Assembly (NCBI GenBank): GCA_903835255.1
Contig: CAILMI010000026.1
Location: 2,740 to 66,739 of the forward strand
Direction of reading: 5' to 3'
From: an uncultured Verrucomicrobia subdivision 3 bacterium
Lineage (GTDB): Bacteria; Verrucomicrobiota; Verrucomicrobiia; Limisphaerales; UBA11358
Length of the DNA: 64,000 bases
In this document: one piece after another, positions 1-64,000 of the stretch
How the letters are laid out: each line of letters starts with the position of its first letter
How positions within the stretch are numbered: the stretch's first letter is position 1
Program-made: the position numbers and the translations under genes
The notes under the pieces: model-generated
Seen by the model: only the letters and a program-made list of their open reading frames with translations
The model's database searches: none
Told to the model about the DNA's origin: nothing

Positions 1-1302
1 CAGACTGATCCCCTGCTGCCAGCCTCCTTGATTCCGCGCTGGCGCCGCTGGCTGGGCGGGCCCTTGCGGGCAGTCGTCACTTCAGTGGCTGTTTCGCTGG
101 CGGCTTGGCTCGGCTCGTGGCCGCTCACCGCGTATTATTTCCACCTGTTAAGCCCGGTAACACTGCTCGCCAACCTGCTGGTCGTGCCGCTGGGCAGCGC
201 CGCCCTCGCCTGCAACCTCGGCAGCCTCCTCTGCGGCGACGTGTTCCCCTGGGCGACGGAGCTGTTCAATCACAGCGCCTGGCTCTGGATGAAGCTGATG
301 CTCGAAATCAGCCAGGCCAGCGTCCGGCTGCCCGGGGCCTTTTTCTACGTCCGCAGCCCGGGGCCGGTGGACTTCGTGATTTATTATGGCGCCCTGCTCG
401 CCCTGCTGTCCGGCGCCGTGTTCCAGAAACGATGGCGCTGGGTAACGCTGGTGGGTCTGGTGTTCATTACCCTGTTTTATGCGGGGCGCTGGCAGAGGGC
501 TCGGTCCAACGCCGCGCTCACCGTTCTGCCCCTGAACGGCGGACACGCGGTATTTATTGAGTCCGGCCGGCACGGCGGCGACCTGCTCCTGGATTGCGGC
601 GATACGAACGCCGTGGAGTTCATCATCAAACCCTTTCTACACGCCCGGGGCCTGAATCATTTGCCGCAACTCGTGCTGACACAGGGTGACAAGCGGGATA
701 TGGGCGGGGCCCCATGGGTCTGCGATCTGTTCTCGGTCGACCGGGTCATCGCCAGTCCGGTGCGATTTCGTTCGCCCGCATATCGCCAGACTCTGGCCGG
801 GCTGGCATCGACGACCAACCGGCTCCGCATCGTCAGCCGCGGCGATACCCTCGGCGATACCCTCGGCGTATGGACCGTGCTGCATCCGGCGGCAACGCCT
901 CCGCTCCCTCCTTATTCACAGGCCGACGACAACGCGCTGGTGGTGCAGGGAACCCTTCACGGCACCCGGGTTTTATTGCTGTCGGATCTGGGCCGCGACG
1001 GCCAGGCCGCGCTGCTGGAATGCGGCCGGGATTTGCGTGCCGACATCGTGATTGCCGGGCTGCCAGCCCACGGCGAACCGATGGAGGAGGCGCTGCTGGA
1101 TGCGGTGCGGCCGGCGGTGATTGTGGTGGCGGATTCAGAGCTGCCCGCCAACCGGCGCGCCTCAGCTGGCCTGAAGGAGCGGCTGGCGAAAAGAAAAGTA
1201 ACGGTGATCTACACCCGGACGGCGGGCGCGGTAACGATGGTCGCCGGCCGTTCCGGCTGGAGAGTAGAGACCATGGATGGTCAGACCTTCCAATCCCCCT
1301 AG
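1..1302 (+). CDS. comEC: ComEC/Rec2 competence protein, C-terminal part (5' end outside window)
   Basis: Frame open from base 1; Competence-domain TM segments (LLANLLVVP) followed by a beta-lactamase-like domain (LLLDCG, DDNALV, VLLLSDL). Confidence 0.85.
   Translation, partial: QTDPLLPASLIPRWRRWLGGPLRAVVTSVAVSLAAWLGSWPLTAYYFHLLSPVTLLANLLVVPLGSAALACNLGSLLCGDVFPWATELFNHSAWLWMKLMLEISQASVRLPGAFFYVRSPGPVDFVIYYGALLALLSGAVFQKRWRWVTLVGLVFITLFYAGRWQRARSNAALTVLPLNGGHAVFIESGRHGGDLLLDCGDTNAVEFIIKPFLHARGLNHLPQLVLTQGDKRDMGGAPWVCDLFSVDRVIASPVRFRSPAYRQTLAGLASTTNRLRIVSRGDTLGDTLGVWTVLHPAATPPLPPYSQADDNALVVQGTLHGTRVLLLSDLGRDGQAALLECGRDLRADIVIAGLPAHGEPMEEALLDAVRPAVIVVADSELPANRRASAGLKERLAKRKVTVIYTRTAGAVTMVAGRSGWRVETMDGQTFQSP
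841..868 (+). repeat. 12-bp in-frame tandem duplication (GGCGATACCCTC x2) in comEC
   Basis: Directly visible; encodes GDTLGDTLG. Confidence 0.9.
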
Positions 1303-1319
1303 CCGCCGGGCGGAAGCGG

Positions 1320-1667
1320 CTACGGTCTCAGGGTGTGACTGACGGAGACATGGCGCGCCTCCGGGATGATAAACTTTTTCACCTCCACAGAGACGGACTG
1401 GGGCTGGAACTCGGCCAGAATAGCCGCGGCGATGTCGGCGGCAAGTTTTTCAATGAGCTTCCACTCGCGGCCCTCGCCGAATTTCAAGAGACGCTGGGTG
1501 ACGGCGTAATAATCAATCGTGTCAGCGATGCCGTCGCTTTTGGCAGCGGCGGTGAAATCGGACTCCAGAACCACGGTCAGCAACAGGCGCTGGGGCCGGG
1601 CGCGTTCCGCGTCCGGCACGCCCACGCGGTAAAACACTTCGAGATCAACGAGCGAGATATTAGACAT
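1320..1667 (-). CDS. folB: Dihydroneopterin aldolase
   Basis: FolB motifs (VGVPDAERARPQRLLL, TIDYY, LIEKLA, VEVKK); 115 aa. Confidence 0.9.
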   Translation of the reverse strand: MSNISLVDLEVFYRVGVPDAERARPQRLLLTVVLESDFTAAAKSDGIADTIDYYAVTQRLLKFGEGREWKLIEKLAADIAAAILAEFQPQSVSVEVKKFIIPEARHVSVSHTLRP

Positions 1668-2787
1668 GGCGTTTCCGGGATGGGGAGGTCTGGTGGCCGC
1701 CGGTATTTTTTTTAAGCACCGCTGCGAGCAGGGTTCGGGTCGGCCGGTTTAACTTCAACTTTTTCGCCGCCGCCAGCGTCACCCAGCGGAACGCCTGCGC
1801 CTCGTGATTGAGCGTCACCTCCGACCGGCCGACAACGCGGCAGGTATAATTCAGGAGGATAAAATGGGCGTCGCGGTAAAACTCTTTCGAACGGACGCAA
1901 TCCTGCGCCAGCACAAATTGAATGTCCGCCACCTTGAGTCCGGTCTCCTCACGGATCTCGCGGCGCAAGGCAGCTGGGGAGGTTTCGCCCCACTGAATCT
2001 TGCCGCCGGGGATGCCCCACTTGTCGGACCATTTATGCGTTTTGACCATCAGCACTTCGCCGGCGCGGTTGAATATCAACCCCCCCACCGTCGGGATGGG
2101 GAGGCCCGGAGCGGCCGTTTTTTGACGGGAACTCCGGCGGTCCACCGCCGCTCCAAAATCCAGATCGCCCTCCTCCAAAGCCCGGCGCAATTCTCCCAAA
2201 TGCTCAACGATCAGGCCGGGCCGGGCGGCGCGAAGCTGCGCCAGCGTGTTGTAACCGGTCAGCACGGCGCAGGAATGCACCCCGCCATGGTGCGCGGTCT
2301 CGATGTCATGCTCCATGTCGCCGATAAACAGCGTCTGCTCGGGCCGGAGATTATTTTCGGCGAGCAGGTCGCGGATTTTTTTGCGCTTATCCCAGACATC
2401 GGTGTAGGGGCGGTCGAGATACGCGCCGAAGCCGGTGACGCGGGACTGCACGGCAAAGTGGTCGGAGTGAATGGTGCTCAGAAGAAACGTGCGCAGTTTT
2501 CGGGTCCGGCAGAACTGGAGAAACTCGCGGGCATGCGGTAGTTCCACCACCGTGTGCTGCGCCTCCTTGAACCGGCTGTGAAACCATGCTTCCAGCTGCG
2601 GCATCGGCACGTCCGGCGTGTGCCGGTCATAAAAGCCGGTGAAGGGCAGACTGAACTCGGCCCGGAATTGATCGAGAGACATCGCCGCCTTGCCCGCCTG
2701 GGCCAAAACATAATTGGAGGCTTCCAAGACCGCAGGCAGGTCGTCCACCAAGGTCCCCGACCAGTCGAAGATGATGTTTCGGATCAC
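1660..2787 (-). CDS. HAD-family phosphatase fused to a NUDIX hydrolase
   Basis: HAD motifs FDWSGTLVDD and FIGDMEHD; Nudix box GGKIQWGETSPAALRREIREETGL; overlaps folB start by 8 bp. Confidence 0.85.
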   Translation of the reverse strand: MIRNIIFDWSGTLVDDLPAVLEASNYVLAQAGKAAMSLDQFRAEFSLPFTGFYDRHTPDVPMPQLEAWFHSRFKEAQHTVVELPHAREFLQFCRTRKLRTFLLSTIHSDHFAVQSRVTGFGAYLDRPYTDVWDKRKKIRDLLAENNLRPEQTLFIGDMEHDIETAHHGGVHSCAVLTGYNTLAQLRAARPGLIVEHLGELRRALEEGDLDFGAAVDRRSSRQKTAAPGLPIPTVGGLIFNRAGEVLMVKTHKWSDKWGIPGGKIQWGETSPAALRREIREETGLKVADIQFVLAQDCVRSKEFYRDAHFILLNYTCRVVGRSEVTLNHEAQAFRWVTLAAAKKLKLNRPTRTLLAAVLKKNTGGHQTSPSRKRHV

Positions 2788-2873
2788 GCAATAATTTTAA
2801 CCATGAAACCTATGAAACACACGAAAAGTTTTACGCACTTGAAACTTGAAACCTGACACTGGAAACTGACCTC

Positions 2874-3527
2874 ATGCTCATCGCCTTCCACAAACCGTTC
2901 GGCGTCCTGTCGCAATTCACCGGGGACGGCTCGCCGAACCGCGCGCTGGCGGAATTCCGCTTTCCCGCCAATGTCTATCCCATTGGGCGGCTGGATGCGG
3001 ACTCCGAGGGATTGCTGCTGCTGAGCGACGAGCCGGCCTGGAACGAGCGGCTGCTGCACCCGCGCCACGCGCATGCCCGCGAGTACTGGGCGCAGGTGGA
3101 GCGGATCCCGACGCGCGAGGCACTGGATGCCCTGCAGCGCGGCTTGGTGATTCAAGGCCGCAAAACCCTGCCCTGTCGCGCCTGGATCTTGGAGCCGCAG
3201 CCACTAGTCGGACCTGCCACTCCCTGCGCGCCATCCTCCGCCCGCCAGAGCGCTGCAATTGATGACGTCGCGCACGGAGTGATGCATCCTACCTTGCCGC
3301 CGCGCAATCCGCCCATCCGCTTCCGCAAGAACGTGCCGGACTGCTGGATCGGCCTGGAACTGATTGAGGGCAAGAACCGGCAGGTGCGGCGGATGACCGC
3401 GGCCATCGGGCACCCGACGCTGCGGCTGATCCGGGCGCGGGTGGGCGGATTGCAACTGGGAGATTTGGCCGCGGGCGAATGGAAGATCCTATCCGAGGCG
3501 GAACGCGCGCGGGCGGCGCAGGATTAA
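2874..3527 (+). CDS. rluE: rRNA pseudouridine synthase (RsuA/RluE family) with an in-frame insertion
   Basis: GRLDADSEGLLLL catalytic motif, EGKNRQVRRMTAAIGHPTLRLIR. Confidence 0.85.
   Translation: MLIAFHKPFGVLSQFTGDGSPNRALAEFRFPANVYPIGRLDADSEGLLLLSDEPAWNERLLHPRHAHAREYWAQVERIPTREALDALQRGLVIQGRKTLPCRAWILEPQPLVGPATPCAPSSARQSAAIDDVAHGVMHPTLPPRNPPIRFRKNVPDCWIGLELIEGKNRQVRRMTAAIGHPTLRLIRARVGGLQLGDLAAGEWKILSEAERARAAQD
3207..3293. repeat. REP-like imperfect palindrome inserted in frame in the pseudouridine synthase gene
   Basis: 24-bp arms at 3207-3230 and 3269-3292 match 17/24 as inverted repeats; 87 nt = 29 codons. Confidence 0.7.
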
Positions 3528-3581
3528 TTATTCACACGCGCGCTTGCATTGCGCGGCTTGGAATTTAAACTCCGCGCGCCC

Positions 3582-5624
3582 ATGGCCAACTTGAGCTCAC
3601 TGAATCCGCAACAACGCCAGGCCGCTGAGACCCTTCACGGCCCGATTTTGATCCTGGCCGGGGCGGGCACCGGCAAGACGCGCGTCATCACCTACCGCAT
3701 CGCGCACCTCATCGACCAGGGCGTCCCGCCGGAGAACATCCTGGCCGTCACCTTCACGAACAAGGCCGCGCGCGAGATGCAGGAGCGCATCCACAAGCTG
3801 CTGCCGCACCTGAAGGCCCGGAAGCGCGACGGGGAACCGCCCAAGCGCCCGACCCTGTGCACGTTCCATTCCCTGTGCGTCCGCATCTTGCGCGCCCACA
3901 TCGAGGCTCTCGGCTACAAGCGCAACTTCGTCATCTACGACGAATCCGAGCAGCTCGCGGCCGTGAAAAAAATTCTGAGCAGCATCTCGGCCAAGGGCGA
4001 AAAGACCGACCCCGGGGCTATTCTCGCCCTGCTGAGCAAGTTCAAGAACGGGGGCGAGGCCTCGGCGGCGTTCGCGGACCCCAGCGTGCGCGCGCTGGCC
4101 CAGCACATCCGCACGCGCTACGAATCCGCCCTGCGCGCCTGCAACGCCGTGGATTTCGACGACCTGATCCTGCTGACGCTGCGGCTGTTCAATGAATTCC
4201 CCGACGTGCTGGAAGTCTGCCGCGCCAAATACCGCTATGTCATGGCGGACGAGTATCAGGACACCAACGGCTCGCAGTTCCAGCTGATCCACGCGCTGAC
4301 GCTGAAGCATCGCAACCTCTGCGTGGTGGGCGACGACGACCAGAGCATTTACGGCTGGCGCGGCGCGGAGATCGCCAACCTGCTGGACCTGGAAAAACAT
4401 TACCCCGAGGTGAAGATCGTCAAGCTCGAGCAGAACTACCGCTCGACCAACACAATCCTGACGGCCGCCAACGCGCTGATCAAAAACAACACGCGCCGCC
4501 GTGCCAAGCAGCTGTGGTCGCAAAAGGGCCAGGGAACGAAGATCCTGCTGCGCGCCTGCAGCAACGAGGAGGAGGAGGCCACCGAGCTGGTGGGGCAGAT
4601 TGAATTCGCCCGGCTGGCGCACCGCATTTCGTGGAAGGAGAATGCGATCCTGTTCCGCACCAACATCCAGTCGCGGCCGATTGAAACGGCGCTGCGCAAG
4701 GCGGGCGTGCGCTATCACCTGATCGGCGGGCAAAGCTTTTTCGACCGGCGCGAGATCCGGGATTTCCTCGCCTATCTCAAGATGTTCATCAACCCGCACG
4801 ACGACATCAGCCTCCTGCGGATCGCCAACACCCCCGCCCGGGGGCTGAGCGACGTGACGATGGAGCGGCTGCTGGCCGCCAGCCAGGAACGTCAGTGCTC
4901 GGTGTTCGCCGCCATGAAAAACCCGCTGGTGCAGTCGAGCTTCCAGAAGCGGACGCAGGAATGCCTTGCGACGTTCGTGGAGTTTGTGGAGCGCACGCGG
5001 GCGACCCTGGCCGACCCGGCCGCCCAGCACGAGCCCAAGGTCTTGCAGGCCTGGGCGGATCATTTTCTCGACGAGTCCGGCTACCTGCATGAACTGCGCC
5101 GCCAGGAAAAGGAAGCCGAAGCCGGCGAAGCCCGCGTCCGCAATCTGCGCGACCTGACCGCCACGCTGGATGGCAGCGATGCCGTCGGCAAGGCGCTGTT
5201 CGAGCGGCTGGAGGCATTCCTCGAGAACATCACGCTCGACTCCGACCGGGAAGAGGAGGAGGAAAAAGGCGACGTCGTCACGCTCATCACCATGCACAGC
5301 TGCAAGGGACTGGAGTTTCCGCGCGTGTACATCGTCGGGCTGGAGGACGGGCTGCTGCCGCACACGCGCTCGACGGTTGAAGGCACGCTGGACGAGGAGC
5401 GGCGGCTGTTCTACGTGGCCGTCACGCGGGCGATGCTGTCGCTCACCATCAGCCATTGTGCGAGCCGGAAGAAATACGGACAACTGCTGCCCTGCCACCC
5501 CTCCCGTTTTCTCAAGGAACTGCCCCTGGAACTCGTGGAGCAAGCCGAGGAAAGGGAGCAGAAGCCGGTGAGCGCGGCGGTTGGAAAAAGCCTGTTTGAT
5601 GCCATGCGGGAAGCCATGGAGTGA
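3582..5624 (+). CDS. ATP-dependent DNA helicase, Rep/UvrD/PcrA family
   Basis: Walker A AGAGTGKT, DEYQD, VVGDDDQSIY, QNYRS, TMHSCKGLEF, EERRLFYVAVTRA; ATG 3582 preferred over TTG 3549. Confidence 0.95.
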   Translation: MANLSSLNPQQRQAAETLHGPILILAGAGTGKTRVITYRIAHLIDQGVPPENILAVTFTNKAAREMQERIHKLLPHLKARKRDGEPPKRPTLCTFHSLCVRILRAHIEALGYKRNFVIYDESEQLAAVKKILSSISAKGEKTDPGAILALLSKFKNGGEASAAFADPSVRALAQHIRTRYESALRACNAVDFDDLILLTLRLFNEFPDVLEVCRAKYRYVMADEYQDTNGSQFQLIHALTLKHRNLCVVGDDDQSIYGWRGAEIANLLDLEKHYPEVKIVKLEQNYRSTNTILTAANALIKNNTRRRAKQLWSQKGQGTKILLRACSNEEEEATELVGQIEFARLAHRISWKENAILFRTNIQSRPIETALRKAGVRYHLIGGQSFFDRREIRDFLAYLKMFINPHDDISLLRIANTPARGLSDVTMERLLAASQERQCSVFAAMKNPLVQSSFQKRTQECLATFVEFVERTRATLADPAAQHEPKVLQAWADHFLDESGYLHELRRQEKEAEAGEARVRNLRDLTATLDGSDAVGKALFERLEAFLENITLDSDREEEEEKGDVVTLITMHSCKGLEFPRVYIVGLEDGLLPHTRSTVEGTLDEERRLFYVAVTRAMLSLTISHCASRKKYGQLLPCHPSRFLKELPLELVEQAEEREQKPVSAAVGKSLFDAMREAME

Positions 5625-5649
5625 CCCGCCTGCACGGGCTGGGGGACGA

Positions 5650-6618
5650 CTAGGGGCGGGCGCACAGAAAGACCCCCTCCTCACCTGAGGGCGTGACCCA
5701 TTCCTGGAGAACGGAAAGCCCGTGGCGGCCGAGCGCCTGACGGACTCGGCTGGGCGTGTAACGGTAGGAGAAAAAGAGGCGGATGACTTCACCGCGACGG
5801 AATTCAAACGACTTGGATTCAATCTGAAAGCGGCGACGGCGATGGAAGCGGAACCGCGCCACGACCCGCTTGAGCCCCGAGCCGCCCGTCTCTACTCCCA
5901 TCTCCAGCGTGCCGTCACTGCGCTCCACCCCCAGGTCGAGCAGGAAAGTCAGCAGCCAGTCGCGCGTGAGCGCATTGTCGTACTGCGGGAGAATTTTCGC
6001 CATCCCGGCGGCGTCATCCCCGCCCGGTGCCAGATTCGCGCTGAACAATAAAAAATCCCGGGGGCGGACCAGCGCTGACAGCTTGGACAAAATGGCTGAC
6101 GGCTCGAAATTGGGAATCATGCCGAAGAAAGTCACCAGAGTGGGCTGACGGGAAAGAAGGGCGGCAGGCAAATCCTCCGCCGTGGCCAGATCGCACACGA
6201 AGGGAAAACAGCTTTTGTCCGGCAGCACGGCGAGCGCGGCCTGGCGGGCGACCAGGACCATGGCGGTGCTGACGTCGCAGGGCGTGTAAGAAACCCCCTT
6301 GCCGGCGGCCTTCAATAATTTCAGAAGGCGCGTGTCCTTTTGTCCCCCGCCGCAGCCCAGGCCGAGCACGTGGACGCGGCGGGCCGTGAGATGACGCGCC
6401 GCCTGCTCAAAGGCGAGGTCATAGGTGGCCGCGCACGACGCGTCGTTGCGGGAGGGGGAATAGGCCTGGTGCAATGCGAGCCATTGCTGCGTTTGCCGAG
6501 GGCTGTCGTAGTGAAACTTGTGATTCACCCGCCGCGTGCGCAGCGAGACAAGCAGATCGCGCCGGACGTTTTCAGGAAACTGGCTGTCGTGGATTGTGAC
6601 GCGCGCGGGGGATTTCAT
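5650..6618 (-). CDS. SAM-dependent methyltransferase, EgtD (histidine N-methyltransferase)-like, divergent
   Basis: HKFHYDS resembles EgtD PKYFYD; SAM motif VLGLGCGGGQKD; C-terminal FFSYRYT. Confidence 0.65.
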   Translation of the reverse strand: MKSPARVTIHDSQFPENVRRDLLVSLRTRRVNHKFHYDSPRQTQQWLALHQAYSPSRNDASCAATYDLAFEQAARHLTARRVHVLGLGCGGGQKDTRLLKLLKAAGKGVSYTPCDVSTAMVLVARQAALAVLPDKSCFPFVCDLATAEDLPAALLSRQPTLVTFFGMIPNFEPSAILSKLSALVRPRDFLLFSANLAPGGDDAAGMAKILPQYDNALTRDWLLTFLLDLGVERSDGTLEMGVETGGSGLKRVVARFRFHRRRRFQIESKSFEFRRGEVIRLFFSYRYTPSRVRQALGRHGLSVLQEWVTPSGEEGVFLCARP

Positions 6619-6625
6619 GCGCGGC

Positions 6626-7054
6626 TCATGGTTGCGGGAAGATCCGGTAGAGCATCAAATAAACTCCAACGCCCGTCACCGACACATACATCCACAGCGG
6701 CCAGGTCCAGCGGGCAATGCGTTTGTGCCCCTCAAAATCCTGGCGCCGGGCGCGGTACAGCGTCATCAGAATCAAGGGGACGATGACGACCGCCAGAACG
6801 GTGTGCGTGAGCAGGATGCCCAGATAAATGGGGCGGAACCAGGCGGGCTCAACAAAATGGGTGACGGTTTTGACCGTGGCATGATAGGTCAGGTAGCACG
6901 CCAGAAACACGATCGACGTGGTGAATGCCGCGATCATGCAGTTGCGATGCGCAATTTTATTTCCGCGTTTGATAAAGATGAATCCCAGCGCCAGAAAGAC
7001 CGCGCTCAGACTATTGAGGGCGGCGTTGACGGCGGGCAGATCGTGCAGGGTCAT
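6626..7054 (-). CDS. DUF420 family membrane protein
   Basis: Four TM helices, AHRNCM, HTVLA, HKRIARWTWPLWMYVSVTGV; typical neighbour of cox genes. Confidence 0.85.
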   Translation of the reverse strand: MTLHDLPAVNAALNSLSAVFLALGFIFIKRGNKIAHRNCMIAAFTTSIVFLACYLTYHATVKTVTHFVEPAWFRPIYLGILLTHTVLAVVIVPLILMTLYRARRQDFEGHKRIARWTWPLWMYVSVTGVGVYLMLYRIFPQP

Positions 7055-7707
7055 GGTTCGCGTTCGAGTTGGTGAATCGTCTCAAGGAGGCGCGGCTGGA
7101 CGGCGGACCATTCCACGCCCTCGCCCCCGGTTTCAAAGACGGCTCTCAGCCGGGCGTGCTTGTCCACCACGACAAAAATTGTGGTGTGGATGAACAGGTC
7201 CGCGGCATTTTTCTGGTCATCCGCCTTCACGGCCTGGGCGCTCAATTTGAGACTGCCGGCGGCGAGCGCAGCGACCTCCTGTTTTGTGCCCGTGAGAAAA
7301 AACCAGCGGCGGGGATCGGCCTGAAAGCGCTCCCCATATTTCTGAAGCACGGCAGGCGTATCGAAATCAGGGTCGGTGGTGAGGGTCACCAGTTTGGCGG
7401 TGCTGGAGGCCGGCAGCAGCTCCTGCAGGGACTGCATCTGACGGGTCAGGCGCGGGCAGGGTCCGGCGCAGCGGGTGAAGATGATGTCGCCCACCCAGAC
7501 CTGGTTGGTCAGGTCGGCAAGGGTCGTGACCCGGCCGCTCTGGTTAGTCAGGGTGAAATCAGCAATGGAGCCGAGGACCGGCAATGCGCCGGGATGCGCG
7601 CGCTGGAGCTGGGCGAGGGAAACGAGGTACGCCAGCGCCATAAGACCCGTGAGCAGGCTGAACCCGAGCCAGAGGGTTCGAGGCAGTTGCCGAGGGTTTT
7701 CAGCCAT
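7051..7707 (-). CDS. sco: SCO family copper chaperone
   Basis: IFTRCAGPCP (CxxxC), conserved His in IHTT, N-terminal TM anchor. Confidence 0.9.
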   Translation of the reverse strand: MAENPRQLPRTLWLGFSLLTGLMALAYLVSLAQLQRAHPGALPVLGSIADFTLTNQSGRVTTLADLTNQVWVGDIIFTRCAGPCPRLTRQMQSLQELLPASSTAKLVTLTTDPDFDTPAVLQKYGERFQADPRRWFFLTGTKQEVAALAAGSLKLSAQAVKADDQKNAADLFIHTTIFVVVDKHARLRAVFETGGEGVEWSAVQPRLLETIHQLEREP

Positions 7708-7737
7708 GGACGTTAGGGGGGCGCCGGCGCGGGCGGC

Positions 7738-8505
7738 TCACTCGAAGCTCGTCTGGGCGCCGGTCTTGGACTTGAGCCACTGGTTGTATTCGGCCGGGGA
7801 TTGCACGACTAGAAAGCCGCCAGCCATGTTGGCGTGCAGCGCGCCGCAGAGCTGGGCGCAATTGATCTGGTAGCGGCCGGTCTGGGTGGGATTGAACCAG
7901 ACGGGAATCCGCAGGCCGGGAATCGCATCCTGACACACCCGCATGGAAATGATTTTCAGCGAATGGATCACGTCCTTGGAGCTCAGATAAACGATGACCG
8001 GCTTTCCGAGCGGCACGTGGATTTCATTGAGCAATTGCACATCGTCCTTGCCGTTGGGGTCGGACGGGTCCACGCCAAAAACGTTGTCGAGCTGAACGAA
8101 CTTCATGTCCTGCCGGCCGAATTCGCCATCGGTCCCGGCATAGCGGGCGTTCCAGGCGTATTGCTGGGCGACGACCTGGATCACGGTGGAATCCTTCGCC
8201 GCAGGAAATTGGTCCACTGCCTTGGCCCAGAGGGGCACGGCAATGAAGATCAGCAGCACCGCCTCGGCGAGGACGACGCCCAGCTCCAGGTAGCTCGAGG
8301 CGTGGTTTTTCACCCCCACATAATCGGCCTTGGGGTTGCGCGACTGGCGGAACCGGTTCACGACGTAGAGGAAATAGACGATCCATCCGACGAACAGCGC
8401 GATCATCAGCCAGTGCACGTAGATGACCAGGTCGTCAACGCCCTGGCCGTTAGTGGAGGCCAGCGGGGGGAGGCCGAGGAGATGTTCGCCAAACCAGTTT
8501 TTCAT
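7738..8505 (-). CDS. ctaC: Cytochrome c oxidase subunit II
   Basis: Two TM helices; CuA ligands DVIHS and CAQLCGALHANM. Confidence 0.92.
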   Translation of the reverse strand: MKNWFGEHLLGLPPLASTNGQGVDDLVIYVHWLMIALFVGWIVYFLYVVNRFRQSRNPKADYVGVKNHASSYLELGVVLAEAVLLIFIAVPLWAKAVDQFPAAKDSTVIQVVAQQYAWNARYAGTDGEFGRQDMKFVQLDNVFGVDPSDPNGKDDVQLLNEIHVPLGKPVIVYLSSKDVIHSLKIISMRVCQDAIPGLRIPVWFNPTQTGRYQINCAQLCGALHANMAGGFLVVQSPAEYNQWLKSKTGAQTSFE

Positions 8506-8762
8506 ACTTCAGTCAGAGTCTTGGACGGGGGAGGGTTAACCGCAGCGGTTTCCCGGCGGATGAGATAAACAAAAAAAGTGGCGACGGTCGCCAGCACGGT
8601 GACGATGACGCCCAGCAGCGTGAAAATACCCCAGTTCATGCCCTGGGCCATGGGCGAATCGGACTGGCCAAAACAGGTGGCGCAGGCGAACAGCGGGGCC
8701 GGCAAGCCGGCGGCCAGCAGCACCGCCAGAATCCGTTTTAAATGGAGGCGCGGAGATATCAC
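8502..8762 (-). CDS. Small membrane protein with CxxC motif (cox-operon accessory)
   Basis: Signal-like N-terminus, ACATCFG, one TM helix; 4-bp overlaps with both neighbours. Confidence 0.7.
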   Translation of the reverse strand: MISPRLHLKRILAVLLAAGLPAPLFACATCFGQSDSPMAQGMNWGIFTLLGVIVTVLATVATFFVYLIRRETAAVNPPPSKTLTEV

Positions 8763-8944
8763 AGATAGCGAATCTTTTTCAACTTCTTCAAAAAGTAAAC
8801 ACCGTAGAAGACGACTCCCAGGCCGGCAATGAGGGACGCCGCGCCGGAAGCCGGATGGCCCGACGCAAAGGCCCAGGACGCGCTCCCGAAGGCCAGCCCG
8901 GTGAGCAGGGTGACAAACACAAGATGAAAGGCTTTTAATGACAT
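8759..8944 (-). CDS. Small two-TM hypothetical protein
   Basis: 61 aa hydrophobic ORF packed inside the operon. Confidence 0.7.
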   Translation of the reverse strand: MSLKAFHLVFVTLLTGLAFGSASWAFASGHPASGAASLIAGLGVVFYGVYFLKKLKKIRYL

Positions 8945-8945
8945 A

Positions 8946-9263
8946 TCAGTGCATCTGGGTGCCGACCGGGAAATCGCCCATGGCCCAGAGGGTCAGACCC
9001 ATCAGGACGGCGAAAAAAAACACCGTGAAGGCCAGCAGGGCGTAGATCATTTTCTTCTCGGACAGCAAATGCATGAGGAAGCCGGCGACGACGAAGGCGT
9101 TGACGCAGGCCACGGCGAGGATGAGGGCGACCTTGGCCGGCCACCCATAATGCGGCAGGAAGGAGATGCCGATCATCAGCGCCGTGGTGCACACCACGGC
9201 GATGAAAACATAGACACAGCGCCGGACGTACGCGGAATACTCCACAGGATGGGATTCGCTCAT
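8946..9263 (-). CDS. ctaF: Cytochrome c oxidase subunit IV family protein
   Basis: Three TM helices, FLMHL motif, position after subunit III. Confidence 0.75.
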   Translation of the reverse strand: MSESHPVEYSAYVRRCVYVFIAVVCTTALMIGISFLPHYGWPAKVALILAVACVNAFVVAGFLMHLLSEKKMIYALLAFTVFFFAVLMGLTLWAMGDFPVGTQMH

Positions 9264-9269
9264 AAATTT

Positions 9270-10139
9270 TTACATTAAATAAAGGACCGGGAACAGGAAG
9301 ATCCAGACCAGGTCCACAAAATGCCAGAACAACCCGGAAATCTCGATCCGGTTGGTGAACCGCTCGGGATCGGTCGCCCACATTTTCCGGCCCGGGCCCC
9401 ACAGGTAGCCGATGACCAGGGTGCCGCCCAGAATGTGCAGGGCGTGCAGGCCGGTGAGGGTGAAATAAATGGCAAGGAAGGTGTTGTGCCAGGGCCCGTA
9501 ATTTTCCATGGACTTGATGTGCGCGCGCTCCACCGTGACGCTTCCGTGCTCGATGTGCTTCTGCGCCCGCAAATCCATGAGATCTTTTTCATCGGTCACA
9601 ATGCGCCCCTCCAGCGTCACCGATTCTAATTCGTAATGATGGGTGACGCCCTCGGACACCTTGGAAAAGGCATTGCCGCGGTAGCGGTGCTCCTCCACTT
9701 CCTGGTGCGTGGCTTGATCCACATACACCGCGCTTTCAAAATGGCCGTCGGCAAACCGCCCATCCGTCATCTTGATTTCATAATGGATCCACTTGTCGTG
9801 GTACTCGTACATTTTCACGCACAGGAACGTCAGCGCCAGCGCGATGGTGCAAGCGTGGAAAAACTTGAATTTACGGAAATTTCCGACCTTGCACGCGACC
9901 CACGCCAGCAGGGTCGTGATGGCTGAGAGCGCGAGGATGACGGTATTGAGCGTGCCGAGCCAGACATTGAGCCAGCCGTGCGGCCATTCGCCGGGGGCGG
10001 CCCCGACGCGGAGCAGCACATAAGCGGAGAAAAGGCCGCCGAAGAGCATCACTTCCGACGCCAAGAAAAGCCAGATGCCGAGCTTGGCGTTGTAAAGGCC
10101 GGTGTCCGGCCGGGGCTTGGAGGTATAGGGAATTTCCAT
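9270..10139 (-). CDS. ctaE: Cytochrome c oxidase subunit III with a soluble insertion
   Basis: WLFLASEVMLFGGLF, YFTLTGLHALH, WHFVDLVWIFLFP. Confidence 0.9.
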   Translation of the reverse strand: MEIPYTSKPRPDTGLYNAKLGIWLFLASEVMLFGGLFSAYVLLRVGAAPGEWPHGWLNVWLGTLNTVILALSAITTLLAWVACKVGNFRKFKFFHACTIALALTFLCVKMYEYHDKWIHYEIKMTDGRFADGHFESAVYVDQATHQEVEEHRYRGNAFSKVSEGVTHHYELESVTLEGRIVTDEKDLMDLRAQKHIEHGSVTVERAHIKSMENYGPWHNTFLAIYFTLTGLHALHILGGTLVIGYLWGPGRKMWATDPERFTNRIEISGLFWHFVDLVWIFLFPVLYLM

Positions 10140-10142
10140 GAA

Positions 10143-12017
10143 TCAATGTGCGGTTGCAGGGAGAGGTTTGTCCGCCGGCCCGGCCGGTTCATTCTGGGGG
10201 ATGAAATCCACCGCGTGCCCGGGCACGCTGTATTCGTACGGACCGTGGTGCACCTGCGGTTCGTGGGTGAAATTGCCGTGCGGCGGCGGCGTGGGGGTCT
10301 GCCACTCGAGCGTGGTGGCGTCCCAGGGATTATCATTCTTCACTTTTTCACCGTGCTTGATGCTCCAAAAGACATTGATGATGAAGGGGATTTGGGCGAT
10401 CCCCAGGCACATGGCGCCCCACAGGATGCCCGTGTGCAGCGATAGGATACTGTCGCTCAGACCGCCCACCGCATCCGCGCCCGCCTTGCTATTGACGGCG
10501 GCAGAATAGTTGGCGCCGCCGTCGGACATGCGCCGGAGCATGCCCGACATGCCCTGGAAGAACATGGGCAGGAAGACGACGTTCATGAACACGAAGGAAC
10601 CCCAGAAATGCACCCGGCCCCAGAACTCATTCATCATCCGCCCAGTCATTTTGGGATACCAATAATAAACGCCGGCAAACAGCGCGAAAATGGTTCCAGG
10701 CGCCACCACGTAATGGAAGTGGGCAATGATATAATAGGTGTCGTGCAGGTGCACGTCGCTGACGTTGAAGCCCAGCGGCAAACCCGTCAACCCCCCGATG
10801 CCGAACATCGGCAGGAACGCCAGGGCGAACAGCATCGGCGTGTTGAAGCGGATCGAGCCCCCCCAGAGCGAGATGAAAAAACACGTCAGGATGATGACCG
10901 AGGGGATGGAGATGATCATCGTCGTCGCTTGGAAGAAGGTGGAGATTTTCGTGCCCATGCCGGTCAGGTACATGTGGTGCGCCCAGACGATGAAGGACAG
11001 GAAGCCGACGGCCAGCACCGCGTACACAAGCGATTTGTAGCCCCAGATCGGCTTGCGAGTGTTGTTGGCAATGACCTCGCAGACAATGCCCATGGCCGGC
11101 AAAATCAGGACATACACCTCCGGATGTCCGAGGAACCAGAACAGATGCTGCCACAGCAGCGGGCTGCCGCCGCCGCTGACATTGGCCAGCTGGCCGCCCA
11201 CGGCCAGGCCGGTCGGCAAAAAGAAGCTCGTGTGGGCCACGTTGTCCATCAGCTGCATGACGGCGGCGGCTTCCAGCGGCGGGAACGCCAGCAGAAGAAT
11301 GAACGCCGTGACGAACTGGGTCCAGACAAACCAGGGCAGGCGCATCCATGTCATGCCCGGCGCCCGCAATTGAATGATGGTGGCGATGAAATTCGCCGCG
11401 CCCAGCAGCGAGGAGGTGATCAAGAAAATCATCCCGATGATCCAGAACAGCTGGCCGTCGGTGGGGATGGTCGTCGCCAGTGGCGAATACGAGGTCCATC
11501 CCGCCTGGGCCGCGCCGCCGGGAATAAAAAAGCTGACCAGCATGATTAGGCCGCCGATGAAATACGCCTGAAAGCTGGCCATGTTCAGCCGCGGAAAGGT
11601 CATGTCCGGCGCCCCGATCATCAGCGGCACCACGTAATTGCCGAACGCCGCAAAGGCCAGCGGCACGATGCCCAGGAACACCATGATTGTCCCGTGCATC
11701 GCCCCGAAGGAATTGTAGAGCTCCGGTGAAATCGCGCCGCCGGCGGCCACCTGGCCCAGCACCCGCTCCAGCAGCGGCCCGATGAAGGGCACCGGGATTC
11801 CCGGATGCGCAATCTGCCAGCGCATCAGGAGCATCAGCCCGAATCCGAACAGCATGAACAGCAGCGCGGTAATGCCGTATTGGATTCCGATGGTTTTATG
11901 GTCGGTGGAAAAAATGTATTTCTCCCAGAAGCCCGGCTCGGGATGAGCATGGTCGCCGTGACCGGAATGGGTGTCTGCCGGGCGGAACGGGGGGAATTGG
12001 TGAACGGTCGTTTCCAT
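10143..12017 (-). CDS. ctaD: Cytochrome c oxidase subunit I (A1-type heme-copper oxidase)
   Basis: HGTIM, GHPEVY, WAHHM, HDTYYIIAHFHY. Confidence 0.97.
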   Translation of the reverse strand: METTVHQFPPFRPADTHSGHGDHAHPEPGFWEKYIFSTDHKTIGIQYGITALLFMLFGFGLMLLMRWQIAHPGIPVPFIGPLLERVLGQVAAGGAISPELYNSFGAMHGTIMVFLGIVPLAFAAFGNYVVPLMIGAPDMTFPRLNMASFQAYFIGGLIMLVSFFIPGGAAQAGWTSYSPLATTIPTDGQLFWIIGMIFLITSSLLGAANFIATIIQLRAPGMTWMRLPWFVWTQFVTAFILLLAFPPLEAAAVMQLMDNVAHTSFFLPTGLAVGGQLANVSGGGSPLLWQHLFWFLGHPEVYVLILPAMGIVCEVIANNTRKPIWGYKSLVYAVLAVGFLSFIVWAHHMYLTGMGTKISTFFQATTMIISIPSVIILTCFFISLWGGSIRFNTPMLFALAFLPMFGIGGLTGLPLGFNVSDVHLHDTYYIIAHFHYVVAPGTIFALFAGVYYWYPKMTGRMMNEFWGRVHFWGSFVFMNVVFLPMFFQGMSGMLRRMSDGGANYSAAVNSKAGADAVGGLSDSILSLHTGILWGAMCLGIAQIPFIINVFWSIKHGEKVKNDNPWDATTLEWQTPTPPPHGNFTHEPQVHHGPYEYSVPGHAVDFIPQNEPAGPADKPLPATAH

Positions 12018-12020
12018 AAT

Positions 12021-12923
12021 TTATTTAAGTTTATCCCAGACCAGCAGCGCCAGCAGCAAGGGCAGGTAGAGGATGGAGGCGAAAAAGAGCTGCCGCGCCC
12101 GCGCCAGGGTCAGCTGCCGCGAAAACTGGATGGCGCTCCACAGAAAAGCCGCGCCCAACAGCAGCGCGCCGGCCAGATAAAACGTCCCCGCCATCCTGAA
12201 CACAAAGGGGAACAGGCTCACCGCTAGCAGCGCCAGCGTATTGCTCACGGCCTGCTGCCCCGTGCGCCGTCCGTCCGGATCCACCCCGGGCAGCATTTTG
12301 AATCCCGCCTTCGCATAGTCCTCCCGATACATCCAGGCAATGGCAAAGAAATGGGGCAGCTGCCAGAAAAATAAAATGGCGAACAAGGCCCACCCCTCAC
12401 TGCTCCACTCGCCGCGCGCCGCCGTCCACCCCATCAACGGCGGCAAGGCCCCGGGTACCGCCCCAATCACCGTGTTCAGCCAGGTCACCCGCTTGAGCGG
12501 CGTGTACAGAAAAAGATAGCTGACCAGCGTGATCGCGCCCAGAACACACGTCAGGAGGTTGACGGCCAGCGCCAGATACACCAGGCCAGCCACGGAACTC
12601 GCCCCACCAAAAATCATCACCGTCGTCGGCTGCATCCGGCCCGACGGCAGCGGACGGCTTTGGGTCCGGCGCATCCGGGCGTCATAATCGCGCTCCAGCA
12701 GCTGGTTCAACGCCGCTGCGCCGGCGGCCACCAGCGCCGTGGCGGCCAGCGTGTTGAACATCAGTGCAAAATTCATCGCCCCGCGCCACCCGAGATAAAA
12801 CCCGACCAACGTCGTCAGCAGCACAAGCGTGGTGAGGCGCGCCTTGACCAGATCGGCCCAGACGGCAGCCCAGCTTTTTTCGCCGGCGGCAGCATTTAAA
12901 ATGTCCGCGGAAACTTCTTTCAT
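12021..12923 (-). CDS. ctaB: Protoheme IX farnesyltransferase (heme O synthase)
   Basis: NQLLERDYDARMRRTQSRPLPSG, YTPLKR, WQLPHF. Confidence 0.95.
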   Translation of the reverse strand: MKEVSADILNAAAGEKSWAAVWADLVKARLTTLVLLTTLVGFYLGWRGAMNFALMFNTLAATALVAAGAAALNQLLERDYDARMRRTQSRPLPSGRMQPTTVMIFGGASSVAGLVYLALAVNLLTCVLGAITLVSYLFLYTPLKRVTWLNTVIGAVPGALPPLMGWTAARGEWSSEGWALFAILFFWQLPHFFAIAWMYREDYAKAGFKMLPGVDPDGRRTGQQAVSNTLALLAVSLFPFVFRMAGTFYLAGALLLGAAFLWSAIQFSRQLTLARARQLFFASILYLPLLLALLVWDKLK

Positions 12924-13975
12924 TTCATTGACGGGACCCCTGAAAAGGCCCCCACCCCGAACCCGCCGGAAGCTTGAACAGCCGAATCCGACGTGAAACG
13001 TCTAAAAGCAATAAGGCACGCCACGGCGCCTGTCACGAGCGAAAGCGCTCCCACCAGGACATGCCCGGTGGCCACGTCTGCCGCCTTGTTCGTCCAAATG
13101 GTCGCCGCCCCCAGCCCGACCTGCACCCCCATCAGCACCAACCAGAACAGGGTGAACCGGCTCAGGACATCCCCGCCCCCCCGCTGACGCCGCGACAGCA
13201 CAGCGCAGGCGGCTGTCAGAAACACAATGACCAGCGCCATGGCGCGATGCACCATCTGCAGCTGGATTTGAAAGGCGGTGACGGGAGCCTCCTCGGTGAC
13301 GGAAACGCGGCGGCTATTGTAAAGGGCGACGGCATCGGGGCTAGTGTCCGGCCATACTTTTCCGTAGGCCAGAGGGAAATCAGGAATGGCCAGCCCGGCG
13401 TGCTGATGCCGCATCGTCGCCGCAATAATTAATTGGGCGAAAATGATCAGCGTCGTGCAGAGCAGAAGGGTTTTTAGGCCGCTCGAAACAGAGGGAAGGG
13501 TTCCCCCTCTGATCCAAAAACGGCTGGTAAACAGTGTGATGGCGCAGAGCAGAACAAAAAACACCTGCGCCACGGTGGCGTGAAAGATTCCCAGCGAATC
13601 CATGTGCAATGTCACGCGCAGTCCGCCAAGGATGCCTTGCGCGATAACGCCGAGGAAAGCGGCCACACCAAGCCAGCGGAGCCAGCGCCGGGAATCCGAC
13701 ATCCAAATCCAAACGGCCAGCACCGTCGTGAGCAGGCCCACGGCCGAGGCCAGCAACCGGTGGGTGTGCTCATAGAAAATGCCGCCGACCCACTGTGAAA
13801 TCGGGAAGGTGAACATGTTGTAACCATACGTATTGGGCCAGTCCGGCACCGACATGCCCACGCCATAACTGGTCACCAAGCCGCCCAAACCCACCAATAA
13901 AAACGTGGTAAAGGCTGTAATCCCTGCAAACCGGAACATCCAGGGACGAATTATTGGGGGACTTGTTTTACTCAT
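12920..13975 (-). CDS. ctaA: Heme A synthase (COX15/CtaA)
   Basis: GMSVPDWP, EHTHR, QGILGG, HATVA, QMVHR. Confidence 0.9.
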   Translation of the reverse strand: MSKTSPPIIRPWMFRFAGITAFTTFLLVGLGGLVTSYGVGMSVPDWPNTYGYNMFTFPISQWVGGIFYEHTHRLLASAVGLLTTVLAVWIWMSDSRRWLRWLGVAAFLGVIAQGILGGLRVTLHMDSLGIFHATVAQVFFVLLCAITLFTSRFWIRGGTLPSVSSGLKTLLLCTTLIIFAQLIIAATMRHQHAGLAIPDFPLAYGKVWPDTSPDAVALYNSRRVSVTEEAPVTAFQIQLQMVHRAMALVIVFLTAACAVLSRRQRGGGDVLSRFTLFWLVLMGVQVGLGAATIWTNKAADVATGHVLVGALSLVTGAVACLIAFRRFTSDSAVQASGGFGVGAFSGVPSMK

Positions 13976-13990
13976 GCGTTTTACTCATGC
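13965..13990. repeat. 13-bp tandem duplication of the ctaA start region
   Basis: GTTTTACTCATGC x2. Confidence 0.9.
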
Positions 13991-14044
13991 CTGAAAACAG
14001 TCAGCACGTTCAACCGAACGGAGAATCAATTCTCCGGCCGGGGG

Positions 14045-14746
14045 TTATTTGGATTCAAAGGTGAATTGGGCGCTCGCTCCGGTCGCCCCGACCTCAATCT
14101 CCTGGGTTTGAACCCCGAGCTTGCGATGTGAGGCCTGCATCGTGTATTTGCCGGGCGGCACATTTTTAATGACAAAGCTTCCGTCCGTGCCGCTGACACA
14201 AAAATACGGACTGTCGAACACCGTCACCCAGGCGAACATCCACGGGTGCACATCGCATTGGAATTTCAAAAACGGCTCCGGATTGGCAAAGGTGTAGGTC
14301 AGGTCCGCGCCGCCCGGCATCTGAACATCGTTGGACTCCGGATTGCCCGCCGCAGTGGGCTTGGAATGAACATTGTGGACGCAGGCATCGGAGTTTTTGA
14401 CGACGATTTTCTGGCCTGTCTGCACCGCGACAATGGTCGGCAGATAGAGACAGCCTTTTTGGTCAATCACCACGGGCGGCGCGCCGGCGCCGGCAGCGGG
14501 TCCCGCCGCCCCCTTCAGGGACACCACCACATCCGCCAGTTCCCCCTTGGCTCCCACCACGTAAAACCGGGTCAGCGGAGCCTTGGTGTAGCCGGGGCTG
14601 CAATTCGGGTCATCCAAAATCGGCGTGATTTCCTTTTCACTGGGCGGCACGCCCTTGAAAACGACAGTTCCGGTGAGGTCGGCGGCGGTGGCAGCCGGCC
14701 CCACAGCCAGCATCGCGCCCAATAGGAAAAAAGAGAATATCTTCAT
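14045..14746 (-). CDS. Exported cupredoxin-like / carboxypeptidase-regulatory-like domain protein
   Basis: Signal peptide from ATG 14746 (MKIFSFFLL); DQKGCLY, HNVH, CDVHPWM motifs. Confidence 0.75.
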   Translation of the reverse strand: MKIFSFFLLGAMLAVGPAATAADLTGTVVFKGVPPSEKEITPILDDPNCSPGYTKAPLTRFYVVGAKGELADVVVSLKGAAGPAAGAGAPPVVIDQKGCLYLPTIVAVQTGQKIVVKNSDACVHNVHSKPTAAGNPESNDVQMPGGADLTYTFANPEPFLKFQCDVHPWMFAWVTVFDSPYFCVSGTDGSFVIKNVPPGKYTMQASHRKLGVQTQEIEVGATGASAQFTFESK

Positions 14747-15098
14747 AATTTCGTCGCCAAATTTAGCACCCTGAAACACCGGGTCAAGTTCTTCGTGAAT
14801 TTTTTCACAAGCGCCCCCGGAAAAACCTCCGCGCGCGCCCCCGCTGGCTGTTCTCAGGGCCCGAATCCACCTCGCAGGAACCTGAAAAAGCGGCCGAAGA
14901 CCGGTTTCGCCCCTGCAGCAGTTTTGAATGACGCCGCCGGCCAACCAGTTCTGGCAGGACGCCCTCCACCACCCTGCCGCCCGCAACACTCGCTACCCTC
15001 GCGGCAAAGCGATGAGGAATTGCATGTCTTGCGCCCTTCGACGATTGAATACCATTTCCGCTTTGGCTCGCGCGGCGTTAGTTGCTAGTTTCAAGCCG

Positions 15099-16727
15099 AT
15101 GCCGGACATCGTCCTCACTACCCTCAACGCCAAGTACAGCCATGCCGCGTTCGGACTGCGCTACCTGTACGCCAACCTCGGCGAGCTGCAGCCCCGCGCC
15201 GTCATCGCCGAATTTGACATCAACCTGCGCCCGCTCGATATCGCCGAGGCCCTGCTCGCACGCGAACCGCGCATCCTCGGCTTCGGCATCTACATCTGGA
15301 ACGTCGCGCAGACCACCGAGGTCATCGCCGCCCTCCGGCGCGTCCGGCCGGAAATCCTCATCATCCTCGGCGGCCCGGAAGTCAGCTACGAGACGGAGGG
15401 GCAGAAAATCGTGGAACTGGCCGACCACGTCATCACCGGCGAGGCGGACCTGAAATTTGCCGAGGTGTGCGAACAGTTGCTTTTGCCGGGGCGCAGATCC
15501 TCTCCAGCTTTGACTGAAAATCCCGGCTCAGTGGAAACCCGACCTGCCGCTGGCTTGCCAAAAATCATCGCCGCCGGTGTGCCAGACGTCTCGCGCCTCG
15601 CCCTGCCCTACGATTTTTACACGGAAGCGGATCTGGCGCATCGCATCGTGTACGTGGAGGCGTCGCGGGGCTGCCCTTTCACCTGTGAATTCTGCCTGTC
15701 GTCGCTCGACATCCCCGTGCGCCAGGTCCCGCTGGAGCCGTTTCTGGACGCGATGCAGCGCCTGCTGGACCGGGGATTAAAGCAGTTCAAGTTCGTGGAC
15801 CGCACCTTCAACCTGAACATCGCCACCAGCAAGGCGCTCCTGAAATTCTTCCTGGCGCGCCATCAGCCTGGGATGTTCTTCCATTTTGAGATGATCCCCG
15901 ACCGCCTGCCCGCCGAGCTGCGCACCGTGATCGCCCAGTTCCCCCCCGGATCGCTGCAGTTCGAGGTGGGAATCCAGACGTTCAATCCGGCGGTCGGCGC
16001 GCTCATCAGCCGCCGCCAGAATTACGAGCGGCTCGCGGACAATTTCCATTTCCTGCGGAACGAAACGCGCGTCCACATCCATGCGGACCTGATCGTGGGA
16101 CTGCCCGGGGAAACGCTGGAAAGCTTTGGCGCCGGGTTCGACCGGCTCCTCGCGCTCGGCCCGCAGGAAATCCAGGTCGGGATCCTGAAACGGCTGAGGG
16201 GCACGCCCATCATCCGGCACGACGCGGAGTGGCAGATGGTTTACGGCGCCCCTCCGCCCTACGAGATTTTGCAGAATAAGCTGCTCGATTTCGCCACACT
16301 GCAGCGGCTGCGCCGCTTCGCAAAATACTGGGACCTGATCGGCAACAGCGGCAACTTCGTGGCCGTCGCCCCGCTGATCTGGGCCGCCGCGGGACCCGGC
16401 GCCCGGCAGGCCCCGGGAGACGAGAAGGCGCCGCCACCGTCGCCGTTTCAGGCCTTCCTCCGGCTCAGCGACTGGCTTCATGCCCGGCTCGGGCGCACCG
16501 ACAGCATCGCGCTGGCGCGGCTGATGGAAGGGCTATTTGAATTCCTCACCCGCGAACGGGGGCACGATTCCGGCCGGGTGATCGAAGCTTTCCGGGAAGA
16601 CGGGCGGCGGACCGGCCGGCGCGAGACCCCCGCCTTCCTGAAGGAATCCGGGACGGCCGATAGGGCCGATGTCCGCGTCCGCGACCGGTCGCTGCCCAAA
16701 CGCCAGGCACGGCATTGGGCGCCATGA
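15099..16727 (+). CDS. B12-binding radical SAM protein (DUF4080-type C-terminus)
   Basis: LNAKYSH, ILGGPEVSYE, SRGCPFTCEFCLS (CxxxCxxC), FVDRTFN; ATG 15099 follows a -10 box. Confidence 0.85.
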   Translation: MPDIVLTTLNAKYSHAAFGLRYLYANLGELQPRAVIAEFDINLRPLDIAEALLAREPRILGFGIYIWNVAQTTEVIAALRRVRPEILIILGGPEVSYETEGQKIVELADHVITGEADLKFAEVCEQLLLPGRRSSPALTENPGSVETRPAAGLPKIIAAGVPDVSRLALPYDFYTEADLAHRIVYVEASRGCPFTCEFCLSSLDIPVRQVPLEPFLDAMQRLLDRGLKQFKFVDRTFNLNIATSKALLKFFLARHQPGMFFHFEMIPDRLPAELRTVIAQFPPGSLQFEVGIQTFNPAVGALISRRQNYERLADNFHFLRNETRVHIHADLIVGLPGETLESFGAGFDRLLALGPQEIQVGILKRLRGTPIIRHDAEWQMVYGAPPPYEILQNKLLDFATLQRLRRFAKYWDLIGNSGNFVAVAPLIWAAAGPGARQAPGDEKAPPPSPFQAFLRLSDWLHARLGRTDSIALARLMEGLFEFLTRERGHDSGRVIEAFREDGRRTGRRETPAFLKESGTADRADVRVRDRSLPKRQARHWAP

Positions 16728-16795
16728 GAGGCGGGAGACGGGAGAATCCCGCTATGCAAGATTGCGCTGCGCTGATTTCCTATTAATCTGCGCCC

Positions 16796-17779
16796 ATGAA
16801 ATATCGCACTCTGGGCCGGACCGGCTGGAAGGTCTCTGAGATCAGTTTCGGCGGCTGGGCCATCGGCGGCGGCTGGGGCGACGTGAGCGACGCCGAATCG
16901 ATGGGCGCGCTCCACGCGGCACTCGACGGCGGCGTGAACTTTTTTGACACGGCAGACTGCTATGGCGACGGCCGCAGCGAACGGCTGCTGGCGAAACTGC
17001 GCAGGGAACGGAAGGAGAATTTTTACATCGCCACCAAAGCCGGTCGCCGGCTCAACCCGCACGTGGCCGACGGCTACAACCGCAAGAACCTCACCGCCTT
17101 CGTTAACCGCAGCCTGAAGAACCTGAACACCGACGCGCTCGACCTTCTGCAATTGCACTGTCCGCCGACGGAAGTTTTTTACCGCCCGGAAGTGTTCGGC
17201 GTCCTAGACGACCTCGTGAAAGCCGGCAAGGTGCAGCATTACGGGGTGAGCGTGGAAAAAGTCGAAGAGGCGCTAAAAGCCATCGAGTACCCAGAGGTGA
17301 AAACGGTGCAGATCATCTTCAATCTATTCCGGCAGCGCCCGTCGGAGCTGTTCTTCGGAGAGGCGCAACGGCGGAAGGTCGGCATCCTCGCGCGCGTGCC
17401 GCTGGCCTCAGGCCTGCTGTCGGGCAAACTGAATCGCGCGAGCCGGTTCGCGGCGGATGACCATCGCCGCTACAACCGGCACGGCGAAGCGTTCGACCGC
17501 GGGGAAACCTTCGCCGGCGTGGACTACGACACGGGCCTGCGCGCGGTCAGGGCGTTGCGCCCGCTGGTACCGCCGGGCGCGACGCTGGCGCAACTGGCCC
17601 TGCGCTGGATCCTAGAATTCCCGGCGGTGACCTGCGCAATCCCCGGCGGCAAGCGCCCGGCGCAGGTGACGGACAACCTCGCCGCATCGGACCTGCCGCA
17701 TCTGTCCGCCGGCACGCTCCGGAAAATCCGCGCGATCTATGAGGCGGAGATTCGCCCGCTGGTCCAGCATTACTGGTGA
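16796..17779 (+). CDS. Aldo/keto reductase
   Basis: LGRTGWKVSEISFG, FDTADCYG, ATKAG, LLQLH, ARVPLASGLL. Confidence 0.92.
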   Translation: MKYRTLGRTGWKVSEISFGGWAIGGGWGDVSDAESMGALHAALDGGVNFFDTADCYGDGRSERLLAKLRRERKENFYIATKAGRRLNPHVADGYNRKNLTAFVNRSLKNLNTDALDLLQLHCPPTEVFYRPEVFGVLDDLVKAGKVQHYGVSVEKVEEALKAIEYPEVKTVQIIFNLFRQRPSELFFGEAQRRKVGILARVPLASGLLSGKLNRASRFAADDHRRYNRHGEAFDRGETFAGVDYDTGLRAVRALRPLVPPGATLAQLALRWILEFPAVTCAIPGGKRPAQVTDNLAASDLPHLSAGTLRKIRAIYEAEIRPLVQHYW

Positions 17780-17860
17780 GATCGCGCCGGGCGGCACAGA
17801 GCCCTGAGCGGACGTCAAAGCCCCTTGCTCCCCTGCCCGGGTTGCGTTAATTTGCGCCCC

Positions 17861-19009
17861 ATGGAATCCTCTTTTTCCACACCCGGCGCCCCGCCGCCGC
17901 TGATCACTCCGCCGCCCGTCATCACCCCGCCGCCCTCGTCCCGGCCGCGCCGGCGCCGGGGCTGGATGATTGCCGCCCTCGTTTTAATCCTGCTGCTGGG
18001 GTTCAGCCTGCTCGGCAACCTCTCGCAGTTCGTTTCCCACACGCTGAGCGGCGGCTTGAGCCGCAGCCTGAAGAACAGTGCGGCGCACGAGTCCGGCCCG
18101 CGGCTAGAGGAGGTCGTGCTGGAGGATAACGGATCGCACTACAAGATCGCGGTCATCTCAGTGGACGGGATTATCACCCGCCGTGGTGCCGATGCGGGAG
18201 GACACGACATGGTGGAGGTGATCAAGGCCCAGCTCGACCGGGCGCGGGAGGACAATCGGGTCAAAGCCGTGATCCTGAAAGTGGATTCGCCCGGGGGCGA
18301 GGTGATGGCCTCGGACGACATCAGCAAAGCCATCGCCTATTTCCAAGCGGACACGAAGAAGCCGGTGATCTGCTCGATGGGCAGCCTTGCGGCGAGCGGC
18401 GGCTATTACATTTCGGCCCCCTGCCGCTGGATTGTGGCCAACGACCTGACCATTACCGGGAGCATCGGAGTGATCATGCACGGCTATAACTTCCGGGGAC
18501 TGATGGATAAGGTCGGGGTGGCCCCGATGACCTATAAGAGCGGCAAGTACAAAGACATGCTGAGCCCTGACCGCAGCACCAACGATATCCCGCCGGAGGA
18601 ACACGCCATGGTGCAGGCGTTGATTGACGAAACCTTTCAGAAGTTCAAGGGCGTGGTGCGCGCGGGACGGGCGGCCGCCCACGAGAAAAATAAGGCGGAA
18701 GGCAGGGCCCTGGCCGCCAACTGGGAGGATTCCGCCGACGGACGCGTGCTGTCCGGCACCCAGGCGCTCACGCTCGGCTTCGTGGACCAGGTGGGCGATT
18801 TCGACGACGCGGTGGATCGCACGGAAAAGATTGCGCGCCTGACTAACGCGAATCTGATCGAATACCGCGAACACTATGACCTGTCAGATTTTCTCTCCCT
18901 GTTCAGCCAGAGCGGCGCGGCCTCCTCGGTGAAAATCGACCTCGGCCTCGACATTCCCAAGCTCCGGGCGGGATGCATGTATTTCCTCTGGCAGACGCCG
19001 GAAAACTGA
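17861..19009 (+). CDS. sppA: Signal peptide peptidase SppA (peptidase S49)
   Basis: VDSPGG, AASGGYY, TGSIGV, SGKYKD; N-terminal TM. Confidence 0.92.
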   Translation: MESSFSTPGAPPPLITPPPVITPPPSSRPRRRRGWMIAALVLILLLGFSLLGNLSQFVSHTLSGGLSRSLKNSAAHESGPRLEEVVLEDNGSHYKIAVISVDGIITRRGADAGGHDMVEVIKAQLDRAREDNRVKAVILKVDSPGGEVMASDDISKAIAYFQADTKKPVICSMGSLAASGGYYISAPCRWIVANDLTITGSIGVIMHGYNFRGLMDKVGVAPMTYKSGKYKDMLSPDRSTNDIPPEEHAMVQALIDETFQKFKGVVRAGRAAAHEKNKAEGRALAANWEDSADGRVLSGTQALTLGFVDQVGDFDDAVDRTEKIARLTNANLIEYREHYDLSDFLSLFSQSGAASSVKIDLGLDIPKLRAGCMYFLWQTPEN

Positions 19010-19012
19010 GCG

Positions 19013-19636
19013 ATGAAAAATGTCACCGTCATCACACATCCGCTCATCCAGCACAGCCTGACCCGGCTGCGCGACCGGCGCACCCGGCCGCAGGAGTTCC
19101 GCCGCCTGCTGGGCGAGATTGCCGCGCTCATGGTTTACGAGGCGACCCGCTCATTTGCCGTCAAGAAGGTCCCGGTGCAAACGCCGCTGATGCGGACGCA
19201 CGGAGCCCAGCTCGAACGCCCGGTCCTGCTCGTCCCCGTGCTGCGCGCCGGCCTGGGCATGCTGGAGGCTATCCTGCAGCTCGTCCCCCACGCCCAGGTC
19301 GGATTCATCGGATTAAAACGCGAGGAAGCCACCCTGCGCGCCCGATTCTATCACCAGAGCCTGCCTAAAAACCTCGGCCGTTTTGAAATCATCCTGATCG
19401 ACCCGATGCTGGCCACCGGCGGCAGCTCGGTGGCCGCCCTGGATTTGCTGGTCGAACAGGGCGCGAAGAACATCCGCCTGGTGAATCTGGTCGCCGCCCC
19501 CGAAGGCATCCGCGCCGTGCAGAAAAAGCATCCGCGCGTCCCCCTCTTCACCGCCGCCCTGGACCGCCAACTCAACTCTCAAGGCTTCATTTTGCCCGGC
19601 TTAGGCGATGCGGGGGATCGACTGTTCGGAATCTGA
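19013..19636 (+). CDS. upp: Uracil phosphoribosyltransferase
   Basis: HPLIQH, VLRAGLGM, DPMLATGGS, PGLGDAGDRLFG. Confidence 0.97.
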   Translation: MKNVTVITHPLIQHSLTRLRDRRTRPQEFRRLLGEIAALMVYEATRSFAVKKVPVQTPLMRTHGAQLERPVLLVPVLRAGLGMLEAILQLVPHAQVGFIGLKREEATLRARFYHQSLPKNLGRFEIILIDPMLATGGSSVAALDLLVEQGAKNIRLVNLVAAPEGIRAVQKKHPRVPLFTAALDRQLNSQGFILPGLGDAGDRLFGI

Positions 19637-19699
19637 CCCAGCCGCCGTCCGCGCGAACCGCTGCACCCTCGCCGCCGGAAATCCCTCTTCCGCGTTTTT

Positions 19700-19715
19700 T
19701 GTCAATCTATTGACA
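19700..19715. promoter_or_regulatory. Palindrome TGTCAAT-CT-ATTGACA, candidate operator upstream of the sigma factor gene
   Basis: Perfect 7-bp inverted arms in the intergenic region. Confidence 0.45.
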
Positions 19716-19860
19716 GGGACATTGGCGGCGCGGGGCCTCTCCCAGAATCCGCTTTGGAGACCGGGCCGGGGCCGCACGGCAGCCCGAATCCGGGCCGGAA
19801 ACAATTTCATATATTTTTCTTGCAGGAGTGGATTTCGTCTCTAGTGTCTTGCCAAGGACT

Positions 19861-20862
19861 ATGGGGGTATCAAAAGGAAAAGCCAAAACAGCCATCGCCA
19901 CAGCGCGTGCGGACGCGGCACCCATTCCTGCCCTTCCCGAGCCCGCCCCGTACGTCATTCCCGAACCTAGCCTGGCCGGAGCCGCGGGGGACGACACGAC
20001 CACATTCACCCGGCGGGAAGAATCCCGCTACGACGGCGACACCGCCATCCGTCTGTACCTGCGGGAAATCGGGCAAGTGAAACTGCTGACGCCGCAGGAA
20101 GAAATCCAACTGGCGGCGCGGATCAAGAAAGGTGACAAAAAGGCGCGCGAACACATGATCAAGGCCAACCTGCGCCTGGTCGTTAAAATCGCCCGCGACT
20201 ACGAGGGCATTGGACTGCCGCTGCTCGACCTGATCAGCGAGGGCAACATCGGCCTGATGAAGGCCGTTGAGAGGTTCGACCCGGCCAAGGGCGGCAAGCT
20301 CTCCACCTACGGCTCGTGGTGGATCAAGCAATCGATCAAGCGCGCCCTCGCCAACCAGTCCAAGACCATCCGCCTCCCGGTGCATCTGGTGGACAAGATC
20401 TCCAAGATGCGGCGGACCGCCACGAAACTGCAGGAGATGCTCGGGCACGAGCCCACCGACGAGGATCTGGCGGATGAAATGGGCATGACCGCCTCGCGCG
20501 TGCGCCTGATGCGGCAGGCCTCCATCCGGCCCGCCTCGCTCGACGCGCCGATCGGCGACGACGACTCGAATAATTTCTCGGATGTGGTGCAGGATGAAAA
20601 CGCCACCTCTCCCTATGACAACCTCGAGGACAAGACCGTCACGGGGATGCTGCAGGACATGGTGAAGCACCTGGACGACCGGGAAGCGACTATTTTACGG
20701 TTCCGGTTCGGCCTCGATGGAGGCACGGAAAAAACCCTGGAAGAAGTTGGCGTGAAGTTTGGCGTCACGCGCGAACGCGTCCGCCAGATCCAAAACCTGG
20801 CGCTGAAAAAGCTCCGCCGGATGATTGAAAAATTGGAAGTGACCAAGAAACAAGATGAATAA
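19861..20862 (+). CDS. RNA polymerase sigma-70 factor (RpoD/RpoS-like, no region 1.1)
   Basis: LYLREIG, ANLRLVVKIA, DLISEGNIGLMKAVERFD, STYGSWWIKQ, TRERVRQIQ; candidate promoter TTGCAG-16-TAGTGT at 19820-19847. Confidence 0.93.
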   Translation: MGVSKGKAKTAIATARADAAPIPALPEPAPYVIPEPSLAGAAGDDTTTFTRREESRYDGDTAIRLYLREIGQVKLLTPQEEIQLAARIKKGDKKAREHMIKANLRLVVKIARDYEGIGLPLLDLISEGNIGLMKAVERFDPAKGGKLSTYGSWWIKQSIKRALANQSKTIRLPVHLVDKISKMRRTATKLQEMLGHEPTDEDLADEMGMTASRVRLMRQASIRPASLDAPIGDDDSNNFSDVVQDENATSPYDNLEDKTVTGMLQDMVKHLDDREATILRFRFGLDGGTEKTLEEVGVKFGVTRERVRQIQNLALKKLRRMIEKLEVTKKQDE

Positions 20863-21391
20863 CTCCCCCGTCACGGCGGCCCAGATCGCGCACGCCATTC
20901 GCAATGTCCCTGATTTTCCCAAGCCGGGTATCCAGTTCAAGGACATCACGCCTGTGCTGGCCGACGCGCGCCTGTTCGCCGGCAGCATCGACCTGTTGAC
21001 CGAGGAATTCGCGCCCGGATCGGTGGACGCCGTCATCGGCATCGACGCGCGCGGCTTTATCTTCGCCGCCGCTGCCGCCACGAAACTCAAGGCCGGCTTC
21101 GTGCCGGTCCGCAAGAAAGGCAAGCTGCCCTACCAGACCCTCGAGCAGGATTACGCGCTGGAATACGGGCACGCCACCGTGGCCATGCATGTGGACGCGC
21201 TCAAGCCGGGGGCGCGGGTGCTGCTGATCGACGACCTGCTGGCCACCGGCGGAACGGCCGCGGCCGCCATTGCGCTCATGAAAAAACTGGAGGCCAACAT
21301 CCTGGGCGTGGTTTTTCTGATCGAACTGAAATTCCTCGGGGGGCGCGGCAAACTGCCGGGCCAGCCGGTGCGCTCCATCGTCCAATACTGA
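20855..21391 (+). CDS. apt: Adenine phosphoribosyltransferase
   Basis: PDFPKPGIQFKDITP, DARGF, LEYG, IDDLLATGGT. Confidence 0.97.
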   Translation: MNNSPVTAAQIAHAIRNVPDFPKPGIQFKDITPVLADARLFAGSIDLLTEEFAPGSVDAVIGIDARGFIFAAAAATKLKAGFVPVRKKGKLPYQTLEQDYALEYGHATVAMHVDALKPGARVLLIDDLLATGGTAAAAIALMKKLEANILGVVFLIELKFLGGRGKLPGQPVRSIVQY

Positions 21392-21443
21392 AGGCCCATA
21401 CTGAAGGGTTTCCAACCGCGCGCAGACCGCTATACTGCAGCCA

Positions 21444-22136
21444 ATGTATTGGCTGCAACTATCCGACACCCGCCTATTCCTGTTCGTCAACCGGTCCCTG
21501 GTCAATCCGTTCTTTGACTGGCTCATGCCGGTGTTGAGCGGCGGCCCGGGATTAAAAAACGCTCTGATTGCCTTATCCATAGCGGCGGGCCTCGCCCTGC
21601 TCGCCTTCGGCAACCGGCGCGCCCGGCTCTGCGTGCTGCTCCTGACTTTGGTGATGGCCACCAACGACGGACTGGTCTGTAAAACCCTGAAACACGCCAT
21701 TGCCCGGCCACGCCCGTTCGTCACCCTGCCGGAGGCGCGCCTCTTCGGCACTATCGGAAAAGGCTATCGCCCCCCCGGATCCGCCGCACCAAACGCGGGC
21801 GCACCGGCACGCCCCGCCAACCACAACAGCATGCCGTCCTCACACGCCGCCAACTGGTTCGCCGCCGCCATGGTGCTGTTCCTGTTCTATCGCAAAAGCG
21901 CGAGGCTCATGCTACCGCTGGCCGCCGCCGTCGCCTTCTCGCGCGTCTACAACGGCGTCCATTATCCGGCCGACGTTCTCGCCGGCGCACTGATCGGCGC
22001 CGGCTATGCCGCCGCCGTCGCCGTCGTCCTGGAAACAGCCTGGCAGTTTTTCGGAGCGAAATGGCTTCCCCGCTGGCACGCCCGGGTGCCCTCGCTGGTG
22101 CCGGATTTGAAATCGCTGGATCCCCGGAACCGCTGA
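21444..22136 (+). CDS. PAP2-family membrane phosphatase
   Basis: K..IARPRP, SMPSSH, SRVYNGVHYPADV. Confidence 0.9.
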   Translation: MYWLQLSDTRLFLFVNRSLVNPFFDWLMPVLSGGPGLKNALIALSIAAGLALLAFGNRRARLCVLLLTLVMATNDGLVCKTLKHAIARPRPFVTLPEARLFGTIGKGYRPPGSAAPNAGAPARPANHNSMPSSHAANWFAAAMVLFLFYRKSARLMLPLAAAVAFSRVYNGVHYPADVLAGALIGAGYAAAVAVVLETAWQFFGAKWLPRWHARVPSLVPDLKSLDPRNR

Positions 22137-22139
22137 ACC

Positions 22140-23000
22140 ATGGCCGCCACGGAAATTCTTCTGCGCGTCCGAAATTATGATCTGGCCGCCACGCTGGACT
22201 CCGGCCAGACCTTCCGCTGGCAGCCGCAGCAGGAATCCTGGACCGGCATCCTGGGAGAGCATTGGGTGCAATTGACGCAAACGCCGGACGGCATCCGCGC
22301 CGCCACAGCCGCTCCGGTGGAAAACTGGGACTGGCTCCGGCAGTTTCTCCAGACGGACATCGATCTGGCGGCTATCCTGAAAACATTCCCCGACGACGGG
22401 CCGATGCGAGCCGCCGTGGCGGCCTGCCCCGGCCTGCGCCTTCTCAGACAGGACCCGTGGGAATGCCTGGCCTCCTTCATCCTGTCCTCCACCAAACAGA
22501 TCGTGCAAATCCGCCAGATCGTCGCCCTGCTCTGCGAACGCTTTGGCGAGCGGCGGGCGCCGCAGGCCGCCCTGGCCGGCGACGGGATTTATTCATTTCC
22601 ATCCGCCGCACGCCTGGCCCGCGCCACGGAGGCCGAGCTGCGCGCCTGCAAGATGGGATTTCGCGCGCCCAATCTGCTGGCCGCCGCCCGGGAAATTGCC
22701 GACGGGCGATTTGACTTGGAACGCCTCCGGAAATTGCCCCACGCCGAGGCGCGCGCAGCGCTGATGCAGCTGCGCGGCGTGGGCGGGAAGATTGCCGACT
22801 GCGTTTTGCTGTTCGCCTATGGGTTTGATTCCGCATTTCCGGTGGACGTCTGGATCGAGCGCGCGCTGCAACAGCTTTATTTCCCGCGCCGCCGGGCCAG
22901 CGAGCAGCGCCTGCGCCGCTTTGCCGCCACCCATTTCGGCCCGCACGCCGGCTACGCCCAGCAGTATCTTTTCCATTACATCCGCACAAAATTGCACTAG
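22140..23000 (+). CDS. 8-oxoguanine DNA glycosylase (Ogg/HhH-GPD family)
   Basis: TLDSGQTFRW, RQDPWECL, HhH motif LRGVGGKIADC, FPVDVW, AGYAQQYLF. Confidence 0.9.
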   Translation: MAATEILLRVRNYDLAATLDSGQTFRWQPQQESWTGILGEHWVQLTQTPDGIRAATAAPVENWDWLRQFLQTDIDLAAILKTFPDDGPMRAAVAACPGLRLLRQDPWECLASFILSSTKQIVQIRQIVALLCERFGERRAPQAALAGDGIYSFPSAARLARATEAELRACKMGFRAPNLLAAAREIADGRFDLERLRKLPHAEARAALMQLRGVGGKIADCVLLFAYGFDSAFPVDVWIERALQQLYFPRRRASEQRLRRFAATHFGPHAGYAQQYLFHYIRTKLH

Positions 23001-23016
23001 CCTCCCCGCCGGCACT

Positions 23017-23781
23017 ATGAAACTCGACGCCCTCATCACCCCGTCGGAATTCGCCGCCCTGTCAGGGCGAGACCTGAGCCGGACCGCCTGCGTGGTGTTC
23101 GATGTGCTGCGGGCCACCAGCACCTTTGTGACCGCGCTGCACCACGGCGCCGAGGCCGTCATCCCCGTCTGCGACATCGCCGAAGCCCTCACCCTCCGCC
23201 AGCAGCGCCCGGAAGTCCTGCTCGGCGGCGAGCGGCACGGCGTCCGCATCTCCGCTGGGGGCGTCGAATTCGACCTGGGCAATTCGCCCCGGGAATACTC
23301 CGGCGTGCGCGGCAGGACCATCGTGTCCACGACCACGAATGGCACGCGCGCCCTGCGCGCCTGCGCAGCCGCCCCCACCGTCCTGGCCGCCTCCTTTTTA
23401 AATCTGACGGCGACGGCGGAATTTCTCCTTCAGAATGATTCCGAAAATATTCTGCTGGTGTGCGCCGGCACGGGCGAAAACGCGGCGCTCGAGGATGTGC
23501 TGGGGGCGGGGGCCTTGTGTGATTTGCTGGCAGGGGCATCGCGCGCCCAAGACCGGGTGGAACCTCGGTCCTTCCACGCCCTTTCCGATGCGGCCCAAAT
23601 TGCGTGGCGCATCTATCGCGAGTCGAAAGCAGACCTGCCCGGCGCTATGAGCTCTTCAGAAAATGCCCGGCGGCTGCTGGCCATCCCCGGGCTGCGCGAC
23701 GACGTCGCCTTCTGCCTGCAACAGGACCTCTATCCTCTCGTCGCCACAATGGACAAGGGCGGCGTCATCCGGACAGTTTAA
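23017..23781 (+). CDS. comB: 2-phosphosulfolactate phosphatase (ComB family)
   Basis: DVLRATS, GGERHG, GNSPRE, TTTNGT, LEDVLGAG; ATG 23017. Confidence 0.88.
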   Translation: MKLDALITPSEFAALSGRDLSRTACVVFDVLRATSTFVTALHHGAEAVIPVCDIAEALTLRQQRPEVLLGGERHGVRISAGGVEFDLGNSPREYSGVRGRTIVSTTTNGTRALRACAAAPTVLAASFLNLTATAEFLLQNDSENILLVCAGTGENAALEDVLGAGALCDLLAGASRAQDRVEPRSFHALSDAAQIAWRIYRESKADLPGAMSSSENARRLLAIPGLRDDVAFCLQQDLYPLVATMDKGGVIRTV

Positions 23782-23868
23782 TCTCTTGCCAACGCCGATG
23801 GATGCCCACGGGGACAGCTCTGGTCACTGTTCTTTTTTAATCCTGAGGAATCGATTTTGGAATTCGGG

Positions 23869-24720
23869 TCAGACCACGAACTCCAGTTCCTGCCGGTGGG
23901 GAAGGAGACCGCGCTCGAAGGCTTGACCGAGGAAACGGCGGATGGATTCCCTGCCCCGCTCCCCGTAATCGAGCGTCCAGTGGTTCACATACATCCCCAC
24001 GAATTTGTCCGCTAGGTCGAGCCCCATATCGCGGGCGTATTGCAGCGCGTGCTGCACCGCCTCCGGGCGATGGTCCAGGCTGTATTGGATGCTCGCCGTG
24101 AGCGTGTCGGAAATCTGCTTGCGCGTGGCGGGGGCGAATCGCTTGTGAATGACATTGCCGCCGAGCGGCAGCGGCAGGCCGTCGTTTTCGCGCCCCCACC
24201 AGACCCCGAGATCCTCGCACAGCACCAGCCCCTCATTGCGGTAAGTCAATTGCCCCTCGTGGATGATCAGCCCGATCTCGGCCGTCCCATTTTTCACGGC
24301 GGCAAAGATCTGGTCGAACGGAACGACCACATAATTAATTTCCTTGGCCGGCTTACCAAGCCAGAGCTGCAGCGCCAGGAACGCGCTGGTCATGGTGCCG
24401 GGCACGGCGATTTTCTTCTTCGCAATTTCTTCGCGGGAAAAATTCCGCTTCGCCACCAGCATCGGGCCGTAGCCGTCGCCCATGCTCGCGCCGCTGGGCA
24501 GCAGCGCGTATTGGTCGGAGACATAAGCGTAGGCGTGGATGCTGACGGCGGAAATATCCAGCTCGCCCCGGGTGGCGCGTTCGTTGAGCGTCTGAATATC
24601 CTGCAAGATGTGCTCGAACTCAAAGCCGTGGGAGGGGATCAGCCCCTTGGCGAGGGCGTAAAACATGAAGGCGTCATCCGGATCAGGCGAATGGCCGAGG
24701 GTCAAGGTCGTTGGCGACAT
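23869..24720 (-). CDS. mqnD: 1,4-dihydroxy-6-naphthoate synthase (futalosine menaquinone pathway)
   Basis: GHSPDPDDAFMFY, IHEGQLTY, PLPLG, MYVN; ATG 24720. Confidence 0.9.
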   Translation of the reverse strand: MSPTTLTLGHSPDPDDAFMFYALAKGLIPSHGFEFEHILQDIQTLNERATRGELDISAVSIHAYAYVSDQYALLPSGASMGDGYGPMLVAKRNFSREEIAKKKIAVPGTMTSAFLALQLWLGKPAKEINYVVVPFDQIFAAVKNGTAEIGLIIHEGQLTYRNEGLVLCEDLGVWWGRENDGLPLPLGGNVIHKRFAPATRKQISDTLTASIQYSLDHRPEAVQHALQYARDMGLDLADKFVGMYVNHWTLDYGERGRESIRRFLGQAFERGLLPHRQELEFVV

Positions 24721-24834
24721 GGCTGGAAAAATAAACCACGGCGGACGCCCTGTCACGACGAGAAGCGGGGACGGACCGATCCGGTTCACCGAAGTTATTT
24801 GAGACCGCGCCGGCCGACGGCTATCTTGTCGCGC

Positions 24835-25161
24835 ATGAAATCCGCCGCACATACCGCCCTGGTCCTGGTCACCGCGCCGGACCTAAAGACCGCCCGGAGC
24901 CTGGCCGGGAAGGCGCTCCAGGCGCGCCTAATCGCCTGCGCCACACTGGTACCGAGGGTCGAATCACATTACCTGTGGCGGGGGAAGCGGACCTCGGCTG
25001 CAGAGGTGCTTCTCCTCCTCAAGACCCGGAAAACGAAACTGGCCGCGCTGGAAAAACTGGTGCTCGCCGCGCATCCCTACGACACCCCGGAGTTCCTGGT
25101 TTTGACCCTGACAGCCGGTACGCCGAAGTATCTCGACTGGCTGGCGGCCAGCTGCCCCTGA
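24835..25161 (+). CDS. cutA: Divalent-cation tolerance protein CutA
   Basis: C-terminal part of the 24040 ORF: LIACAT, SHYLWRG, HPYDTPE; promoter TTGAGA-17-TATCTT directly upstream. Confidence 0.88.
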   Translation: MKSAAHTALVLVTAPDLKTARSLAGKALQARLIACATLVPRVESHYLWRGKRTSAAEVLLLLKTRKTKLAALEKLVLAAHPYDTPEFLVLTLTAGTPKYLDWLAASCP

Positions 25162-25240
25162 ACGCGGACGCCGCATTCCTCCGGGGCGGAATTCAGGGCC
25201 ACCCGACCTGGGGCATGGGCCGGCACAAACCAGACAAGCC

Positions 25241-25330
25241 CCACCCACACTGACTCGTTGAGCGACGAGGCAAAGGATAAAGAGGGGGAGATTTGGATCT
25301 CCGGAAAGTGCTTCCACCTCCAATTTTATT
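25241..25330 (+). repeat. Degenerate direct repeat, copy 1 (left flank of lower-GC cassette)
   Basis: Shares CCAC.CAC..GAC...TTGAGCG.CG.GGCAAAGGATAAAG..GGGGAGATTTGG ... CACCTCC..TTTTATT with 30041-30118. Confidence 0.75.
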
Positions 25331-25446
25331 GCTGCTTAAAAACGGGAATGGACAGAAAAAAAATGCAGAATAATATTAATTTTTTCAGCGGTATTATTCA
25401 TAAACGGAACTGGAAATATGGCTGTTCAACTTAACCTTGGCATATC

Positions 25447-25540
25447 GGTGGGCGGGGCGGGCAACCCCCTGCCCGCCGCTGTTGCCCATCATCGCGGGCT
25501 GACTGACCACGGCGGCGCTCACGGAGCAACGCGACCCACC
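25447..25540. repeat. REP-like element of the same family as the rluE insertion
   Basis: 25513-25540 matches 3266-3293 at 20/28 nt; internal GCGGGCA/TGCCCGC hairpin. Confidence 0.6.
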
Positions 25541-25631
25541 AGCCCACAGTTGCCAAGAACGGCTATAGAGGGGCAGATCTGCCTTAGTTTAGACCCGAAG
25601 AGTTTGAACTGACGCGCAGGAAACAACGGAT

Positions 25632-27056
25632 ATGCTGTTTAATTCCCTCACCTTTTTAGCCTTCTTCGCCTTGGTCTTGGGGCTGCATCGCCTGCCAATC
25701 GCTTGGCGGGCAAAGAAGTTCAACCTCTTGGTGGCCAGCTACATTTTTTACAGCGCCTGGAATCCGGTTTTTCTGCCACTCCTCATGGCGACAACGGTTT
25801 TAGATTGGGCGGCAGGGTCGTTGATTTACAAAGCTAAAACACCCACTTCCAAGCGCGCTTACTTAATCATAAGCCTGGTCGGCAATCTGGGGATGCTGTC
25901 CTTTTTTAAGTATGGCGAGTTTTTTTTGGAAAACTTTACCCGCCTTGTTCAGGGATTCGGAATTCATTATGCCCCCCCGCAATGGAGCCTTCTCCTGCCC
26001 CTCGGAATTTCATTTTACACTTTCCACTCCCTCTCCTACGTGCTCGACCTATACCGGGGCAAAGCCAAGCCCGTAGAATCCTTTCTGGACTACGCGCTCT
26101 TCGTTACATTTTTTCCAACCCTAGTCGCCGGACCGATTCTGCGAGTCCATCAATTTGCACCGCAACTTGTCAAACCGAAGGCGGCCACCGGCGAGCAATT
26201 CAGCCGCGGGCTAGGACTGCTCGTGCTGGGGTTATTTGAGAAGTGCGTATTGGCAGACGGCGTGTTCGCTCCAGTCGTCAATGCCGTTTATGATTCCCAC
26301 CAGGTGCCGGATTTTTTCTCCGCCTGGTCGGCGCCCATTCTTTTTGGCTCTCAGATATTCTGCGATTTTGCCGGCTACTCCACCTGCGCAGTCGGGACGG
26401 GTCTCTGCTTTGGGTTTTTGATTCCAAACAACTTTAGAAACCCATTTGCCGCCGTCGGTTTTTTTGATCTCTGGAGTCGCTGGCATATTTCATTGTCCAC
26501 CTGGATGCGCGATTATGTTTTCCTCTCCATGCGCGGGAGCCTTCGACGCGGCACCCGCGCCTCCTTCAATTTATTTTTCACAATGGCACTCGTCGGATTG
26601 TGGCATGGCGCTTCCTGGACATTTGTCGTCTGGGGATCCCTCCAGGGGGGATTGCTGATTCTCGAACAATATCTGAGACGCTGGTGGGGCAATCTGGCCT
26701 TTCTGAACACTCTTCCCGGCCAACTCGGTCTCGCTTTGCTGACTTCGCTGGTTGCGCGGTTGACCAATGTTTTTTTTCGCGCAGGGAGCCTGTCAGAGGC
26801 CTGCCGGATTTTCAAGGGACTGACAGGCGCCGCCGGTGAAGGCGCTTTGTTTTCTGTGGACCGACTGGACGCCGGAGTGGCGTGGGGGGTCGCGGCGGCA
26901 ATTTTTGCCTGGCAATGGTGGAATCGTGATGAACCCGCTCAGAAGCCGCACCCCAATTTCGGCTGGGGGGCACAGGTTGTCGGGGTAAGCATCATGCTAG
27001 TTTTAATCATCATCGCATCCGGAGAAGACAATGCGTTTATCTATTTTCAATTCTGA
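25632..27056 (+). CDS. MBOAT O-acyltransferase (AlgI/DltB family)
   Basis: LPLGISFYTF, LVAGPI, DFAGYS, WSRWHISLSTW, GLWHGA. Confidence 0.92.
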   Translation: MLFNSLTFLAFFALVLGLHRLPIAWRAKKFNLLVASYIFYSAWNPVFLPLLMATTVLDWAAGSLIYKAKTPTSKRAYLIISLVGNLGMLSFFKYGEFFLENFTRLVQGFGIHYAPPQWSLLLPLGISFYTFHSLSYVLDLYRGKAKPVESFLDYALFVTFFPTLVAGPILRVHQFAPQLVKPKAATGEQFSRGLGLLVLGLFEKCVLADGVFAPVVNAVYDSHQVPDFFSAWSAPILFGSQIFCDFAGYSTCAVGTGLCFGFLIPNNFRNPFAAVGFFDLWSRWHISLSTWMRDYVFLSMRGSLRRGTRASFNLFFTMALVGLWHGASWTFVVWGSLQGGLLILEQYLRRWWGNLAFLNTLPGQLGLALLTSLVARLTNVFFRAGSLSEACRIFKGLTGAAGEGALFSVDRLDAGVAWGVAAAIFAWQWWNRDEPAQKPHPNFGWGAQVVGVSIMLVLIIIASGEDNAFIYFQF

Positions 27057-28113
27057 CACCCCCTACAGTTCACCCTGGTGGAAGATGTGGCTACTGGTGC
27101 TGCTTCTGACAGGCTCACTCCTCGGCGGCGTGGAGCTTTACTGGCGAATCGGCGGACACCTCCCTCGGGTCAAAGACGACAAACCGCTTTGGGCTTACTA
27201 CCGCCAGCGGGCGTCCTCTGCTGATACCCAGACGGTGGCTCTCCTAGGGGCTTCAGAAATCCAGACCGGCTTTTCATTGGAAACGTTTTCCAAGAGCTTC
27301 CCGGATTACCAGGTGAACCAGCTAGGCATCAGCGGGACCGGACCTTTGCCCGCTCTAAGGGACTTGGCGAACGACGAAAATTTTCGGGGCGTCATCATTT
27401 GCGCGATCAACCCGAAAACGCTTGCCGACAAGGATCCCCGCAATTTGCAGAATTCCTTTGTTCACTACTACCATACGCAGACCACCCTTAACTCCCGACT
27501 CAATCGGCGATGGGGCGCCCGGCTTGAAAACAGCCTGGTCCTTTTAAGCGATCGCCTGAGCCTCCAGAGCTGCCTTCATGCCTGGCAGGGTTACCATGCC
27601 TTCCCCGGACCCATCGAAAGATACATGACGGATGAGCGCGAGTTGCGGATTGATTTCTCGAAGATGGCCCCCGCCCGGCTTTCGGATTTACACGCCCGGC
27701 GACTGGATTATTTTGCCAAGAATTACCCCCCCGGCATTTACAAACCCGCCCCATGGCTTGAAACCGCGCTCCGGATCGAACCGGAAATTGAAAAAATTCA
27801 GCGCCGGGGCGGCCAAGTGGTGTGGGTGCGCTTTCCACTGGATGCCCAAGCCGACGCCCTGATTGAGAAAAGCACGCCCCACGCGGAATTCTGGGACCGA
27901 TTTGTCACCCAAACGAAAGCCATCACCATTGATTGCCACACCCTTCCCGAACTTGCGACATTCTCCGCGCCGGACACCACGCACCTCGACTGTCGCGACG
28001 CGCCCCGATTCACCGCCGCCCTCCTGAAACAGCTGGTCAGGAAAGGGGTCCTTCCTCCCAGCAAGACTCTGGTTGCCATGGAGGAAAAACCCTATCCCCC
28101 GCCTTTGGAATGA
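27031..28113 (+). CDS. Membrane-anchored AlgJ/DltD-like (SGNH-like) partner of the MBOAT
   Basis: N-terminal TM, LLGASE (G-S-like), NQLGISG, DTTHL (DxxH); overlaps MBOAT end. Confidence 0.55.
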   Translation: MRLSIFNSDTPYSSPWWKMWLLVLLLTGSLLGGVELYWRIGGHLPRVKDDKPLWAYYRQRASSADTQTVALLGASEIQTGFSLETFSKSFPDYQVNQLGISGTGPLPALRDLANDENFRGVIICAINPKTLADKDPRNLQNSFVHYYHTQTTLNSRLNRRWGARLENSLVLLSDRLSLQSCLHAWQGYHAFPGPIERYMTDERELRIDFSKMAPARLSDLHARRLDYFAKNYPPGIYKPAPWLETALRIEPEIEKIQRRGGQVVWVRFPLDAQADALIEKSTPHAEFWDRFVTQTKAITIDCHTLPELATFSAPDTTHLDCRDAPRFTAALLKQLVRKGVLPPSKTLVAMEEKPYPPPLE

Positions 28114-28474
28114 CAAACGGAAAATAATATCGGGATCCATTAGCCCGCATCGCCAGTACGGCGAACCAAGTCATCCCGGGGTGCGAAGATTTTGATGTTG
28201 ATCGAGCTCGAAAAAAAATCCGCCTTCCATTGCAGGCATAGAAATACAACCCTTTCCCCGCACCTTGGACAACTCCCGCGCCGGCCCAAATAACGCCCAA
28301 GATGCGGACGCGATCGCAGAGCTTGAATCCATGTGTTCCCAAGGCTACACTCTTTTAGCTTTTCCGGCATCTGCGTTTGGATGGCTGGATTTGCATTCCA
28401 AATTTCGGAAGCATCTGGAAACCCAGTCGGGCGGTCTCGATCACGCGCCGGATTATATCGTTTATCAATTGTGA
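28110..28474 (+). pseudogene. Disrupted ~120-codon ORF between the AlgJ-like and KAS genes
   Basis: ATGA overlap with the upstream stop and GTGA overlap with the downstream start; in-frame TAA at 28125 and frameshift(s) near 28180 and the A8 run at 28211-28218; intact 3' part 28265-28474. Confidence 0.6.
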
Positions 28475-29703
28475 GCCAGAGACTCAAATCACTACTTCAA
28501 CAGGAGCCGATCGGCGTTACTGGGCTTGGTGTTTTTTCAGCCGCCGGAGGCACGAAAACGGAGTTTTTTAACACCCTTCTTCAGGGGCGCTCCCCGGCAG
28601 TATTTGCATCCATGGACAATCGCCGCATCCCCTTGTGCTGCGCGCCGGAAGCAGACCTGAACCTTGCCGGGTTACGCAAGTTTTCAAAACATGACCGTGC
28701 GGTTCAAATGGCTCTGATTGCCGCTCAACAATCGTGGGAAGAATCCCAACTCGCATCCAAACCGGTTCCTCCAGATCGCATTGCTGTGCTGGTAGGAACT
28801 TCCCGCAGCGTGATTGGAAAAACAATCGCAGCCGCAACCATTCAAAACAGTTCCCAGATTCTGCCCAGCCTGGCTCCCCATTCGACCATTGCGGCGTTGA
28901 GCGGGGCCTTGGGTCAATATTTCGAGACACGCGGACCTGCTTTGACCATTTCAGCCACTTGCGCTTCCACGGGACACGCCATCGCCCTGGCCGCACAGCA
29001 AATTCTCCTAGGGGTGGTGGATGTGGCACTTGTCGGCGGGAGTGAAGCGCCAATTTTGCCCTCGCTAGTCCTCCAAATGCATGCCGCTGGGGTTTTAGGG
29101 TCGCACGAAAGAGCCGAATTGGCTTGCCGACCCTTTTCCGCCTGCCGCAATGGAACCATTATTGGCGAAGGCGCAGGCTTTCTGGTGTTGGAATCATTAC
29201 GCTCAGCCCGCCGCCGCGGAGTCGAAGTTCTGGCGCAATTGACGGGATGGTCAACCGGATCGGATATAACACAACGCACCTCCATCAGCCAAGATGCCGA
29301 ATCCACCCGCCTTAATCTTATGTCCGCACTGGAACTTGCCGACCTGCGACCCCACCAAATCGGTTACGTTCACACCCATGGCACTGGCACCATTATGAAT
29401 GATTTGGCTGAAGCCCGCGCGCTGCATCAGATCTTTGGCGACAAAGTTGCCTGCTCCTCCACGAAAGCGGTTACCGGACATTGCATGGGGGCCTCAGCAG
29501 CCCTCGCATCGGTCACCGCGATTCTCGCCATGAACTCTAGCTGGTTACCCCCCAGCGCCAACTGCTTGAATCCGGACCCGGATTGCAAATTGGATCTAAT
29601 TCGCAACGCCCCCCGCAAAGTCCGACCCGATGCGGTGGTGACGAATTCTTCCGGATTTTGGGGGACGAGTTCCGTGCTGGTTTTTTCACGAGAGAAGAAA
29701 TAG
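28471..29703 (+). CDS. Beta-ketoacyl-ACP synthase II (FabF)-like protein
   Basis: Cys-His-His triad: TISATCAST, HTHGTGT..ND, STKAVTGHCMGA; C-terminal NSSGFWG instead of NSFGFGG; GTG 28471. Confidence 0.85.
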   Translation: MSQRLKSLLQQEPIGVTGLGVFSAAGGTKTEFFNTLLQGRSPAVFASMDNRRIPLCCAPEADLNLAGLRKFSKHDRAVQMALIAAQQSWEESQLASKPVPPDRIAVLVGTSRSVIGKTIAAATIQNSSQILPSLAPHSTIAALSGALGQYFETRGPALTISATCASTGHAIALAAQQILLGVVDVALVGGSEAPILPSLVLQMHAAGVLGSHERAELACRPFSACRNGTIIGEGAGFLVLESLRSARRRGVEVLAQLTGWSTGSDITQRTSISQDAESTRLNLMSALELADLRPHQIGYVHTHGTGTIMNDLAEARALHQIFGDKVACSSTKAVTGHCMGASAALASVTAILAMNSSWLPPSANCLNPDPDCKLDLIRNAPRKVRPDAVVTNSSGFWGTSSVLVFSREKK

Positions 29704-30040
29704 GCCCAACGCCTGTGCCGGCTATCGCCAGCGTCGCAGAACCCAGCAGATATCCTCGGGGCTGTATTAAGGCAATCTGAGGCAAGCCGATTGGATTGGG
29801 GCAGCGCACCACGGCAGCCAGTCGTCATTTTCACATTTACCAAAGAATCCCTCAATTACCTACTGATGAAAGCAGCCTCTTTATGACTTTTACGCTCTGG
29901 GCATAGCTTTTCATTTTTTCATCAGACCATCGCAAAAACTCCCAATAAGGGGTGGGCTCACGAGTTGCCAGGCTTTTGGATTGGTAAACTCAGGTGACGA
30001 CCTTTCTTGCGTATTTACAACGGCGCGACCCCAGCACCCT

Positions 30041-30118
30041 CCACCACACCGACCTCTTGAGCGTCGGGGCAAAGGATAAAGGGGGAGATTTGGGAGTTCT
30101 TTCACCTCCGGTTTTATT
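30041..30118 (+). repeat. Degenerate direct repeat, copy 2 (right flank of lower-GC cassette)
   Basis: Aligns by eye to 25241-25330. Confidence 0.75.
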
Positions 30119-30170
30119 CTATTGCCGGCGCCTCCGGTTTTGCGCAGAGTGCGACAGGGAAAGGAATCAC

Positions 30171-30761
30171 ATGGCCTATAACATTGAACTGGAACTCCAG
30201 AAATTTTCAAAGGCCGTCCCGCTCCGGGACGGCAAAACCGCCACGCTGCGACCGCTCCACGCGGCTGATGAAAAGGGGCTACACCAGCTCTTCCTCGACA
30301 TCCCGGAGCCGGAACGGATGTTCATCAAGCATCGGGTGACCGATCTCAAAGTCATCCATGACTGGTGCCAGCAGATCGATTACGGGCGCAACCTGCCTCT
30401 GGTAGGACTGCTCGGCGGGAAGATTATTGGCGCGGCCACGCTGCATCAGCAGCTGGGCGGCTGGAAACGCCATATTGGACGCGTGAGCGTGCTGGTCCAC
30501 CCCGAATTCCGCGGACGCGGCCTAGCCCGCGCGCTGATCGCCGAGATTCTGGGATTTGCGCGCAGCGAGGGGTTGGAAAAGGTCGAAGCGGAATTCATTG
30601 GGGAGCAGGCGACGGCGATGCACATGTTTGCCATGCTCGGCTTCAGCCAGCTGCTGCGGCTAGAGGATTACGTGAAGGACATGCAGGCCATTTCGCACGA
30701 TTACATCCTGATGGGGCTAGAGCTGAAGACCAACGAGGAATACGCCGGCGTGGGCGGATAA
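30171..30761 (+). CDS. GNAT family N-acetyltransferase
   Basis: VLVHPEFRGRGLARAL acetyl-CoA motif; ATG 30171 after AAAGGA. Confidence 0.85.
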   Translation: MAYNIELELQKFSKAVPLRDGKTATLRPLHAADEKGLHQLFLDIPEPERMFIKHRVTDLKVIHDWCQQIDYGRNLPLVGLLGGKIIGAATLHQQLGGWKRHIGRVSVLVHPEFRGRGLARALIAEILGFARSEGLEKVEAEFIGEQATAMHMFAMLGFSQLLRLEDYVKDMQAISHDYILMGLELKTNEEYAGVGG

Positions 30762-30880
30762 AGGTCATGAGTAATTATTTCTTAGCCCGAATTCCGAAGC
30801 GAGCCTTTGCGGAAAATGGCGGGGCGGGCGGAACAACCTGTGCCAGGTTTTACGCGCCACCCCACTCGCTTCGTCGCCTG

Positions 30881-30913
30881 GCGCTGCGCTCGGCGACCGG
30901 GACAGCGCAGCGC
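30881..30913. repeat. REP-like stem-loop
   Basis: Perfect 10-bp arms GCGCTGCGCT / AGCGCAGCGC with a 13-nt loop, intergenic. Confidence 0.7.
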
Positions 30914-31017
30914 GCCATCCCTGCCCTATTTCGGAGTTCGGGCTTAAACCCGGGAGCCACCGCATCGGGCGGACGGGTTTTCCAACGCGCCCGATTCCAT
31001 CGGCCCCCCTGTCCACC

Positions 31018-31284
31018 ATGACGCCGGAAACCTGCCCAAATTGCGGGGCCCTCCTATCCCCGACGGCGAAGTCCTGCCCCGAATGCGGGTCCGATGAAAA
31101 AACCGGATGGTCCGAGGCGGCGGGAGCGGACCGACTGGACCTGCCGGACGCGCATTTTGATTACGAAGAATTCGTGAGGGAGGAATTCAACCCCAGCGTG
31201 GCCCGCCCCCGGGGACTTCATTGGTTTTGGTGGCTTACTGCCCTACTTCTCATCGCGCTCTTCCTGCTTTTCTGTCTCCATTGA
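31018..31284 (+). CDS. Small zinc-ribbon membrane protein
   Basis: CPNCG...CPECG, C-terminal TM helix. Confidence 0.75.
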   Translation: MTPETCPNCGALLSPTAKSCPECGSDEKTGWSEAAGADRLDLPDAHFDYEEFVREEFNPSVARPRGLHWFWWLTALLLIALFLLFCLH

Positions 31285-31296
31285 GGTTGAGCCTGG

Positions 31297-31327
31297 AAAA
31301 AAAGCCCGCTCAAAATGAGCGGGCTTT
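31297..31327 (-). terminator. Intrinsic terminator of the ribosomal/alpha operon (probably bidirectional)
   Basis: AAAGCCCGCTCA-AAA-TGAGCGGGCTTT with flanking A tract, between convergent genes. Confidence 0.85.
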
Positions 31328-31366
31328 GAATTGTCAAAAGAATGACGGGGATTACTTCTTGCAGAA

Positions 31367-31789
31367 TTACTTCTTGGTTTCGGGCTTGGCTTCGACCGCC
31401 GGAGCGGGTTCGGCGGCCGCGGGGGCTTCCGCCACAAAATCCACCCATTCCAAAATGGCGCGCTGGGCGGCATCGCCGTTGCGCTGATTCATCTTGATGA
31501 TGCGGGTGTAACCGCCCTTGCGGTCTTTGAAAGCAGGGGCAATGTCCTTGAACAGGATCTTGGCCGCATCTTCCTGATGCAGGCGGGCCACCGCGAGGCG
31601 GCGATCATGAATGGTGCCTTTCTTGCCGAGCGTGACCATTTTTTCAGCGACCGAGCGGGCGGCTTTAGCCTTGGCCAGAGTCGTGGTGATCCGCTTGTGC
31701 AGGATGAGGCTGCAGACCATGTTGGCAAGCATCGCATTGCGGTGCTCGGACGTGCGGCCCAGTTTGGCCGTTCTTTTAAGATGACGCAT
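31367..31789 (-). CDS. rplQ: 50S ribosomal protein L17
   Basis: MRHLKRTAKLGRTSEHR, GGYTRI. Confidence 0.97.
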   Translation of the reverse strand: MRHLKRTAKLGRTSEHRNAMLANMVCSLILHKRITTTLAKAKAARSVAEKMVTLGKKGTIHDRRLAVARLHQEDAAKILFKDIAPAFKDRKGGYTRIIKMNQRNGDAAQRAILEWVDFVAEAPAAAEPAPAVEAKPETKK

Positions 31790-31798
31790 ATGCTTTCC

Positions 31799-32815
31799 TT
31801 ACTCGGCTTTCTGTTCTTCCTTCGGAGTGTTGTCAATCAGCCCAGGCTCGAAGCTCATGCCCAAGGCCAGACCCAGCGCGGTCAGCTTGTCTTTGATTTC
31901 ATTCAAGGACTTCTTGCCGAAATTGCGGTATTTGAGCATCTCCTGCTCACTCTTCATCGCCAGCTGGCCGACGGAGGTGATGTTGGCGTTGTTTAGGCAG
32001 TTGGCGGCGCGCACGCTCAATTCGATCTCGTTGACGCTCATGGCCAGCAGCTTTTTCTTCTTGGAATGTTCCTCGTCCTGCTTGTCAGCAGCCTCTTCAA
32101 ATTCCACCGCGTTTTTGTCGTAGCCGACAAATACCTCGAGGTGTTTTGACAAAATGGCTGAGGACTGGGTGAGCACGTCATCGGGCGTCAGGCGGCCGTC
32201 GGTCCAGACTTCCAAGACCAGGCGGTCGTAGTCGGTGCGATTGCCCACGCGGGCGGCTTCCACAGCATAACGCACGCGGCTGACCGGAGAGAACAGGGAG
32301 TCAATGGCCACCACGCCGATGGCCTGGCCGGACTTCTTGTTTTCGTCGCTCGGACAAAAACCGCGGCCGACCTTGACGGTCAGCTCCATCTCAAACTTTT
32401 TCTTTTTATCCAGCGTACAGATCAGCTGGGTCGGATTAACCACCTCGAGGTTCTGATTAGTCTGGATGTCGGCGGCGGTCACAGCGCCCTCGCGGTTGAC
32501 GGAGAGAAGCAGCGTCTGCTCGTCGCGGGTGTGGGCTTTAAATTTCACCTTCTTCAGGTTCAGCACGATGTCCGTCATGTCTTCCACCACGCCTTCGATG
32601 GTGGCAAACTCATGCATGGCGCCGTCCACCTTCAGGGAGGTGATGGCCGCGCCCTCCAGCGAGGAGAGCAGCACGCGGCGAAGGGAGTTCCCGACGGTGT
32701 GGCCGTACCCGGTTTCAAAGGGATCGGCGACAAATTTAGCGTAGGTGGCAGTGGCCGAGGCTTCGTCCTTCTGCAACCGCTTCGGCATTTCAAAACGTCC
32801 AAGTCTGACTGGCAT
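31799..32815 (-). CDS. rpoA: RNA polymerase alpha subunit
   Basis: GYGHTVGNSLRRVLLSS, RTDYDRL, ELSVRAANCL, NFGKKSL. Confidence 0.98.
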   Translation of the reverse strand: MPVRLGRFEMPKRLQKDEASATATYAKFVADPFETGYGHTVGNSLRRVLLSSLEGAAITSLKVDGAMHEFATIEGVVEDMTDIVLNLKKVKFKAHTRDEQTLLLSVNREGAVTAADIQTNQNLEVVNPTQLICTLDKKKKFEMELTVKVGRGFCPSDENKKSGQAIGVVAIDSLFSPVSRVRYAVEAARVGNRTDYDRLVLEVWTDGRLTPDDVLTQSSAILSKHLEVFVGYDKNAVEFEEAADKQDEEHSKKKKLLAMSVNEIELSVRAANCLNNANITSVGQLAMKSEQEMLKYRNFGKKSLNEIKDKLTALGLALGMSFEPGLIDNTPKEEQKAE

Positions 32816-32922
32816 AATGTTCCTTCAACAATTTTAATCTGATTCCGTCGGCCATTATTCCCGCAGCCAACGGAACCCGTTTAATTGTTTTTTTGTCCCG
32901 CACCCGCGGGACGGGTTTAGGG

Positions 32923-33531
32923 TTAACGGGAATAAAATTCGACGACGGCCTGTTCGTTGGCGATCGGCTGGATTTCGTCGCGGGTCGGGATGCGCATGAC
33001 CACGCCCTTGAACTCTTCCTTGTTCAGGGACAACCAGTCCGGCACGGCGCGGCTGGTGGTGACTTCCATGTTTTTGGTCGCCAGCTGGCGCGACACGTTG
33101 TGATTCTTGACGGCGATCACATCATTCACCTTCAGGGCATAGGAGGGGATGTTGACCTTGCGGCCTTTGACGGTGATGTGGCCATGGCAGACCATCTGGC
33201 GGGCGGCGGCGCGGGTGTTGGCTAATCCGAGGTGGAACACCACGTTGTCCAAGCGGGTCTCCAGGATTTGGAGCATCTGCTCGCCGGTGACGCCGCGGCG
33301 GCGGAGGGCTTTTTCATACACGCCACGGAACTGCTTTTCCATGAGGCCGTAGAAATAACGGAACTTCTGCTTCTCGATCAGGCCCAGGCCATAATCGGTC
33401 GTCTTGCGGCGCGACTTCGGCCCGTGAACACCGGGACCGTAGTTGCGGCGTTCAAGATATTTCGTCGGGCCGAAAATCGGAATTCCGAAACGGCGGCTGA
33501 TGCGGACGCGGGGACCTGTATAACGAGCCAT
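32923..33531 (-). CDS. rpsD: 30S ribosomal protein S4
   Basis: MARYTGP, ETRLDNVV, VNIPSY. Confidence 0.98.
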   Translation of the reverse strand: MARYTGPRVRISRRFGIPIFGPTKYLERRNYGPGVHGPKSRRKTTDYGLGLIEKQKFRYFYGLMEKQFRGVYEKALRRRGVTGEQMLQILETRLDNVVFHLGLANTRAAARQMVCHGHITVKGRKVNIPSYALKVNDVIAVKNHNVSRQLATKNMEVTTSRAVPDWLSLNKEEFKGVVMRIPTRDEIQPIANEQAVVEFYSR

Positions 33532-33533
33532 GT

Positions 33534-33569
33534 TTTAGTTGAGAGTTGAGCGTTGAGAGTTGGGTTGAT
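33534..33569. repeat. Heptamer tandem repeat (GTTGAGA/GTTGAGC) between rpsK and rpsD
   Basis: gttgaga gttgagc gttgaga gttgggt visible. Confidence 0.7.
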
Positions 33570-34111
33570 TACACGCGGCGCTTCTTGCGCGGACGGCAGC
33601 CGTTGTGGGGGATGGGCGTCACGTCTTTGATCGTGCTGATTTCCAAGCCGATAGCCTGGAGGGCGCGGATGGCGGATTCGCGGCCCGAGCCGGGGCCTTT
33701 GACCCGGATTTCAACTTCCTTCATTCCATGGGCCATGGCCTGACGGGCGGCGTCTTGGGCCACCTGCTGCGCTGCATAGGCCGTGCTTTTGCGGGAGCCT
33801 TTGAAACCGACCCGGCCGGCGCTGGACCAGCCGATGAGGTTACCCTGAGCGTCGGTGATGGTGACCTGCGTATTATTGAAGGTGGCCAAGATGTTAGCGA
33901 TGCCCGAGACGACGTTTTTAGCGTGCTTGGCCTTGACAATCTTCTTGGCGTTGACGTCCTCGCCCAAAAGTTCGGCGGCGGTGGGTGCCGCAACCGTGGC
34001 GGGGGTTTCCGCAATTGCAGCGGTTGCCGGAAGCACAGCTTTTTCCGCGGCTTCAGCCGCGGGCTTTGCATCTTTTTTGGGAGCGGATTTCTTTTTAATT
34101 TCTTCGGCCAT
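33569..34111 (-). CDS. rpsK: 30S ribosomal protein S11 with N-terminal extension
   Basis: [35 protein letters not shown]; ATG 34111. Confidence 0.97.
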
Positions 34112-34129
34112 AATCAACAATTCAGAGGG

Positions 34130-34525
34130 TTAGGTGATGCCAGCTTTAGCGTTGGCATTGCGCTGCACGCCGACCGTCTTGCGCGGACCCTTGCGGGTAC
34201 GGGCGTTGGTCTGAGTGCGCTGACCGCGCACCGGCAGGCTGCGCATGTGACGGACGCCGCGGTAGCATTTGATGCCCTGCAAGCGCTTGAGATTCATGCC
34301 CAGTTCGCGGCGCAGGTCGCCCTCGATGACATATTTGCCGTCCTGGATCGCGTGCACAATCTGGGAGAGCTGCTGCTCAGTCAGATCCTTGGCCCGGATG
34401 GCGGGATCGATGTTAGCGCGCTCCAGGACCTCCCGGGCGTTGACTGGGCCGATGCCATAGATGTAGCGCAGCGCGATGTCGATGCGCTTGTTGGGCGGAA
34501 CTTCCACTCCGATGATACGTGCCAT
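34130..34525 (-). CDS. rpsM: 30S ribosomal protein S13
   Basis: [25 protein letters not shown]. Confidence 0.98.
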
Positions 34526-34534
34526 AAAATTAAA

Positions 34535-34648
34535 TCAGCCCTGACGTTGTTTGTGACGTTTATTCGAGCAGATGACGCGGATGACGCCCCGGCGTTTCAC
34601 GATCTTGCAGTGCTCGCACAATTTTTTTACCGACGCTCGAACTTTCAT
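34535..34648 (-). CDS. rpmJ: 50S ribosomal protein L36 (not in ORF track)
   Basis: Hand translation [37 protein letters not shown]. Confidence 0.97.
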
Positions 34649-34651
34649 TTT

Positions 34652-34870
34652 CTAAATCGTTTTGTTTTCCGGCAAAATTCGCCCCACTGACAGGTCGTAA
34701 GGCGTCAATTGCAATGTTACTGTTTCACCCGGTGCCAGCCCGGCAAATCCCGGCTTCGCCCGGCCCGCCACAAAGGCCAGCAGGCGGTGGCCGTTGGCCA
34801 GCTCCACCTCGAACGTGTGGGGCGACCGCGGCCCGATCACGACCCCTTCAACACAGAAGGCGTCTGCCAT
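34652..34870 (-). CDS. infA: Translation initiation factor IF-1-like protein, divergent
   Basis: VEGVV...FEVELANGH...PYDLSVGRI; syntenic position between map and rpmJ. Confidence 0.7.
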   Translation of the reverse strand: MADAFCVEGVVIGPRSPHTFEVELANGHRLLAFVAGRAKPGFAGLAPGETVTLQLTPYDLSVGRILPENKTI

Positions 34871-35619
34871 GTCAAAATCTCCGGTTCACCCCCGGTGACT
34901 AGCACCGTATGCTCAAAATGGGCTGATAGTGAACCATCCCGCGTCACCACTGTCCAGCCGTCTTTCAAAATTTTTACGTCTGCAGCCCCCGCATTGACCA
35001 TCGGCTCAATCGCCAGCGTCATGCCCGGCCGCAGTTTCTGGTCCATCTTGCCGTCCACAAAATTAGGAATCTGCGGCTCTTCATGCAACGAACGACCCAC
35101 GCCGTGACCCACAAATTCCCGGACGACACTGAAGCCGTGACCCTCGACATAGCCCTGAATCGCGCGCGAGATGTCGGACACCCGGTTGCCCGCAACTGCC
35201 GCCGCAATGCCCAGCGCCAGAGATTTTTCAGTCACGTCCATCAACTGCTGGGCCAAAACGCCGCACCCGCCCACTGCCATCGTCCAGGCGGTGTCGCCGA
35301 TAAAACCGCGGTACACCACGCCCACGTCCACGCTGACAATGTCGCCAAACCGGAGTTCGCGGTCATTGGCCAGTCCGTGCACGACTTCTTCATTCACCGA
35401 AATGCATGTCTGGCACGGGTACTTGCGGTACCCCAGAAACGCGCTTTTGGCCCCGTGCGCTGCCATCCGTTCGCCGGCAAACCGGTCCACCTGATTAGTG
35501 GTCACCCCCGGGCGAATAAACCCAAGGATTTCAGCCAATACTTTGCCCGCCACTGCGCCGGCCAAACGCATCGCCTCCAAATCCGCGCCGCTCTTGAGGA
35601 TAATCTTCTCCACAAACAC
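34837..35619 (-). CDS. map: Methionine aminopeptidase type I
   Basis: SVNEEVVHG, GHGVGRSLHEEP, AIEPMV, SAHFEHT. Confidence 0.96.
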   Translation of the reverse strand: MFVEKIILKSGADLEAMRLAGAVAGKVLAEILGFIRPGVTTNQVDRFAGERMAAHGAKSAFLGYRKYPCQTCISVNEEVVHGLANDRELRFGDIVSVDVGVVYRGFIGDTAWTMAVGGCGVLAQQLMDVTEKSLALGIAAAVAGNRVSDISRAIQGYVEGHGFSVVREFVGHGVGRSLHEEPQIPNFVDGKMDQKLRPGMTLAIEPMVNAGAADVKILKDGWTVVTRDGSLSAHFEHTVLVTGGEPEILTWQTPSVLKGS

Positions 35620-35622
35620 CGC

Positions 35623-37017
35623 TTAAAGACGGCCGCGCACCCGACCCTTTTTCAGGAAACCGTCGTAATGGCGCATCAGCAGGTGCGATTCAATCTGGCG
35701 CATCGTGTCCAGCAATACCCCGACGGCGATCAGCACGCTGGTGCCGCCGAAAAACTGGGACACATTCTGCGGAATATTCATTTCCTTCGAGAGGATTATG
35801 GGGATGGTGGCAATCACGGTCAGGAAAATGGCCCCCGCCAGCGTGATCCGGCTCATTGCCTTGTGCAGGTAGTCACTGGTCCCCTGCCCTGGGCGGACGC
35901 CGGGGATGTAGCCGCCGTTCTTCTTCAAATCATCCGCGATCTGCAATTCGTTGAACTGGGTGGCCACCCAGAAATACGAGAAGAACAGGATCATCACCGC
36001 ATAGAAAGCCAGATAGGGGACCGAGCCGGGATTGAGAGCCTGGGCGATGCCGAGGAAGATGTTTTTCAAGAACGGCTGGCTCACGAAATTTCCGAGATGT
36101 AAAAAGATCGGCTGGGGGAACATCAAAATGGATTGAGCGAAAATAATCGGCATCACGCCAGCGTAATTGACCTTGAGCGGCATGAAAGACGTTCCCCCTG
36201 CGTACATCTTGCGTCCGACAGCCCGCTGCGCGTACTGCACGGGGATCTTGCGCTGAGCCTGGGTGACGGCAATCACCCCTGCCACCACGCTGACCAGGAG
36301 CAGAATCATCACCGAACCCGTCCCGATCAGGTGCGGGTGGTTATCGCCGCCGCCGGTGGGGAAAAACATATCCTGGAGCCCAGTGACTGCCAAGGGGAGG
36401 CGGGCGACAATGCCGATGGTGATGATTAGAGAAATGCCGTTGCCAATGCCGCGCTCGGTGATCTGCTCGCCCAGCCACATAAGAAGCATGGTGGCCGTGG
36501 TCATGATCAACACCGTCTGAATGCGATACCACCAGATATGATCCAGATCATAAATGAGGGGACGGCCGATGCCGGGAAACAGTTTTTCAGGGTTTTCCCA
36601 GCCGATGGCAAAAAACAGTCCTTGGGCCAAGCAGAGCAGCACGGTCAGGTAGCGGCCGTATTGGATGATTTTGGCGCGCCCGCCCTCTTCCCGCGCCAGC
36701 TTGCTCAATTTTGGCCAGACCGCCGTGAGCAGCTGGATGATGATGGTCGCGCTGATGTAGGGCATGATGCCCAGCGTTCCCATGGCGCAATGCTCCAGTG
36801 CCCCGCCGGCAAAGGTGTTGTACATCCCGAGCATCCCGCCGCCGTTTTGCGAATGGCTGGCAAAATAAGTTTGAAGCGCATTCCCATCCAAACCCGGCAG
36901 CCGGATCCAGGCGATCAGGCGGGCCACGAAAAGCACTCCCAGCGTGAACAAAATCCGGGACTTAAGTTCCGGAATCTTGACGCAGTTGCCGAACGTGTTG
37001 AGGATGGAGCGGAACAT
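35623..37017 (-). CDS. secY: Preprotein translocase SecY
   Basis: LGIMPYISATII, GIGNGISLII, GVMPIIFA, IPGVRPG, GGTSVLIAVGV. Confidence 0.98.
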   Translation of the reverse strand: MFRSILNTFGNCVKIPELKSRILFTLGVLFVARLIAWIRLPGLDGNALQTYFASHSQNGGGMLGMYNTFAGGALEHCAMGTLGIMPYISATIIIQLLTAVWPKLSKLAREEGGRAKIIQYGRYLTVLLCLAQGLFFAIGWENPEKLFPGIGRPLIYDLDHIWWYRIQTVLIMTTATMLLMWLGEQITERGIGNGISLIITIGIVARLPLAVTGLQDMFFPTGGGDNHPHLIGTGSVMILLLVSVVAGVIAVTQAQRKIPVQYAQRAVGRKMYAGGTSFMPLKVNYAGVMPIIFAQSILMFPQPIFLHLGNFVSQPFLKNIFLGIAQALNPGSVPYLAFYAVMILFFSYFWVATQFNELQIADDLKKNGGYIPGVRPGQGTSDYLHKAMSRITLAGAIFLTVIATIPIILSKEMNIPQNVSQFFGGTSVLIAVGVLLDTMRQIESHLLMRHYDGFLKKGRVRGRL

Positions 37018-37031
37018 GAATGAATGCTGCG

Positions 37032-37505
37032 TCAGGCCTTGGCCGCCGAGACAGATTTACGGGCAGCCACCTCGCAGGTGCCGCCCTTGGCCTCAATCTT
37101 AGCACGGGCCGAAGCGCTGAAGGCACTGGCAATCACGGTCAGTTTTTTGGATAACTCCCCGTTGCCCAGAATCTTGACGCCGTCCGACCGGCCGTTGGAA
37201 AGGCCCACCGCCTGCAATGCCAGCTCGTCCACCCGCGCCCCGTCCTCAAACCGGTTGAGGTCGGAGACGTTGACACCGTTGTATTGTGTGGTGAACCGGG
37301 CGTTGTTGAAACCGCGCTTGGGCATGCGGCGGATCAGCGGCATCTGGCCGCCTTCGAAGCCGATGCGGATGGAGCTGCCGGAACGGGCCGTCTGGCCCTT
37401 GCCGCCGCGGCCGGCGGTTTTTCCGCGCCCGCTGGATTCGCCCTGGCCCAGACGCTTGGTGCGGTGTTTGGAGCCGGGACGGGGTTTAAGATTGTGCAGT
37501 CGCAT
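37032..37505 (-). CDS. rplO: 50S ribosomal protein L15
   Basis: GKTAGRGGKGQ, FEGGQMPL..R.PKRGF. Confidence 0.98.
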   Translation of the reverse strand: MRLHNLKPRPGSKHRTKRLGQGESSGRGKTAGRGGKGQTARSGSSIRIGFEGGQMPLIRRMPKRGFNNARFTTQYNGVNVSDLNRFEDGARVDELALQAVGLSNGRSDGVKILGNGELSKKLTVIASAFSASARAKIEAKGGTCEVAARKSVSAAKA

Positions 37506-37519
37506 AATAAATTAAGAAA

Positions 37520-38134
37520 TCAAGCCGTTGCCGGGATCGTTTCCGGGGCCTTAGGGGCCTCCACTTTTCTCATTTCCAGCCCGCGGCTTTTATAGATGGT
37601 TTCCCGCAGGCGCATGCTCAGCAGACCCTTGAGCGTGGCCTTGACGACGTTGGCAGCGTTTTTGGACCCGAGCGATTTGGTCAGCACATCCTTCACACCG
37701 ACGGATTCCAGGACGGCGCGGACTTTTTTGCCGGCGATAATTCCAGTTCCGGGCGAGGCCGGGCGCAGCAGCACTTTGGCGCCGCCGTAAGAACAATACG
37801 CTTCATGCGGAATGGTCGTGTCCTTGAGGGCCACCAGCACCATCTGGGCCCGGGCGACTTCGCCGCCGCGCCGGATGGCATCCGCGACTTCCGCAGCTTT
37901 GCCCAAACCGACTCCGACACGTCCTTTTTTGTCGCCCACCACTACTAGAGCGCCGAAACTGAAACGGCGTCCGCCCTTCACAACCTTGGCGGAGCGGTTA
38001 ATGAAGACGACCTTCTCGACCAGATCTTCGCCACCAGCGCCAAAGGAATTGGGACGATCGCCCGGAGGTTTGCGGCGGCCGCGATGTTGCTGGCCGCGTT
38101 GCCCGTCACCACCCGATTTATTGATTTCAGCCAC
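37520..38134 (-). CDS. rpsE: 30S ribosomal protein S5
   Basis: [27 protein letters not shown]. Confidence 0.98.
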
Positions 38135-38148
38135 AGTATTTATTCAGG

Positions 38149-38508
38149 TTAAAATTTTAATCCCGCTTCGCGCGCCGCTTCCGCCAGCGCCTTGACCTTG
38201 CCGTGATAACGGGCGCCGCCGCGATCGAACACCACTTCCTTGATGCCCTTGCCCAATGCATTCTTGGCCGCAAGCGCCCCGATGGTTTTAGCGCCCTTCA
38301 CGTTCGCCGCCACGTCTTTGGGAGCCGTCTTGCTCACCGTCGAAGCGGCCGCCAGGGTCACTCGGGCATCGTCGTCAATGAACTGGACGTGGATGTTCTC
38401 ATTGGAGAAGCACACCGCCATGCGAGGACGCACGCTGGTTCCGACCACTTTCTTACGGATGCGCCAGCGGCGAAGCTGGGCCAATTTCTGCTTTTTTTCG
38501 ATTCTCAT
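38149..38508 (-). CDS. rplR: 50S ribosomal protein L18
   Basis: RPRMAV, VFDRGGARYHGKV. Confidence 0.97.
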   Translation of the reverse strand: MRIEKKQKLAQLRRWRIRKKVVGTSVRPRMAVCFSNENIHVQFIDDDARVTLAAASTVSKTAPKDVAANVKGAKTIGALAAKNALGKGIKEVVFDRGGARYHGKVKALAEAAREAGLKF

Positions 38509-38544
38509 TTGAATGCGTCACGGATCTGGCCGTGACTAAAATTA

Positions 38545-39081
38545 TTATTGAACCGTCTTCCCTTCCTTGCGCTCGACGTGCTCGCCGGCGTAACGGACGC
38601 CCTTGCCCTTATACGGCTCCGGCGGATAATAGGCGCGGATCTCAGAAGCGACCTTGCCGACCACCATCTTGTCTGGCCCCTCAATCGTCAGCTTGGTATT
38701 TTCCTCAACCGTCACCTTGATCTGGTCGGGGATGTTGTAATTAACCGGATGCGAATAGCCCAGGGAGAGGTTGACCACCTTGCCGGTGACCGCAGCCTTA
38801 AAGCCGACGCCCTGAATCTCCAGCTTCTTGACGAAGCCCTCGGAAACGCCCTTGACCATGTTATTGACCAGCGCGCGGCTCAAGCCGTGAAGCGCCTTGG
38901 CCTCCGCATCGTCGCCGTCGCGGCTGACGACCAAATTATCACCCTCCACTTTGAGGCTGGTGCGCTTGGGCAGTTCCCAGTGAAGCTTGCCCTTAGGCCC
39001 CTCGACCGAGAATTTCTGACCCTTGACCTCCACCTTAATTTTGGCGGGGACGGCAATCGGCTGTTTTCCAATTCGCGACAT
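38545..39081 (-). CDS. rplF: 50S ribosomal protein L6
   Basis: MSRIGKQP, PEPYKGKGVRY. Confidence 0.98.
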   Translation of the reverse strand: MSRIGKQPIAVPAKIKVEVKGQKFSVEGPKGKLHWELPKRTSLKVEGDNLVVSRDGDDAEAKALHGLSRALVNNMVKGVSEGFVKKLEIQGVGFKAAVTGKVVNLSLGYSHPVNYNIPDQIKVTVEENTKLTIEGPDKMVVGKVASEIRAYYPPEPYKGKGVRYAGEHVERKEGKTVQ

Positions 39082-39093
39082 AACTTGAATAAA

Positions 39094-39480
39094 TTACCAG
39101 ATATAGCAGAGCACTTCCCCGCCGAGATTTTTCTTGCGCGCCTGCACATCAGTCATCACGCCCTCCGAGGTGGAGAGGATGACCACGCCCAGACCGCCCC
39201 GCACACGGGGAATTTTGGTGGCGCCCACATACTTGCGCAGGCCCGGCTTGCTGATCCGCTTCAGCCCTTCGATGACGTTCTTTTTTCCGTCATACTTCAG
39301 GCGAATCTTAAGGGTCTTGAGCGGCTTGCCCTCTACGGCCACGTCGGTGACGTACCCCTGCTGCTTCAAAACGTGGGCCACATTCTCCTTGATGCTGGAA
39401 TGCGGCAGTTCAATCGCCGGCAGCAAGGCCCGTCCGGCATTGCGGATGCGGGTCAACATATCTGAAATCGGATCGCTCAT
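39094..39480 (-). CDS. rpsH: 30S ribosomal protein S8
   Basis: DPISDMLTRIRNA, SKPGLRKY, GGEVLCYIW. Confidence 0.98.
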   Translation of the reverse strand: MSDPISDMLTRIRNAGRALLPAIELPHSSIKENVAHVLKQQGYVTDVAVEGKPLKTLKIRLKYDGKKNVIEGLKRISKPGLRKYVGATKIPRVRGGLGVVILSTSEGVMTDVQARKKNLGGEVLCYIW

Positions 39481-39485
39481 AAAAA

Positions 39486-39755
39486 TTACCAGCTCGCTTT
39501 CACCACTCCCGGAATCAACCCATTCAACGCCGCTTCCCGGAAGGTCAGGCGCGAACAGCCGAATTTACGCAGATACCCGCGGCGCCGTCCGCTCATCGAA
39601 CAACGGTTGACCACCCGGGTGGGGCTGGCGTTCTTGGGCAGCTTCGTCAGGCCCACGTAGTCTTTCTTCGCCTTCAATTCAGCACGGCGGGCGGCGAATT
39701 TCTTCACCGTCTCCTGCTTCTTCTTATTGCGTTCCAACCATGCTTTCTTGGCCAT
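39486..39755 (-). CDS. rpsN: 30S ribosomal protein S14, long (zinc-independent) type
   Basis: 89 aa; [17 protein letters not shown], without the CxxC pairs. Confidence 0.95.
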
Positions 39756-39759
39756 AAAA

Positions 39760-40302
39760 TTATTTCTCTGCGAACGGAAAACCCATCATCTTTAACAAGT
39801 CCAAGGCGTGGGCGTTGTCGCCCGCCGACGTCACAATCGTGATGTCCATGCCCTGGGTGCGCTTGATTTTTTCCAGCTCAATCTCCGGGAAGATCGCCTG
39901 GTCATTCACCCCGAAGGTGTAATTGCCGCGCCCGTCAAACTTGCGCGGGGACAGTCCGCGGAAATCGCGGATCCGGGGCAGCGCGGTCGCCACCAGCCGG
40001 TCAAAAAACTCATACATCTCGTCCTTGCGCAGCGTCACCCGGCAGCCGATGTTCTGGCCTTCGCGCAGCTTGAATTGGGCGATGCTGTGGCGGGACTTGC
40101 TGATGGCCGGCTTGCGGCCAGTGATGGCGGAGAGATCCTTGGCGGCATCTTCCAGCGCGCCTTTTTCCAGCGAGGCACTGACGCCCATGTTCACCACGAT
40201 CTTCACCATCTTGGGGATCTGGTGGACATTCTTGTACTGATGCTTTTCCTTGAGGGCCGGCACCACTTCGTTTTTATATTTTCCGTAAAGTCTTGATTTC
40301 AT
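39760..40302 (-). CDS. rplE: 50S ribosomal protein L5
   Basis: [29 protein letters not shown]. Confidence 0.98.
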
Positions 40303-40337
40303 TTTTAGTCGCCACGGATTTGGCCGTGGCAGTTAGT

Positions 40338-40613
40338 TTAGACGGCCGCCGCCGGTGCCGCGCCGCGCTTGCCCGCGCGCGCGTCGTACTGGGTTGCCGT
40401 CATCACGTTGGACACGTGCACCGACCCCTCGCGCTCCACAATCGCCCCCTGGGGATGCTGCTGGCTCTTGGCCGTGTGCCGCTTGATCATCTGCACGCCC
40501 TCAATGAGCACGCGCTGCTTGTCCGACAGGACGCCGATGATTTTGCCGCGCTTGCCCTTTTCTTTTCCGGCCAGCACAACCACCTCATCGCCTTTTTTCA
40601 CATGAAAATTCAT
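40338..40613 (-). CDS. rplX: 50S ribosomal protein L24
   Basis: VKKGDEVVVLAGKEKG, HVSNVM. Confidence 0.96.
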   Translation of the reverse strand: MNFHVKKGDEVVVLAGKEKGKRGKIIGVLSDKQRVLIEGVQMIKRHTAKSQQHPQGAIVEREGSVHVSNVMTATQYDARAGKRGAAPAAAV

Positions 40614-40620
40614 ATAATCC

Positions 40621-40986
40621 TTAGAGAACTTCCGGCGCGAGCGAGATGATCTTCATGAACTTCTTCTCACGCAGCTCGCGCGCCACCGGGCCGAAAATGC
40701 GCGTGCCCTTGGGATTCAATTCCTTGTCGATAATCACGCAGGCGTTGCGGTCAAAACGCAGGTAGGAGCCGTCGGCCCGGGGAATGATCTGGCGCGTCCG
40801 GACGACCACCGCGTCATGAACTTCGCCCTTCTTCACCGTGCCATCCGGCGCGGCGACCTTGACGTGAACCTTGATGACGTCGCCGATACCGGCGTAGCGC
40901 TGGTTGCGGCCCAGCACCCCGATGTTCCAAACAATCTTGGCACCGGTGTTGTCCGCCACATCCAAACTGGAACGAATTTGCAACAT
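40621..40986 (-). CDS. rplN: 50S ribosomal protein L14
   Basis: [27 protein letters not shown]. Confidence 0.98.
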
Positions 40987-40995
40987 AAAATCTTA

Positions 40996-41298
40996 TTAAG
41001 CCGACGCCGGGGTCGCCTGCACCGCGCGGTCCACGACTTCGACCAGCCGCCAACATTTGGTTTTGGACAGCGGACGGGTCTCCTCGATCCGCACGCGATC
41101 GCCCACCTTGGCCTCGTTTTTCTCGTCGTGGGCGTAGAGCTTCTTGTAGGCGGTCACAATCTTCTTATATTGAGCGTGGGGGAAACGGCGCTCCACTTTG
41201 ACGACGATGGTCTTGGCCATCTTGTTAGAGACGACTTCGCCCACGCGTTCCTTGCGGTTGCCGCGTTTCGCTTCCGGTTGTTTTACAGTTTCAGCCAT
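40996..41298 (-). CDS. rpsQ: 30S ribosomal protein S17
   Basis: [20 protein letters not shown]; ATG 41298. Confidence 0.96.
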
Positions 41299-41305
41299 AC
41301 AAAAA

Positions 41306-41503
41306 TTAAACCGTGGGTTTGCGCAACTGGGACATCCGCGTTTCGATGCGGGCGATGTCCTTGCGGAGAGTCCGCAGACGGGCGGGCTTCTCAAGTTGCG
41401 CGCTGGCCTGCTGCAGGCGCAGGGTGAACATTTCGTGGCGCAGATCACGGCCCTTGGCCGCCAGCTCCACCAGCGTCATATCTTTGGATTCAGCAAATTT
41501 CAT
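41306..41503 (-). CDS. rpmC: 50S ribosomal protein L29
   Basis: [10 protein letters not shown]; position between rplP and rpsQ. Confidence 0.92.
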
Positions 41504-41509
41504 ATCCGT

Positions 41510-41932
41510 TTAGCTCGCGTGATGATGCCGCGACACAAATTTTGTTTTGATTGGCAGCTTGGTGGCCGCCAGGCGCATGGACTCGCGCGCAATCGCCTCC
41601 GTCACGCCGTCCACCTCGAACAGGACGTTCGCCGGACGAATGACCGCCACCCAGCCCTCGACGGGCGCTTTGCCCTTGCCCATTCGGGTCTCGAGAGGCT
41701 TCTTGGTAAAGGATTTCTGGGGGAACACCCGGATCCAGAGCTTGCCGTGCCGCTTCATGTTGCGGGCGATAGCCACGCGGGCGGCCTCAATCTGCTTGGC
41801 ATCCATCCAGCACCGTTCCAGCGCCATCAATCCGTATTCGCCAAACGCCACCGTATGACCGCGCGTCGCCAGACCCGTGCGGCTGCCACGGTGCATCTTG
41901 CGGAACTTCACTCTTGCTGGTTGCATTGCCAT
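41510..41932 (-). CDS. rplP: 50S ribosomal protein L16
   Basis: [20 protein letters not shown]. Confidence 0.98.
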
Positions 41933-41949
41933 AACAAAAAATATCTAAA

Positions 41950-42630
41950 TCAGTTCACCGGGAGGGGTTTTTCAACCGGAGCCTGGGGGGCCGCGGCCTT
42001 CTGGGGCTTGTTTTCACCCTTGCAGATCCAGCACTTCACACCCAGCTTGCCGTACATGGTCAGAGCCTCGGCGAAACCGTAATCAATATTCGCACGCAGG
42101 GTGTGCAGGGGCACCCGGCCCCAGTGGTACATCTCGGTACGGGCAATTTCCGCGCCGCCCAGACGACCTGCGCAGCGGATCTTGATTCCCTCCGCGCCGA
42201 AATCCCGGGCGGTCTGAAGGGCTTTTTTCATTGCCCGGCGGAATGACACCCGGCGCTCCATTTGCAGCGCGATATTTTCGGCGACCAGCTGGGCATCCAG
42301 CTCAGGGGTCTTGACCTCGACGATGTCCACGTAAACTTCCTTGCCGGTCAACTTGCTCAAGTCTTCTTTGAGCTTGTCAATTTCGGAACCTTTGCGGCCG
42401 ATGACCACGCCGGGGCGGGCGGTCATGATAGTGACGCGGCAGCGGCTGGTGGCGCGCTCGATCAAAACCTTGGGCACCGAGGCGCCCTCCAACTTCTTCT
42501 TTAGAAAGTCGCGGATCTTGCGGTCTTCCGTCAGCAGGCCGCCAAAATCTTTTTTGTTGGCATACCACTTCGAGCGCCAGTCCTTGTTGACACCGACGCG
42601 CAAGCCGATTGGATTAACTTTTTGTCCCAT
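41950..42630 (-). CDS. rpsC: 30S ribosomal protein S3
   Basis: [31 protein letters not shown]. Confidence 0.98.
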
Positions 42631-42635
42631 ACCAA

Positions 42636-42968
42636 TTATTCGTCGGAAACCGTGATTTTAATGTGGCAACGGCGCTTAAGGATCGGACCGGCCGAGCCGC
42701 GCGCTTTGGGCGTGAAACGCTTGAGGGTGGTTGCGGTTCCGGCCACCGCCTCCTTCACGCGCAATGTTTCCGGCTTCAAATTCTTGTTGTTCTCGGCATT
42801 GGCAATCGCCGAGCGCAGGACCTTGGACACCAGGCGCGCCCCCTTGCGCGGCACGATCTGCAGCACTGCCATCGCCTCCAGCGCGCCCAGACCCTGCACC
42901 TGACGGACCACCTCGCGCATCTTCTGCGCGGACATGGGCACGTTTTTTAAAATTGCAAAAGCTTCCAT
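42636..42968 (-). CDS. rplV: 50S ribosomal protein L22
   Basis: SAQKMR, SAIANA, ARGSA; ATG 42968. Confidence 0.95.
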
Positions 42969-42981
42969 AAAAACGATTGGA

Positions 42982-43263
42982 CTATTTGGCCTCCGCCTTG
43001 GCCGTGTGCGCGCCGTGTTTCTTGAAGGTGCGCGTGAGCGAAAATTCACCCAGCTTGTGGCCCACCATGTTTTCGGTGACGAACACCGGGTTGAAAATCT
43101 TGCCGTTGTGAACGGTGAAGGTCAGGCCGATGAATTCCGGCGTGATGGTTGAGCGCCGCGACCAGGTCTTGATCGGGGTCTTCTGATTGGTCGCCTTAGC
43201 CTTCTGGATTTTGTCCAGCAGGCTGAAATCCACAAACGGACCCTTTTTAATCGAACGTCCCAT
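42982..43263 (-). CDS. rpsS: 30S ribosomal protein S19
   Basis: [22 protein letters not shown]. Confidence 0.98.
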
Positions 43264-43269
43264 AAAAAA

Positions 43270-44124
43270 TTATTTGTTTTTCATCGGCAAACCGTTTCTC
43301 TGAACCACGATGAAGCGGTTTGAGGATTTATATTTGGCGCGCGTCTTGCCGCCCTTAGCCACAAAGCCCCACGGGGACACCAGCTGCTGCCAGCCGCCGC
43401 CGCCCTTGGATTTGCCCTGACCGCCGCCATTGGGATGGTCCACCGGGTTGCGCGCCACGCCGCGGGTGATGCCGCGATGACCGCGGTGCCGGGTGCGGCC
43501 TGCCTTGCCGAGAATGACATTTTCGTGCTCCGTATTGCCGACCTGTCCGATGGTGGCATAGCACTCCTCATTGATGCGACGGATTTCGCCGGACGGGAGC
43601 CGGATCTGCGCAAAACCCTCGTCGCGCGACATCAGCGTGGCCGAACCGCCCGCCGAGCGCACCATCTGACCTCCGCGGCCCGGGGTGATCTCAATGTTGT
43701 GAATCGCCGTGGTGACCGGAATGGACTTGAGCGGCAGAGCATTGCCCACTTCCGGGGGAGCCGTGGGGCCGCTGGAGATTTTAGATCCCACCACCACCCC
43801 GACCGGGGCGATGATGTAGCGCTTGTCGCCGTCGGTATAATCCAACAGCGCCAGGCGAGCCGAACGCATCGGATCGTACTCAATGGCCGAAACCACCGAC
43901 TGAATCCCGTGCTTATTCCGCTTGAAATCCACGAGGCGGATTTTCTGCTTGTGGCCGCCGCCGATGCCGCGCGCGGTGACGCGTCCGTAATGGTTACGGC
44001 CGCCCGATTTCTTTCGCGTGACAACCAGCGACTTCTCGGGCTTCGTCTTCGTAATATCGCTGAAATCTGCGAACGTGACGTAGCGCAGAGACGGCGTTAA
44101 CGGTCTAAAAGATTTAACTGGCAT
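43270..44124 (-). CDS. rplB: 50S ribosomal protein L2
   Basis: GRNHYGRVT, EYDP.RSA, RGVARNPVDHPNGGG; ATG 44124. Confidence 0.98.
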   Translation of the reverse strand: MPVKSFRPLTPSLRYVTFADFSDITKTKPEKSLVVTRKKSGGRNHYGRVTARGIGGGHKQKIRLVDFKRNKHGIQSVVSAIEYDPMRSARLALLDYTDGDKRYIIAPVGVVVGSKISSGPTAPPEVGNALPLKSIPVTTAIHNIEITPGRGGQMVRSAGGSATLMSRDEGFAQIRLPSGEIRRINEECYATIGQVGNTEHENVILGKAGRTRHRGHRGITRGVARNPVDHPNGGGQGKSKGGGGWQQLVSPWGFVAKGGKTRAKYKSSNRFIVVQRNGLPMKNK

Positions 44125-44247
44125 AAATAATATCCAAGTTAGCAACTCTTGGGAGCCGGCGAGCCATTATTCCTGTCCCCGTGAGGGATCAGTTGTCGGT
44201 TCACCATACTTGCTAACCTCTGCATTTTTAGGCGCAAAGGAAAAATG

Positions 44248-44295
44248 AATCTATCAAATGTAAAACGGGATGCAATCCTTTTTTTTATTTTTTTT
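44248..44295 (-). promoter_or_regulatory. Sigma-70 promoter for rplB: UP-like A tract, -35 TTGCAT, 16 bp, extended -10 TG-A-TAGATT
   Basis: On the minus strand: -35 at 44275-44270, -10 at 44253-44248, A-rich tract at 44279-44295. Confidence 0.6.
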
Positions 44296-44548
44296 AGGGC
44301 GGGTTAAAATACACAGTTTACCCGACGTGGCAGGAGTGCGGTGCGCGGCATGCGGCAGAATTGAATCTCCCTAGTAGGCCGCGGGCGGTCGCCGCTCTCA
44401 ACCGCCGGCCAGCTGCGGCGGGCGGATGTCGTTTCGGTTCAGCCAACCGCGTCCCCCTCTTTTCCCGGAGCACTGCGGCTCGCGGTTCATTCCCTAAAGA
44501 GAAGATTATTTCGACACAAATCCCGGCGACTCTGGTACCCTTCCAGGC

Positions 44549-44929
44549 ATGAACGACATCGATCTCACGGGGTTTTCAACCGCCCAACACGAGGCGCTTT
44601 TTGATTTGCTGATCCTGGCCATGTACGCCGACGGGCACCTTTCCTCGCCGGAAGAAGAACGCCTGCAGGAATTGTTGGCGCGCGGGGGATTCGCCGAGGA
44701 GGCGGACCGGCAGCGGCAATGGGATGCCGCCGTGACGCGAATCCGGCCTGGGATTCAATCGATTCAGAAAGCCAAGGAAATGGCCATGGGATTGGCGGGG
44801 GCGTTCACCGACCGCTCCCAGCAAAAACAGGTGCTCGTCGCAGTGGAGCAGATTATGACTTCCGACAACAACCTCAGCACCTGGGAGACCACCCTGCTAT
44901 CGGAACTGCGCTTGAAATTCAGAAGGTGA
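44549..44929 (+). CDS. TerB-like (tellurite resistance family) protein
   Basis: LAMYADGHLSSPEEE ... ADxxL-like C-terminus (MTSDNNLSTWE); extended -10 TGG-TACCCT 7 nt before ATG. Confidence 0.7.
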   Translation: MNDIDLTGFSTAQHEALFDLLILAMYADGHLSSPEEERLQELLARGGFAEEADRQRQWDAAVTRIRPGIQSIQKAKEMAMGLAGAFTDRSQQKQVLVAVEQIMTSDNNLSTWETTLLSELRLKFRR

Positions 44930-45005
44930 GCACGGCGTCGAAAACACCGCCGAAATCCAGCGGCAACAAAAAGTGGCATTGAGTCGGAACCCTGCATTCC
45001 GAATG

Positions 45006-45034
45006 AACCGCCAAGGCTCCAAGGACGCCAAGAG
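45006..45034 (+). repeat. Dispersed 29-bp repeat, copy A
   Basis: AACCGCCAAGGCTCCAAGGACGCCAAGAG, 27/29 identical to 57689-57717. Confidence 0.85.
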
Positions 45035-45202
45035 GCGCTCCAGAACGGCGCAGATTTTTCCCCCGTGTTTGCAGCGGCGGACGTCCTCGCCTGCCGTAGA
45101 ACCGGCGCGTCTCGCCCAGTGGAAAAACCGCGCGCCAATCCAACGCGCCGGACGTATTCGCGAGCCCTTGAAATCGTGTGAATCCCGGGGCAGGCGGCTT
45201 GA

Positions 45203-46984
45203 TTACAGCGCAAGGTTTTTCCGCAACCGCTCCTCCGCCTGTTCGTTGGTCAGGGCTTCCTTCGCACGCAACACCGCCATGCCCACCACCGGCGGATACG
45301 CCTGATCCGCCTTCATGCGCGGCTCCACGTATTCGATGATCTCAAACAGCAGCGCGTTGGCCGCCACATAATCCAAGCGCGTCAGCTGGGCGATGTAACG
45401 CGTCGCACGGTCAATCAACTTCAGATTGCTCGGCACCACCCAAATCATGTAATTGCCCATCACGCGGCCGAGCCGCACCATCGTGCAGGTGGAAACGGCG
45501 TTCATCACCAGCTTCACCGCCACACGCGTCACGCCATCGAGCAGCAAATTCGCTTCGGGCACGGATACCAGAACTGAAATTCCGGCGGCCGACGAAAGAT
45601 CGCCCGCCCGTTCCGGGCCAAAATAAATCAAGCCGGTCTGCGCCTGGTTCTTTTGCGCCGTAGCGAGTTGGTCTAGTTGAAATTGCCGCGCCGACGGCTT
45701 CTCCCCCGCCGCCATGACGGCAATCGCGCTGTCCTTCAATCCGAGCGACCGATGCCGGAGGCCGTGGCGGTCAATTTTGTAGCGCAGCAACTCGGTCGCC
45801 CTGATTTTACCGACGATTTCCAGCGTGCGATCGACTTTCGCCGCCTCCACCAGCCCGCGGACTTCCGCTTCGGCCCACACGACGCAGCGCGGTTCGCGTT
45901 TAAGAATGTTGCGCCAAGCGTCCGACGTCTGCTCGTCAGGCAAAAATAAAAACGCCCAGGATTCGGCGGCCGTGGCGTCGTCAAATTTGCGGAACGGCGG
46001 CGTGCAATAGGTGGGCGAACGCTCGGTCGTGTCCGTTAAAACATCAATGCCCAGGCGATCGGCAAAATAGCTGTTCTGGTGTCCGCTGCGATAAACCGAT
46101 TCCTCCAGCGCAACGATTTTTGCCAGCGCCTCCAGCAGCTCCGGCGAGCGCAGATTTTTGAACAGCTCTTCCAGCCTGGCAAGAAAGTGCGCCGCGACCT
46201 CCGCCGATTTCTGGCCGGAAAGTTCGCAGGCGACGATTTCCAAAATCGCCAGCAAGACGCACAGCTGGATTGACGTCGCCTGCATCCGCGTCGAGCCGGT
46301 GATGCTCATCGGCCCGGTGGCAAGGTTGATCTTTTCGATGCGCGCGTCTTGGATCACCTCGCGGCTGCGCTGAACGTGCTCGCACAAGATGTCATCGGGA
46401 TTGTTATAGACAAAATAAACTTTCGCGCCCGCGTCCACGCCCGCCCAGGCCGTGCCGATGACGAACGAGGTTTCGCCGCCTTCCGTGATGGCGAACACCA
46501 CATCCTTGGCCGACACACCGAGGTCCGCGACTTGTTTTCGACCAAACGCGGTGAAATCCTCGAAGCCTTCCACTGATTTAATGAGCGCGTAATCGCCGCC
46601 AGCCATAACGCTGAAGGTGCGGTTTTCAAAATCAGCGCGGCCGCGCTGCTGCCAGAAATCGCGCCAGATGGAATCCAGCAGAATGCTCAACCGGCCCGTC
46701 GAACCGCAGCCGGTGAAGAAAACCCGCCCGCCGTTTTTAACGGCGGCCAAAACGGTCGCCGCTATTTTTTCCGCGCGGCCGGATGACGCGAACTCGCGAA
46801 ATTTTTTCAGCACGTCTTCATCAGCTTGAAACAGCAAATCCAACGCGGCGGCAATATCGCCTTTTGCCACCTCGCTCAAATGCGCCGTGACCGGGTGCGA
46901 CGATTCGGTGACCAGCGCGCCGAGTTTGAATTGGCCGCTGATCTGCAAAAATTCTTCCGACCGGACTTGAGAACTCGCGCTCAT
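45203..46984 (-). CDS. Double-SIS-domain MurQ/glucokinase-regulator-like sugar-phosphate protein
   Basis: GCGSTGRL, AGG..A....EGFED, TGSTRMQA, and MurQ-like KLVMNAVST..GRVMGNYM..NLKLIDRA; 593 aa, about twice MurQ length. Confidence 0.75.
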   Translation of the reverse strand: MSASSQVRSEEFLQISGQFKLGALVTESSHPVTAHLSEVAKGDIAAALDLLFQADEDVLKKFREFASSGRAEKIAATVLAAVKNGGRVFFTGCGSTGRLSILLDSIWRDFWQQRGRADFENRTFSVMAGGDYALIKSVEGFEDFTAFGRKQVADLGVSAKDVVFAITEGGETSFVIGTAWAGVDAGAKVYFVYNNPDDILCEHVQRSREVIQDARIEKINLATGPMSITGSTRMQATSIQLCVLLAILEIVACELSGQKSAEVAAHFLARLEELFKNLRSPELLEALAKIVALEESVYRSGHQNSYFADRLGIDVLTDTTERSPTYCTPPFRKFDDATAAESWAFLFLPDEQTSDAWRNILKREPRCVVWAEAEVRGLVEAAKVDRTLEIVGKIRATELLRYKIDRHGLRHRSLGLKDSAIAVMAAGEKPSARQFQLDQLATAQKNQAQTGLIYFGPERAGDLSSAAGISVLVSVPEANLLLDGVTRVAVKLVMNAVSTCTMVRLGRVMGNYMIWVVPSNLKLIDRATRYIAQLTRLDYVAANALLFEIIEYVEPRMKADQAYPPVVGMAVLRAKEALTNEQAEERLRKNLAL

Positions 46985-47811
46985 AGATTTGCTTTTGAAA
47001 AAATTGCCGGCTTGGGAAAATTATTGGCCCGCTTGAATTTTTTTGCCGGCGGCGCGGTTTGACATGCCAGCACAAAGCTGCGGAAAATCGCCCGGTAGCA
47101 GGCCCCTTTCTGGACCAGCCGTTCAGGATGAAACTGCACACCCAGGAGGAACGGCATCTGGGCCGCCAGATCCGGCCGAAGTTCAATTGCCTCGACCAGA
47201 CCGTCACAGCTGCGCGCCGTGGCGACAAACGGATCCGCCGGCTCGGCAATTGCCTGATGATGCGTGCTGTTCACGCCCAGGCGGTGTTTCCGGGTGATTT
47301 TTGCCAGCAGCGAGCCGGGCACCACCTCCGTATCGTGCACCAGATCAAACGCCCGATCCATGCGCCGATGGTTCAAGAATCCCGGCGACTGCTTCGCGAT
47401 GTCCGCGATGAGTTTTCCGCCAAACGCCACGTTCAGCAATTGGTGGCCGCGGCAGATGGCCAGCATGGGCTTGCGCTGCCGAAAAATTTCCGCGATCAAA
47501 ATTAATTCAGCCGCGTCGCGCTGGCCCTTGTCCGGCGTCTGCTTCACGGTTTTGAGGATCGCGCGCGGCAGTTTGGCGTCGTAGAGGTTGGGGTTGATGT
47601 CATCGCCGCCGGTAAATAGCACGCCATCCGCATGGCGCACGCTTTCTGCCAGCAAAGCCCGGTCGGTTGTCGCCGGCGCGATGATCGGCAGTCCGCCCGC
47701 CGCCAGGATCGCATTGACATACCGGAGGGATAGGCTGACGGACAAATCACTAAATTCCACACCGCGCAGTTCAACGCTGGGCGTAATCAAAATTAACGGC
47801 GGCCGTTTCAT
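46981..47811 (-). CDS. Gamma-glutamyl-gamma-aminobutyrate hydrolase family (peptidase C26, class I GATase)
   Basis: TGGDDINP, AICRGHQLLNV (Cys), VNSTHHQ, GVQFHPE (His-Glu). Confidence 0.9.
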   Translation of the reverse strand: MKRPPLILITPSVELRGVEFSDLSVSLSLRYVNAILAAGGLPIIAPATTDRALLAESVRHADGVLFTGGDDINPNLYDAKLPRAILKTVKQTPDKGQRDAAELILIAEIFRQRKPMLAICRGHQLLNVAFGGKLIADIAKQSPGFLNHRRMDRAFDLVHDTEVVPGSLLAKITRKHRLGVNSTHHQAIAEPADPFVATARSCDGLVEAIELRPDLAAQMPFLLGVQFHPERLVQKGACYRAIFRSFVLACQTAPPAKKFKRANNFPKPAIFSKANL

Positions 47812-48224
47812 GCCGCAATTTAGAAAAAAAGGCGCCCCCTGTCAGGGAAAAACTGTTTTTTCGGGACCCCAGTTTTTAGGGGTGCGATCGCGAGGAAGAT
47901 GCGCTAGGCGACGCCATCGGGCGGCACAAAATCATATTTAAACGCGCCGCTGGTCGCCACCAGGCTGATCAAGCCTATTGCCCAGACGCGTTTCTCTGCC
48001 AAATTGCGCTTATTAAAATAGTCTCGCTCGATTCGAAAAAATCATTTTTAGACCACTGCGACCGGCTGATGAGACTTCTGTCAAACATCAAGCTTTACGC
48101 TGGCGCGCTCGCGGCCCGCTGGGAAATACTAATTTTGCAACTGGCGGCCTCATTAATCTCTGCTAATCGATATTTTCCAGTGCGAATATTACCCTTCAGG
48201 ATGCTTAATCCGGTTGCGTAACCC

Positions 48225-49538
48225 GTGCCATTGGTGAAAAATTACGAGGTGAAACAAAACAAAACGGGGCTAGCGGCCTCGCCGCCAGCAAATCGCATCA
48301 TGGTGTTGGGTGTCGGCTCGTTCGCGCACAGCATCGGGCGGGCGCTGGCGGACACCGGCGCGGATGTTTCAACGTATCTCACGCGTAATTATGGTCATTT
48401 TGCACCGTCGCTTGTCGGCAAAACTTTTTCGCACGAGACGTTTCCGAGCCCAGTGCCGCTCTTGAGCAAAAACAAAACGGATGTGGCCATCCCGCAGTCC
48501 ATTGACTGGGCGATGCAGCCGTGGGCGAAAAATATGGTGGAATCGGGTGTTGGCATTTTTAGCCCAACCGGGGAGGCGATGAGGATTGAACGCGAACGCG
48601 ATTTTGCGCGCGAACTTTGCGCGCGCTTCAAGATTCCATTTCCAAAATCCTTCGTTGCGTCTAACCGCATCGAAGCCGAGAAAGTCCTCGAAAAAAATCC
48701 GCAGCCATTCGTCATCAAGAATCCGCTCTGCTCGCCGACCAGCCCGGTTCATACAATTTTGTGTGAAACGGTGTCCGACACGCGCGCCTGGCTTCGGCAG
48801 GTGAATTATGCCGAGGGCGTTTTTTTGCAGGAATATCTCGGTCGTGCCGAGGCCGGGCACATTGCACTCGTCAGCGGCGGCGAAATCCATTCGCTCGTGA
48901 CAAACCAGGAATATAAATACGCCTTCAACGGCAACATGGGCATCGTCGCCGGCGCGCCGCTCGGAGGACTGATCGAACGCGACGAAAACGACAAATACGG
49001 CCTGGCGCGGGAATTGATTCATCCGCTGATGCCTTGGCTGCGCGAAGCCCAGTACCATGGGCCGCTCCAAGTGACCGCCATCAAACGGGGCGGCAAATGG
49101 CACGTCATCGAATACAACATCCGCATCGGCATCACTTCCGGCCCGATGATTTTGCGGATGCTAAAAAAGCCGGCGGAAATTATTTTGCGGACGGCGCGGA
49201 ACGAAAAATTAAAGCTGGAGTTCAAAAATAAATTGAACTTCGGCTGCTCGCTCACGCTGGCCGGTTATGGCTATCCGTTCACGCAGGTGCGCGGGCCGCA
49301 GCTGCCGCTGGAGGTGAACGGCAAATTCGACTGCGACGTGTGGTGGAACGAGGTTGCGCGCGGCGCGGACGGCAAACTCATGACCACCGGCCACCGCATC
49401 GCCGATGTGAGCGCGCTGGCGCCAACTCTCAAAACCGCGATCGCCAAAGCTTACGCCAACATCCGTAAAATCCGGGTCGCGGGCAGTTATTTCCGCACGG
49501 ATGTCGGCCAGAGCTTATGGCCGCCGGGTACAGTTTGA
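48225..49538 (+). CDS. PurD (GAR synthetase)-like ATP-grasp ligase, divergent paralog
   Basis: IEYNIRIG, GYGYP, TTGHRI...AYANI....YFRTDVG resemble the PurD C-terminus; PurD GREHA and KADGLAAGKGV motifs absent; start uncertain. Confidence 0.7.
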   Translation: MPLVKNYEVKQNKTGLAASPPANRIMVLGVGSFAHSIGRALADTGADVSTYLTRNYGHFAPSLVGKTFSHETFPSPVPLLSKNKTDVAIPQSIDWAMQPWAKNMVESGVGIFSPTGEAMRIERERDFARELCARFKIPFPKSFVASNRIEAEKVLEKNPQPFVIKNPLCSPTSPVHTILCETVSDTRAWLRQVNYAEGVFLQEYLGRAEAGHIALVSGGEIHSLVTNQEYKYAFNGNMGIVAGAPLGGLIERDENDKYGLARELIHPLMPWLREAQYHGPLQVTAIKRGGKWHVIEYNIRIGITSGPMILRMLKKPAEIILRTARNEKLKLEFKNKLNFGCSLTLAGYGYPFTQVRGPQLPLEVNGKFDCDVWWNEVARGADGKLMTTGHRIADVSALAPTLKTAIAKAYANIRKIRVAGSYFRTDVGQSLWPPGTV

Positions 49539-49543
49539 TTTTC

Positions 49544-49624
49544 AACCATGGAGGGACACGGATCAATGCGATTCCGTTTCGATGCGCTTTCAAAATCTGT
49601 GTCCCTAGGCGTCCTTCCATGGTT
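49544..49624. repeat. Miniature inverted-repeat element
   Basis: AACCATGGAGGGACACGGAT ... ATCTGTGTCCCT..CCATGGTT terminal inverted repeats. Confidence 0.7.
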
Positions 49625-49639
49625 TAATTTGTTCGTTCG

Positions 49640-50791
49640 ATGAAATTGGATTCTGAAAATTTTCCGCTGCGGCCGGCGTGGACTGAGATTGACCTCGGTA
49701 AGCTGCGCCGCAACCTGCAACTCATCCGCAGCGACCTGCCGCGCGGGGTGAAACTGCTCGCCGTCGTGAAAGACGAGGCCTATGGCCATGGCGCCCTCGA
49801 CGTCGCGCGCGTCGCGGTCGAGGAAGGCGCATGGGGCTTTTGCTTGAGCACGCTCGAGGAGGCGATGCTCCTGCGGGAAGGCGGCATCACCGCGCCGCTG
49901 CTGCTTCTCGGCGAACGGCAGGAGGCCGAACTCGAATGGTGCGTCGCGCACCACCTGACGGTTTGCGTGAACGAATTGCACACCGTCCGCAGGCTGGCGA
50001 AAATAGCAGCGGCGTTTGGCAAACAGGTTCCGGTACACGTTAAAATCCACACCGGCATGAGCCGTTACGGCGTGCGCTGGGAAGAGGCGCTGCCGCTCAT
50101 CGAAACAATTGTCGCCGAAAAATCCTTATTGCTCGAAGGCGTGATGACGCATTTCTCGCAGTCGGACGAAGCGGAGAAGAATTTTGCGAACCTTCAATTC
50201 GCGCGGTTCAGCGAAGTGCTGCGCGCGATGGAGCAAAAAGGGATTTCCGTTAAGCTCCGTCACACCTGCAACAGCGGCGGCTTCCTGGATTTGCCTCAGG
50301 CGCATCTGGACATGGTGCGCGTGGGCATTTTGCTTTACGGTGTTTTCCCCTCGCAGGTCTGTCGGAAAATTGAAGGCATCGAACCGGTGATGTCGGTGAA
50401 GGCGAAAATTGCGGCGATCCAAAAACTGAAACCCGGCGAAGTTGTCGGCTACGGGATGCATTACACTGCGCCGTCCGAGCGGCGCATCGCGATTCTTCCT
50501 ATCGGCTACGGCGACGGTTTTCCCCGCGTGCGCAACGAGGGATGCGCGCTCATCCACGGCAGGCGCGCCCCGATCATCGGCGGCATCGCGATGGACGCGC
50601 TGATGGTGGATATCACGGACATTCCGCAGGCGCAGATGTGGGACGAGTCCGTGCTGATGGGCCCGCAAGGCGCCCACGAAATCACCGTGCGCGACATTGC
50701 CAAGCTGAAAAAATCTGTGACATACGACGTGCTGACCAACTGGCGGCTGCGGCTGCGGCGCAAGGCGGTAAACGGTTCAACCACGAATTGA
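49640..50791 (+). CDS. alr: Alanine racemase family protein
   Basis: PLP Lys in AVVKDEAYGHG, KIHTGMSRYG, catalytic Tyr in VGYG, PIGYGDG. Confidence 0.88.
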   Translation: MKLDSENFPLRPAWTEIDLGKLRRNLQLIRSDLPRGVKLLAVVKDEAYGHGALDVARVAVEEGAWGFCLSTLEEAMLLREGGITAPLLLLGERQEAELEWCVAHHLTVCVNELHTVRRLAKIAAAFGKQVPVHVKIHTGMSRYGVRWEEALPLIETIVAEKSLLLEGVMTHFSQSDEAEKNFANLQFARFSEVLRAMEQKGISVKLRHTCNSGGFLDLPQAHLDMVRVGILLYGVFPSQVCRKIEGIEPVMSVKAKIAAIQKLKPGEVVGYGMHYTAPSERRIAILPIGYGDGFPRVRNEGCALIHGRRAPIIGGIAMDALMVDITDIPQAQMWDESVLMGPQGAHEITVRDIAKLKKSVTYDVLTNWRLRLRRKAVNGSTTN

Positions 50792-50854
50792 CACGAACAG
50801 AAACTGTGCCCGCATGATTTGCGGTGCATTGGCGAACTTTCGCGGCTCATTAAA

Positions 50855-51658
50855 ATGAAACTCCTTTTCTCTGAACAAAACTCCGATTACGAGAACTACC
50901 AGTTCCCGTATGCGATCTGGGCCGTTCCCGAACCGGATGAGACGCCAGCGGATATTTTCAACGCCGGATTCCTGCCGTCTTCCCGCAATCTGGACCGGTT
51001 TTATTTGTGTCGCCATGTGCGAGTGAACCTGGCGAAGTTCAAGCCGTCGTCCGAAAATCGCCGCATCCTGCGCAAGGGCGCGGAGATTGAGGTGAAGCTC
51101 GTGGCGCGCGACAAATTCGATTACACGCCGGAACGCCGCCAGTTTTTCAAGACCTACGCCGACATCAAGTTTGGCAAGGACGTGATGACCTACGAGCGTC
51201 TCGACGGGCTGTTCGGCGCGCCGATTATTTCGCATCTGCTCGTATTTACCGATACGGCGAACGGCAAGGAAGTTGGCGTGGCCATGCTGTATCTGGAAGG
51301 CAAGGCGCTGGCGTTTTATTACTATGCTTTCTACGACCTAAATTATTATTCACGAAACCTCGGCATGTTCATGATGACCTCGGCGGTGGCGCTCTTTGCC
51401 GAGCAGGGCAGGGAATTTTTTTATCTGGGCACCTGCTACTCCGACGCGGCGCTTTACAAGACGCAATTTGCCGGCGCGGAATTTTTTAACGGTTTCCGGT
51501 GGTCTTCCAATCTAAAAGAGCTGAAATACATTTTGTGCCGTGACAAAAAAGATTTGCGGCAGCATCTCCTTGAAACCGAGGATTATCGCAAAGAATTTTA
51601 CGGCGGCGATCTTGTCAAAATGACTACCGGAAGCCTGTTTTCAGTCAAGCTGCAGTAG
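50855..51658 (+). CDS. Aminoacyl-tRNA-protein transferase-like (ATE/Bpt fold)
   Basis: R.NL.KFKPSSENRRILRK (ATE_N-like) and YAFYDL....NLG....YLG......YK (ATE_C-like); ATG 50855. Confidence 0.65.
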   Translation: MKLLFSEQNSDYENYQFPYAIWAVPEPDETPADIFNAGFLPSSRNLDRFYLCRHVRVNLAKFKPSSENRRILRKGAEIEVKLVARDKFDYTPERRQFFKTYADIKFGKDVMTYERLDGLFGAPIISHLLVFTDTANGKEVGVAMLYLEGKALAFYYYAFYDLNYYSRNLGMFMMTSAVALFAEQGREFFYLGTCYSDAALYKTQFAGAEFFNGFRWSSNLKELKYILCRDKKDLRQHLLETEDYRKEFYGGDLVKMTTGSLFSVKLQ

Positions 51659-51664
51659 GCGGTT

Positions 51665-52270
51665 TTATCGCGGTCTCACTTGGACGCCCAGCTTCTTTCC
51701 GTCGGTGGCGAATGAGAGGGCTCCCCGATCCAACGCGCCTTCAAACAGGTCGGAGGCGATCAGCAGATTCCCCTCCAAATGCAGGAAATCCCCAGTTCCG
51801 CCAGATGCGCAGCCGCGCGAATCATCACGCTGACTTCGAGCATGCATCCGATCATCGTCTGCAAGCCCGCGTGGCCGCGCCATCTAGGCTCAGCGCGCAC
51901 TTGGCGCTGACGGGAATATCCGGCACGGCTTCGAGATCCGCCATGCTGCCGGGAACATTGCTAAATTTTCCCAAGGTCTAGCTGCGGCAGAAAACTGAGA
52001 AGGCCGTGAGCCGATTTGCCCTACAGGCTGGCCGGCGCGGTCTCGCCGATGGCTGGCAGGCCTAACGCCCGCAGCGGCGAGCTCCACATTCACCGTGCGG
52101 TGAATACCGGAGCCTTGGGAGCTGGCGGTTTTTTGGGGTGGGGCAAGGTTCTGCTCGGACAGGCTTGCGTTCCATTTTACCGGGGAATTCAATAGATTCC
52201 ATCCCGTTTGAAATGCGATTGGAACAATTACGTCCCACCCTGAATTGGCTCTACGCTGTCGGCGTGGCAC
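51665..52270 (-). pseudogene. Decayed L-Ala-D/L-Glu (dipeptide) epimerase, enolase superfamily
   Basis: HAGLQTMIGCMLEVSVMIRAAAHLAEL (frame A) continues after a frameshift near 51790 into DFLHLEGNLLIASDLFEG (frame B); weaker relics ANSGW (~52240) and EQ (~52150); 5' limit approximate. Confidence 0.7.
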
Positions 52271-52533
52271 TCGGCAACATGTCGCTGCACCGCAGTCGCC
52301 ACGTCGCCGAAAAAATAGGATTCCAATCACGGCCAATCAAAATTTTATCGGTAGCCCATCCCTGATTTAGGCGTCGCCGATGGGAAAACAAAACGGAACC
52401 GAACGCGGTACTTTTTCATTTCTTGGCGCTGGGTTTCATGACGTTTTCTGGCGGACATGGCCAAAAAATTGGAAATAGCCAATAAAAACAATGGGGAATC
52501 AATCCAACAAGGGGAGCCATTTCAGGCAGAAGA

Positions 52534-52608
52534 TGGTGCGCGATGGAGGGTTTGAACCTCCGACCCCTACCGTGTCAAGGTAATGCTCTACCACTGAGCT
52601 AACCGCGC
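52534..52608 (-). tRNA. tRNA-Val (GAC)
   Basis: Full cloverleaf: acceptor GCGCGGT/ATCGCGC, anticodon loop TTGACAC, T loop TTCAAAC, encoded CCA. Confidence 0.97.
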
Positions 52609-52949
52609 AACTACACCGACTTTTTAAAAATCGATAATTGATTTTAAAAAACCGGCCCAAATACTCTCAAAAAAAGTCCCGCAGCGCAATTTCATTTTCG
52701 AGGACGGGGATAGATTCAAAGCCGGTCACCCCAGAAAACACCACCGAACGGCATCGGGGGAGACGGCTGGGGATCCCGCATCACCCGCCCGGACCACGCT
52801 TTTGAAGCGGTTTAACGGCGACGGGAGCGGAACCTGGATCCGCACCTGCCCCCGGCGTCCGGTGCATTTTTTTCAAGGTACTCTGCAAAAGAACATGGCG
52901 ATTTCGGCGCCGTTTTTGATAATGTCTTCAGCGCATAAGCAACAACACC

Positions 52950-54212
52950 ATGAACCACTATCTTTCTCTGGGGAAATTTTCCTTTGGCATGGGCGACCGT
53001 TTTGGCCAGCAAGGCCGTGCGCAGCTGCGGGCCTGCGTGCTCGCCACCGAACTGGGCGCCCATTTCGTGCCAGTCTGGAACAAATCCAACCGCGAGCATT
53101 CCTTCATCGGCACCGAGCCGTCCAGCTTGCGCGCCGAGGCCGATGCGGCCGTGCAGGCGCTTGGCTGGAAAAGCCCCTATCACGTGGACGCCGATCACAT
53201 CCGCCTAGAGACGGTGGATCGCTTCATCGCGCCCTCGGATTTTTTCACGATTGATGTGGCGGATAGCATCGGCAAGCCGGCCGCCGCCGCCGATGTGAAG
53301 GCGTTTGTGGACCGTCACCCCGAACTCATCGGCACCGTGTCCATCCCGCATATCGACCAGCCTTTTGCCATTTCCCGCGCCGAAGTGGAGCGGGTGGCCA
53401 ACAAATTCCTGCTGGCCGTTCAGGATGCGGGGAAGATCTACCAGCACATCGTCCGGGCCAAGGGCGCGGAGCACTTCATCACCGAAGTTTCCATGGACGA
53501 AACGGACAGCCCGCAGACCCCGCCGGAGCTGCTGATCATCCTGGCGGCGATCGCCGACCAGAAAATCCCCCTGCAGACCATTGCCCCCAAATTCACCGGC
53601 CGTTTTAACAAGGGCGTGGACTACGTGGGGGATGTGAAACAATTCGAGAAGGAATTCAACGAGGACCTCGCCGTCATCGCCTATGCCATCCAAAAATACG
53701 GCCTGCCGCCGTCGCTGAAGCTGAGCGTCCACTCCGGCAGCGACAAATTTTCCATATACGAGCCGATGCGCCGCGCCCTGAAGAAGTTTGATGCGGGGGT
53801 GCACATCAAGACGGCGGGCACGACCTGGCTGGAGGAGATCATCGGGCTGGCGGAAGCGGGCGGGGATGGCCTGGAGATCGCAAAGGAAATCTACGCCTAC
53901 GCGCGGGAGCATGTGGATGAATTCTGCGCGCCTTACGCCAGCGTGATTGACATCAATCCGGCGCAGCTGCCGACGGCGGCGGTGGTAAATGCATGGAGTT
54001 CGGAGCAATTTGTTTCCGCGCTCCGGCACGACCGGAAAAACCCAGGATACAACCCGAGCTTCCGTCAGTTGCTGCATGTGAGCTTCAAGGTGGCGGCGAA
54101 AAAAGGCGACCGCTATCTGAAGGCGCTCAAAAATCACGAGGCAGTTGTGGCCCGGAACGTCACTGAAAACCTGTTTGAGCGGCACATGAAACCCCTGCTG
54201 CTCGGCTCCTAA
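52950..54212 (+). CDS. uxaE: Tagaturonate/fructuronate epimerase (UxaE family)
   Basis: SFGMGDRF, YHVDADHI, EVSMDET, KLSVHSGSDKF, HIKTAGTTWLE; next to uxaC. Confidence 0.85.
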   Translation: MNHYLSLGKFSFGMGDRFGQQGRAQLRACVLATELGAHFVPVWNKSNREHSFIGTEPSSLRAEADAAVQALGWKSPYHVDADHIRLETVDRFIAPSDFFTIDVADSIGKPAAAADVKAFVDRHPELIGTVSIPHIDQPFAISRAEVERVANKFLLAVQDAGKIYQHIVRAKGAEHFITEVSMDETDSPQTPPELLIILAAIADQKIPLQTIAPKFTGRFNKGVDYVGDVKQFEKEFNEDLAVIAYAIQKYGLPPSLKLSVHSGSDKFSIYEPMRRALKKFDAGVHIKTAGTTWLEEIIGLAEAGGDGLEIAKEIYAYAREHVDEFCAPYASVIDINPAQLPTAAVVNAWSSEQFVSALRHDRKNPGYNPSFRQLLHVSFKVAAKKGDRYLKALKNHEAVVARNVTENLFERHMKPLLLGS

Positions 54213-54216
54213 TTTT

Positions 54217-55650
54217 ATGCCCTACATTCACGAGGATTTTCTGTTAAGCACTCCGGCCGCGCGCCGGCTCTACCACAAGTACGCCGAAGCCGAGCCGATT
54301 TTTGATTATCACTGTCATATTCCTCCCCAGGACATTGCCAGCAACCGCCGGTTTAAGAACCTGTTTGAGATCTGGCTGGAGGGCGATCATTACAAGTGGC
54401 GGGCGATGCGCAGCGACGGGGTGGCGGAAAAATTCTGCACCGGGTCAGCCACGCCGCACGACAAGTTTCTCGCCTGGGCCAGGACCGTGCCGCAGACCCT
54501 GCGCAACCCGCTGTATCACTGGACCCATCTCGAGCTCAAACGCTATTTTGGCATCACGGACCTTCTGGATGAAACCACGGCCGAAACAATCTGGCAGCGG
54601 GCGAACGAGCAGCTGGCCACCCCCGCACTCACCACCCAGGGCATCCTTAAGAAATTCAAGGTCAAGGTCGTCTGCACGACGGATGATCCGGTGGACACCC
54701 TAGAACATCACCGCGCCTTTGCGGCCCAGGGTCACCCGACCCGCATGCTGCCGGCATTCCGGCCGGACCGGGCGCTCATTGTGAATGCCCCCGCCGCCTT
54801 CAACCGGTGGGTGGAGCAGCTGTCTGCCGCCGCAAATGTGGACATCAACAGCTTTGGCGCCTTCACTCTGGCGCTGGAGAAGCGCCATGCCTTTTTCCAT
54901 TCGCAGGGCTGCCGGTTATCCGACCATGGATTGAACCATTGCCATGCCGATTTCTGTACAGAGAAGGTGGCCGCCGGCATTTTCGACAAGGCCCGCCGCG
55001 GCGGGCAGGTGACGCCGGAGGAACACTCCCAGTTCGCCTCGTTTATGATGGTGCTGTTTGGGCAGCTCGACGCGAAGCGAGGCTGGACCAAGCAGCTGCA
55101 TCTCGGGGCACTGCGCAGCAACAACAGCCGGCTGCTCAAGCAGATCGGCCCGGACACGGGCTTTGATTCGATTGGGGATTTCCCTCAGGCGCAAACGCTC
55201 GCCGCTTATCTCAACCGGCTGGACTCCGAAAACACCCTGCCCAAGACGGTCATTTACAACCTGAATCCGGCGGACAACTACGTCTTCGCCTCGATGATCG
55301 GGAATTTTCAGGATGGCACCTCCGCCGGCAAAATCCAGTATGGGTCCGGCTGGTGGTTTCTCGACCAGAAAGAAGGCATGGAGATGCAGATCAATGCGCT
55401 GTCCAACCTCGGCCTGCTGGCCCGATTCATCGGCATGATCACCGACTCGCGCTCGTTCATGAGCTATCCGCGACATGAATATTTCCGGCGGACGCTGTGC
55501 AATCTGGTCGGCCGCGACATTGCGAACGGCGAGATTCCCGACGATGAAAAGCTGGTCGGCCCGATGATCCGGAACATCTGCTATGCCAACGCAAAGCAGT
55601 ACATGGCTTTTCCCGGCATGGACGACCCCGCGCCCAAAAAGAAAAAATAA
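54217..55650 (+). CDS. uxaC: Uronate (glucuronate) isomerase
   Basis: IFDYHCH, GDHYKWRAMR, GSGWWFLDQ, TDSRSFMSYPRHEYFRR. Confidence 0.97.
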   Translation: MPYIHEDFLLSTPAARRLYHKYAEAEPIFDYHCHIPPQDIASNRRFKNLFEIWLEGDHYKWRAMRSDGVAEKFCTGSATPHDKFLAWARTVPQTLRNPLYHWTHLELKRYFGITDLLDETTAETIWQRANEQLATPALTTQGILKKFKVKVVCTTDDPVDTLEHHRAFAAQGHPTRMLPAFRPDRALIVNAPAAFNRWVEQLSAAANVDINSFGAFTLALEKRHAFFHSQGCRLSDHGLNHCHADFCTEKVAAGIFDKARRGGQVTPEEHSQFASFMMVLFGQLDAKRGWTKQLHLGALRSNNSRLLKQIGPDTGFDSIGDFPQAQTLAAYLNRLDSENTLPKTVIYNLNPADNYVFASMIGNFQDGTSAGKIQYGSGWWFLDQKEGMEMQINALSNLGLLARFIGMITDSRSFMSYPRHEYFRRTLCNLVGRDIANGEIPDDEKLVGPMIRNICYANAKQYMAFPGMDDPAPKKKK

Positions 55651-55716
55651 TCACGAGTCCGGCACTTAAAAAACCGGGGCACCGGCGCGGTTTTGCCGGC
55701 CCGCCCAGAATCCACC

Positions 55717-56232
55717 ATGAGCCGTCGCCTCTTCCTTTTTTTGTCCCTGGCATTGCCGCTGGGTGCGGCGACCTTTAGCGTGCGAGACTTCGGCGCCTCC
55801 GGCGACGGCAAATCCATGGATACGGCGTCGATCCAAAAGGCGCTGGACGCCCGCCAGCCCGCCGGCGGCACGGTGCTCTTCCCGCCCGGCACCTATTTGA
55901 GCCAGCCGCTGACGCTTCGCACCCGGACCACGGTGCTGCTGGATCCCGGCGCCACATTGCTGGCCAGCACGAACCAGGCACATTTCATGAAGGTGCCCGG
56001 CGACTGGCTGGCGGCGAAAAGCGGCAGTGATTTCATCCCATTTCTGGGCGGCAAGGATCTGGAGGAAGTCCGTTTGACCGGCGGCGGCGTGATTGACGGG
56101 AATGGCGCGGCCTGGTGGGGCGAGGCGGAAAAAGCGCGCCAGAAAAAAACCGGCTACACCCTGCCCCGGCCGAACCTGGTCGTCCTCGAGAACTCGCAGG
56201 TGACGGGCCTGGACCCAAAACAATCCCCGTGA
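55717..56232 (+). pseudogene. Truncated GH28 / pectate-lyase-fold glycoside hydrolase (N-terminal part only)
   Basis: Signal peptide, VRDFGASGDG, PPGTYLS, GGGVIDGNG, RP; stops before the catalytic NxD/DD/GHG/RxK motifs. Confidence 0.7.
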
Positions 56233-56328
56233 GCCTCGGCTCACAAATCACCAACAGATTTACAGACAGACTCGCTAAAAATCCGCGGCAATCCTCACAG
56301 CAGACAAACACAGCAGACAATTCATCCC

Positions 56329-57690
56329 ATGAAAAAACAATTCCTCCTCTCGGTGCTCGGACTGATGATCTCCCTCCCCCTTCGCGCGGCGCCGTCGGAA
56401 TGGGATCAGGTGCCGGAGATCCTGGCGCGCATCGTCCCGCCGCAATTTCCTGCGCGCGACTTTGTCATCACGCGGTATGGCGCGGTCGGGGATGGCAAGG
56501 CGGACTGCGGCGGCGCGATCCGGAAGGCGATTGCCGCCTGCGCTGAAGCGGGCGGCGGGAGGGTTGTGGTTCCCGCCGGCGACTTTCTGACCGGCCCGGT
56601 CCATCTGCTGAGCGGGGTGAATCTGCATCTGGAAACGAATGCCGTGCTGCGATTCAGCACCGACCCCCAAGCTTATTTGCCCGCCGTATTCACTCGATTC
56701 GAGGGAATCGAATGCTACAACTACTCGCCCCTGATCTATGCGTTTGAACAAAAAAACGTCGCCGTGACCGGGGCCGGAATGCTGGACGGCCAGGCGGCTG
56801 AATCCAACTGGCTGGCGTGGAAAGGCCAGAAAAACAAGGAGGACGGAACGCAAAAGGCGGCGCGCGCGCGCCTTGTAAAAATGATGGAGGCCAACACGCC
56901 CGTCGCCGAACGCCGTTTCGGGGCAGGCGATTTCCTGCGCCCGAGCTTCGTCGAATTCAACCGCTGCCAGAACGTCCTGATCGAAGGGGTCCGCATTCGC
57001 CGCTCGCCGATGTGGGAGCTGCACCCCCTGCTCTGTACCAACGTTACCGTGCGCGGTGTGGACATCGTCTCGCACGGGGCCAACAACGACGGGTGCGACC
57101 CGGAAAGCTGCACGGACGTGCTGATCGAAGGCTGCCTGTTCGATACCGGCGACGACTGCATCGCCATCAAATCCGGGCGGAATGCCGACGGCCGCCGCGT
57201 GGGCGTGCCGTCCCAGAACATTGTTGTGCGGAATTGCACGATGCGGGACGGCCACGGCGGCGTGACCATTGGCAGCGAAATCTCCGGCAGCTGCAGCAAC
57301 GTCTTTGTGGAGAACTGCGAGATGAGCAGTCCGGACCTGACCTGCGCGCTGCGGCTGAAATCCAACGCCATGCGCGGCGGGGTGCTGCAGAATATCTTCA
57401 TGCGCAACGTGAAGGTCGGACGGGTTTCGGATTCCGTGTTACAGATCGATTTCCTTTATGAGGAAGGTGCCCGGGGCAGCTTCAATCCCGTCGCCCGGAA
57501 CATCGTGATGGAAAATATCCAGGGGGCAGACATTCCGCGCGTGCTGAACGTGAGGGGGTTTCCCGGCGCCAGCATCCGCGGGGTGCGGATTTATAACTCA
57601 ACGTTCCGGCAGATTAAAAAGCCCGATGTGGTCATCGACGCCGACGTGACGCTGGTGGATTGCAAGCTGGAACCCTATCGTCCGAATTAA
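56329..57690 (+). CDS. Glycoside hydrolase family 28 (polygalacturonase-like)
   Basis: NNDG, GDDCIAIKSG, GHGG.TIGSE, LRLKS; signal peptide. Confidence 0.93.
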   Translation: MKKQFLLSVLGLMISLPLRAAPSEWDQVPEILARIVPPQFPARDFVITRYGAVGDGKADCGGAIRKAIAACAEAGGGRVVVPAGDFLTGPVHLLSGVNLHLETNAVLRFSTDPQAYLPAVFTRFEGIECYNYSPLIYAFEQKNVAVTGAGMLDGQAAESNWLAWKGQKNKEDGTQKAARARLVKMMEANTPVAERRFGAGDFLRPSFVEFNRCQNVLIEGVRIRRSPMWELHPLLCTNVTVRGVDIVSHGANNDGCDPESCTDVLIEGCLFDTGDDCIAIKSGRNADGRRVGVPSQNIVVRNCTMRDGHGGVTIGSEISGSCSNVFVENCEMSSPDLTCALRLKSNAMRGGVLQNIFMRNVKVGRVSDSVLQIDFLYEEGARGSFNPVARNIVMENIQGADIPRVLNVRGFPGASIRGVRIYNSTFRQIKKPDVVIDADVTLVDCKLEPYRPN

Positions 57691-57717
57691 CCGCCAAGGC
57701 GCCAGGGACGCCAAGAG
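57689..57717 (+). repeat. Dispersed 29-bp repeat, copy B
   Basis: AACCGCCAAGGCGCCAGGGACGCCAAGAG followed by a CCAAGAG heptamer repeat. Confidence 0.85.
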
Positions 57718-57848
57718 CCAAGAGCTGAGCCGGATTCACACCGCCATTGAAGGAAGCCCGCTCATTAAATAAACCCATCGCTATTTTTACGCCCCCTCCT
57801 ATTGGATCGCCAAACCGTGGGATTTAGTTCTTCAAAGAATTCGCTCCC

Positions 57849-59138
57849 TCACCTTGCCGGGCCGGGGGTTGTCGCAGCCGGCACGTCAGCCGGGGAGCAC
57901 AGGCGCTGAAACACCAGCAGGCCGGCAAATATGGCGATCGCCCCGCAGATCACGTAGGGCAGCATGGCCATTTGGACATATAGCGTCGCGGCGAAAATGG
58001 GGCCAAGGATGCGCGCCAGGGCGCCGATGCTTTGGGCGATGCCGAGGGTGGCTCCCTGCTCGTTCGGCGGGGTGAGATTCGAAAGCAGCCCGAAGAGCGG
58101 CGCCCGAGTGAGGCTGGAGCCGACGGACAGAAGCGCCAGCGCCAGCAGCATGCGAATCCACGGCCCATCGGCGCCGCGCAACACCGCCGACCATTGCAAC
58201 GGGCCTTCGCCCTTCAGGAATGGCAGCAGCACGAGACTGAGGCCGGTCATGAAGAGGCTGGCGGCGATCAGCTTGGGCTCGCCAAACTTCTTCACCAGCC
58301 GCCCAATTGCCCCGCCCTGGATCACGGCCCCAATGAGCCCGCAGAACACAAACAGGGAAATGACGGTGGTTGCGGATTTTGTTTCATCCATGCTGACGCC
58401 GAGGTTGAAATGATCACTCACCAGGAGCGGCAGAGTGCTCTCAAAACAGCTAAAGGCAAAGGTGGCGAGGAAAAAAACCAGGATCAACAGGCCGGTTTTG
58501 GGCTGGGACAGCGTGCGCGTCCATTGTGCGAAACGCGGACGGTGCGGGACGGGGGTGGAATCGGGCTTCCAGCTTTCGGCCAGGATGAAATAGGCCAGGA
58601 AAAAGTTTAACGCGCACAGCGCCGCCGCTGTCCAGCCCGGCGCGGTAGCTCCCCCCAGTTTCAGCGCGACCCCGCTGATGACCGGACCAAAGATAAAGCC
58701 GAGCCCGAAGGCCATGCCGATCAGCCCCATCCGCTTGGACCGGTTTTCCGGCGGCGTGATGTCCGCAATGTAGGCCTGGGCGACGGTGATGTTCCCGCCG
58801 CAGGCGCCCGCGAACATGCGGGAGACGAGCAGCGCCCCCAGCGCCAGCGTGTGGTTTTCCAATCCGGAAGCGAGGGCGAACAGCACATAGGAAAAAGCCG
58901 CGCCAGCGGTGCTGATCAGCAGTATCGGCCGGCGGCCGTGCCGGTCCGAGAGTTTCCCCCAGAGGGGCGAGAAGAGAAACTGCATCGCCGAGAAGGAGGC
59001 GATGATGACGCCGATGACGAAGCCGCTGGCGCCATAATGCCGGCTGAAAAGCGGCACCAGCGGCACCACAATACCAAAGCCGATGAGGTCGATGAAGACC
59101 GTCAGGAAAATAACCAGAATGGAGGGCTTGCGGTTCAT
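57849..59138 (-). CDS. MFS transporter, TetA/DHA1-like
   Basis: FIDLIGFGIVVP, GKLSDRHGRRP (motif A), GMAFGLGFIFGP. Confidence 0.9.
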   Translation of the reverse strand: MNRKPSILVIFLTVFIDLIGFGIVVPLVPLFSRHYGASGFVIGVIIASFSAMQFLFSPLWGKLSDRHGRRPILLISTAGAAFSYVLFALASGLENHTLALGALLVSRMFAGACGGNITVAQAYIADITPPENRSKRMGLIGMAFGLGFIFGPVISGVALKLGGATAPGWTAAALCALNFFLAYFILAESWKPDSTPVPHRPRFAQWTRTLSQPKTGLLILVFFLATFAFSCFESTLPLLVSDHFNLGVSMDETKSATTVISLFVFCGLIGAVIQGGAIGRLVKKFGEPKLIAASLFMTGLSLVLLPFLKGEGPLQWSAVLRGADGPWIRMLLALALLSVGSSLTRAPLFGLLSNLTPPNEQGATLGIAQSIGALARILGPIFAATLYVQMAMLPYVICGAIAIFAGLLVFQRLCSPADVPAATTPGPAR

Positions 59139-59402
59139 AGTGGCAACAGCCGCGCAGTCTACTGACCGGAGGCGGAATTGACAGGATTTTCAACAGAACC
59201 CCGATACGACTCAAATGAAATAGCGCCCGGGATGTCAGACGGGCCGGCGGGCCTCTTGGGATCCGGTCGCGGCGCTTCTTCCCCCTTTCAGGGGCGCATC
59301 GGTCCCCGTGAGGGATGGGGGGCGGGGGGGGGGCGCGGCGAATAACTTCGTGAACAAGAAAAACAACTTTATCTTGCCGCCGATTCGATCAGCGGGTCTC
59401 CT

Positions 59403-60899
59403 ATGGGCATGAATGTTGACCCCGTTTCCGACCCGGCGCGCGCCGATGCCAGCGCGAGTCCGGCAGCTGACCTGAAGCAGTCGCGACGGCAGAAGCCGTC
59501 GAGGGCCGACGCCCGGCCCGGCATCGACCGGCTGCCGCCCCATTCGTCGGAGGCCGAACAGGGAGTGCTGGGCTGCGTGCTGCTCTCGCCCAACGAGTGC
59601 ATGGGCCAGTGCATCGAGAAGCTCAAGGGCGATGGCCATCAGGTTTTTTACGATCTCCGGCATCAGACCCTCTATGAAAACTTGGCGCTGATGTATGACG
59701 CGCGCGAGGCGATTGATGTCATCACCCTCCAGCAGCGGTTGAAGGATCAGCAGCTGCTCGACCAGATCGGCGGCATCGCGTATCTGGGGCAGCTGCAGGA
59801 CGCCGTCCCCAGCGCGGCGAACCTGAGCTTCTATCTGGAGATCCTCCAGGAGAAATTCCTGCTGCGCCGCATGATCGCCACCTGCACCGGGGTGGTGGGG
59901 CGCGTTTATGATTACCAGGGCGACGTGGAGACGCTGCTGGACGAGGTGGAGAAGGAGATTTTGCGGATCAACGAGTCGCGGGCGCAAAGCAGCACCTCCT
60001 CGATCAAGGAGCTGGTGGGCAAGGCGATCCTGACGGTGGAAAACTATTTCGACCGCAAGGGCACGCTGAACGGGCTGGGCACGGGCTTCACGGATCTGGA
60101 CCGGATGACCGATGGGCTGCACGGCGCGGAAATGATTGTGATCGCGGCGCGGCCTTCGATGGGCAAAACATCGCTGGCCATGAACATCGTCGAACACGTC
60201 GTGCTGGAACTCAATCAGCCGGTGGGCGTCTTCAGCCTGGAAATGAGCGCGGAATCGCTGATTCTGCGCATGCTCTGCTCGATCGCGCGGGTGAACCTGC
60301 GGAGCATCCGCGAAGGGTTCATGCATGAGACAGATTTCCCCAAGCTGACCAGCGCGGCGGGTAAGCTGGCCAAGTCCAAGCTGTTGATCGACGATTCGGC
60401 GGGGCTTTCCATCCTGGACCTGCGGGCGCGGGCGCGGCGGATGCACCAGCAGCACGGCGTGAAGCTTTTCGTGATTGACTACCTGCAATTGCTGCATTCT
60501 ACTGCGAGACGATCGCAGGACAACCGCCAGCAGGAAATTGCCGATATTTCCAGCGGCATCAAGGCGCTGGCCAAGGAACTGAATGTGCCGGTGATCGTCC
60601 TGGCGCAGCTGAACCGCGAACTGGAGAAGGACAAGAGCCGCAAGCCCCGGCTGTCGGATTTGCGCGAGTCCGGCGCGATCGAACAGGATGCGGATCTGGT
60701 GGGCCTGCTGTACAAACCGAGCTCGGGCGACGAGGAAGACGGCGCGCCCGCCGACGAAGCCGACGGGCTGCCGGTCAATCTGCTGGTCGCCAAGCAGCGC
60801 AACGGTCCGACGGGCGATGTGAATTTAACGTTCCTGAAATCTTATACGCGATTTGAAAACGCCGCCAAAGTCAGCGACGAAGACATCCCGGGCCGATAA
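59403..60899 (+). CDS. dnaB: Replicative DNA helicase
   Basis: PPHSSEAEQ, ARPSMGKT, IDYLQL, LAQLNR, LRESGAIEQDAD, KQRNGPTG. Confidence 0.97.
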   Translation: MGMNVDPVSDPARADASASPAADLKQSRRQKPSRADARPGIDRLPPHSSEAEQGVLGCVLLSPNECMGQCIEKLKGDGHQVFYDLRHQTLYENLALMYDAREAIDVITLQQRLKDQQLLDQIGGIAYLGQLQDAVPSAANLSFYLEILQEKFLLRRMIATCTGVVGRVYDYQGDVETLLDEVEKEILRINESRAQSSTSSIKELVGKAILTVENYFDRKGTLNGLGTGFTDLDRMTDGLHGAEMIVIAARPSMGKTSLAMNIVEHVVLELNQPVGVFSLEMSAESLILRMLCSIARVNLRSIREGFMHETDFPKLTSAAGKLAKSKLLIDDSAGLSILDLRARARRMHQQHGVKLFVIDYLQLLHSTARRSQDNRQQEIADISSGIKALAKELNVPVIVLAQLNRELEKDKSRKPRLSDLRESGAIEQDADLVGLLYKPSSGDEEDGAPADEADGLPVNLLVAKQRNGPTGDVNLTFLKSYTRFENAAKVSDEDIPGR

Positions 60900-60902
60900 A
60901 CG

Positions 60903-63386
60903 ATGAAATCATTTCACCGCCTCTTGGCTGCCGCGCTTGGGCTCGGGCTTGTCGCCGTTGCCGCCGCGCAGACTGCGGGCACCAAAATCAACCGGGTCAA
61001 CATCAAGTTTGTCGGGCCGGCGACGGTCAGCGAGCAGTTCATCCGCGTCAACATCCGCGCCAAAGCCGAGGACCCTTACCGTCCCAGCTCCACCCAGGAC
61101 GACGTCCGCTCGCTTTACGGCACGGGCCAGTTCTACAACATCCGCGTTTCAGCCGATCCCTCCACCAACGGCGGCGTGGTTCTGACCTACATCGTGCAGG
61201 CGCGCCCGCGGGTGACGGAGGTGAAGCTGGAGGGCAACCAGAAACTCAGCGACCGCAAGCTGAAGAAAAAAATCACAGTCAAGGTGGGCGACCCGCTGGA
61301 CGAGCAAAAGCTGTTTTCCAATGTCCAGGAGATCAAGAAGCTCTACGAGAAATACGGCTACCCGGACACCCAGGCCAAATACGTCCTGAATATCGACGAA
61401 AATGCCGGCACCGGGCGGGTCACCTTCCAGATGGTGGAAAGCCCGAAAATCCGGATCGTCGGCGTGGATTTCATCGGCGCGGCGGCTTTCACCCCCAAGG
61501 AATTGAGCAAGCAGGTCAAGACCCGGAAGCACTGGATGTGGTCGTGGCTGACCGGCAGCGGCACCTTCAAACAGGACGAGTTTGACGATGACAAGGAAAA
61601 GCTCTCTGGATTTTACCGGGAACACGGCTACCTCGACTTCGAGATTAAGGACGTTCAATTCACCAACCCGGCGACCAACCGCCTGGTCATCGCCTTCTAT
61701 CTCTATGAAGGCCGGCAATACAAGGTGGGTTCCGTTAAATTTTCGGGCAACAAACTTTTCAGCAACGCCCAGATCATCGCCGGAATGAAGGCCAACCATG
61801 CCTACCAGCGGGTGAAGGGCCCCACCGGCCCGAACGGGCTGGGGATGGATGTGGGCGATACGTACACACCGGAGGGGTTGAAGAAGGATACCACCGCAGT
61901 GCAGGATTTTTACGGCGGCAAGGGGTACATCGACGTGCAGCCGGGGGCCACCCTGCGGGTCGTCCAGATTCCCAACGTGGACACCGGCACGATGGATTTG
62001 GAATTCCAGATCGACGAGGGTCGGAAAACCTATGTCGAAAAAATCAACATCACCGGCAACCTCAAGACCAAGGACAAGGTCATCCGCCGCGAGCTGGCCA
62101 TCGCGCCGGGCGACGTGTTTGATATGGTGCATGTGAAGATCAGCAAGCAGCGGCTGGAGGGTTTGAATTACTTTGAAAAGGTGGAGACCGACCCCGCCCC
62201 GCTCGATCCGCCGATTCCCGGCCGCAAAAACCTGAATCTGGCGGTGACGGAAAAAAATACGGGAAACCTAACCTTCGGGGCGGGCTTCAGCTCGGTGGAT
62301 TCGCTCGTCGGCTATGTGGAAATGACGCAGGGCAATTTTGATCTGTTCCATCCGCCGAGCTTCACCGGCGGCGGCCAGAAACTGCGTCTGAAAGCCCAGC
62401 TAGGCACCCAGCGGCAGGACTATGAGATATCTTTCATTGAGCCGTGGTTTTTGAACCGCAAACTCTCTCTGGGAGTAGACCTCTACCGGCATCAGCTGAA
62501 CTTTGAAAGCCCCAACAACATGTTTGATGAAACCCGCTCGGGCATGCGGGTCAGCCTCACACGGGCCTTGTGGACGGACTTCTTCATCGGCAGCGTCAGC
62601 TACACCCTCGAGCAGGTGGGGATTTCTTTGAACAGCCCCTACGACCAGTCCACGTTCCTGCCCGGACCGCAGGTGCCTCCCGTGATCGACCCCAATTCCG
62701 GCAAGGCCGAGGTGCCCCAGGCCATCTTGGATCAAACCGGCGCCCAGTTGTTCAACCGCTTTAATGCCAGCCTCGCCTACGACACGCGCAACAGCACCCA
62801 GCTGCCCAACCACGGCCAGCGCACCGAAATCAATCCCGAGCTCAGCGTCGGCAGCGCCACCACCTTTTTGAAGATCCAGCTGCGCACCGCCTGGTATTTC
62901 CCCGGGCTGGCCAAGGGCCATGTCATCGAAGTGGTCGGCCGCACCGGCATCGCCTCCAGCCTGACCGGCCCGGACGTCCCCTTCTACGACCGCTACTATC
63001 TGGGCGGCCTGTACTCCCTCCGCGGTTTCAAATTCCGCAACGTCGCCCCGCGGGAGGCCCCCACGGCGACCTACCCCAATGTCAAAGACGAGCCCATTGG
63101 CGGCGATAGCTTCTACTTCGGCTCGGTGGAATACAGCATTCCGCTGCTGGAAAAAGACAACGGGCTGGGCGTGCGCATCGCCACTTTTTATGACATCGGC
63201 TCCGTCGGCGCGGGCAGCACCACCTTCACGGGGAACTTTGATGACGATGTGGGATTGGGCTTCCGGCTGAACATCCCCCATCTGGGCCCGTTGCGCCTCG
63301 ACTACGGCATTCCCATCACCCACGACAAATACAATGGCAGCAGCGGCCAGTTCCAGTTCGGGGCCGGCTACACCCGCGAATTTTAA
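60903..63386 (+). CDS. bamA: Outer membrane protein assembly factor BamA
   Basis: Signal peptide, POTRA repeats, GNLKTKDKVIRRE, LRGF, C-terminal FQFGAGYTREF. Confidence 0.95.
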   Translation: MKSFHRLLAAALGLGLVAVAAAQTAGTKINRVNIKFVGPATVSEQFIRVNIRAKAEDPYRPSSTQDDVRSLYGTGQFYNIRVSADPSTNGGVVLTYIVQARPRVTEVKLEGNQKLSDRKLKKKITVKVGDPLDEQKLFSNVQEIKKLYEKYGYPDTQAKYVLNIDENAGTGRVTFQMVESPKIRIVGVDFIGAAAFTPKELSKQVKTRKHWMWSWLTGSGTFKQDEFDDDKEKLSGFYREHGYLDFEIKDVQFTNPATNRLVIAFYLYEGRQYKVGSVKFSGNKLFSNAQIIAGMKANHAYQRVKGPTGPNGLGMDVGDTYTPEGLKKDTTAVQDFYGGKGYIDVQPGATLRVVQIPNVDTGTMDLEFQIDEGRKTYVEKINITGNLKTKDKVIRRELAIAPGDVFDMVHVKISKQRLEGLNYFEKVETDPAPLDPPIPGRKNLNLAVTEKNTGNLTFGAGFSSVDSLVGYVEMTQGNFDLFHPPSFTGGGQKLRLKAQLGTQRQDYEISFIEPWFLNRKLSLGVDLYRHQLNFESPNNMFDETRSGMRVSLTRALWTDFFIGSVSYTLEQVGISLNSPYDQSTFLPGPQVPPVIDPNSGKAEVPQAILDQTGAQLFNRFNASLAYDTRNSTQLPNHGQRTEINPELSVGSATTFLKIQLRTAWYFPGLAKGHVIEVVGRTGIASSLTGPDVPFYDRYYLGGLYSLRGFKFRNVAPREAPTATYPNVKDEPIGGDSFYFGSVEYSIPLLEKDNGLGVRIATFYDIGSVGAGSTTFTGNFDDDVGLGFRLNIPHLGPLRLDYGIPITHDKYNGSSGQFQFGAGYTREF

Positions 63387-63406
63387 AAATGAAGCCGTAT
63401 CCCCCC

Positions 63407-64000
63407 ATGAAAAATATCGCCGGACGGCTTGCCAGGCTCACCTTCACCCTGGCCGCGGCGGCCGCCACCGCTCATGCCGCCGGCTCCTTTGGCAACCTCC
63501 CGCTTTATTTTGAGGCCGGCTCTCCGGCAGGCTTCACCGCCCAGGGCCGCGACGCCCAATTTTCAATCGGCGCCACCGGGGCCCAGCTCGTGCTGCACAA
63601 AGACGGACTAACCCGAACAGTCCAACTCCAGTTCGCCGGCGCCAATTCCCAGGCCCAGGTCCGAGGCGACGGCGTCCTGTCCGGCACGATCAATCACCTC
63701 ACCGGCAGCCAGCCCGCACAATGGCGGACTGGTATCCCCACGTTTGCCCGGGTGCAGGTCGCGGAGGTCTATCCCGGCATCTCCCTGCTGTACTACGGCA
63801 ACCAGCAGCGTTTGGAATATGATTTCACGGTGGCGCCGGGCGCCTCTCCCGAAGCGATCACCCTCCACTTCACGGGCGCCGACCGCATCGCCCTCAACGC
63901 CCAAGGTGGCTTGGTACTCCACCTCGGTCAGGATGAAATCCTTCAGCCCGCGCCGTTCATTTATCAAACCGTGGAGGGCGTGCGCCGGGAAATCAGCGGC
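63407..64000 (+). CDS. Exported protein, N-terminus typical of SBBP/beta-propeller surface proteins (3' end outside window; not in ORF track)
   Basis: Hand translation MKNIAGRL...NLPLYFEA...W.TGIPTFARV....YPGISLLYYGNQQRLEYDF.VAPGA.P..I.L.F.G; alternative in-frame ATG at 63389. Confidence 0.75.
   Translation, partial: MKNIAGRLARLTFTLAAAAATAHAAGSFGNLPLYFEAGSPAGFTAQGRDAQFSIGATGAQLVLHKDGLTRTVQLQFAGANSQAQVRGDGVLSGTINHLTGSQPAQWRTGIPTFARVQVAEVYPGISLLYYGNQQRLEYDFTVAPGASPEAITLHFTGADRIALNAQGGLVLHLGQDEILQPAPFIYQTVEGVRREISG

Follow-up and report, generated by a model that had tools for sequence, protein, structure and literature searches.

Within the window, by which we mean the whole 64,000-nucleotide stretch of Limisphaerales (Verrucomicrobiota) DNA that was analysed, three open reading frames on one strand form a cassette, Table 1, encoding an MBOAT acyltransferase, its SGNH-type partner, here called ORF2, and a FabF-like ketosynthase (KS). 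An earlier note on this DNA had placed three genes here, and all were confirmed as same-strand frames. It had also described them as translationally linked by overlaps, which holds for the first junction, where ORF2 begins with an ATG 26 nt ahead of the MBOAT stop, and fails for the second. The KS frame as listed opens at a GTG at 28333, which is an upstream extension; judged from its sequence, the gene most likely starts at the GTG at 28471, since the alignment with its closest homologue begins four residues after that codon, and ORF2 and KS are therefore separated by a spacer of 357 nt. No promoter-like site was detected in this spacer, and no terminator-like site was found on the + strand anywhere in 24800-30300. 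The cassette encodes no acyl carrier protein (ACP), just as had been claimed: the sole PP-binding match of the 97.5%-complete genome lies on another contig, adjoining the housekeeping FabF gene.

Table 1 Features of the cassette and its surroundings (positions are those of the window)
Feature	Position	Strand	Basis
Imperfect direct repeat, left copy	25190..25335, core 25245-25289		Repeat search, family D1
Promoter-like site, AT-rich stretch upstream of MBOAT	25349..25377	+	Consensus match only
MBOAT acyltransferase, 474 aa	25632..27056	+	PF03062, DltB structures, His and FxYxxF motif
ORF2, 360 aa, N-terminal membrane helix and predicted DltD-like SGNH domain	27031..28113	+	AlphaFold2 model, Foldseek, VIA, alignment
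ORF2-KS spacer with decayed gene fragment	28114..28470	+	Small ORF 28265-28474, homology search
FabF-like beta-ketoacyl synthase (KS), 410 aa	28471..29703	+	PF00109, PF02801, motifs, tree
Direct repeat, right copy, just before the GNAT gene	29992..30135, core 30044-30088		Repeat search, alignment

The assignment of the first gene to the MBOAT family was borne out by a match to PF03062 (E 2.5e-29). The DltB structures 8jem and 6bug match it at E 1e-26 in an alignment that spans the catalytic WHG of DltB, with which His325 (26604-26606) aligns, although the score against the DltB model TIGR04091, 163 bits, remains under the cut-off of 375. The protein ends in FIYFQF (27036-27053), which includes Tyr471 and fits the FXYXXF acyl-shuttle hexapeptide defined for MBOAT-SGNH acyltransferases (PMC12148441). 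The domain with its invariant catalytic His and the C-terminal hexapeptide are thus both in place, and both the His and the FxYxxF ending are kept in all 71 full-length homologues (71/71). MBOATs to which this motif is fused have been described as users of acyl-CoA that do without a carrier protein (PMC12148441).

ORF2 has no match among the Pfam and NCBIfam models, those for ALGX and DltD included, and a Pfam search up to E 10 returned nothing for ORF2, nor did 19 members of its family give a match. The AlphaFold2 model (pLDDT 86.9) predicts an SGNH domain whose fold comes nearest to DltD, anchored by an N-terminal membrane helix at residues 16-40. The best nine Foldseek matches of the model are all DltD; by VIA, it aligns with DltD 6o93 at Z 11.3 over 243 residues, SGNH structures in general being matched at Z 10-11, and the next matches are TesA, OafB and PatB, with DltD giving the longest aligned span. 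Gly73, Ser75 (27253-27255) and His318 are invariant in the family alignment, position 315 is Asp or Glu (Asp315 and His318 lie within 27973-27984), and the order Gly73-x-Ser75 ... Asp315-x-x-His318 is the canonical SGNH order. In AlgJ and AlgX the triad is reportedly permuted, Baker and colleagues being said to have described, in 2014, an Asp-x-His that precedes the Ser. The partner had previously been called AlgJ-like, a label we abandon given the missing ALGX match, the triad order, which is canonical and not permuted, and a predicted fold nearest DltD; membership of the AlgJ/AlgX family was rejected on the first two of these grounds. Membership of the DltD family was rejected as well, there being no model match and no dlt operon context, and the islet holding neither an adenylation enzyme nor a carrier protein. 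As the best resemblance among PDB folds is to DltD, yet no model matches, we consider ORF2 to be DltD-like and not a member of that family.

The pairing of the two proteins is conserved. The MBOAT gene immediately precedes ORF2 at all of the genome loci (18 of 18) and, among the metagenome loci, wherever the contig extends far enough (61 of 73), in a sample composed mostly of gammaproteobacterial soil MAGs. Elsewhere the pair is flanked by housekeeping genes unrelated to it, so that it constitutes a stand-alone module, and no polymer-synthesis gene is linked to it in any locus examined. With an MBOAT next to a gene for an extracytoplasmic protein of predicted SGNH fold carrying a Ser-His-Asp triad, the proposal of a surface-polymer acylation pair is upheld by motif, predicted fold and pairing alike: the two genes form an ordinary polymer acylation pair of MBOAT-SGNH type, from a subfamily that has no annotation. 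How such pairs work has been established for PatA/PatB and Dlt (PMC12148441). By analogy with these, the MBOAT and ORF2 would form a first functional unit, a self-sufficient extracytoplasmic O-acyltransferase made up of two proteins and of the same kind as PatA/PatB, AlgI/AlgJ and DltB/DltX/DltD. In it, His325 would accept an acyl group from a thioester donor in the cytoplasm, acetyl-CoA being the likeliest, and place it on the MBOAT's own Tyr471, in the C-terminal FIYFQF shuttle peptide on the external side of the membrane. The membrane-anchored ORF2 would then pick it up on Ser75, with the help of His318 and Asp315, and transfer it to a hydroxyl of a putative envelope glycan. The donor, the acyl group and the target polymer in this scheme are carried over from the studied systems, while the residues, the motif, the modelled fold and the pairing are those of the proteins and loci described here.

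KS matches PF00109 at E 4e-33 and PF02801 at E 6e-25, and FabF enzymes are its top hits in the PDB (E 1e-60). The active-site residues of an elongating ketosynthase (thiolase superfamily, Cys-His-His type) are all present, namely Cys164 in SATCAS (28951-28968), His303 in HTHGTGT, and Lys332 and His337 in STKAVTGHC, and the enzyme is catalytically intact; the NSSGFWG previously read near its C-terminus is indeed there (29644-29664). The phylogeny that had been suggested as a check shows a specialised FabF-like enzyme, on a branch with 100% support apart from FabF and FabB, including the genome's own FabF, to which it is 32% identical. An identity as housekeeping FabF (TIGR03150) was rejected, the score being 269.8 bits against an equivalog cut-off of 493.75 and the clade a separate one; KS in fact scores below every curated cut-off, and does not adjoin acpP, as the housekeeping gene does. 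The clade to which it belongs is specific to Limisphaerales and carries the signature GFWG and TGHC(M/L)G, where FabF has GFGG and TGH(L/M)LG. Directly upstream of KS, 15 of 32 other clade loci have a gene for an LpxL-type acyltransferase (PF03279), the locus of the closest genomic homologue (54% identity) among them; in the remaining loci the upstream neighbours are diverse, and about half of the clade members lie among unrelated genes. Because clade members usually sit directly behind this acyltransferase, the product of the clade is probably a special acyl chain destined for a membrane lipid. No LpxL-like homologue of the clade's type occurs within the window or elsewhere in the genome, and a module of KS and LpxL-type enzyme, resembling the rhizobial one for very-long-chain fatty acids, was rejected for this locus, which has neither the LpxL-like gene nor a second ACP to offer. 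The second functional unit would be this catalytically intact ketosynthase, which lacks its LpxL-type partner in this genome and would have to use the single housekeeping AcpP; its transcription probably relies on read-through that starts at the MBOAT promoter.

All three genes entered as one imported block, bracketed by repeats and low in GC3. The closest relative, whose RpoA is 95% identical, has cutA directly next to the GNAT gene, and homology to its GNAT region resumes at 30123-30138. The two direct repeats share 45 nt at 82% identity with a spacing of 4799, the alignment extending to about 110 nt at 76%, and further copies were found neither in the same genome nor in 60 genomes of the genus. 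Within the block GC3 is 0.57-0.67, whereas the flanking genes have 0.73-0.80 and the genome as a whole 0.73 +/- 0.08. A search of 40 relatives, of which 24 are species from the same genus, did not find ORF2. Two lineages whose flanking genes differ by 3-5% have kept the same arrangement. Between KS and its counterpart in the sister lineage L137 the substitutions fall mainly on third codon positions (8/2/18), the MBOAT differs by 0.6%, and all three genes are under purifying selection in the two diverged lineages.

The small ORF of the spacer, a decayed gene fragment, is homologous to a module of about 65 aa found on glycosyltransferase and sulfotransferase proteins. Sequences 36-47% identical to it occur at no fewer than 10 places in the same genome, where the module is C-terminal or internal in proteins of 435-1462 aa with GT2, GT4, WbsX or sulfotransferase domains. 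In L137 a 75-nt deletion (28217-28291) removes its TTG start, and the substitutions within it are mostly non-synonymous. The spacer has no PP-binding, Pfam or Rfam match, and the stop codon of the small ORF overlaps the start codon of KS in GTGA (28471-28474).

The earlier note had proposed KS as a dedicated supplier of acyl donor to the MBOAT, with NSSGFWG as the sign of an unusual donor, a motif that is common to the whole KS clade. A neighbourhood survey finds the linkage of MBOAT and KS nowhere outside this species-level lineage: a KS lies beside the pair in 0 of 18 other genome loci and 0 of 71 metagenome loci (89 in total), and neither MBOAT nor ORF2 occurs at any of 32 other KS-clade loci, counts to be seen against 2915 cluster representatives found with the ORF2 family profile and 183 close KS relatives. 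Two outcomes had been named as telling against the proposal, and one of them, a linkage found nowhere else, is what we observe, while the other, a KS grouping with housekeeping FabF, is not. Since KS adjoins the pair in this lineage only, the idea of a special donor is unsupported, and the clade-wide motif, the scar in the spacer and the acyl-CoA type of the MBOAT tail speak against it as well. On the whole, we find it likely that one Limisphaerales lineage acquired, between cutA and the GNAT gene, an insertion of about 4.9 kb with two separate functional units, the adjacency of KS being a by-product of islet assembly. KS is probably a passenger unrelated to the MBOAT pair.

An alternative that we regard as unlikely is that KS elongates or modifies an AcpP-bound acyl chain, and that the resulting acyl-ACP, longer-chain or beta-keto, serves as donor for the MBOAT, in which case the surface polymer would receive an unusual acyl group and not acetate. 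The arrival of the three genes in one repeat-bracketed insertion and their purifying selection in two lineages fit this idea, but the linkage is unique to the lineage among all the pair and KS loci surveyed. In the same vein, DltB, the nearest curated or solved relative of the MBOAT, takes D-alanine from the carrier protein DltC, but the fused FXYXXF tail is typical of systems that use acyl-CoA and are independent of carriers (PMC12148441), and homologues 40-52% identical to the MBOAT work without any KS. A common strand, with no promoter- or terminator-like site between ORF2 and KS, would allow joint transcription, but the two genes are 357 nt apart, and the interval contains the remnant of a gene and shows an indel polymorphism. 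Finally, with the clade's usual LpxL-like partner missing from the genome, the MBOAT is the sole acyltransferase nearby, but about half of the clade manages among unrelated genes, and the islet contains no ACP and no other gene of fatty-acid synthesis. The fully specified three-part system strikes us as quite improbable: KS would build an acyl chain, longer or beta-keto, with the housekeeping ACP as its carrier, the MBOAT with its fused tyrosine shuttle would accept the chain directly from acyl-ACP, and ORF2 would attach it to a surface glycan. Such a pathway would be without precedent on two counts, as an MBOAT-SGNH system fed by a carrier protein other than in D-alanylation and as one that adds an acyl group of the fatty type. 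A true link between KS and MBOAT would deserve attention, but the comparison of loci argues against one.

We are similarly doubtful that the islet is the remnant of a larger glycan-modification cluster in which a glycosyltransferase or sulfotransferase gene, with the module of about 65 aa at the C-terminus of its product, once stood between ORF2 and KS and has been largely deleted, and that KS, once part of a pathway for a lipid-linked or acylated glycan, is now idle or re-used. The homology of the spacer fragment to a module of GT2, GT4, WbsX and sulfotransferase proteins points in this direction, as does its continuing decay by deletion in the sister lineage, but an intact arrangement is seen at none of the 89 pair loci or 32 KS loci, and neither is the module. 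The GTGA overlap is of the sort left by a formerly coupled gene pair, although it could be due to chance, and KS is not idle, because it is still under purifying selection. That the cassette is non-functional imported cargo heading for loss is very improbable, since, for all its foreign composition, its decaying spacer and the absence of ORF2 and of the direct repeat from every same-genus genome searched, the three frames are intact with catalytic residues in place, the changes in KS are mainly in third positions and the MBOAT has hardly diverged.

Peptidoglycan, alginate, cellulose and teichoic acids are all decorated by MBOAT-SGNH pairs, with consequences for biofilm properties and for resistance to lytic enzymes. 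The present subfamily is sizeable, is not covered by a Pfam model and has no member that has been studied, and its SGNH partner resembles the Gram-positive DltD more than PatB or AlgJ. That the pair stands alone among housekeeping genes points to a ubiquitous envelope target, whose identification would widen the known range of Gram-negative envelope acylation. The KS clade, with its GFWG and TGHC motifs and LpxL-type partner, suggests an undescribed route of lipid acylation in Limisphaerales.

Among known systems, the peptidoglycan O-acetyltransferase PatA/PatB of Neisseria and Campylobacter is the paradigm of bacterial MBOAT-SGNH pairs (PMC12148441). Like the pair described here, it consists of an MBOAT with catalytic His and C-terminal FXYXXF followed by a membrane-anchored SGNH protein with Ser-His-Asp, without carrier protein or microprotein, standing alone among housekeeping genes. 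It differs in that PatB has no detectable sequence relationship to the larger ORF2, which aligns over about 245 residues with DltD-like structures and about 165 with PatB, and in that no Ape-type esterase gene lies near the islet pair. The teichoic acid D-alanylation system, DltB/DltX/DltD with DltA and DltC, provides the best curated and solved matches to the MBOAT (DltB) and the best structural matches to ORF2 (DltD), with which the N-terminal anchor and triad order are shared. Its shuttle motif, however, resides on the microprotein DltX and is here fused to the MBOAT, the islet lacks DltA and DltC, both proteins fall short of the Dlt models, and the host is a Gram-negative Verrucomicrobium. 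Alginate O-acetylation by AlgI/AlgJ/AlgF/AlgX likewise combines an MBOAT carrying a fused C-terminal shuttle with a periplasmic SGNH-like partner, but AlgJ and AlgX have a Pfam model of their own, which ORF2 with its canonical triad does not match, and the islet has no AlgF, AlgX or alginate genes. For KS, the gene context of its clade in Limisphaerales recalls the rhizobial very-long-chain fatty acid cluster acpXL-fabZXL-fabF2XL-fabF1XL-lpxXL (PMC11901934, PMC5613085), in which dedicated FabF-like ketosynthase genes also adjoin that of an LpxL-type acyltransferase; the verrucomicrobial loci, by contrast, contain a single KS, an ACP or dehydratase of their own is lacking, and in the window the LpxL-type gene is missing altogether. 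With housekeeping FabF (KAS II), KS has in common the fold and the Cys-His-His-Lys catalytic set.

In the source genome of the window (3.17 Mb, 97.5% complete), whose RpoA clusters with sequences labelled Limisphaerales or Verrucomicrobiota, the three same-strand ORFs described in the earlier note are all present, and we think it probable that the first two encode a complete MBOAT-SGNH O-acyltransferase, with the third, a FabF-like ketosynthase (KS), carried along as a functional passenger. The proposal that the genes are linked by overlaps holds for MBOAT and ORF2, where ORF2 starts 26 nt ahead of the MBOAT stop codon, and fails for ORF2 and KS. Since the alignment with the closest homologue begins only 4 residues past a GTG downstream of the listed KS start, this second GTG is most likely, on sequence grounds, the true start, and the distance from ORF2 is therefore 357 nt. 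The overlap, 23-26 nt long and seen again at L008, L010 and elsewhere, makes the MBOAT codons that specify the invariant FIYFQF tail double as the start of ORF2; the ORF2 N-terminus (MxxSISSSE; MRLSIFNSD in the window) is conserved, and this probably follows from its sharing DNA with that tail.

Coordinates of features in the window (+ strand where marked) and at related loci (L-numbers)
Feature	Position	Strand	Remarks
mqnA to cutA	24729-24862		synteny with closest relatives lost
cutA-GNAT junction	25162-30122; L083:2953-3728; L084:9543-10504
Direct repeat, cores	25245-25289 / 30044-30088		82% identity
ORF1, MBOAT	25632-27056	+	474 aa; PF03062, E 2.5e-29
ORF2	27031-28113	+	360 aa
MBOAT/ORF2 overlap	27031-27056
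Segment deleted in L137	28217-28291		75 nt
Small ORF	28265-28474
Listed KS start	28333		GTG
ORF3, KS	28471-29703	+	410 aa; start GTG 28471 (most likely); both ketoacyl-synthase domains
Proteins with ~65-aa module, own genome	L232:832-13622; L230:922-3003; L231:851-3151; L233:864-5249
LpxL-type + GFWG/TGHC KS module	L036:8582-11658; L037:8782-11592; L110-L113, L120, L122, L123, L126, L221, L226-L229		no ACP
NRPS-like gene (G744)	L222:10464-13415		directly upstream of KS homologue

Several features indicate that all three genes entered in one imported block. In the closest relative, G003 (RpoA 95% identical), cutA abuts the GNAT gene, whereas about 4.96 kb separates them in the window; an imperfect direct repeat brackets the block, extending beyond its cores to about 110 nt at 76% identity; GC3 is 0.62 in MBOAT, 0.67 in ORF2 and 0.57 in KS, against 0.73-0.80 in the flanking genes and 0.73 +/- 0.08 across the genome; and a search of 40 relatives, including 24 congeneric species, did not turn up ORF2. 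A genome-wide repeat family was considered for the bracketing repeat and rejected, as only the two copies exist: neither the rest of the genome nor 60 genomes from the genus yielded a third. Rfam returned nothing credible for 24800-30400 (the sole match was a miRNA model, E 0.36), which argues that the repeat is not a known RNA. The cutA-GNAT junction differs between members of the genus: G020 and G007 carry 0.8-1.0 kb of unrelated DNA there, G003 carries none and the window its 4.9-kb islet. The junction may be an insertion hot spot. In G003, OGG-ComB-MqnA and CutA-GNAT-L17-RpoA lie on different contigs, with no sign of CutA within 13 kb of MqnA.

Two metagenome contigs of the same species-level lineage, L136 and L137, share the gene order of the window, CutA-MBOAT-ORF2-fragment-KS-GNAT, with protein identities of 95% for ORF2, 99% for MBOAT and 97% for KS. 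Contigs Ga0114966_10019654 and Ga0209086_10007666 come from samples that contain this lineage. Compared with L137, whose flanking genes differ by 3-5%, MBOAT differs by 0.6% and KS by 2.3%, and the KS substitutions are distributed 8/2/18 over the three codon positions, a pattern that shows purifying selection on KS.

The small ORF in the spacer, whose TGA overlaps the GTG of KS, shares 36-47% identity with a module of about 65 aa (FPQ..DG.Y...P.D.ADAIAQLEALR..G..YLL.P..AFWWL..Y..F..HL) that occurs in at least 10 copies in the same genome, C-terminally or internally in large proteins with GT2, GT4, WbsX or sulfotransferase domains, and for which the scans reported no Pfam family. The L137 deletion takes out its start codon, and its substitutions relative to L137 are mostly non-synonymous, so it represents the decaying 3' end of a different gene, and MBOAT-ORF2 and KS are thus joined via a remnant and not by a designed junction. 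Other identities were tried and rejected: the small ORF matches neither a PP-binding nor any other model that would make it an ACP, it lacks the C-terminal FXYXXF of a DltX-like microprotein and again matches no model, and a search for a truncated LpxL-like gene, with ten LpxL-like proteins compared with 27900-28600 by tblastn, returned only noise. No terminator-like or promoter-like sites were detected in the spacer, so KS is likely co-transcribed by read-through from the upstream genes.

KS keeps the full catalytic set, namely Cys (SATCAS), two His (HTHGTGT, TGHC) and Lys, and the altered NSSGFWG motif is indeed present. Judged by sequence, it is not the housekeeping FabF: the genome has its own FabF, a separate gene on contig C29 that adjoins the genome's only ACP gene and is 32% identical to KS, the score of KS is 270 bits against a fabF cut-off of 494, and in a 74-sequence tree (quick IQ-TREE search) a branch with 100% support splits the KS clade from FabF/FabB. 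The whole clade shares the signatures GFWG and TGHC(M/L)G and turned up in 27 of the 201 genomes sampled from the order, the window's own included among the 27, and in a further species of the genus; a sample of 400 genomes from the phylum, at E 1e-85, gave no match beyond the window's own genome. Among database proteins KS has 183 close relatives. Directly upstream of KS, on the same strand, 15 of the 32 other clade loci carry an LpxL-type acyltransferase (PF03279), among them that of G837, the closest genomic homologue (54% identity), and a Haem_oxygenas_2 (PF14518) gene is often nearby. At the remaining loci the upstream genes are varied: an S13 peptidase, an ABC ATPase, a GFO/IDH oxidoreductase, DUF4380 or an NRPS-like C-T-TE protein, the last, in G744, having Condensation, PP-binding and Thioesterase domains beside a KS homologue 48% identical to that of the window. 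The clade would normally serve LpxL-type lipid acyltransferases, and the Limisphaerales LpxL-type/KS module may constitute an undescribed lipid acylation route.

One could also speculate, as the earlier note did, that KS supplies a dedicated acyl donor for MBOAT. The co-insertion of all three genes on one strand, the continued selection on KS and the lack of any homologue of LpxL-like proteins in the window's genome speak for such coupling. Comparative genomics, however, lends it no support, and we consider it unlikely. In species-representative genomes (Rudaea, Tahibacter, Lysobacterales and Rhodanobacteraceae MAGs) MBOAT lies directly upstream of ORF2 at 18 of 18 loci, with KS at none within flanks of up to 8 kb, and at 71 loci on metagenome contigs of other lineages MBOAT is upstream wherever the contig extends and KS is never beside the pair, these counts coming from scans with a peptide pattern built on an 8-sequence ORF2 alignment, which favours the gammaproteobacterial subgroup over the more distant ones (P0012-P0024). 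At one of the metagenome loci, L196, a partial KS-like ORF does lie upstream, at a distance of 3.7 kb from the pair. Conversely, neither MBOAT, ORF2 nor a detectable ACP occurs at any of the 32 other KS-clade loci, and our literature search found no paper joining MBOAT, SGNH and ketosynthase. The recurring neighbours of the pair, UvrB, GspH, HemY, MnmE and YidC, indicate a stand-alone module without linked polymer-synthesis genes. Some gammaproteobacterial loci (L006, L009, L013, L018, L144) have two ORF2 paralogues, flanking MBOAT or in tandem after it. Slightly less likely still, the islet would be what is left of a larger glycan-modification cluster after loss of its middle gene.

We return to the preferred reading, a self-sufficient acyltransferase pair. 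The nearest curated family of MBOAT is DltB, at 163 bits with the cut-off far above at 375, and among solved structures only those of DltB are related to it (E 1e-26); the alignment with them runs through the catalytic WHG and identifies His325 as the catalytic His. This residue is kept in 71 of 71 full-length homologues fetched, all of which also end in FxYxxF (FIYFQF in 66), the 'acyl shuttle' hexapeptide (PMC12148441), which FIYFQF at the end of the window's MBOAT fits. Neither ORF2, with the threshold relaxed to E 10, nor any of 19 family members has a match among the Pfam and NCBIfam models, and an early impression that ORF2 is very rare (21 matches in a word-indexed search) was overturned by a profile search with 2915 cluster representatives, 1489 at E 1e-30 or better. 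Its closest homologue in the protein database, P0005, is encoded on a 14.5-kb contig. In the family alignment a membrane helix at the N-terminus is followed by Gly73-x-Ser75, which is invariant, and, towards the C-terminus, by Asp315-x-x-His318. With an AlphaFold2 model (pLDDT 86.9, pTM 0.85), the top nine Foldseek matches are all DltD (E 5e-6 to 3.5e-4), and VIA aligns 243 residues with DltD (Z 11.3) and only about 160-178 with TesA, OafB and PatB (Z 10-11). ORF2 is thus DltD-like by predicted fold, while by sequence it is no DltD family member.

In this reading His325 of MBOAT would hand the acyl group, via Tyr471, to Ser75 of ORF2, and from there it would go on to a polymer; the donor is probably acetyl-CoA, by analogy with PatA/PatB, and the putative acceptor an envelope glycan. 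The partner had been called AlgJ-like, a label that does not fit: the residue order of ORF2 is canonical for SGNH proteins, as in DltD and PatB, whereas in AlgJ and AlgX the triad is reportedly permuted.

Follow-up and report, generated by a model that had tools for sequence, protein, structure and literature searches.

Ribosomal-protein leaders balance ribosomal-protein and rRNA synthesis, and nearly all those known to us come from Proteobacteria and Firmicutes. In Escherichia coli, the S10 leader controls an operon containing rplB, and feedback of an operon-encoded protein on this 5' leader is established (reviewed in PMC3616713). In Alphaproteobacteria, a candidate L2 leader lies before rplB-rpsS-rplV-rpsC; its authors rate its covariation '?' and propose L2 as ligand only as the product of the nearest gene (Eckert & Weinberg 2020, PMC7247131, Table 1). 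This motif is the only published rplB-associated candidate, and a literature search for a ribosomal leader in Verrucomicrobia found no description. To our knowledge, autoregulation by L2 has never been shown experimentally.

Here we analyse the region upstream of rplB in an uncultured bacterium of Verrucomicrobiota subdivision 3, within a stretch of 64,000 nt that was analysed as a whole and is referred to as the window. Comparative sequence evidence indicates that the rplB leader is a real, conserved folded RNA of one verrucomicrobial order, present only where L2 heads its own operon, and the best explanation is probably an undescribed cis-acting ribosomal-protein leader RNA.

Locus, promoter and leader extent

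The features of the leader, its promoter and its operon all lie on the minus strand of the window. There rplB (L2; 43270–44124), identified by the Pfam domains L2_N and L2_C and by ORF layout, is the first gene of its operon, with its start codon at ATG 44124–44122 and a gap of 6 nt to rpsS. The ribosomal-protein gene row that it heads extends down to ~31367 according to ORF layout; Pfam confirmation within the row covers L2 and S19, and the remaining gene names are readings of the layout. The neighbour upstream is a divergent TerB-like ORF (44549–44929), separated from the rplB promoter by ~250 nt of G+C-rich non-coding DNA (44300–44548).

No Shine-Dalgarno (SD) sequence was found before rplB and most genes of the operon, the upstream sequence being AU-rich instead. 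The rplB start region (44122–44133), as read from the sequence, consists of AUAUUAUUU followed by AUG. Throughout the row (31367–44124), almost no gene has an SD, and AU-rich runs such as AAUUUUUUAUG stand before the starts, despite the retention of CCUCC at the 16S 3' end of the same genome.

The promoter is strongly conserved and resembles that of the rRNA genes. An A-rich, UP-element-like stretch (44277–44298), recognised in the sequence and in its relatives, lies upstream of the −35 element; across 126 relatives, the 25 nt that precede the −35 hexamer average 71% A+T and 46% A. The −35 element TTGCAT (44270–44275), conserved as TTGCNN with constant spacing to the −10 element, agrees with TTGACA at three of six bases and was missed by a simple consensus scan. 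The extended −10 element TGATAGATT (TGnTAnnnT; 44248–44256) is conserved as TGnTAnnnN, with TG present in 119 of the 126 relatives at fixed spacing, and the complete pattern TTGC-N15-T[GT]nTAnnnN is kept in 126 of 136 unique upstream regions. The genome's own 16S rRNA promoter (C9:72374–72430, locus L213) shares the layout of the rplB promoter (44248–44298), that is, an A-rich stretch, cTTGCa, a 16-nt spacer and TGnTAnnnT, its −10 motif being TGATATTCT. Beside the rplB promoter, most relatives carry a G+C-rich discriminator segment, CGCGCUCC; G+C-rich discriminators are linked to growth-rate or stringent control.

From the position of the −10 element, transcription is predicted to start near 44241, which gives the rplB operon mRNA a predicted 5' leader of 117 nt (44125–44241). 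The length of ~115 nt given in a preliminary description, made from the letters of the window, agrees with the conserved promoter and with this predicted start.

Fold of the leader in the window

The 8-bp long-range pairing proposed in that description is present between GUUAGCAA (44217–44210) and its exact complement UUGCUAAC (44145–44138), as is the hairpin UCCCU-CAC-GGGGA that it encloses (44188–44176), and both belong to the minimum free energy (MFE) fold. By themselves, the pairings of the window do not clearly exceed chance, and the single-sequence evidence is weak: the fold of 141 nt has a z-score of −1.58, with 12 of 200 shuffles folding equally well, and the predicted 120-nt transcript (44241–44122) has an MFE of −35.5 kcal/mol and a z-score of −2.01, with 7 of 200 shuffles as good. 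By our own estimate, ~0.09 perfect 8-bp complements are expected in ~117 nt.

The MFE fold begins with P1 (44217–44240), a 5'-terminal hairpin of CCUUUGC (44240–44234) with GCAGAGG (44223–44217) that starts ~2 nt or less from the predicted transcript start. In relatives, the P1 segment varies in sequence and retains the hairpin, with a mean z-score of −2.2 and values below −1 in 88%. In two members of the family (L013 and L016), P1 contains an extra segment of ~40 nt resembling a second hairpin; in these and five further loci, 71–75 nt lie between the −10 element and the core, compared with the usual 30–37 nt.

The long-range helix, P2, joins the 5' strand at 44210–44217, of which the family core comprises the five nucleotides UAGCA (44215–44211), to the 3' strand at 44138–44145, which is seen in the MFE fold and in family variants. 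Between the end of the 3' strand and the AUG lie 13 nt, an AU-rich and SD-less segment; in most relatives this distance is 9–29 nt. Among the variants of the 5-bp core, CAGCA:UGCUG is the commonest, alongside UAGCA:UGCUA (the window), CAACA:UGUUG, CGGCU:AGCCG and CAGUU:AACUG. Two divergent members (L075 and L077) keep P3 and P4 and have no recognisable P2, and this helix seems not to be required in every lineage.

Within P2, the arm formed by P3 and P4 carries the most constrained part of the leader. P3 pairs GGUGAACCG (44197–44205), with an invariant CCG, to UGGCUCGCC (44158–44166), with an invariant UGG; both strands were obtained by RNAalifold from a plain MAFFT alignment and are supported by pair counts, with compensatory changes. 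Next to it lies an asymmetric internal loop, with ACAA on the 5' side (44193–44196; family consensus AUAA), whose columns are nearly invariant in alignments A1, A2 and A3, and GAAUAA on the 3' side (44167–44172; family consensus GAAUGA), likewise in near-invariant columns. Together with the flanking CCG/UGG and CYG/CRG, the loop forms the core CCGANAAC / GGAAUGAUGG, which persists in the most divergent copies and reads across the family, with almost no variation, CCG-AUAA-CYG in the 5' strand and CRG-GAAUGA-UGG in the 3' strand. P4 (44173–44192) consists of a CUG/CAG base, a bulged A and the UCCCU-CAC-GGGGA hairpin; its basal pair switches between U-A and C-G in 21 of 70 sequences, and double changes occur in all four upper pairs. 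A mini-hairpin, P5 (GCUC-CCAA-GAGU; 44145–44156), appears in the MFE fold and is confined to one clade; among relatives sharing the RCU-x...y-AGU layout, 31 have U-A as the fourth pair, 16 have C-G and 11 another combination.

Conservation, covariation and distribution

The rplB upstream regions of 23 relatives contain an obvious conserved block, for which RNAalifold, run on a plain MAFFT alignment as a control not fitted to any covariance model, predicts P3 and P4, 11 of the 21 pairs showing double changes. The covariance model R1, constructed from the rplB upstream regions of relatives, matched 54 of 151 genomes of the order (Verrucomicrobiota subdivision 3, Limisphaerales/Pedosphaera-type) exactly once each; these genomes represent 41 of 107 genera, and E values ranged from 1e-16 to 2e-4. 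A second model (R2), built from 70 matches, detected no copy in 150 genomes sampled elsewhere in the phylum.

A scan for the exact pattern, covering 185,579 species with one genome each, yielded at least 120 stretches; among the 80 stretches listed, 78 match R2 at 53–89 bits. Matching contigs bear record titles that refer to Verrucomicrobiota, 'subdivision 3', Limisphaerales or Pedosphaera. The leader was also observed on contigs of metagenome-assembled genomes titled Bifidobacterium, Acidoferrum, Limnocylindrales, Pseudomonadales, Akkermansia and others (oddly titled contigs: L089, L107, L111, L113, L114, L121, L124, L125, L133, L142, L149, L150, L155, L158 and L160–L162); their L2 proteins are 75–85% identical to that of the window, so that these organism titles are read as wrong labels or mislabelled bins. 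Pattern matches in Kangiella and Nocardia, which have neither a model match nor rplB, were discarded as chance. All copies checked (70 + 77) lie on the rplB strand, 9–39 nt upstream of the AUG, with five exceptions at 48–115 nt that carry insertions.

Covariation was assessed in two alignments which, being fitted to the model, are biased towards the structure and contain relatives that are not independent: A3 (70 sequences), with 91.1% of cells in standard pairs and double changes in 15 of 20 pairs, and A4 (71 distinct sequences), with 92.4% and 12 of 20, respectively. On the worst of five measures, the observed value was reached by 0 of 500 shuffles for A3 and 1 of 500 for A4, and sliding the partners by 1–3 columns reduced pairing to 23–53% (A3) and 24–54% (A4). 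Across the two separately gathered sets, P2, P3, P4 and its hairpin covary in ~130 distinct sequences, and the helices first drawn from the window are thereby borne out in its relatives.

Association with the operon split

In the genome of the window, rplC-rplD-rplW lie on another contig (C55), where they end against a convergent RhaT-like transporter gene. Both rplB and rplW were located in 137 of the 151 sampled genomes, and their positions were crossed with the model matches. Among the 52 genomes with a match, rplW adjoins rplB (gap ≤67 nt) in none and is detached in all 52, lying on another contig in 46 and on the same contig in 6, with gaps from 184 nt to 81 kb. Among the 85 genomes with no match, rplW adjoins rplB in 76 and is detached in nine; eight of these nine carry weaker copies at the right place, detected with filters off at 12.8–42.4 bits, and the ninth is truncated at the end of a contig. 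In the sampled genomes, then, the leader occurs wherever rplB does not immediately follow rplW and was not found where the two genes abut, an association that represents a pattern rather than a statistical test, related genomes not being independent.

The leader seems to have originated as the S10 operon was split between rplW and rplB. Such a split would have taken rplB and the genes downstream of it beyond the reach of any leader heading the old operon. At two loci (L032 in G077 and L225 in G155), rplW lies 291 and 184 nt upstream of rplB, respectively, and both leader and promoter are within the spacer; this arrangement may be an intermediate stage of the split.

Competing pairing near the start codon

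Alternative pairing close to the AUG had been proposed in the form of a hairpin, AGUU-GCU-AACU (44147–44137). This hairpin can be drawn, but it comprises 4 bp with a 3-nt loop and has no comparative support, and it is a different pairing, CCAAG (44148–44152) with CUUGG (44134–44138; −14 to −10 from the AUG), that recurs in relatives, in part of the family. Enforcing CCAAG:CUUGG in the window changes the fold from an MFE of −38.3 to −35.9 kcal/mol, a cost of ~2.4 kcal/mol. Because the linkers in the window, at 0–1 nt, are too short for this pairing to coexist with the full P2, it is read as an alternative state.

Related competing pairings occur in many relatives as UCCAAG(U):(A)CUUGG(G/A), UCCA(A):(U)UGGA or AAAGU:ACUUU, and the distant members L075 and L077, which lack P2, have a plain hairpin instead, CCGAG/CCGGG-AACAAA-CUCGG. 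Within the CCAAG group, the group's own duplex reaches −7.9 kcal/mol, against −4.0 kcal/mol for cross-type combinations; the AU-rich variant is no better than its cross-type controls, and competing pairing is not evident in 48 of 132 sequences. A universal pseudoknot was accordingly rejected, the pairing being strong in one group and absent or unconvincing in others, and CCAAG:CUUGG is regarded as a possible second state, not an established pseudoknot. At two loci (L054 and L095), an insertion of ~90 nt separates the P2 3' strand from the CUUGG segment and places the core 111–115 nt from the AUG; ACUGACUUGG is nonetheless kept directly before the start region.

Known families and rRNA mimicry

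At gathering thresholds, the only Rfam match in the window is a tRNA-Val, and the interval 44050–44400 matches nothing at E values up to 10, a result that supports a new leader; Rfam 15 covers published ribosomal-protein leader models only where these have been filed there.

Mimicry of rRNA was sought and not found: neither conserved strand matches, with up to two substitutions, the genome's own 16S, its own partial 23S or the complete 23S of four relatives. The own 23S gene (C9:74853–76610, loci L209–L212) stops at a contig end, near model position 1782, so domains IV–VI were taken from relatives. GAUAAC occurs once in 16S (~149) and once in the 23S peptidyl-transferase loop, which is the chance level for a hexamer. 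An E. coli 23S stretch that we take to resemble the 3' loop strand, UAAUGAUGGCC, was dropped as a counterpart, the 23S of the window's own lineage having GUAACGACUGAACG there. Inspection of helix 66 and helix 21, the L2 and S8 sites, respectively, showed only weak, partial and unconvincing similarity to the leader. Likeness to rRNA sites is frequent but not obligatory, being seen in about half of known leaders, and its absence is not decisive because about half show none (PMC7247131).

A boxA/antitermination signal at the 5' end of the leader was rejected: the rRNA leader and spacer of this genome have GCUCUUUGAAAA and GCUCUUUGAACA, to which GCUCCGUUUC in the rplB leader is a poor match. The leader contains no terminator-like site that could serve as an intrinsic terminator or attenuator, and no conserved pairing with the AUG itself was found. 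As to a site of repression, 13 nt separate the P2 3' strand from the AUG, and CUUGG occupies −14 to −10, with neither a terminator nor an SD to sequester; in the absence of a terminator and of conserved AUG pairing, the anatomy of the leader does not reveal how repression would take place.

Proposed function and mechanism

The element lies in the same-strand 5' UTR of a ribosomal-protein operon and has a secondary structure supported by covariation, as expected of a ribosomal-protein leader. The suggestion of a new ribosomal-protein autoregulatory RNA in the preliminary description is supported, as far as sequence analysis reaches, by covariation, by the position before rplB and by the lack of a matching Rfam family; autoregulation and the ligand are inferences.

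Comparison of relatives shows that a strong, rRNA-like promoter starts the ~117-nt leader, which folds into P1 followed by a junction closed by P2 and holding the P3/P4 arm. The mechanism that we propose builds on this fold. An operon-encoded ribosomal protein present in excess over rRNA would bind the invariant loop and the arm and lock P2. With the P2 3' strand ending only ~13 nt before the AUG, the bound, folded leader would hinder 30S binding at the short, AU-rich, SD-less start region, and through translational coupling the later genes of the tightly packed operon would be repressed as well. CCAAG:CUUGG may replace P2 and P5 as the other state of the switch in the window and its nearer relatives.

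As the first gene product, L2 is our first, tentative guess for the ligand. The other leading candidates, though together unlikely, are S8 and S4, both of them known to regulate in other systems and apparently encoded further down the rplB gene row as read from ORF layout; some other protein of the operon is likewise unlikely, and L4 acting in trans would be very improbable. It is doubtful that the ligand is anything but a ribosomal protein.

That a real fold senses a signal other than a ribosomal protein, such as temperature, an RNA-binding protein from outside the ribosome, or a small molecule or ion read by a riboswitch that responds to growth state (Mg2+, a polyamine or a nucleotide alarmone, for example), we consider quite unlikely. 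A near-invariant internal loop framed by covarying helices, with a possible pseudoknot, is also what riboswitch aptamers typically look like, rRNA mimicry was not detected, and the G+C-rich discriminator CGCGCUCC would fit growth-rate control at the locus. However, a riboswitch class normally governs several genes of metabolism or transport, whereas several copies beside metabolite-related genes were not seen here, exactly one copy per genome being present and always before rplB. No Rfam riboswitch family matches, and the element occurs only where rplB has lost its upstream operon partners, which would be expected of operon-specific feedback and not of a general signal.

A constitutive mRNA element that senses nothing, and either shields the long operon mRNA from 5'-end-dependent decay or gives SD-less initiation a standby or enhancer platform, is improbable. 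It would account for the placing of P1 ~2 nt from the predicted start and for a hairpin kept with free sequence, and leader architecture could matter for ribosome loading on operon genes that lack an SD, but stabilising hairpins need no 18-nt invariant loop across an order, a constraint that points to a specific partner. The last alternative, that there is no functional RNA and that promoter or DNA-level signals explain the conservation and chance the pairings, is close to refuted, for although the promoter just upstream is itself strongly conserved and the fold of the single sequence improves only marginally on shuffles, the conserved block lies 30–110 nt downstream of the −10 element, outside promoter reach, and compensatory double changes affect 12–15 of 20 pairs in two samples in which slid controls pair at 23–54%.

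If the preferred reading, a cis-acting ribosomal-protein leader, is right, several consequences follow. The presence of the leader tracks the rplW/rplB rearrangement almost perfectly, which would make it a clear natural example of a feedback element and a promoter arising at an operon split. Should the ligand be L2, a new protein would be added to the autoregulators, and with its SD-less start region, the element could show how leaders repress SD-independent initiation. A bolder version, which we put forward as speculation and hold to be rather doubtful as a whole, is that this is the first well-supported L2-binding autoregulatory RNA, invented together with an rRNA-like promoter at the rplW/rplB break, in which a two-state switch (P2/P5 versus CCAAG:CUUGG) gates SD-independent initiation.

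Comparison with known systems

The E. coli leaders of the alpha operon, regulated by S4, and of rpsO, regulated by S15, resemble the verrucomicrobial leader in having a compact fold near the start codon with a possible pseudoknot or two-state pairing, and in the mode of action that we would expect here, a hindering or trapping of the 30S subunit with no terminator involved. In contrast to these leaders, with which it shares no similarity of sequence or model, the present pseudoknot is only partly supported and the start region is SD-less. With the E. coli S10 leader, the proposed role shares the principle that one operon-encoded protein feeds back on the leader. The S10 leader, however, precedes rpsJ, is bound by L4 and acts by attenuation, partly via a terminator, as well as by translational repression, whereas the verrucomicrobial leader precedes rplB, has no terminator-like site and is separated from the L4 gene, which lies in the other half-operon on another contig. 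The alphaproteobacterial L2 candidate is, like the verrucomicrobial leader, a candidate structured leader directly upstream of rplB; the leader described here differs from it in belonging to another phylum, in its strong covariation and in having no Rfam match at E values up to 10.

Follow-up and report, generated by a model that had tools for sequence, protein, structure and literature searches.

The window analysed here, a stretch of 64,000 nucleotides from an uncultured Verrucomicrobia subdivision 3 bacterium, carries adjacent genes for a PurD-like ATP-grasp ligase (PurDl), an alanine racemase (Alr) and an ATE/Bpt-like aminoacyl-tRNA transferase homologue (ATEl), together with further genes on the opposite strand, and raises the question of which of these genes belong together and what their products might make. 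The original prediction had treated the region as a five-to-six-gene block, in which a ligase/racemase/tRNA-dependent transferase unit faces an operon encoding a C26 hydrolase and a MurQ-like protein, with a decayed epimerase gene and a tRNA-Val alongside. All named genes are present at the expected positions and belong to the families proposed (Table 1), and the 4-bp overlap between the double-SIS and C26 genes is likewise seen.

Table 1. Positions of the cassette genes and of their neighbors, counted from the first nucleotide of the window
Feature	Position	Strand	Length or supporting match	Start of reading frame
Double-SIS MurQ/GKRP-like gene	45203..46984	-	GKRP_SIS_N; MurQ PRK05441 169 bits	
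Peptidase C26 / class-I glutamine amidotransferase-type hydrolase	46981..47811	-	Peptidase_C26 181 bits	
PurDl, PurD-like ATP-grasp ligase	48300..49538	+	412 aa	ORF from GTG 48225; conserved start ATG 48300; homologues begin aligning at residue 22-26 of the long ORF
Alanine racemase (Alr), cassette-linked clade	49640..50791	+	TIGR00492	
ATEl, ATE/Bpt-like aminoacyl-tRNA transferase homologue	50855..51658	+	267 aa	ORF from TTG 50819; conserved start ATG 50855
Decayed enolase-superfamily (dipeptide-epimerase-like) fragment	~51668..52180	-	tblastn with intact paralog	
tRNA-Val(GAC)	52534..52608	-	ARAGORN, Rfam	

According to the most inclusive reading, the C26 and MurQ-like genes, the ligase, racemase and transferase genes and the epimerase would form one larger two-operon system that builds and dismantles a gamma-glutamyl or D-amino-acid peptide. 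The correct naming of all these genes and the overlap of the C26 and SIS genes are in line with such a system, which we nevertheless consider very improbable, as the C26 gene, the epimerase and the tRNA-Val are found near PurDl in none of 94 related genome loci and the SIS gene in a single one. In 20 of 41 relatives the SIS gene is present, yet on contigs other than that of the cassette, and C26 was absent from its flanks in the 11 relatives analyzed for this arrangement. In addition, what is left of the epimerase gene is a non-functional remnant of a paralog: tblastn with the intact copy in the genome (C40:33253) recovers four collinear pieces (the best with 81% identity over 27 aa), with residues ~110-277 deleted and frame shifts, a relic that escapes detection by Pfam models alone. 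A codon style more AT-rich than that of the flanks had also been suggested; however, the GC3 of the five genes (0.675-0.753) lies inside the interquartile range of the genome (0.646-0.775), low overall GC is restricted to the ATE-like gene (0.519), whose GC3 is normal, and the composition gives no sign of an island. The four flanking features (C26 hydrolase, SIS gene, epimerase relic and tRNA-Val) are unrelated to the cassette that they adjoin and, since this arrangement is confined to the present genome, they give no indication as to whether gamma-glutamyl chemistry or recycling of peptidoglycan is involved, or whether the region is an island.

What is conserved is the order PurDl-Alr-ATEl, which is kept in 53 of the 66 species-level genome loci with at least 5 kb of downstream sequence, so that the predicted co-localization of the three genes holds across many genomes. 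The same order was obtained in most loci of an independent JGI metagenome sample (55-87% identity, GC 38-69%), where Alr lies directly 3' of PurDl in 53/58 loci and ATEl occupies the third place in 28/43. It persists at identities as low as ~50% and is also found in a complete genome from another family. The carriers belong to the Verrucomicrobia, in the order Limisphaerales/subdivision 3 and, in at least one case, in another family of the class, and come from freshwater, peat and soil, where these abundant Verrucomicrobia are poorly cultured. Within the cassette the intergenic spacers are often 0-30 bp, or the genes overlap. Of 41 genomes, 27 carry PurDl together with ATEl and 9 carry neither; the remaining 5 have one without the other, mostly at contig breaks. 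As no additional gene recurs next to PurDl, Alr and ATEl in the related genome or metagenome loci, the cassette appears self-contained; Mur, Fem, PBP, transporter or tailoring genes are not linked to it, and we found no published description of this gene combination in the literature.

The tighter core of the cassette is the ligase-racemase pair. ATEl is absent at about one third of the loci, and one whole genome has the PurDl-Alr pair without ATEl. In 18 of 59 genome loci PurDl and Alr lie 1.7-6.5 kb apart, with other DNA between them that often holds a membrane-protein gene on the opposite strand, indicating that co-transcription is not obligatory.

These interruptions raise the possibility of synteny without a common pathway, in which Alr would be a housekeeping racemase, while PurDl and ATEl would have separate roles and be co-inherited by chance. 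The splitting of PurDl from Alr by opposite-strand genes at many loci would fit this explanation, as would the scattering of the three genes over separate contigs in a few MAGs and the wider neighborhood (thiH, dus and others), which is largely plain vertical synteny within the genus. Moreover, the cassette Alr is the only Alr-family gene of this genome (single TIGR00492 match, 357 bits, cut-off 168), and a housekeeping need for it could account for some of the linkage. In contrast, the gene order outlasts all other neighbors over this range of identity, base composition and families, the three genes are gained or lost jointly, and the cassette-linked racemases form a distinct clade, split with 100/100 support from the stand-alone racemases of cassette-lacking relatives, with one genome (G033) carrying both kinds. 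Chance co-inheritance is therefore unlikely in our view, and we favor a functional connection among the three genes.

The racemase is the most readily interpreted member. Its translation contains the PLP-Lys motif AVVKDEAYGHG, the VGYG motif with the catalytic Tyr, AMD, and a Tyr in SVTYDV; we take these motifs to correspond to those of the G. stearothermophilus enzyme, in which case the Tyr354 equivalent would presumably exclude serine. On the VanT-G catalytic model the protein likewise reaches 317 bits. From its enzyme family and catalytic residues, Alr would be expected to convert L-Ala into D-Ala.

For PurDl, PurD is the best sequence match, and the AF2 model (pLDDT 83) has the four-domain N-B-A-C fold and aligns from end to end with PurD structures (TM 0.72-0.79), PurD accounting for the first 15 structural matches. 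PurDl retains K140, Q177-E178, K206, E271, N273, R275 and R366, of which K140, K206, E271, N273 and R275 are shared by all of the 13-15 family sequences compared, and thereby possesses the ATP-binding Lys, the E-x-N Mg ligands and the catalytic (acyl-phosphate) Arg of ATP-grasp enzymes, as well as the conserved G-x-R motif of the C-domain. This likeness could be taken to mean that PurDl is a redundant or specialized GAR synthetase of purine synthesis. However, PurDl is a paralog in a genome that encodes a true purD on contig C54 (TIGR00877, 510 bits) and itself reaches 113 bits on this model, below the cut-off of 288, and no pur genes are linked to it. Furthermore, other residues stand in the phosphoribosylamine (PRA) loop, in the B-loop and at the positions that hold the glycine amine: GGREHA reads GSFAHS, the B-loop GLAAGK reads PLCSPTSP, QDHK reads QEYK and GDPE reads GITS. 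In human PurD numbering, the GGREHA loop contains Arg13/Glu14, and glycine is bound by Asp217, Asp295 and Glu297 (PMC2978367); the corresponding PurDl positions are E204, I278 and S280, so that two of the three acidic residues binding the glycine amino group are lost (D295 to I278, E297 to S280). The replacement residues are invariant or nearly so across the family, which is small, with 63 clusters at E ≤ 1e-30 in a set of 1.84 billion representatives. A role in purine synthesis is accordingly the least credible of the readings considered here. By the same token, loss of the D295 and E297 equivalents means that an alpha-amino acid is not assured as the acyl donor of PurDl.

ATEl, the genome's single ATE-like gene, lies at the edge of recognition by sequence models, with Pfam ATE_C scores of 24.8 bits (protein) and 26.3 bits (genome scan) against a cut-off of 25, and 52 bits on the NCBIfam arginyltransferase models, far under their cut-offs of 170-358. 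Its AF2 model (pLDDT 79) has ATE1 (8tzv, 8e3s, 7wg*) as best PDB match, followed by the MprF aminoacyl-PG synthase domains, FemX and Sba18 (Foldseek E 1e-6 to 1e-7), such that the top of the list consists of aminoacyl-tRNA transferases only. The family-invariant Y201-K202, which ATEl shares with ATE1/Bpt along with a YLGT.Y...YK motif, align with KlAte1 Y303-K304, and Tyr303-Lys304 are catalytic in the GNAT core of KlAte1 (PMC9351520). At the Arg-binding positions of KlAte1, ATEl has F154, M173, A177 and F189, which, if the weak alignment (E = 0.018) holds, would make the donor pocket hydrophobic. The C4 zinc-finger cysteines are absent, the first 100 N-terminal residues containing a single Cys.

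Since ATE1/Bpt enzymes are the closest sequence and fold relatives of ATEl, and the genome has no second ATE-like gene, it may be considered that the cassette serves protein modification, with ATEl as a Bpt-type N-degron transferase acting on Asp/Glu N-termini and PurDl as a protein-modifying ligase following a RimK/TTL-like logic. Against this stand, besides the model scores and the missing zinc finger, the absence of matches to the ClpS N-recognin (PF02617) and to Aat (PF03588) in this 97.5%-complete genome, whereas the same searches returned the expected matches in control genomes (ClpS 5/14, Aat 4/14). Likewise, the basic pocket of ATE1 (Arg80) receives the acidic N-terminal residue (PMC9351520), and a family-invariant GFLPSS appears in place of the basic ATE/Bpt motif GFRRSG, an equivalence that we infer because the N-terminus of ATEl is unaligned in the HMM searches. 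Finally, the linked partner gene is alr rather than an N-degron gene, and a racemase has no role in N-degron tagging. Overall, a function in protein modification seems quite improbable.

The ligase/racemase/tRNA-transferase unit that had been proposed is thus retained as a plausible unit, without the facing C26/MurQ-like operon and the epimerase as its parts, and, with a true purD elsewhere and the three genes co-localized, the idea of a D-amino-acid peptide or cell-wall modification stands as an interpretation. We lean towards a model in which PurDl, Alr and ATEl form a self-contained cassette making a cytoplasmic D-Ala-containing amide or short peptide conjugate. In this model, PurDl would activate a small carboxylate with ATP as the acyl-phosphate and join it to an amine other than phosphoribosylamine, as suggested by an intact ATP-grasp core devoid of the PRA and glycine determinants; the carboxylate may be D-Ala, given the near-obligate adjacency of ligase and racemase. 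ATEl would next transfer an uncharged amino acid from aminoacyl-tRNA to a free amino group of the PurDl product, a step for which the fold and the catalytic dyad argue, with donor type and non-protein acceptor more tentatively assigned. Among candidate acceptors, the side chain of a peptidoglycan precursor comes first, followed by a soluble peptide metabolite. More speculatively, and rather doubtfully at present, the cassette may add a new side chain or bridge to Verrucomicrobial peptidoglycan precursors, with the PurD-derived ligase attaching D-Ala and the ATE-family enzyme extending it from aminoacyl-tRNA.

Racemase and ATP-grasp pairs are familiar from peptidoglycan variation, as in VanT/VanC (D-Ser, D-Ala-D-Ser) and in Rac_fm/Asl_fm of Enterococcus faecium, which serve the D-Asp side chain. 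PurDl and Alr share with these the adjacency and co-inheritance of a PLP or other racemase gene with an ATP-grasp ligase gene and an accessory, patchy distribution and, by analogy, possibly the use of a D-amino acid by the ligase. In contrast to them, PurDl is PurD-derived and not of the Ddl type, Alr retains the Tyr marking alanine rather than serine specificity, VanX/VanY-type or resistance genes are not linked, a tRNA-dependent transferase is included, and the host is a Gram-negative Verrucomicrobium. ATEl, in turn, resembles FemX/FemABX, the MprF C-domain and Sba18 in its double-GNAT aminoacyl-tRNA transferase fold, in the equivalent placement of its catalytic Lys and, presumably, in acting on a non-protein acceptor. 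It differs from them in belonging by sequence to the ATE/Bpt branch, in having no membrane domain and in giving no Pfam FemAB or DUF2156 match, such that the FemABX resemblance is confined to the fold level.

To our knowledge, the ATE/Bpt family is known solely for protein N-degron tagging, and the cell envelope chemistry of the carrier Verrucomicrobia is almost unstudied. If the proposed function is correct, ATEl would be the first enzyme of its family with a non-protein acceptor, giving the family a bacterial branch with a different job, and PurDl the first PurD descendant acting as a peptide ligase, a new enzyme lineage among ribosome-independent peptide-bond makers. A dedicated D-Ala-consuming cassette would further point to a new wall modification or metabolite in the carriers. 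The three genes are small and their products soluble, which opens the model to direct tests in vitro and through production in E. coli. Metatranscriptome contigs with 95-99% identity span PurDl and parts of Alr, in line with expression of these two genes.

We sampled PurDl (PurD-like ATP-grasp ligase) loci from 14 relatives, 80 species-representative genomes and 80 JGI metagenome contigs; the related records are metagenome-assembled genomes labelled Verrucomicrobia subdivision 3 or Limisphaerales and originate from lakes, bogs and soils, and the window's stretch itself is present in lake-water metagenome runs. Among genome loci with 5 kb or more of sequence downstream, PurDl was followed by an alanine racemase (Alr) and an ATE/Bpt-like aminoacyl-tRNA transferase homologue (ATEl), with order and strand kept, in 53 of 66, which bears out the co-occurrence that the original prediction had put up for checking. 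The same order extends to families that share only ~50% identity and to another family of the class, represented by a complete genome; there the genes were often separated by spacers of 0-30 bp or overlapped. In the JGI metagenome loci (GC 0.38-0.69; ligase 55-87% identical to that of the window), Alr lay directly 3' of PurDl in 53/58, and ATEl was the third gene in 28/43.

The original prediction had further joined to these genes, as parts of one peptide system, a facing pair (a Peptidase_C26 hydrolase gene, C26, and a double-SIS MurQ/GKRP-like gene, SIS) and a decayed epimerase, and had placed the block just 3' of tRNA-Val. Of this block the PurDl-Alr-ATEl part is conserved, whereas C26, epimerase and tRNA-Val were found in none of the 94 genome loci and SIS in one; in relatives, SIS is located on other contigs than the cassette and is not adjoined by C26. 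No further recurrent gene was observed beside the trio, either in the genome set or in the metagenome set. What is conserved is therefore a cassette of two to three genes; the other parts of the block are local surroundings. The idea that tRNA-Val served as an integration site was rejected.

Presence and absence of PurDl and ATEl were compared in 41 genomes from the genus and the order: 27 contained both, nine neither, and five were discordant, several of the latter being accounted for by contigs beginning inside Alr. One genome carries a PurDl-Alr pair with ATEl nowhere in the genome. In a phylum-wide sample of 301 genomes, clear ATEl orthologues were encountered in three (the window's own and two of another family), and 30%-identical relatives, in unrelated contexts, in four more. 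The cassette is a co-inherited unit. An apparent Alr-ATEl fusion protein (P0083) was discarded as an artefact: the assembly it comes from is full of frameshifts, and the three genes are all broken up in it. In a search for the gene contexts of the remotest PurDl relatives (33-40% identical), the metagenome scan returned the Verrucomicrobial type alone.

Genes and other features of the region in the window
Feature	Position	Strand	Basis and remarks
SIS (593 aa, double-SIS MurQ/GKRP-like)	45203-46984	-	ORF list and family scans
C26 (Peptidase_C26 / class-I amidotransferase-type hydrolase)	46981-47811	-	ORF list and family scans; 4-bp overlap with SIS (46981-46984)
Spacer between C26 and PurDl (divergent)	47812-48299		
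PurDl (PurD-like ATP-grasp)	ORF 48225-49538, likely start ATG 48300	+	ORF list and family scans
Alr (alanine racemase)	49640-50791	+	ORF list and family scans
ATEl (ATE_C match at threshold)	ORF 50819-51658, likely start ATG 50855	+	ORF list and family scans
Epimerase relic	between 51668 and 52180	-	four collinear pieces matching the intact C40 paralog
tRNA-Val(GAC)	52534-52608	-	tRNA

Within the window, the predicted genes are present with the families assigned to them, and the overlap of C26 with SIS was confirmed. Since homologue alignments begin at residue ~22-26 of the PurDl ORF and at residue 13 of the ATEl ORF, internal ATG codons are the likely starts of both. The decayed epimerase, undetected by Pfam models alone, proved real when compared with its intact counterpart, a 350-aa enolase-superfamily paralog on another contig (C40) of the same genome: the best match covers 27 aa at 81% identity, the frame changes, and residues ~110-277 of the paralog are gone. 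The AT-rich codon style that had been perceived by eye did not hold, as the GC3 of all five genes falls within the genome's interquartile range; a compositional island or horizontal transfer was rejected because GC3 is ordinary. The non-coding spacer upstream of PurDl is unusually long (410-490 bp) and has no Rfam match, and a riboswitch and known-RNA search of 44000-53000 returned nothing except tRNA-Val. A promoter and terminator scan gave a site count not above that of shuffled sequence, with no site above chance in this spacer. PADLOC found no anti-phage defence match among the five proteins.

PurDl is not the genome's sole purD, a canonical one (510 bits) being encoded elsewhere. Its structural model shows the whole PurD fold, and it retains the ATP-grasp machinery (K140, Q177-E178, K206, E271-x-N273 and R275) together with the Arg of the C-domain G-x-R motif. 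The residues with substrate roles in PurD (PMC2978367, PMC8880213) are swapped for others that are invariant within the PurDl family: the PRA loop with Arg13/Glu14 changes from GGREHA to GSFAHS, the B-loop from GLAAGK to PLCSPTSP, the surroundings of the glycine ligand Asp217 from QDHK to QEYK (E204), and those of the glycine ligands Asp295/Glu297 from GDPE to GITS (I278/S280). PurDl is predicted from these residues to be an active ligase with new substrates. The family is small, comprising 63 clusters at E<=1e-30 among 1.84 billion representatives, beyond which true PurDs start at 24-29% identity. An in-frame insertion of ~20 aa in the A domain was observed at L035:8258-9559 (GQASSLSPSKKKLETGKMPVLR in L035) and in five relatives' genomes (G002, G012, G016, G019 and G022).

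The cassette-linked Alr proteins form a clade of their own (100/100 support), split from the stand-alone Alr found in relatives that lack the cassette; the two kinds are 31-37% identical, and one genome contains both. The window's genome encodes no Alr-family protein besides the one in the cassette, and it also has a ddl. Other relatives have a stand-alone Alr alone, at the same 31-37% identity. No Alr-family match at E<=1e-30, a threshold that may hide divergent genes, was obtained in G015, G029, G030, G034 and G038, two of which are 96-98% complete.

For ATEl (model pLDDT 79), the closest structure was ATE1, followed by MprF aminoacyl-phosphatidylglycerol synthase domains, FemX and the tRNA-dependent peptide synthase Sba18, so that the leading fold matches are all aminoacyl-tRNA transferases; a profile search against PDB sequences gave nothing useful. 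The invariant Y201-K202 aligns with Y303-K304 of KlAte1, which are essential in that enzyme (PMC9351520), and K305 of FemX is equivalent to this Tyr-Lys pair. The four Arg-pocket positions of KlAte1 correspond, in a weak alignment, to F154, M173, A177 and F189, which suggests an uncharged donor. ATEl has no zinc-finger cysteines, and the basic ATE/Bpt motif GFRRSG appears to correspond to GFLPSS. As neither ClpS nor Aat (Leu/Phe-tRNA-protein transferase) was found in the window's 97.5%-complete genome, a classical N-degron role for ATEl is unlikely, and the Leu/N-degron pathway seems absent from the organism. A 30%-identical ATE-like/Acetyltransf_6 protein of another Verrucomicrobial family (L120:8126-8902(+), genome G307) is encoded beside a lipoate/biotin-ligase-like gene and convergent with a Mur ligase gene, a context absent from two sister genomes.

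Each cassette protein keeps its catalytic core, and PurDl and ATEl have lost the determinants for the known substrates of their own families. With the racemase-ligase pairs VanT/VanC and Rac/Asl as precedents, Alr would supply D-Ala to PurDl, and ATEl would then lengthen a free amine of the PurDl product from aminoacyl-tRNA, as FemX, Sba18 and similar enzymes provide precedent for. The cassette may be classed with racemase-plus-ligase, tRNA-assisted peptide building; full-text literature searches found no paper describing the PurDl, Alr and ATEl combination. The acceptor may be a peptidoglycan precursor or a soluble peptide, and as no Mur, Fem, PBP, exporter or tailoring genes neighbour the cassette, the data do not discriminate between the two. 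Counting against this simple picture, two glycine-amine ligands are missing from PurDl, PurDl and Alr are often separated by inserted genes, and ATEl is dispensable in some lineages.

Two neighbours of PurDl in relatives were considered and rejected. A thiH gene (radical-SAM 2-iminoacetate synthase-like, 400 aa) lies divergently upstream at 43 loci, e.g. L023:7459-8661(-), in the position occupied by C26 and SIS in the window's genome; as a functional partner it was set aside, being confined to the close lineage and missing in distant families. A multi-pass membrane protein of 570-740 aa is encoded on the opposite strand between PurDl and Alr in ~22 related genomes (L099:5745-7475(-), L100, L103 and L104 are examples), sometimes as two tandem copies. 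Pfam, NCBIfam and PDB gave no match to it, and it was dropped as a cassette member because the window's genome contains no homologue, so that the cassette does not need it. At one locus (L044:7053-9239(+), on contig C3 of G023), a 728-aa ORF joins a Glyco_tranf_2_4 domain (82 bits) in frame to the PurDl N-terminus; as a single case, this is at most a weak hint at an envelope or glycan link.

Lake metatranscriptome contigs, 95-99% identical, cover the PurDl gene and 49 nt past its stop, and Alr in parts; without thereby proving an operon, they show that these genes are transcribed in a close relative.

Follow-up and report, generated by a model that had tools for sequence, protein, structure and literature searches.

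An intact open reading frame on the forward strand of the window, that is, the whole stretch of 64,000 nucleotides analysed here, encodes a PurD-like ATP-grasp ligase, hereafter PurDL (Table 1). In its longest form it is read from a GTG codon and comprises 437 amino acids. Because homologue alignments begin at residue 22–26 and many homologues are 412 residues long, sequence comparison suggests that the true start is probably the ATG at 48300 (Met26), which would give a 412-residue product. PurDL is followed by alr, the single alanine racemase match in the genome, and by a gene for a homologue of the ATE1/Bpt aminoacyl-tRNA transferases (ATE-like). The other neighbours in the window are ribosomal protein genes, an SIS/MurQ-like gene, a C26 peptidase gene, uxaE, uxaC, a GH28 gene and an MFS transporter gene; no pur genes lie nearby, as had been remarked in the initial annotation. 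A functional link with the upstream C26 peptidase and SIS/MurQ-like genes was discarded, since neither gene is conserved in 24, and later in more than 100, related loci. Searches by tblastx and blastn of the flanks at 47812–48300 and 51600–52960 revealed no conserved small ORF or peptide substrate, and an Rfam search of the flanks for RNAs gave only tRNA-Val. Promoter and terminator sites were no commoner than in shuffled sequence, and the idea of a decayed L-Ala-D/L-Glu epimerase downstream was dropped for want of a Pfam match in any frame piece.

Table 1. Features of the PurDL locus (positions in the window)
Feature	Position	Strand	Evidence or remark
PurD-like ATP-grasp ligase, PurDL	48225..49538	+	PurD fold, score under the purD cut-off, homologue alignment
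N-domain motif GVGSFAHS, residues 29–36	48309..48332	+	Alignment; replaces PurD G-G-G-R-E-H-A (phosphoribosylamine site)
B-domain loop KNPLCSPTSPVHT, residues 165–177	48717..48755	+	Replaces PurD K-A-D-G-L-A-A-G-K-G-V; ATP-binding Lys165 retained
EYNIRIGITSG (NIRIGITSG = residues 298–306)	49110..49142	+	Mg ligands E296 and N298 and catalytic R300 retained
Alanine racemase, alr	49640..50791	+	TIGR00492, 357 bits; 101 bp downstream of PurDL
ATE1/Bpt-like aminoacyl-tRNA transferase homologue, 267 aa	50855..51658	+	From ATG 50855; longest ORF from TTG 50819

The kinship of PurDL with PurD (EC 6.3.4.13; TIGR00877; PDB 2YW2, 1GSO, 2XCL) is evident in its architecture. The AlphaFold model (pLDDT 90.6) adopts the four-domain (N, B, A, C) fold of PurD, and its best 15 PDB matches are all PurD, with TM scores of 0.76–0.84. 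Both proteins have the ATP-grasp core Lys165, Glu209, Lys231, Glu296-x-Asn298 and Arg300 (PurDL numbering) and the C-domain motifs GYP, GxR and FRxDxG, which in PurDL take the form GYGYP, TTGHRI and YFRTDVG, all present as the initial annotation had read them; chemistry through an acyl-phosphate intermediate is presumably shared as well. The two differ in that identity amounts to only 21–29%, that the B-loop of PurDL reads KNPxCSPxSPxHT, that the GPNTGGMG loop is shortened and GDPE has become GxTSG, and that PurDL adjoins alr and a tRNA-dependent transferase, not pur genes. In Pfam searches PurDL matched GARS_C (46 bits) and GARS_A (30.5 bits, cut-off 27) and did not match GARS_N (PF02844). 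Against the purD model TIGR00877 it scored 113 bits, short of the equivalog cut-off of 288, and its orthologues in 30 genomes scored 77–122 bits. In the tree, the PurDL family forms one clade (SH-aLRT 98) and PurD another (99). The genome carries a canonical purD elsewhere (C54:37462–38748, 510 bits), and so do 30 of the 30 other PurDL carriers tested. Clustering of PurDL within PurD clades, with no other purD in the genome, would have refuted the reading as a repurposed ligase, and this outcome was not found; the low score, the separate clade and the canonical purD together rule out PurDL as the sole or a second PurD.

The charged active-site residues of Aquifex PurD are E100, K103, K143, E185, E192, D212, K214, R287 and E292, and Asp212, Arg287 and Glu292 bind glycine (PMC8880213). 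We mapped these residues onto PurDL by motif register and not by structure superposition; the structure search of the model yields no pocket geometry. On this mapping, E100 (E122 in PurDL), K103 (R125), K143 (K165), E192 (E209), D212 (E229), K214 (K231) and R287 (R300) are kept or conservatively replaced; E185 is changed to Q202 and the glycine-binding E292 to S305, where G-D-P-E of PurD aligns with G-I-T-S-G. The glycine-binding set of PurD is hence incomplete, with Glu229 in place of Asp, Arg300 kept and Ser (at least 90% conserved) in place of Glu292. The PRA-site motif GGGREH is absent from PurDL. All three replacements proposed initially, of GxGGREHA, KADGLAAGKGV and NVRFGDPE by the segments given in Table 1, were found in the alignment, the first in keeping with the missing GARS_N match. 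The description of the ATP loop as rewritten stands only in part: a different sequence occupies the flexible B-domain loop, but the ATP and Mg ligands are kept.

Across 26 members of the PurDL family, down to 31% identity, K165, N166, E296, Y297, N298, R300 and G302 are invariant, and conservation reaches at least 90% at P167, C169, P171, S173, P174, T177, S305 and G306; the N-domain motif has an invariant G29 and an F33 conserved to at least 90%. The rewritten loops are a signature of the family and not decay, because their residues are so conserved. The ATP-grasp residue set R125, K165, E209, K231, E296, N298 and R300 is present and invariant in the family. A second, divergent GAR synthetase would account for the PurD fold, for the full-length collinearity with PurD and for the public annotation of PurDL as phosphoribosylamine-glycine ligase; nevertheless, the PRA motif and the glycine-binding Glu have been swapped for other conserved residues, canonical purD is always present alongside and PurDL never occurs in a pur context. 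An inactive pseudo-enzyme is unlikely in view of the strong conservation of the family and the invariance of its catalytic Lys, Glu, Asn and Arg, and we regard both of these possibilities as very improbable. The best explanation is that PurDL arose from PurD, has ceased to make GAR and is active as an ATP-grasp carboxylate-amine ligase, an activity that is inferred. The proposal that a ligase of PurD fold has been turned to a different pair of amine and carboxylate is therefore supported by the separate clade, the canonical purD and the replaced PRA motif and glycine-binding Glu.

The order PurDL-alr-ATE-like is kept in 16–18 of 21 long loci, and PurDL is followed by alr in at least 74 of 102 loci as well as in Bdellovibrionales-like genomes. 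In one verrucomicrobial order (151 genomes), PurDL occurs in 54 genomes and the ATE-like protein in 54, both being found in 51, including genomes with the two genes on different contigs. The ATE-like protein has the GNAT-type fold of aminoacyl-tRNA-dependent transferases, as do ATE1/Bpt and FemX/FemAB/MurM. The best Foldseek matches of its model are ATE1, MprF/aminoacyl-PG synthases, FemX and Sbb17/Sba18, all of them aminoacyl-tRNA-dependent transferases; a PDB sequence search with its profile gave no matches. ATE1 and Bpt add a residue onto the alpha-amine of an N-terminal Asp or Glu. The ATE-like protein differs from them in scoring far under the family cut-offs (ATE_C 24.8 bits; no more than 52 bits with the arginyltransferase models, where 170 or more would be needed), in missing the Cys-rich ATE_N motif and in having no clpS/aat context, and its proposed acceptor is a small wall peptide, not a protein.

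MurC, MurD and MurE, which are antibiotic targets, are regarded as universal and as essential to the synthesis of peptidoglycan. None of the three was found in this genome (97.5% complete), whose Mur-family ligases are only Mpl (449 bits), MurF (398 bits) and FolC. Its dcw cluster includes ftsI, murF, mraY, ftsW, murG, murB and ddl, and murE, murD and murC are missing. The absence of MurC/D/E beside an otherwise intact dcw cluster in a PurDL genome, and the reduced Mur sets in carriers, are new; a literature search on PurD-like paralogues, DUF482 and Mpl-only or MurC/D/E-less Verrucomicrobia found nothing relevant. PurDL is not a replacement for Ddl: it does not match the Ddl model (TIGR01205), and a canonical ddl lies in the dcw cluster (C55:149171–150130, 251–308 bits). 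Nor did the genome show other unusual ATP-grasp proteins that might substitute for Mur ligases, the ATP-grasp proteins seen being only CarB, AccC, Ddl, PurD and SucC. The Mur_ligase_M domain is found in three proteins of the genome (Mpl, MurF and FolC) and is absent from PurDL, so that any MurC/D/E-like role of PurDL would be by analogy and not by homology. Three Mur-family genes were counted in 15 of 20 PurDL-positive genomes, and five to six in PurDL-negative, MurE-positive genomes. MurC has already been lost in PurDL-positive genomes that keep MurE, as classified directly in one (G266) and inferred from the gene count and a MurD match in another (G203).

The company of alr and an aminoacyl-tRNA transferase in a genome without MurC/D/E is the best clue to the function of PurDL, a context that had escaped the initial annotation. 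Since PurDL travels with alr and the transferase in MurC/D/E-less genomes, it may have a role in the building or salvage of wall peptide. In the Mpl recycling route (TIGR01081), Mpl attaches a free peptide to UDP-MurNAc and MurF completes the pentapeptide, and the genome encodes exactly these two enzymes. In E. coli, wall turnover is the only source of the tripeptide used by Mpl, and the cell still cannot do without MurC, MurD and MurE. The present genome lacks these three ligases, and the peptide must therefore be made or scavenged otherwise; the involvement of PurDL and the ATE-like protein in that route is inferred. MurD2/MurL of Xanthomonas reportedly provides an alternative incorporation of D-Glu, a precedent for the rewiring of early stem-peptide steps; it differs in that Mur-family ligases acting on the nucleotide are still used there, and the present genome has no MurC/D/E homologue at all.

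We propose, with a probability of roughly 0.45, that PurDL and the ATE-like protein assemble or mend the stem peptide while it is free of the nucleotide, and that Mpl loads it. The proposal builds on the observed fold, kept catalytic core, changed substrate loops, paralogy, synteny and co-occurrence, and on the absence of MurC/D/E from a genome with Mpl and MurF; the substrates, the Mpl link and the order of steps are inferences. PurDL would work as a unit with the ATE-like transferase encoded two genes downstream, co-expressed with alr, and the pair would form the peptide bonds of L-Ala-gamma-D-Glu-meso-DAP, or part of them, as a free peptide off UDP-MurNAc. PurDL would phosphorylate a carboxylate (the D-Glu gamma-carboxyl or the L-Ala carboxyl) and couple it to the amine that comes next (meso-DAP or D-Glu). 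By analogy with the action of ATE1/Bpt on N-terminal Asp/Glu, the ATE-like enzyme might use Ala-tRNA to attach L-Ala to an N-terminal acidic residue (D-Glu) at its free alpha-amine. Mpl would then attach the free peptide to UDP-MurNAc and MurF would add D-Ala-D-Ala, the product of alr and Ddl, the route bypassing MurC, MurD and MurE. The pair might serve de novo synthesis, or might repair scavenged wall fragments into a tripeptide that Mpl accepts.

The distribution of the genes sets limits to this proposal. Among the 151 genomes of the order, PurDL and MurE occur together in 8, PurDL alone in 46, MurE alone in 70 and neither in 27 (Fisher p 6e-12). This p value is inflated by shared ancestry, because the PurDL and Mur traits are interleaved on the MurF tree and phylogenetically independent pairs on it reveal no trend, in a test without power. 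Of the 27 genomes with neither MurE nor PurDL, 24 also lack the ATE-like protein and 3 lack the ligase alone; most have the same reduced Mur set, and a 2-contig assembly (G251), congeneric with a carrier, is among them. PurDL and the ATE-like protein thus cannot be the sole or obligatory source of peptide for Mpl. The adjacency of alr, a housekeeping gene, may for that reason reflect co-regulation and not a shared substrate.

Beyond the Verrucomicrobia, Bdellovibrionales-like genomes have a PurDL homologue (31–34% identity) in the arrangement FemAB_like | aspartokinase-like -> PurDL -> alr. BLASTP detected no similarity between the ATE-like protein and this FemAB_like protein, and the two share a fold group as analogues but are not orthologous. 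A counterpart of the aspartokinase-like partner was sought in the present genome, where only the housekeeping aspartokinase was found. In the two Bdellovibrionales-like carriers, Mur-family genes number 3 and 4 and the dcw clusters lack murD and murC; one of the two carriers retains MurE. Other PurDL branches adjoin DAP-epimerase, DAO-family and Orn/DAP-decarboxylase-fold genes. As a separate point, the Bdellovibrionales-like module offers three candidate enzymes for two bonds, which counts against the off-nucleotide route.

These neighbourhoods could also be read as a system for branch or cross-bridge synthesis, in which PurDL attaches a D-amino acid, namely D-Ala supplied by alr, at the free amino group of the stem diamino acid, the ATE-like or Fem-like partner lengthens the branch with a residue from an aminoacyl-tRNA and the loss of MurC/D/E is unrelated. 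The alr adjacency in two phyla, the ATE-like partner in a fold group with FemX, its FemAB_like counterpart in the Bdellovibrionales-like module and the DAP-related neighbours in a third PurDL branch would all fit. The ATP-grasp D-aspartate ligase Asl(fm) of Enterococcus faecium reportedly acts with its racemase (Bellais et al. 2006), and this precedent favours the same reading. Asl(fm) with aspartate racemase, and Ddl, are ATP-grasp enzymes that join wall amino acids and stand beside or are fed by a racemase, like PurDL, but belong to other ATP-grasp subfamilies. Branch synthesis would, however, leave the absence of MurC/D/E in the carriers unexplained; DAP-type Gram-negative walls normally have direct cross-links, there are no muropeptide data, and alr, being the only racemase in the genome, is not a dedicated supplier of D-Ala. 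We consider it unlikely.

Slightly less likely still is a small cytoplasmic metabolite containing D-Ala or Gly and unrelated to the wall (a dipeptide-like osmolyte, a signal or a secondary metabolite), made by PurDL and extended by the transferase. ATP-grasp ligases and tRNA-dependent transferases, such as the fold matches Sbb17/Sba18, do act in small-molecule pathways, one distant PurDL homologue has small ORFs and a radical-SAM gene as neighbours, and the patchy presence of PurDL within genera suits an accessory trait. Yet the surroundings of PurDL-alr-ATE-like show no further conserved genes for biosynthesis, export or resistance, PurDL is as highly conserved as alr (48–84% identity across families) and, in both phyla, the family is confined to genomes whose Mur set is reduced.

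In these abundant soil and peat bacteria, MurB, MurF, MraY, MurG, FtsW, FtsI and Ddl are kept and only Mpl is found where MurC/D/E would be expected, and the MurC/D/E-less state is tracked in two phyla by a conserved pair, the ligase derived from PurD and the tRNA-dependent transferase. If this pair supplies the peptide, biosynthesis of the wall precursor would follow a new logic, and this would be a clear case of a purine enzyme recruited into cell-wall synthesis; the off-nucleotide route, if true, would be a tRNA-dependent route to an essential wall precursor. Even if the pair performs only salvage or other D-amino-acid chemistry, the label phosphoribosylamine-glycine ligase is wrong for more than 2000 proteins in databases. 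It remains doubtful, and less likely than the proposal for the present genome, that much of Verrucomicrobia subdivision 3 (Limisphaerales/Pedosphaerales), and some Bdellovibrionales-like bacteria independently of it, build peptidoglycan without MurC/D/E, with PurDL forming one bond, an ATE1/Bpt- or Fem-type enzyme the other (L-Ala from Ala-tRNA to D-Glu) and Mpl loading the product.

Outside the Verrucomicrobia, only two independent genomes back the link between PurDL and the Mur set. Within the family, a divergent ThiH-like radical-SAM gene lies upstream of PurDL in about one third of loci, an adjacency that looks like the synteny of a sub-clade.

The PurD-like ATP-grasp ligase of the window (PurDL) belongs to a new ATP-grasp family, derived from PurD, that databases annotate wrongly. 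A canonical purD lies on contig C54 of the same genome (510 bits) and is also found in 30 of 30 other genomes carrying PurDL, where it scores 400-526 bits and the PurD-like copy 77-122 bits. Maximum-likelihood phylogeny places the PurD-like proteins, distant members included, in one clade (SH-aLRT 98) and PurD in another (99). Among 1.84 billion cluster representatives scanned, the family proved compact, with full-length members down to about 31-40% identity, followed by a gap to PurD at ≤97 bits. The initial annotation had proposed a ligase repurposed from PurD for a different amine/carboxylate pair, and the proposal is supported by the position outside the PurD clade, the co-resident purD and the replacement of loops by conserved residues. 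PurDL is very probably an active ligase with non-purine substrates, although both activity and substrates are inferred.

The PurD fold, likewise claimed at the outset, is borne out by model and matches alike, and all motifs quoted for it were found within the uninterrupted 437-codon ORF. Alignments to homologues, many of them 412 aa long, begin at residue 22-26, so translation probably starts at ATG 48300, as judged from sequence. Pfam matched GARS_C (46 bits) and GARS_A (30 bits) but not GARS_N, and the NCBIfam purD equivalog gave 113 bits where its cut-off is 288. Sequence matches in the PDB were PurD without exception (E 1e-9 to 6e-24). The best 15 PDB neighbours of an AlphaFold model with 26 family members as input (pLDDT 90.6) were all PurD (TM 0.76-0.84), with biotin carboxylases next.

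In Aquifex PurD, ATP and Mg are held by the charged residues E100, K103, K143, E185, E192 and K214, and glycine by D212, R287 and E292 (PMC8880213). By motif register on three family/PurD alignments, the PurDL counterparts are E122, R125, K165, Q202, E209 and K231 for the first set, and E229, R300 and S305 for the second, a conserved Ser replacing the glycine-binding Glu. The phosphoryl-transfer core, with its E296-x-N298 Mg site, is whole and invariant family-wide. GVGSFAH stands in the N-domain in place of the GGGREH of PurD, the flexible B-loop has the family-specific form K-N-P-x-C-S-P-x-S-P-x-H-T, and the GPNTGGMG loop is shorter. These replacements stay conserved to 31% identity and, on the alignments alone, are read as new specificity, not decay.

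Within the window's order, 54 of 151 sampled genomes have an orthologue (48-84% identity), against none of 200 from the rest of the phylum. A scan of GTDB species representatives, one genome per species, returned 377 loci; by their titles these come from metagenome-assembled genomes of Limisphaerales or Verrucomicrobia subdivision 3, recovered from bog, peat, soil and lake samples. PurDL is followed by an alanine racemase gene (alr, 357 bits), the only one in the genome, and by a single-copy gene for a 267-aa ATE_C-like protein, a homologue of ATE1/Bpt-like aminoacyl-tRNA transferases. Of 21 long loci, 16-18 show this gene order, and alr was found at no fewer than 74 of 102 loci, a count lowered by shadow ORFs on the antisense strand and by contig truncation. 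The ATE-like gene is also present in 54 of the 151 genomes, 51 of which have PurDL, some with the two on different contigs. Its model (pLDDT 69, core 76-94) matches ATE1, MprF/aminoacyl-PG synthases, FemX and the aminoacyl-tRNA-dependent peptide synthases Sbb17/Sba18, every structural match being an aminoacyl-tRNA-dependent transferase. PurDL is read as coupled in function to both the aminoacyl-tRNA transferase and alr.

Upstream genes differ by locus, with peptidase C26 and SIS genes in the window and ThiH-like, RecG and others elsewhere. The double-SIS protein matches the MurNAc-6-P etherase model at threshold level, and the pair suggests wall recycling; it is not conserved beside PurDL at other loci. 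A divergent ThiH/BioB-like radical-SAM gene with a BATS domain, absent from the window, is found upstream at roughly a third of the verrucomicrobial loci (L137 and ~36 related). Downstream, the remainder of the gap (51659-52530) matched nothing in Pfam or Rfam and is not conserved in related genomes; Pfam likewise gave no support for a decayed dipeptide epimerase at 51665-52270. The pectin/hexuronate block beyond fits a polysaccharide-degrading soil lifestyle.

Features of the window, of its genome (contigs C12, C55 and C59) and of related loci (L, other contigs)
Feature	Location	Strand	Remarks
Double-SIS protein (593 aa, GKRP_SIS_N) and peptidase C26/gamma-glutamyl hydrolase gene	window 45203-47811	-	4-bp overlap of pair; divergent from PurDL
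PurDL	window 48225-49538	+	
alr	window 49640-50791	+	
ATE-like gene	window 50855-51658	+	
tRNA-Val(GAC)	window 52534-52608	-	in 1.3-kb gap 3' of ATE-like gene
Pectin/hexuronate utilisation block	window 52950-57690	+	after the trio; UxaE-like tagaturonate epimerase, UxaC glucuronate isomerase, GH28 polygalacturonase
Mpl	C12:103378-104811	+	
MurF	C55:155787-157169	-	
FolC	C59:28456-29769	-	
dcw cluster	C55:145703-161450		rsmH-ftsL-ftsI-murF-mraY-(LysM protein)-ftsW-murG-murB-ddl-ftsQ-ftsA-ftsZ
LysM protein (248 aa, DipM/ActS-like)	C55:153512-154258	-	between mraY and ftsW
LysM protein of G251	L171:10804-11541		between mraY and ftsW
Bdellovibrionales-like dcw cluster, first			ftsI-murF-mraY-ftsW-murG-murB-ddl; without murD, murC
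Bdellovibrionales-like dcw cluster, second			ftsI-murE-murF-mraY-ftsW-murG-murB-ddl; without murD, murC
ThiH/BioB-like gene	L137:1077-2279		
STAND-branch locus	L073:4381-9311		
Fourth-branch locus	L078:1756-7689		Logan contig

The question of whether the wall peptide is of the Lys type prompted a search for MurE, and none was found in the window's genome, the best match (67.7 bits) being MurF. The Mur_ligase_M model recovered three genes only, in agreement with P-loop regex scans, and NCBIfam identified them as Mpl (449 bits), MurF (398) and FolC (365). Mpl exceeds its cut-off of 388.7, and the murC model on the same gene reaches 310, below its cut-off of 335. MurC, MurD and MurE are therefore missing from the Mur-family genes of a genome that is 97.5% complete and encodes MurB, MurG, MraY, FtsW, FtsI and Ddl. 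The corresponding slots in the division/cell-wall (dcw) cluster are empty; the usual murD site, between mraY and ftsW, holds a LysM protein, as it does in the two-contig assembly G251. An assembly gap is ruled out as the cause, given that a seven-contig genome of the same genus likewise has three Mur-family genes. At the motif level only, a MurI-type glutamate racemase was not found, no ORF matching DSGxGG, GCTH[YF]P or either of two PROSITE patterns for Asp/Glu racemases; nor did a clear D-amino-acid transaminase appear, IlvE and a PabC-like protein being the only class-IV aminotransferases. With no D-Glu source identified at this level, salvage is left as a possibility.

Because the cell has Mpl, which loads free L-Ala-gamma-D-Glu-meso-DAP onto UDP-MurNAc, and MurF, but not MurC, MurD or MurE, it needs that tripeptide. 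The peptide would have to be obtained free, with two peptide bonds to form. An acyl-phosphate-forming carboxylate-amine ligase such as PurDL would have chemistry apt for such a bond; the ATE-like enzyme, from a transferase family acting on N-terminal acidic residues, could provide a second. Co-transcription with alr would fit, D-Ala being used by Ddl and MurF. In cells that rely on Mpl and live partly by scavenging, PurDL and the ATE-like enzyme may contribute a capacity for de novo synthesis or for repair of fragments. We give a probability of roughly 0.6 to PurDL acting on any sort of peptide or amino-acid intermediate of peptidoglycan, the substrates being inferred. For PurDL feeding Mpl and bypassing MurC/D/E there are no substrate data: a part in the synthesis or repair of the peptide falls a little short of even odds, and a full de novo route seems unlikely.

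Across the 151 genomes (MurE threshold E ≤ 1e-40), MurE is present in 8 and absent from 46 with PurDL, and present in 70 and absent from 27 without it. Three Mur-family genes were counted in 15 of 20 PurDL-positive, MurE-negative genomes, and six in 13 of 15 with the opposite pattern. Carriers that keep MurE are already missing other Mur ligases: G266 has MurD, MurE, MurF and Mpl, lacks MurC, and its fifth, unclassified gene is presumably FolC; G203 has the same count and a MurD match; those of family f105 have four Mur-family genes. The Bdellovibrionales-like carriers have three and four. Mpl is present in all carriers classified. The traits are interleaved on a weakly resolved MurF tree, on which PurDL requires at least four supported changes, and an independent-pairs test had no power; shared ancestry therefore inflates the raw association (Fisher p = 6e-12). 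Moreover, most of the 27 genomes without MurE and PurDL have the same three or four Mur-family genes, some keeping MurD, and 24 also lack the ATE-like gene; G251, a congener of a carrier, is among this group. Loss of MurC/D/E is therefore mosaic, and PurDL and the ATE-like gene are not obligatory there. Such mosaic loss is common to about half of the sampled genomes and deserves separate study.

More distant branches set the ligase in other contexts. In three Bdellovibrionales-like contigs (31-34% identity), a FemAB_like gene on the divergent strand adjoins an aspartokinase-like kinase without ACT domains, followed by PurDL and alr; the kinase could supply the DAP pathway or else activate a carboxylate on a side chain. 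In metagenome contigs L072-L076 (36-40% identity) the PurD-like gene follows, with a translationally coupling 4-bp overlap, a 1207-aa STAND NTPase (AAA_16/NACHT and TPR), among TIR_2/TIR and nSTAND1 genes and near a DAP-epimerase, DAO-family oxidase or Orn/DAP-decarboxylase-fold fragment. This branch looks like a conflict or defence island using the ligase as effector or partner. The most divergent homologue (33% identity), in a fourth branch, lies between an unknown 448-aa protein and three small ORFs (66-80 aa) with a radical-SAM gene, a setting that may resemble a RiPP locus. In three of the four branches the ligase adjoins a racemase, an epimerase or an enzyme of D-amino acids, and in two it has a tRNA-transferase-fold partner.
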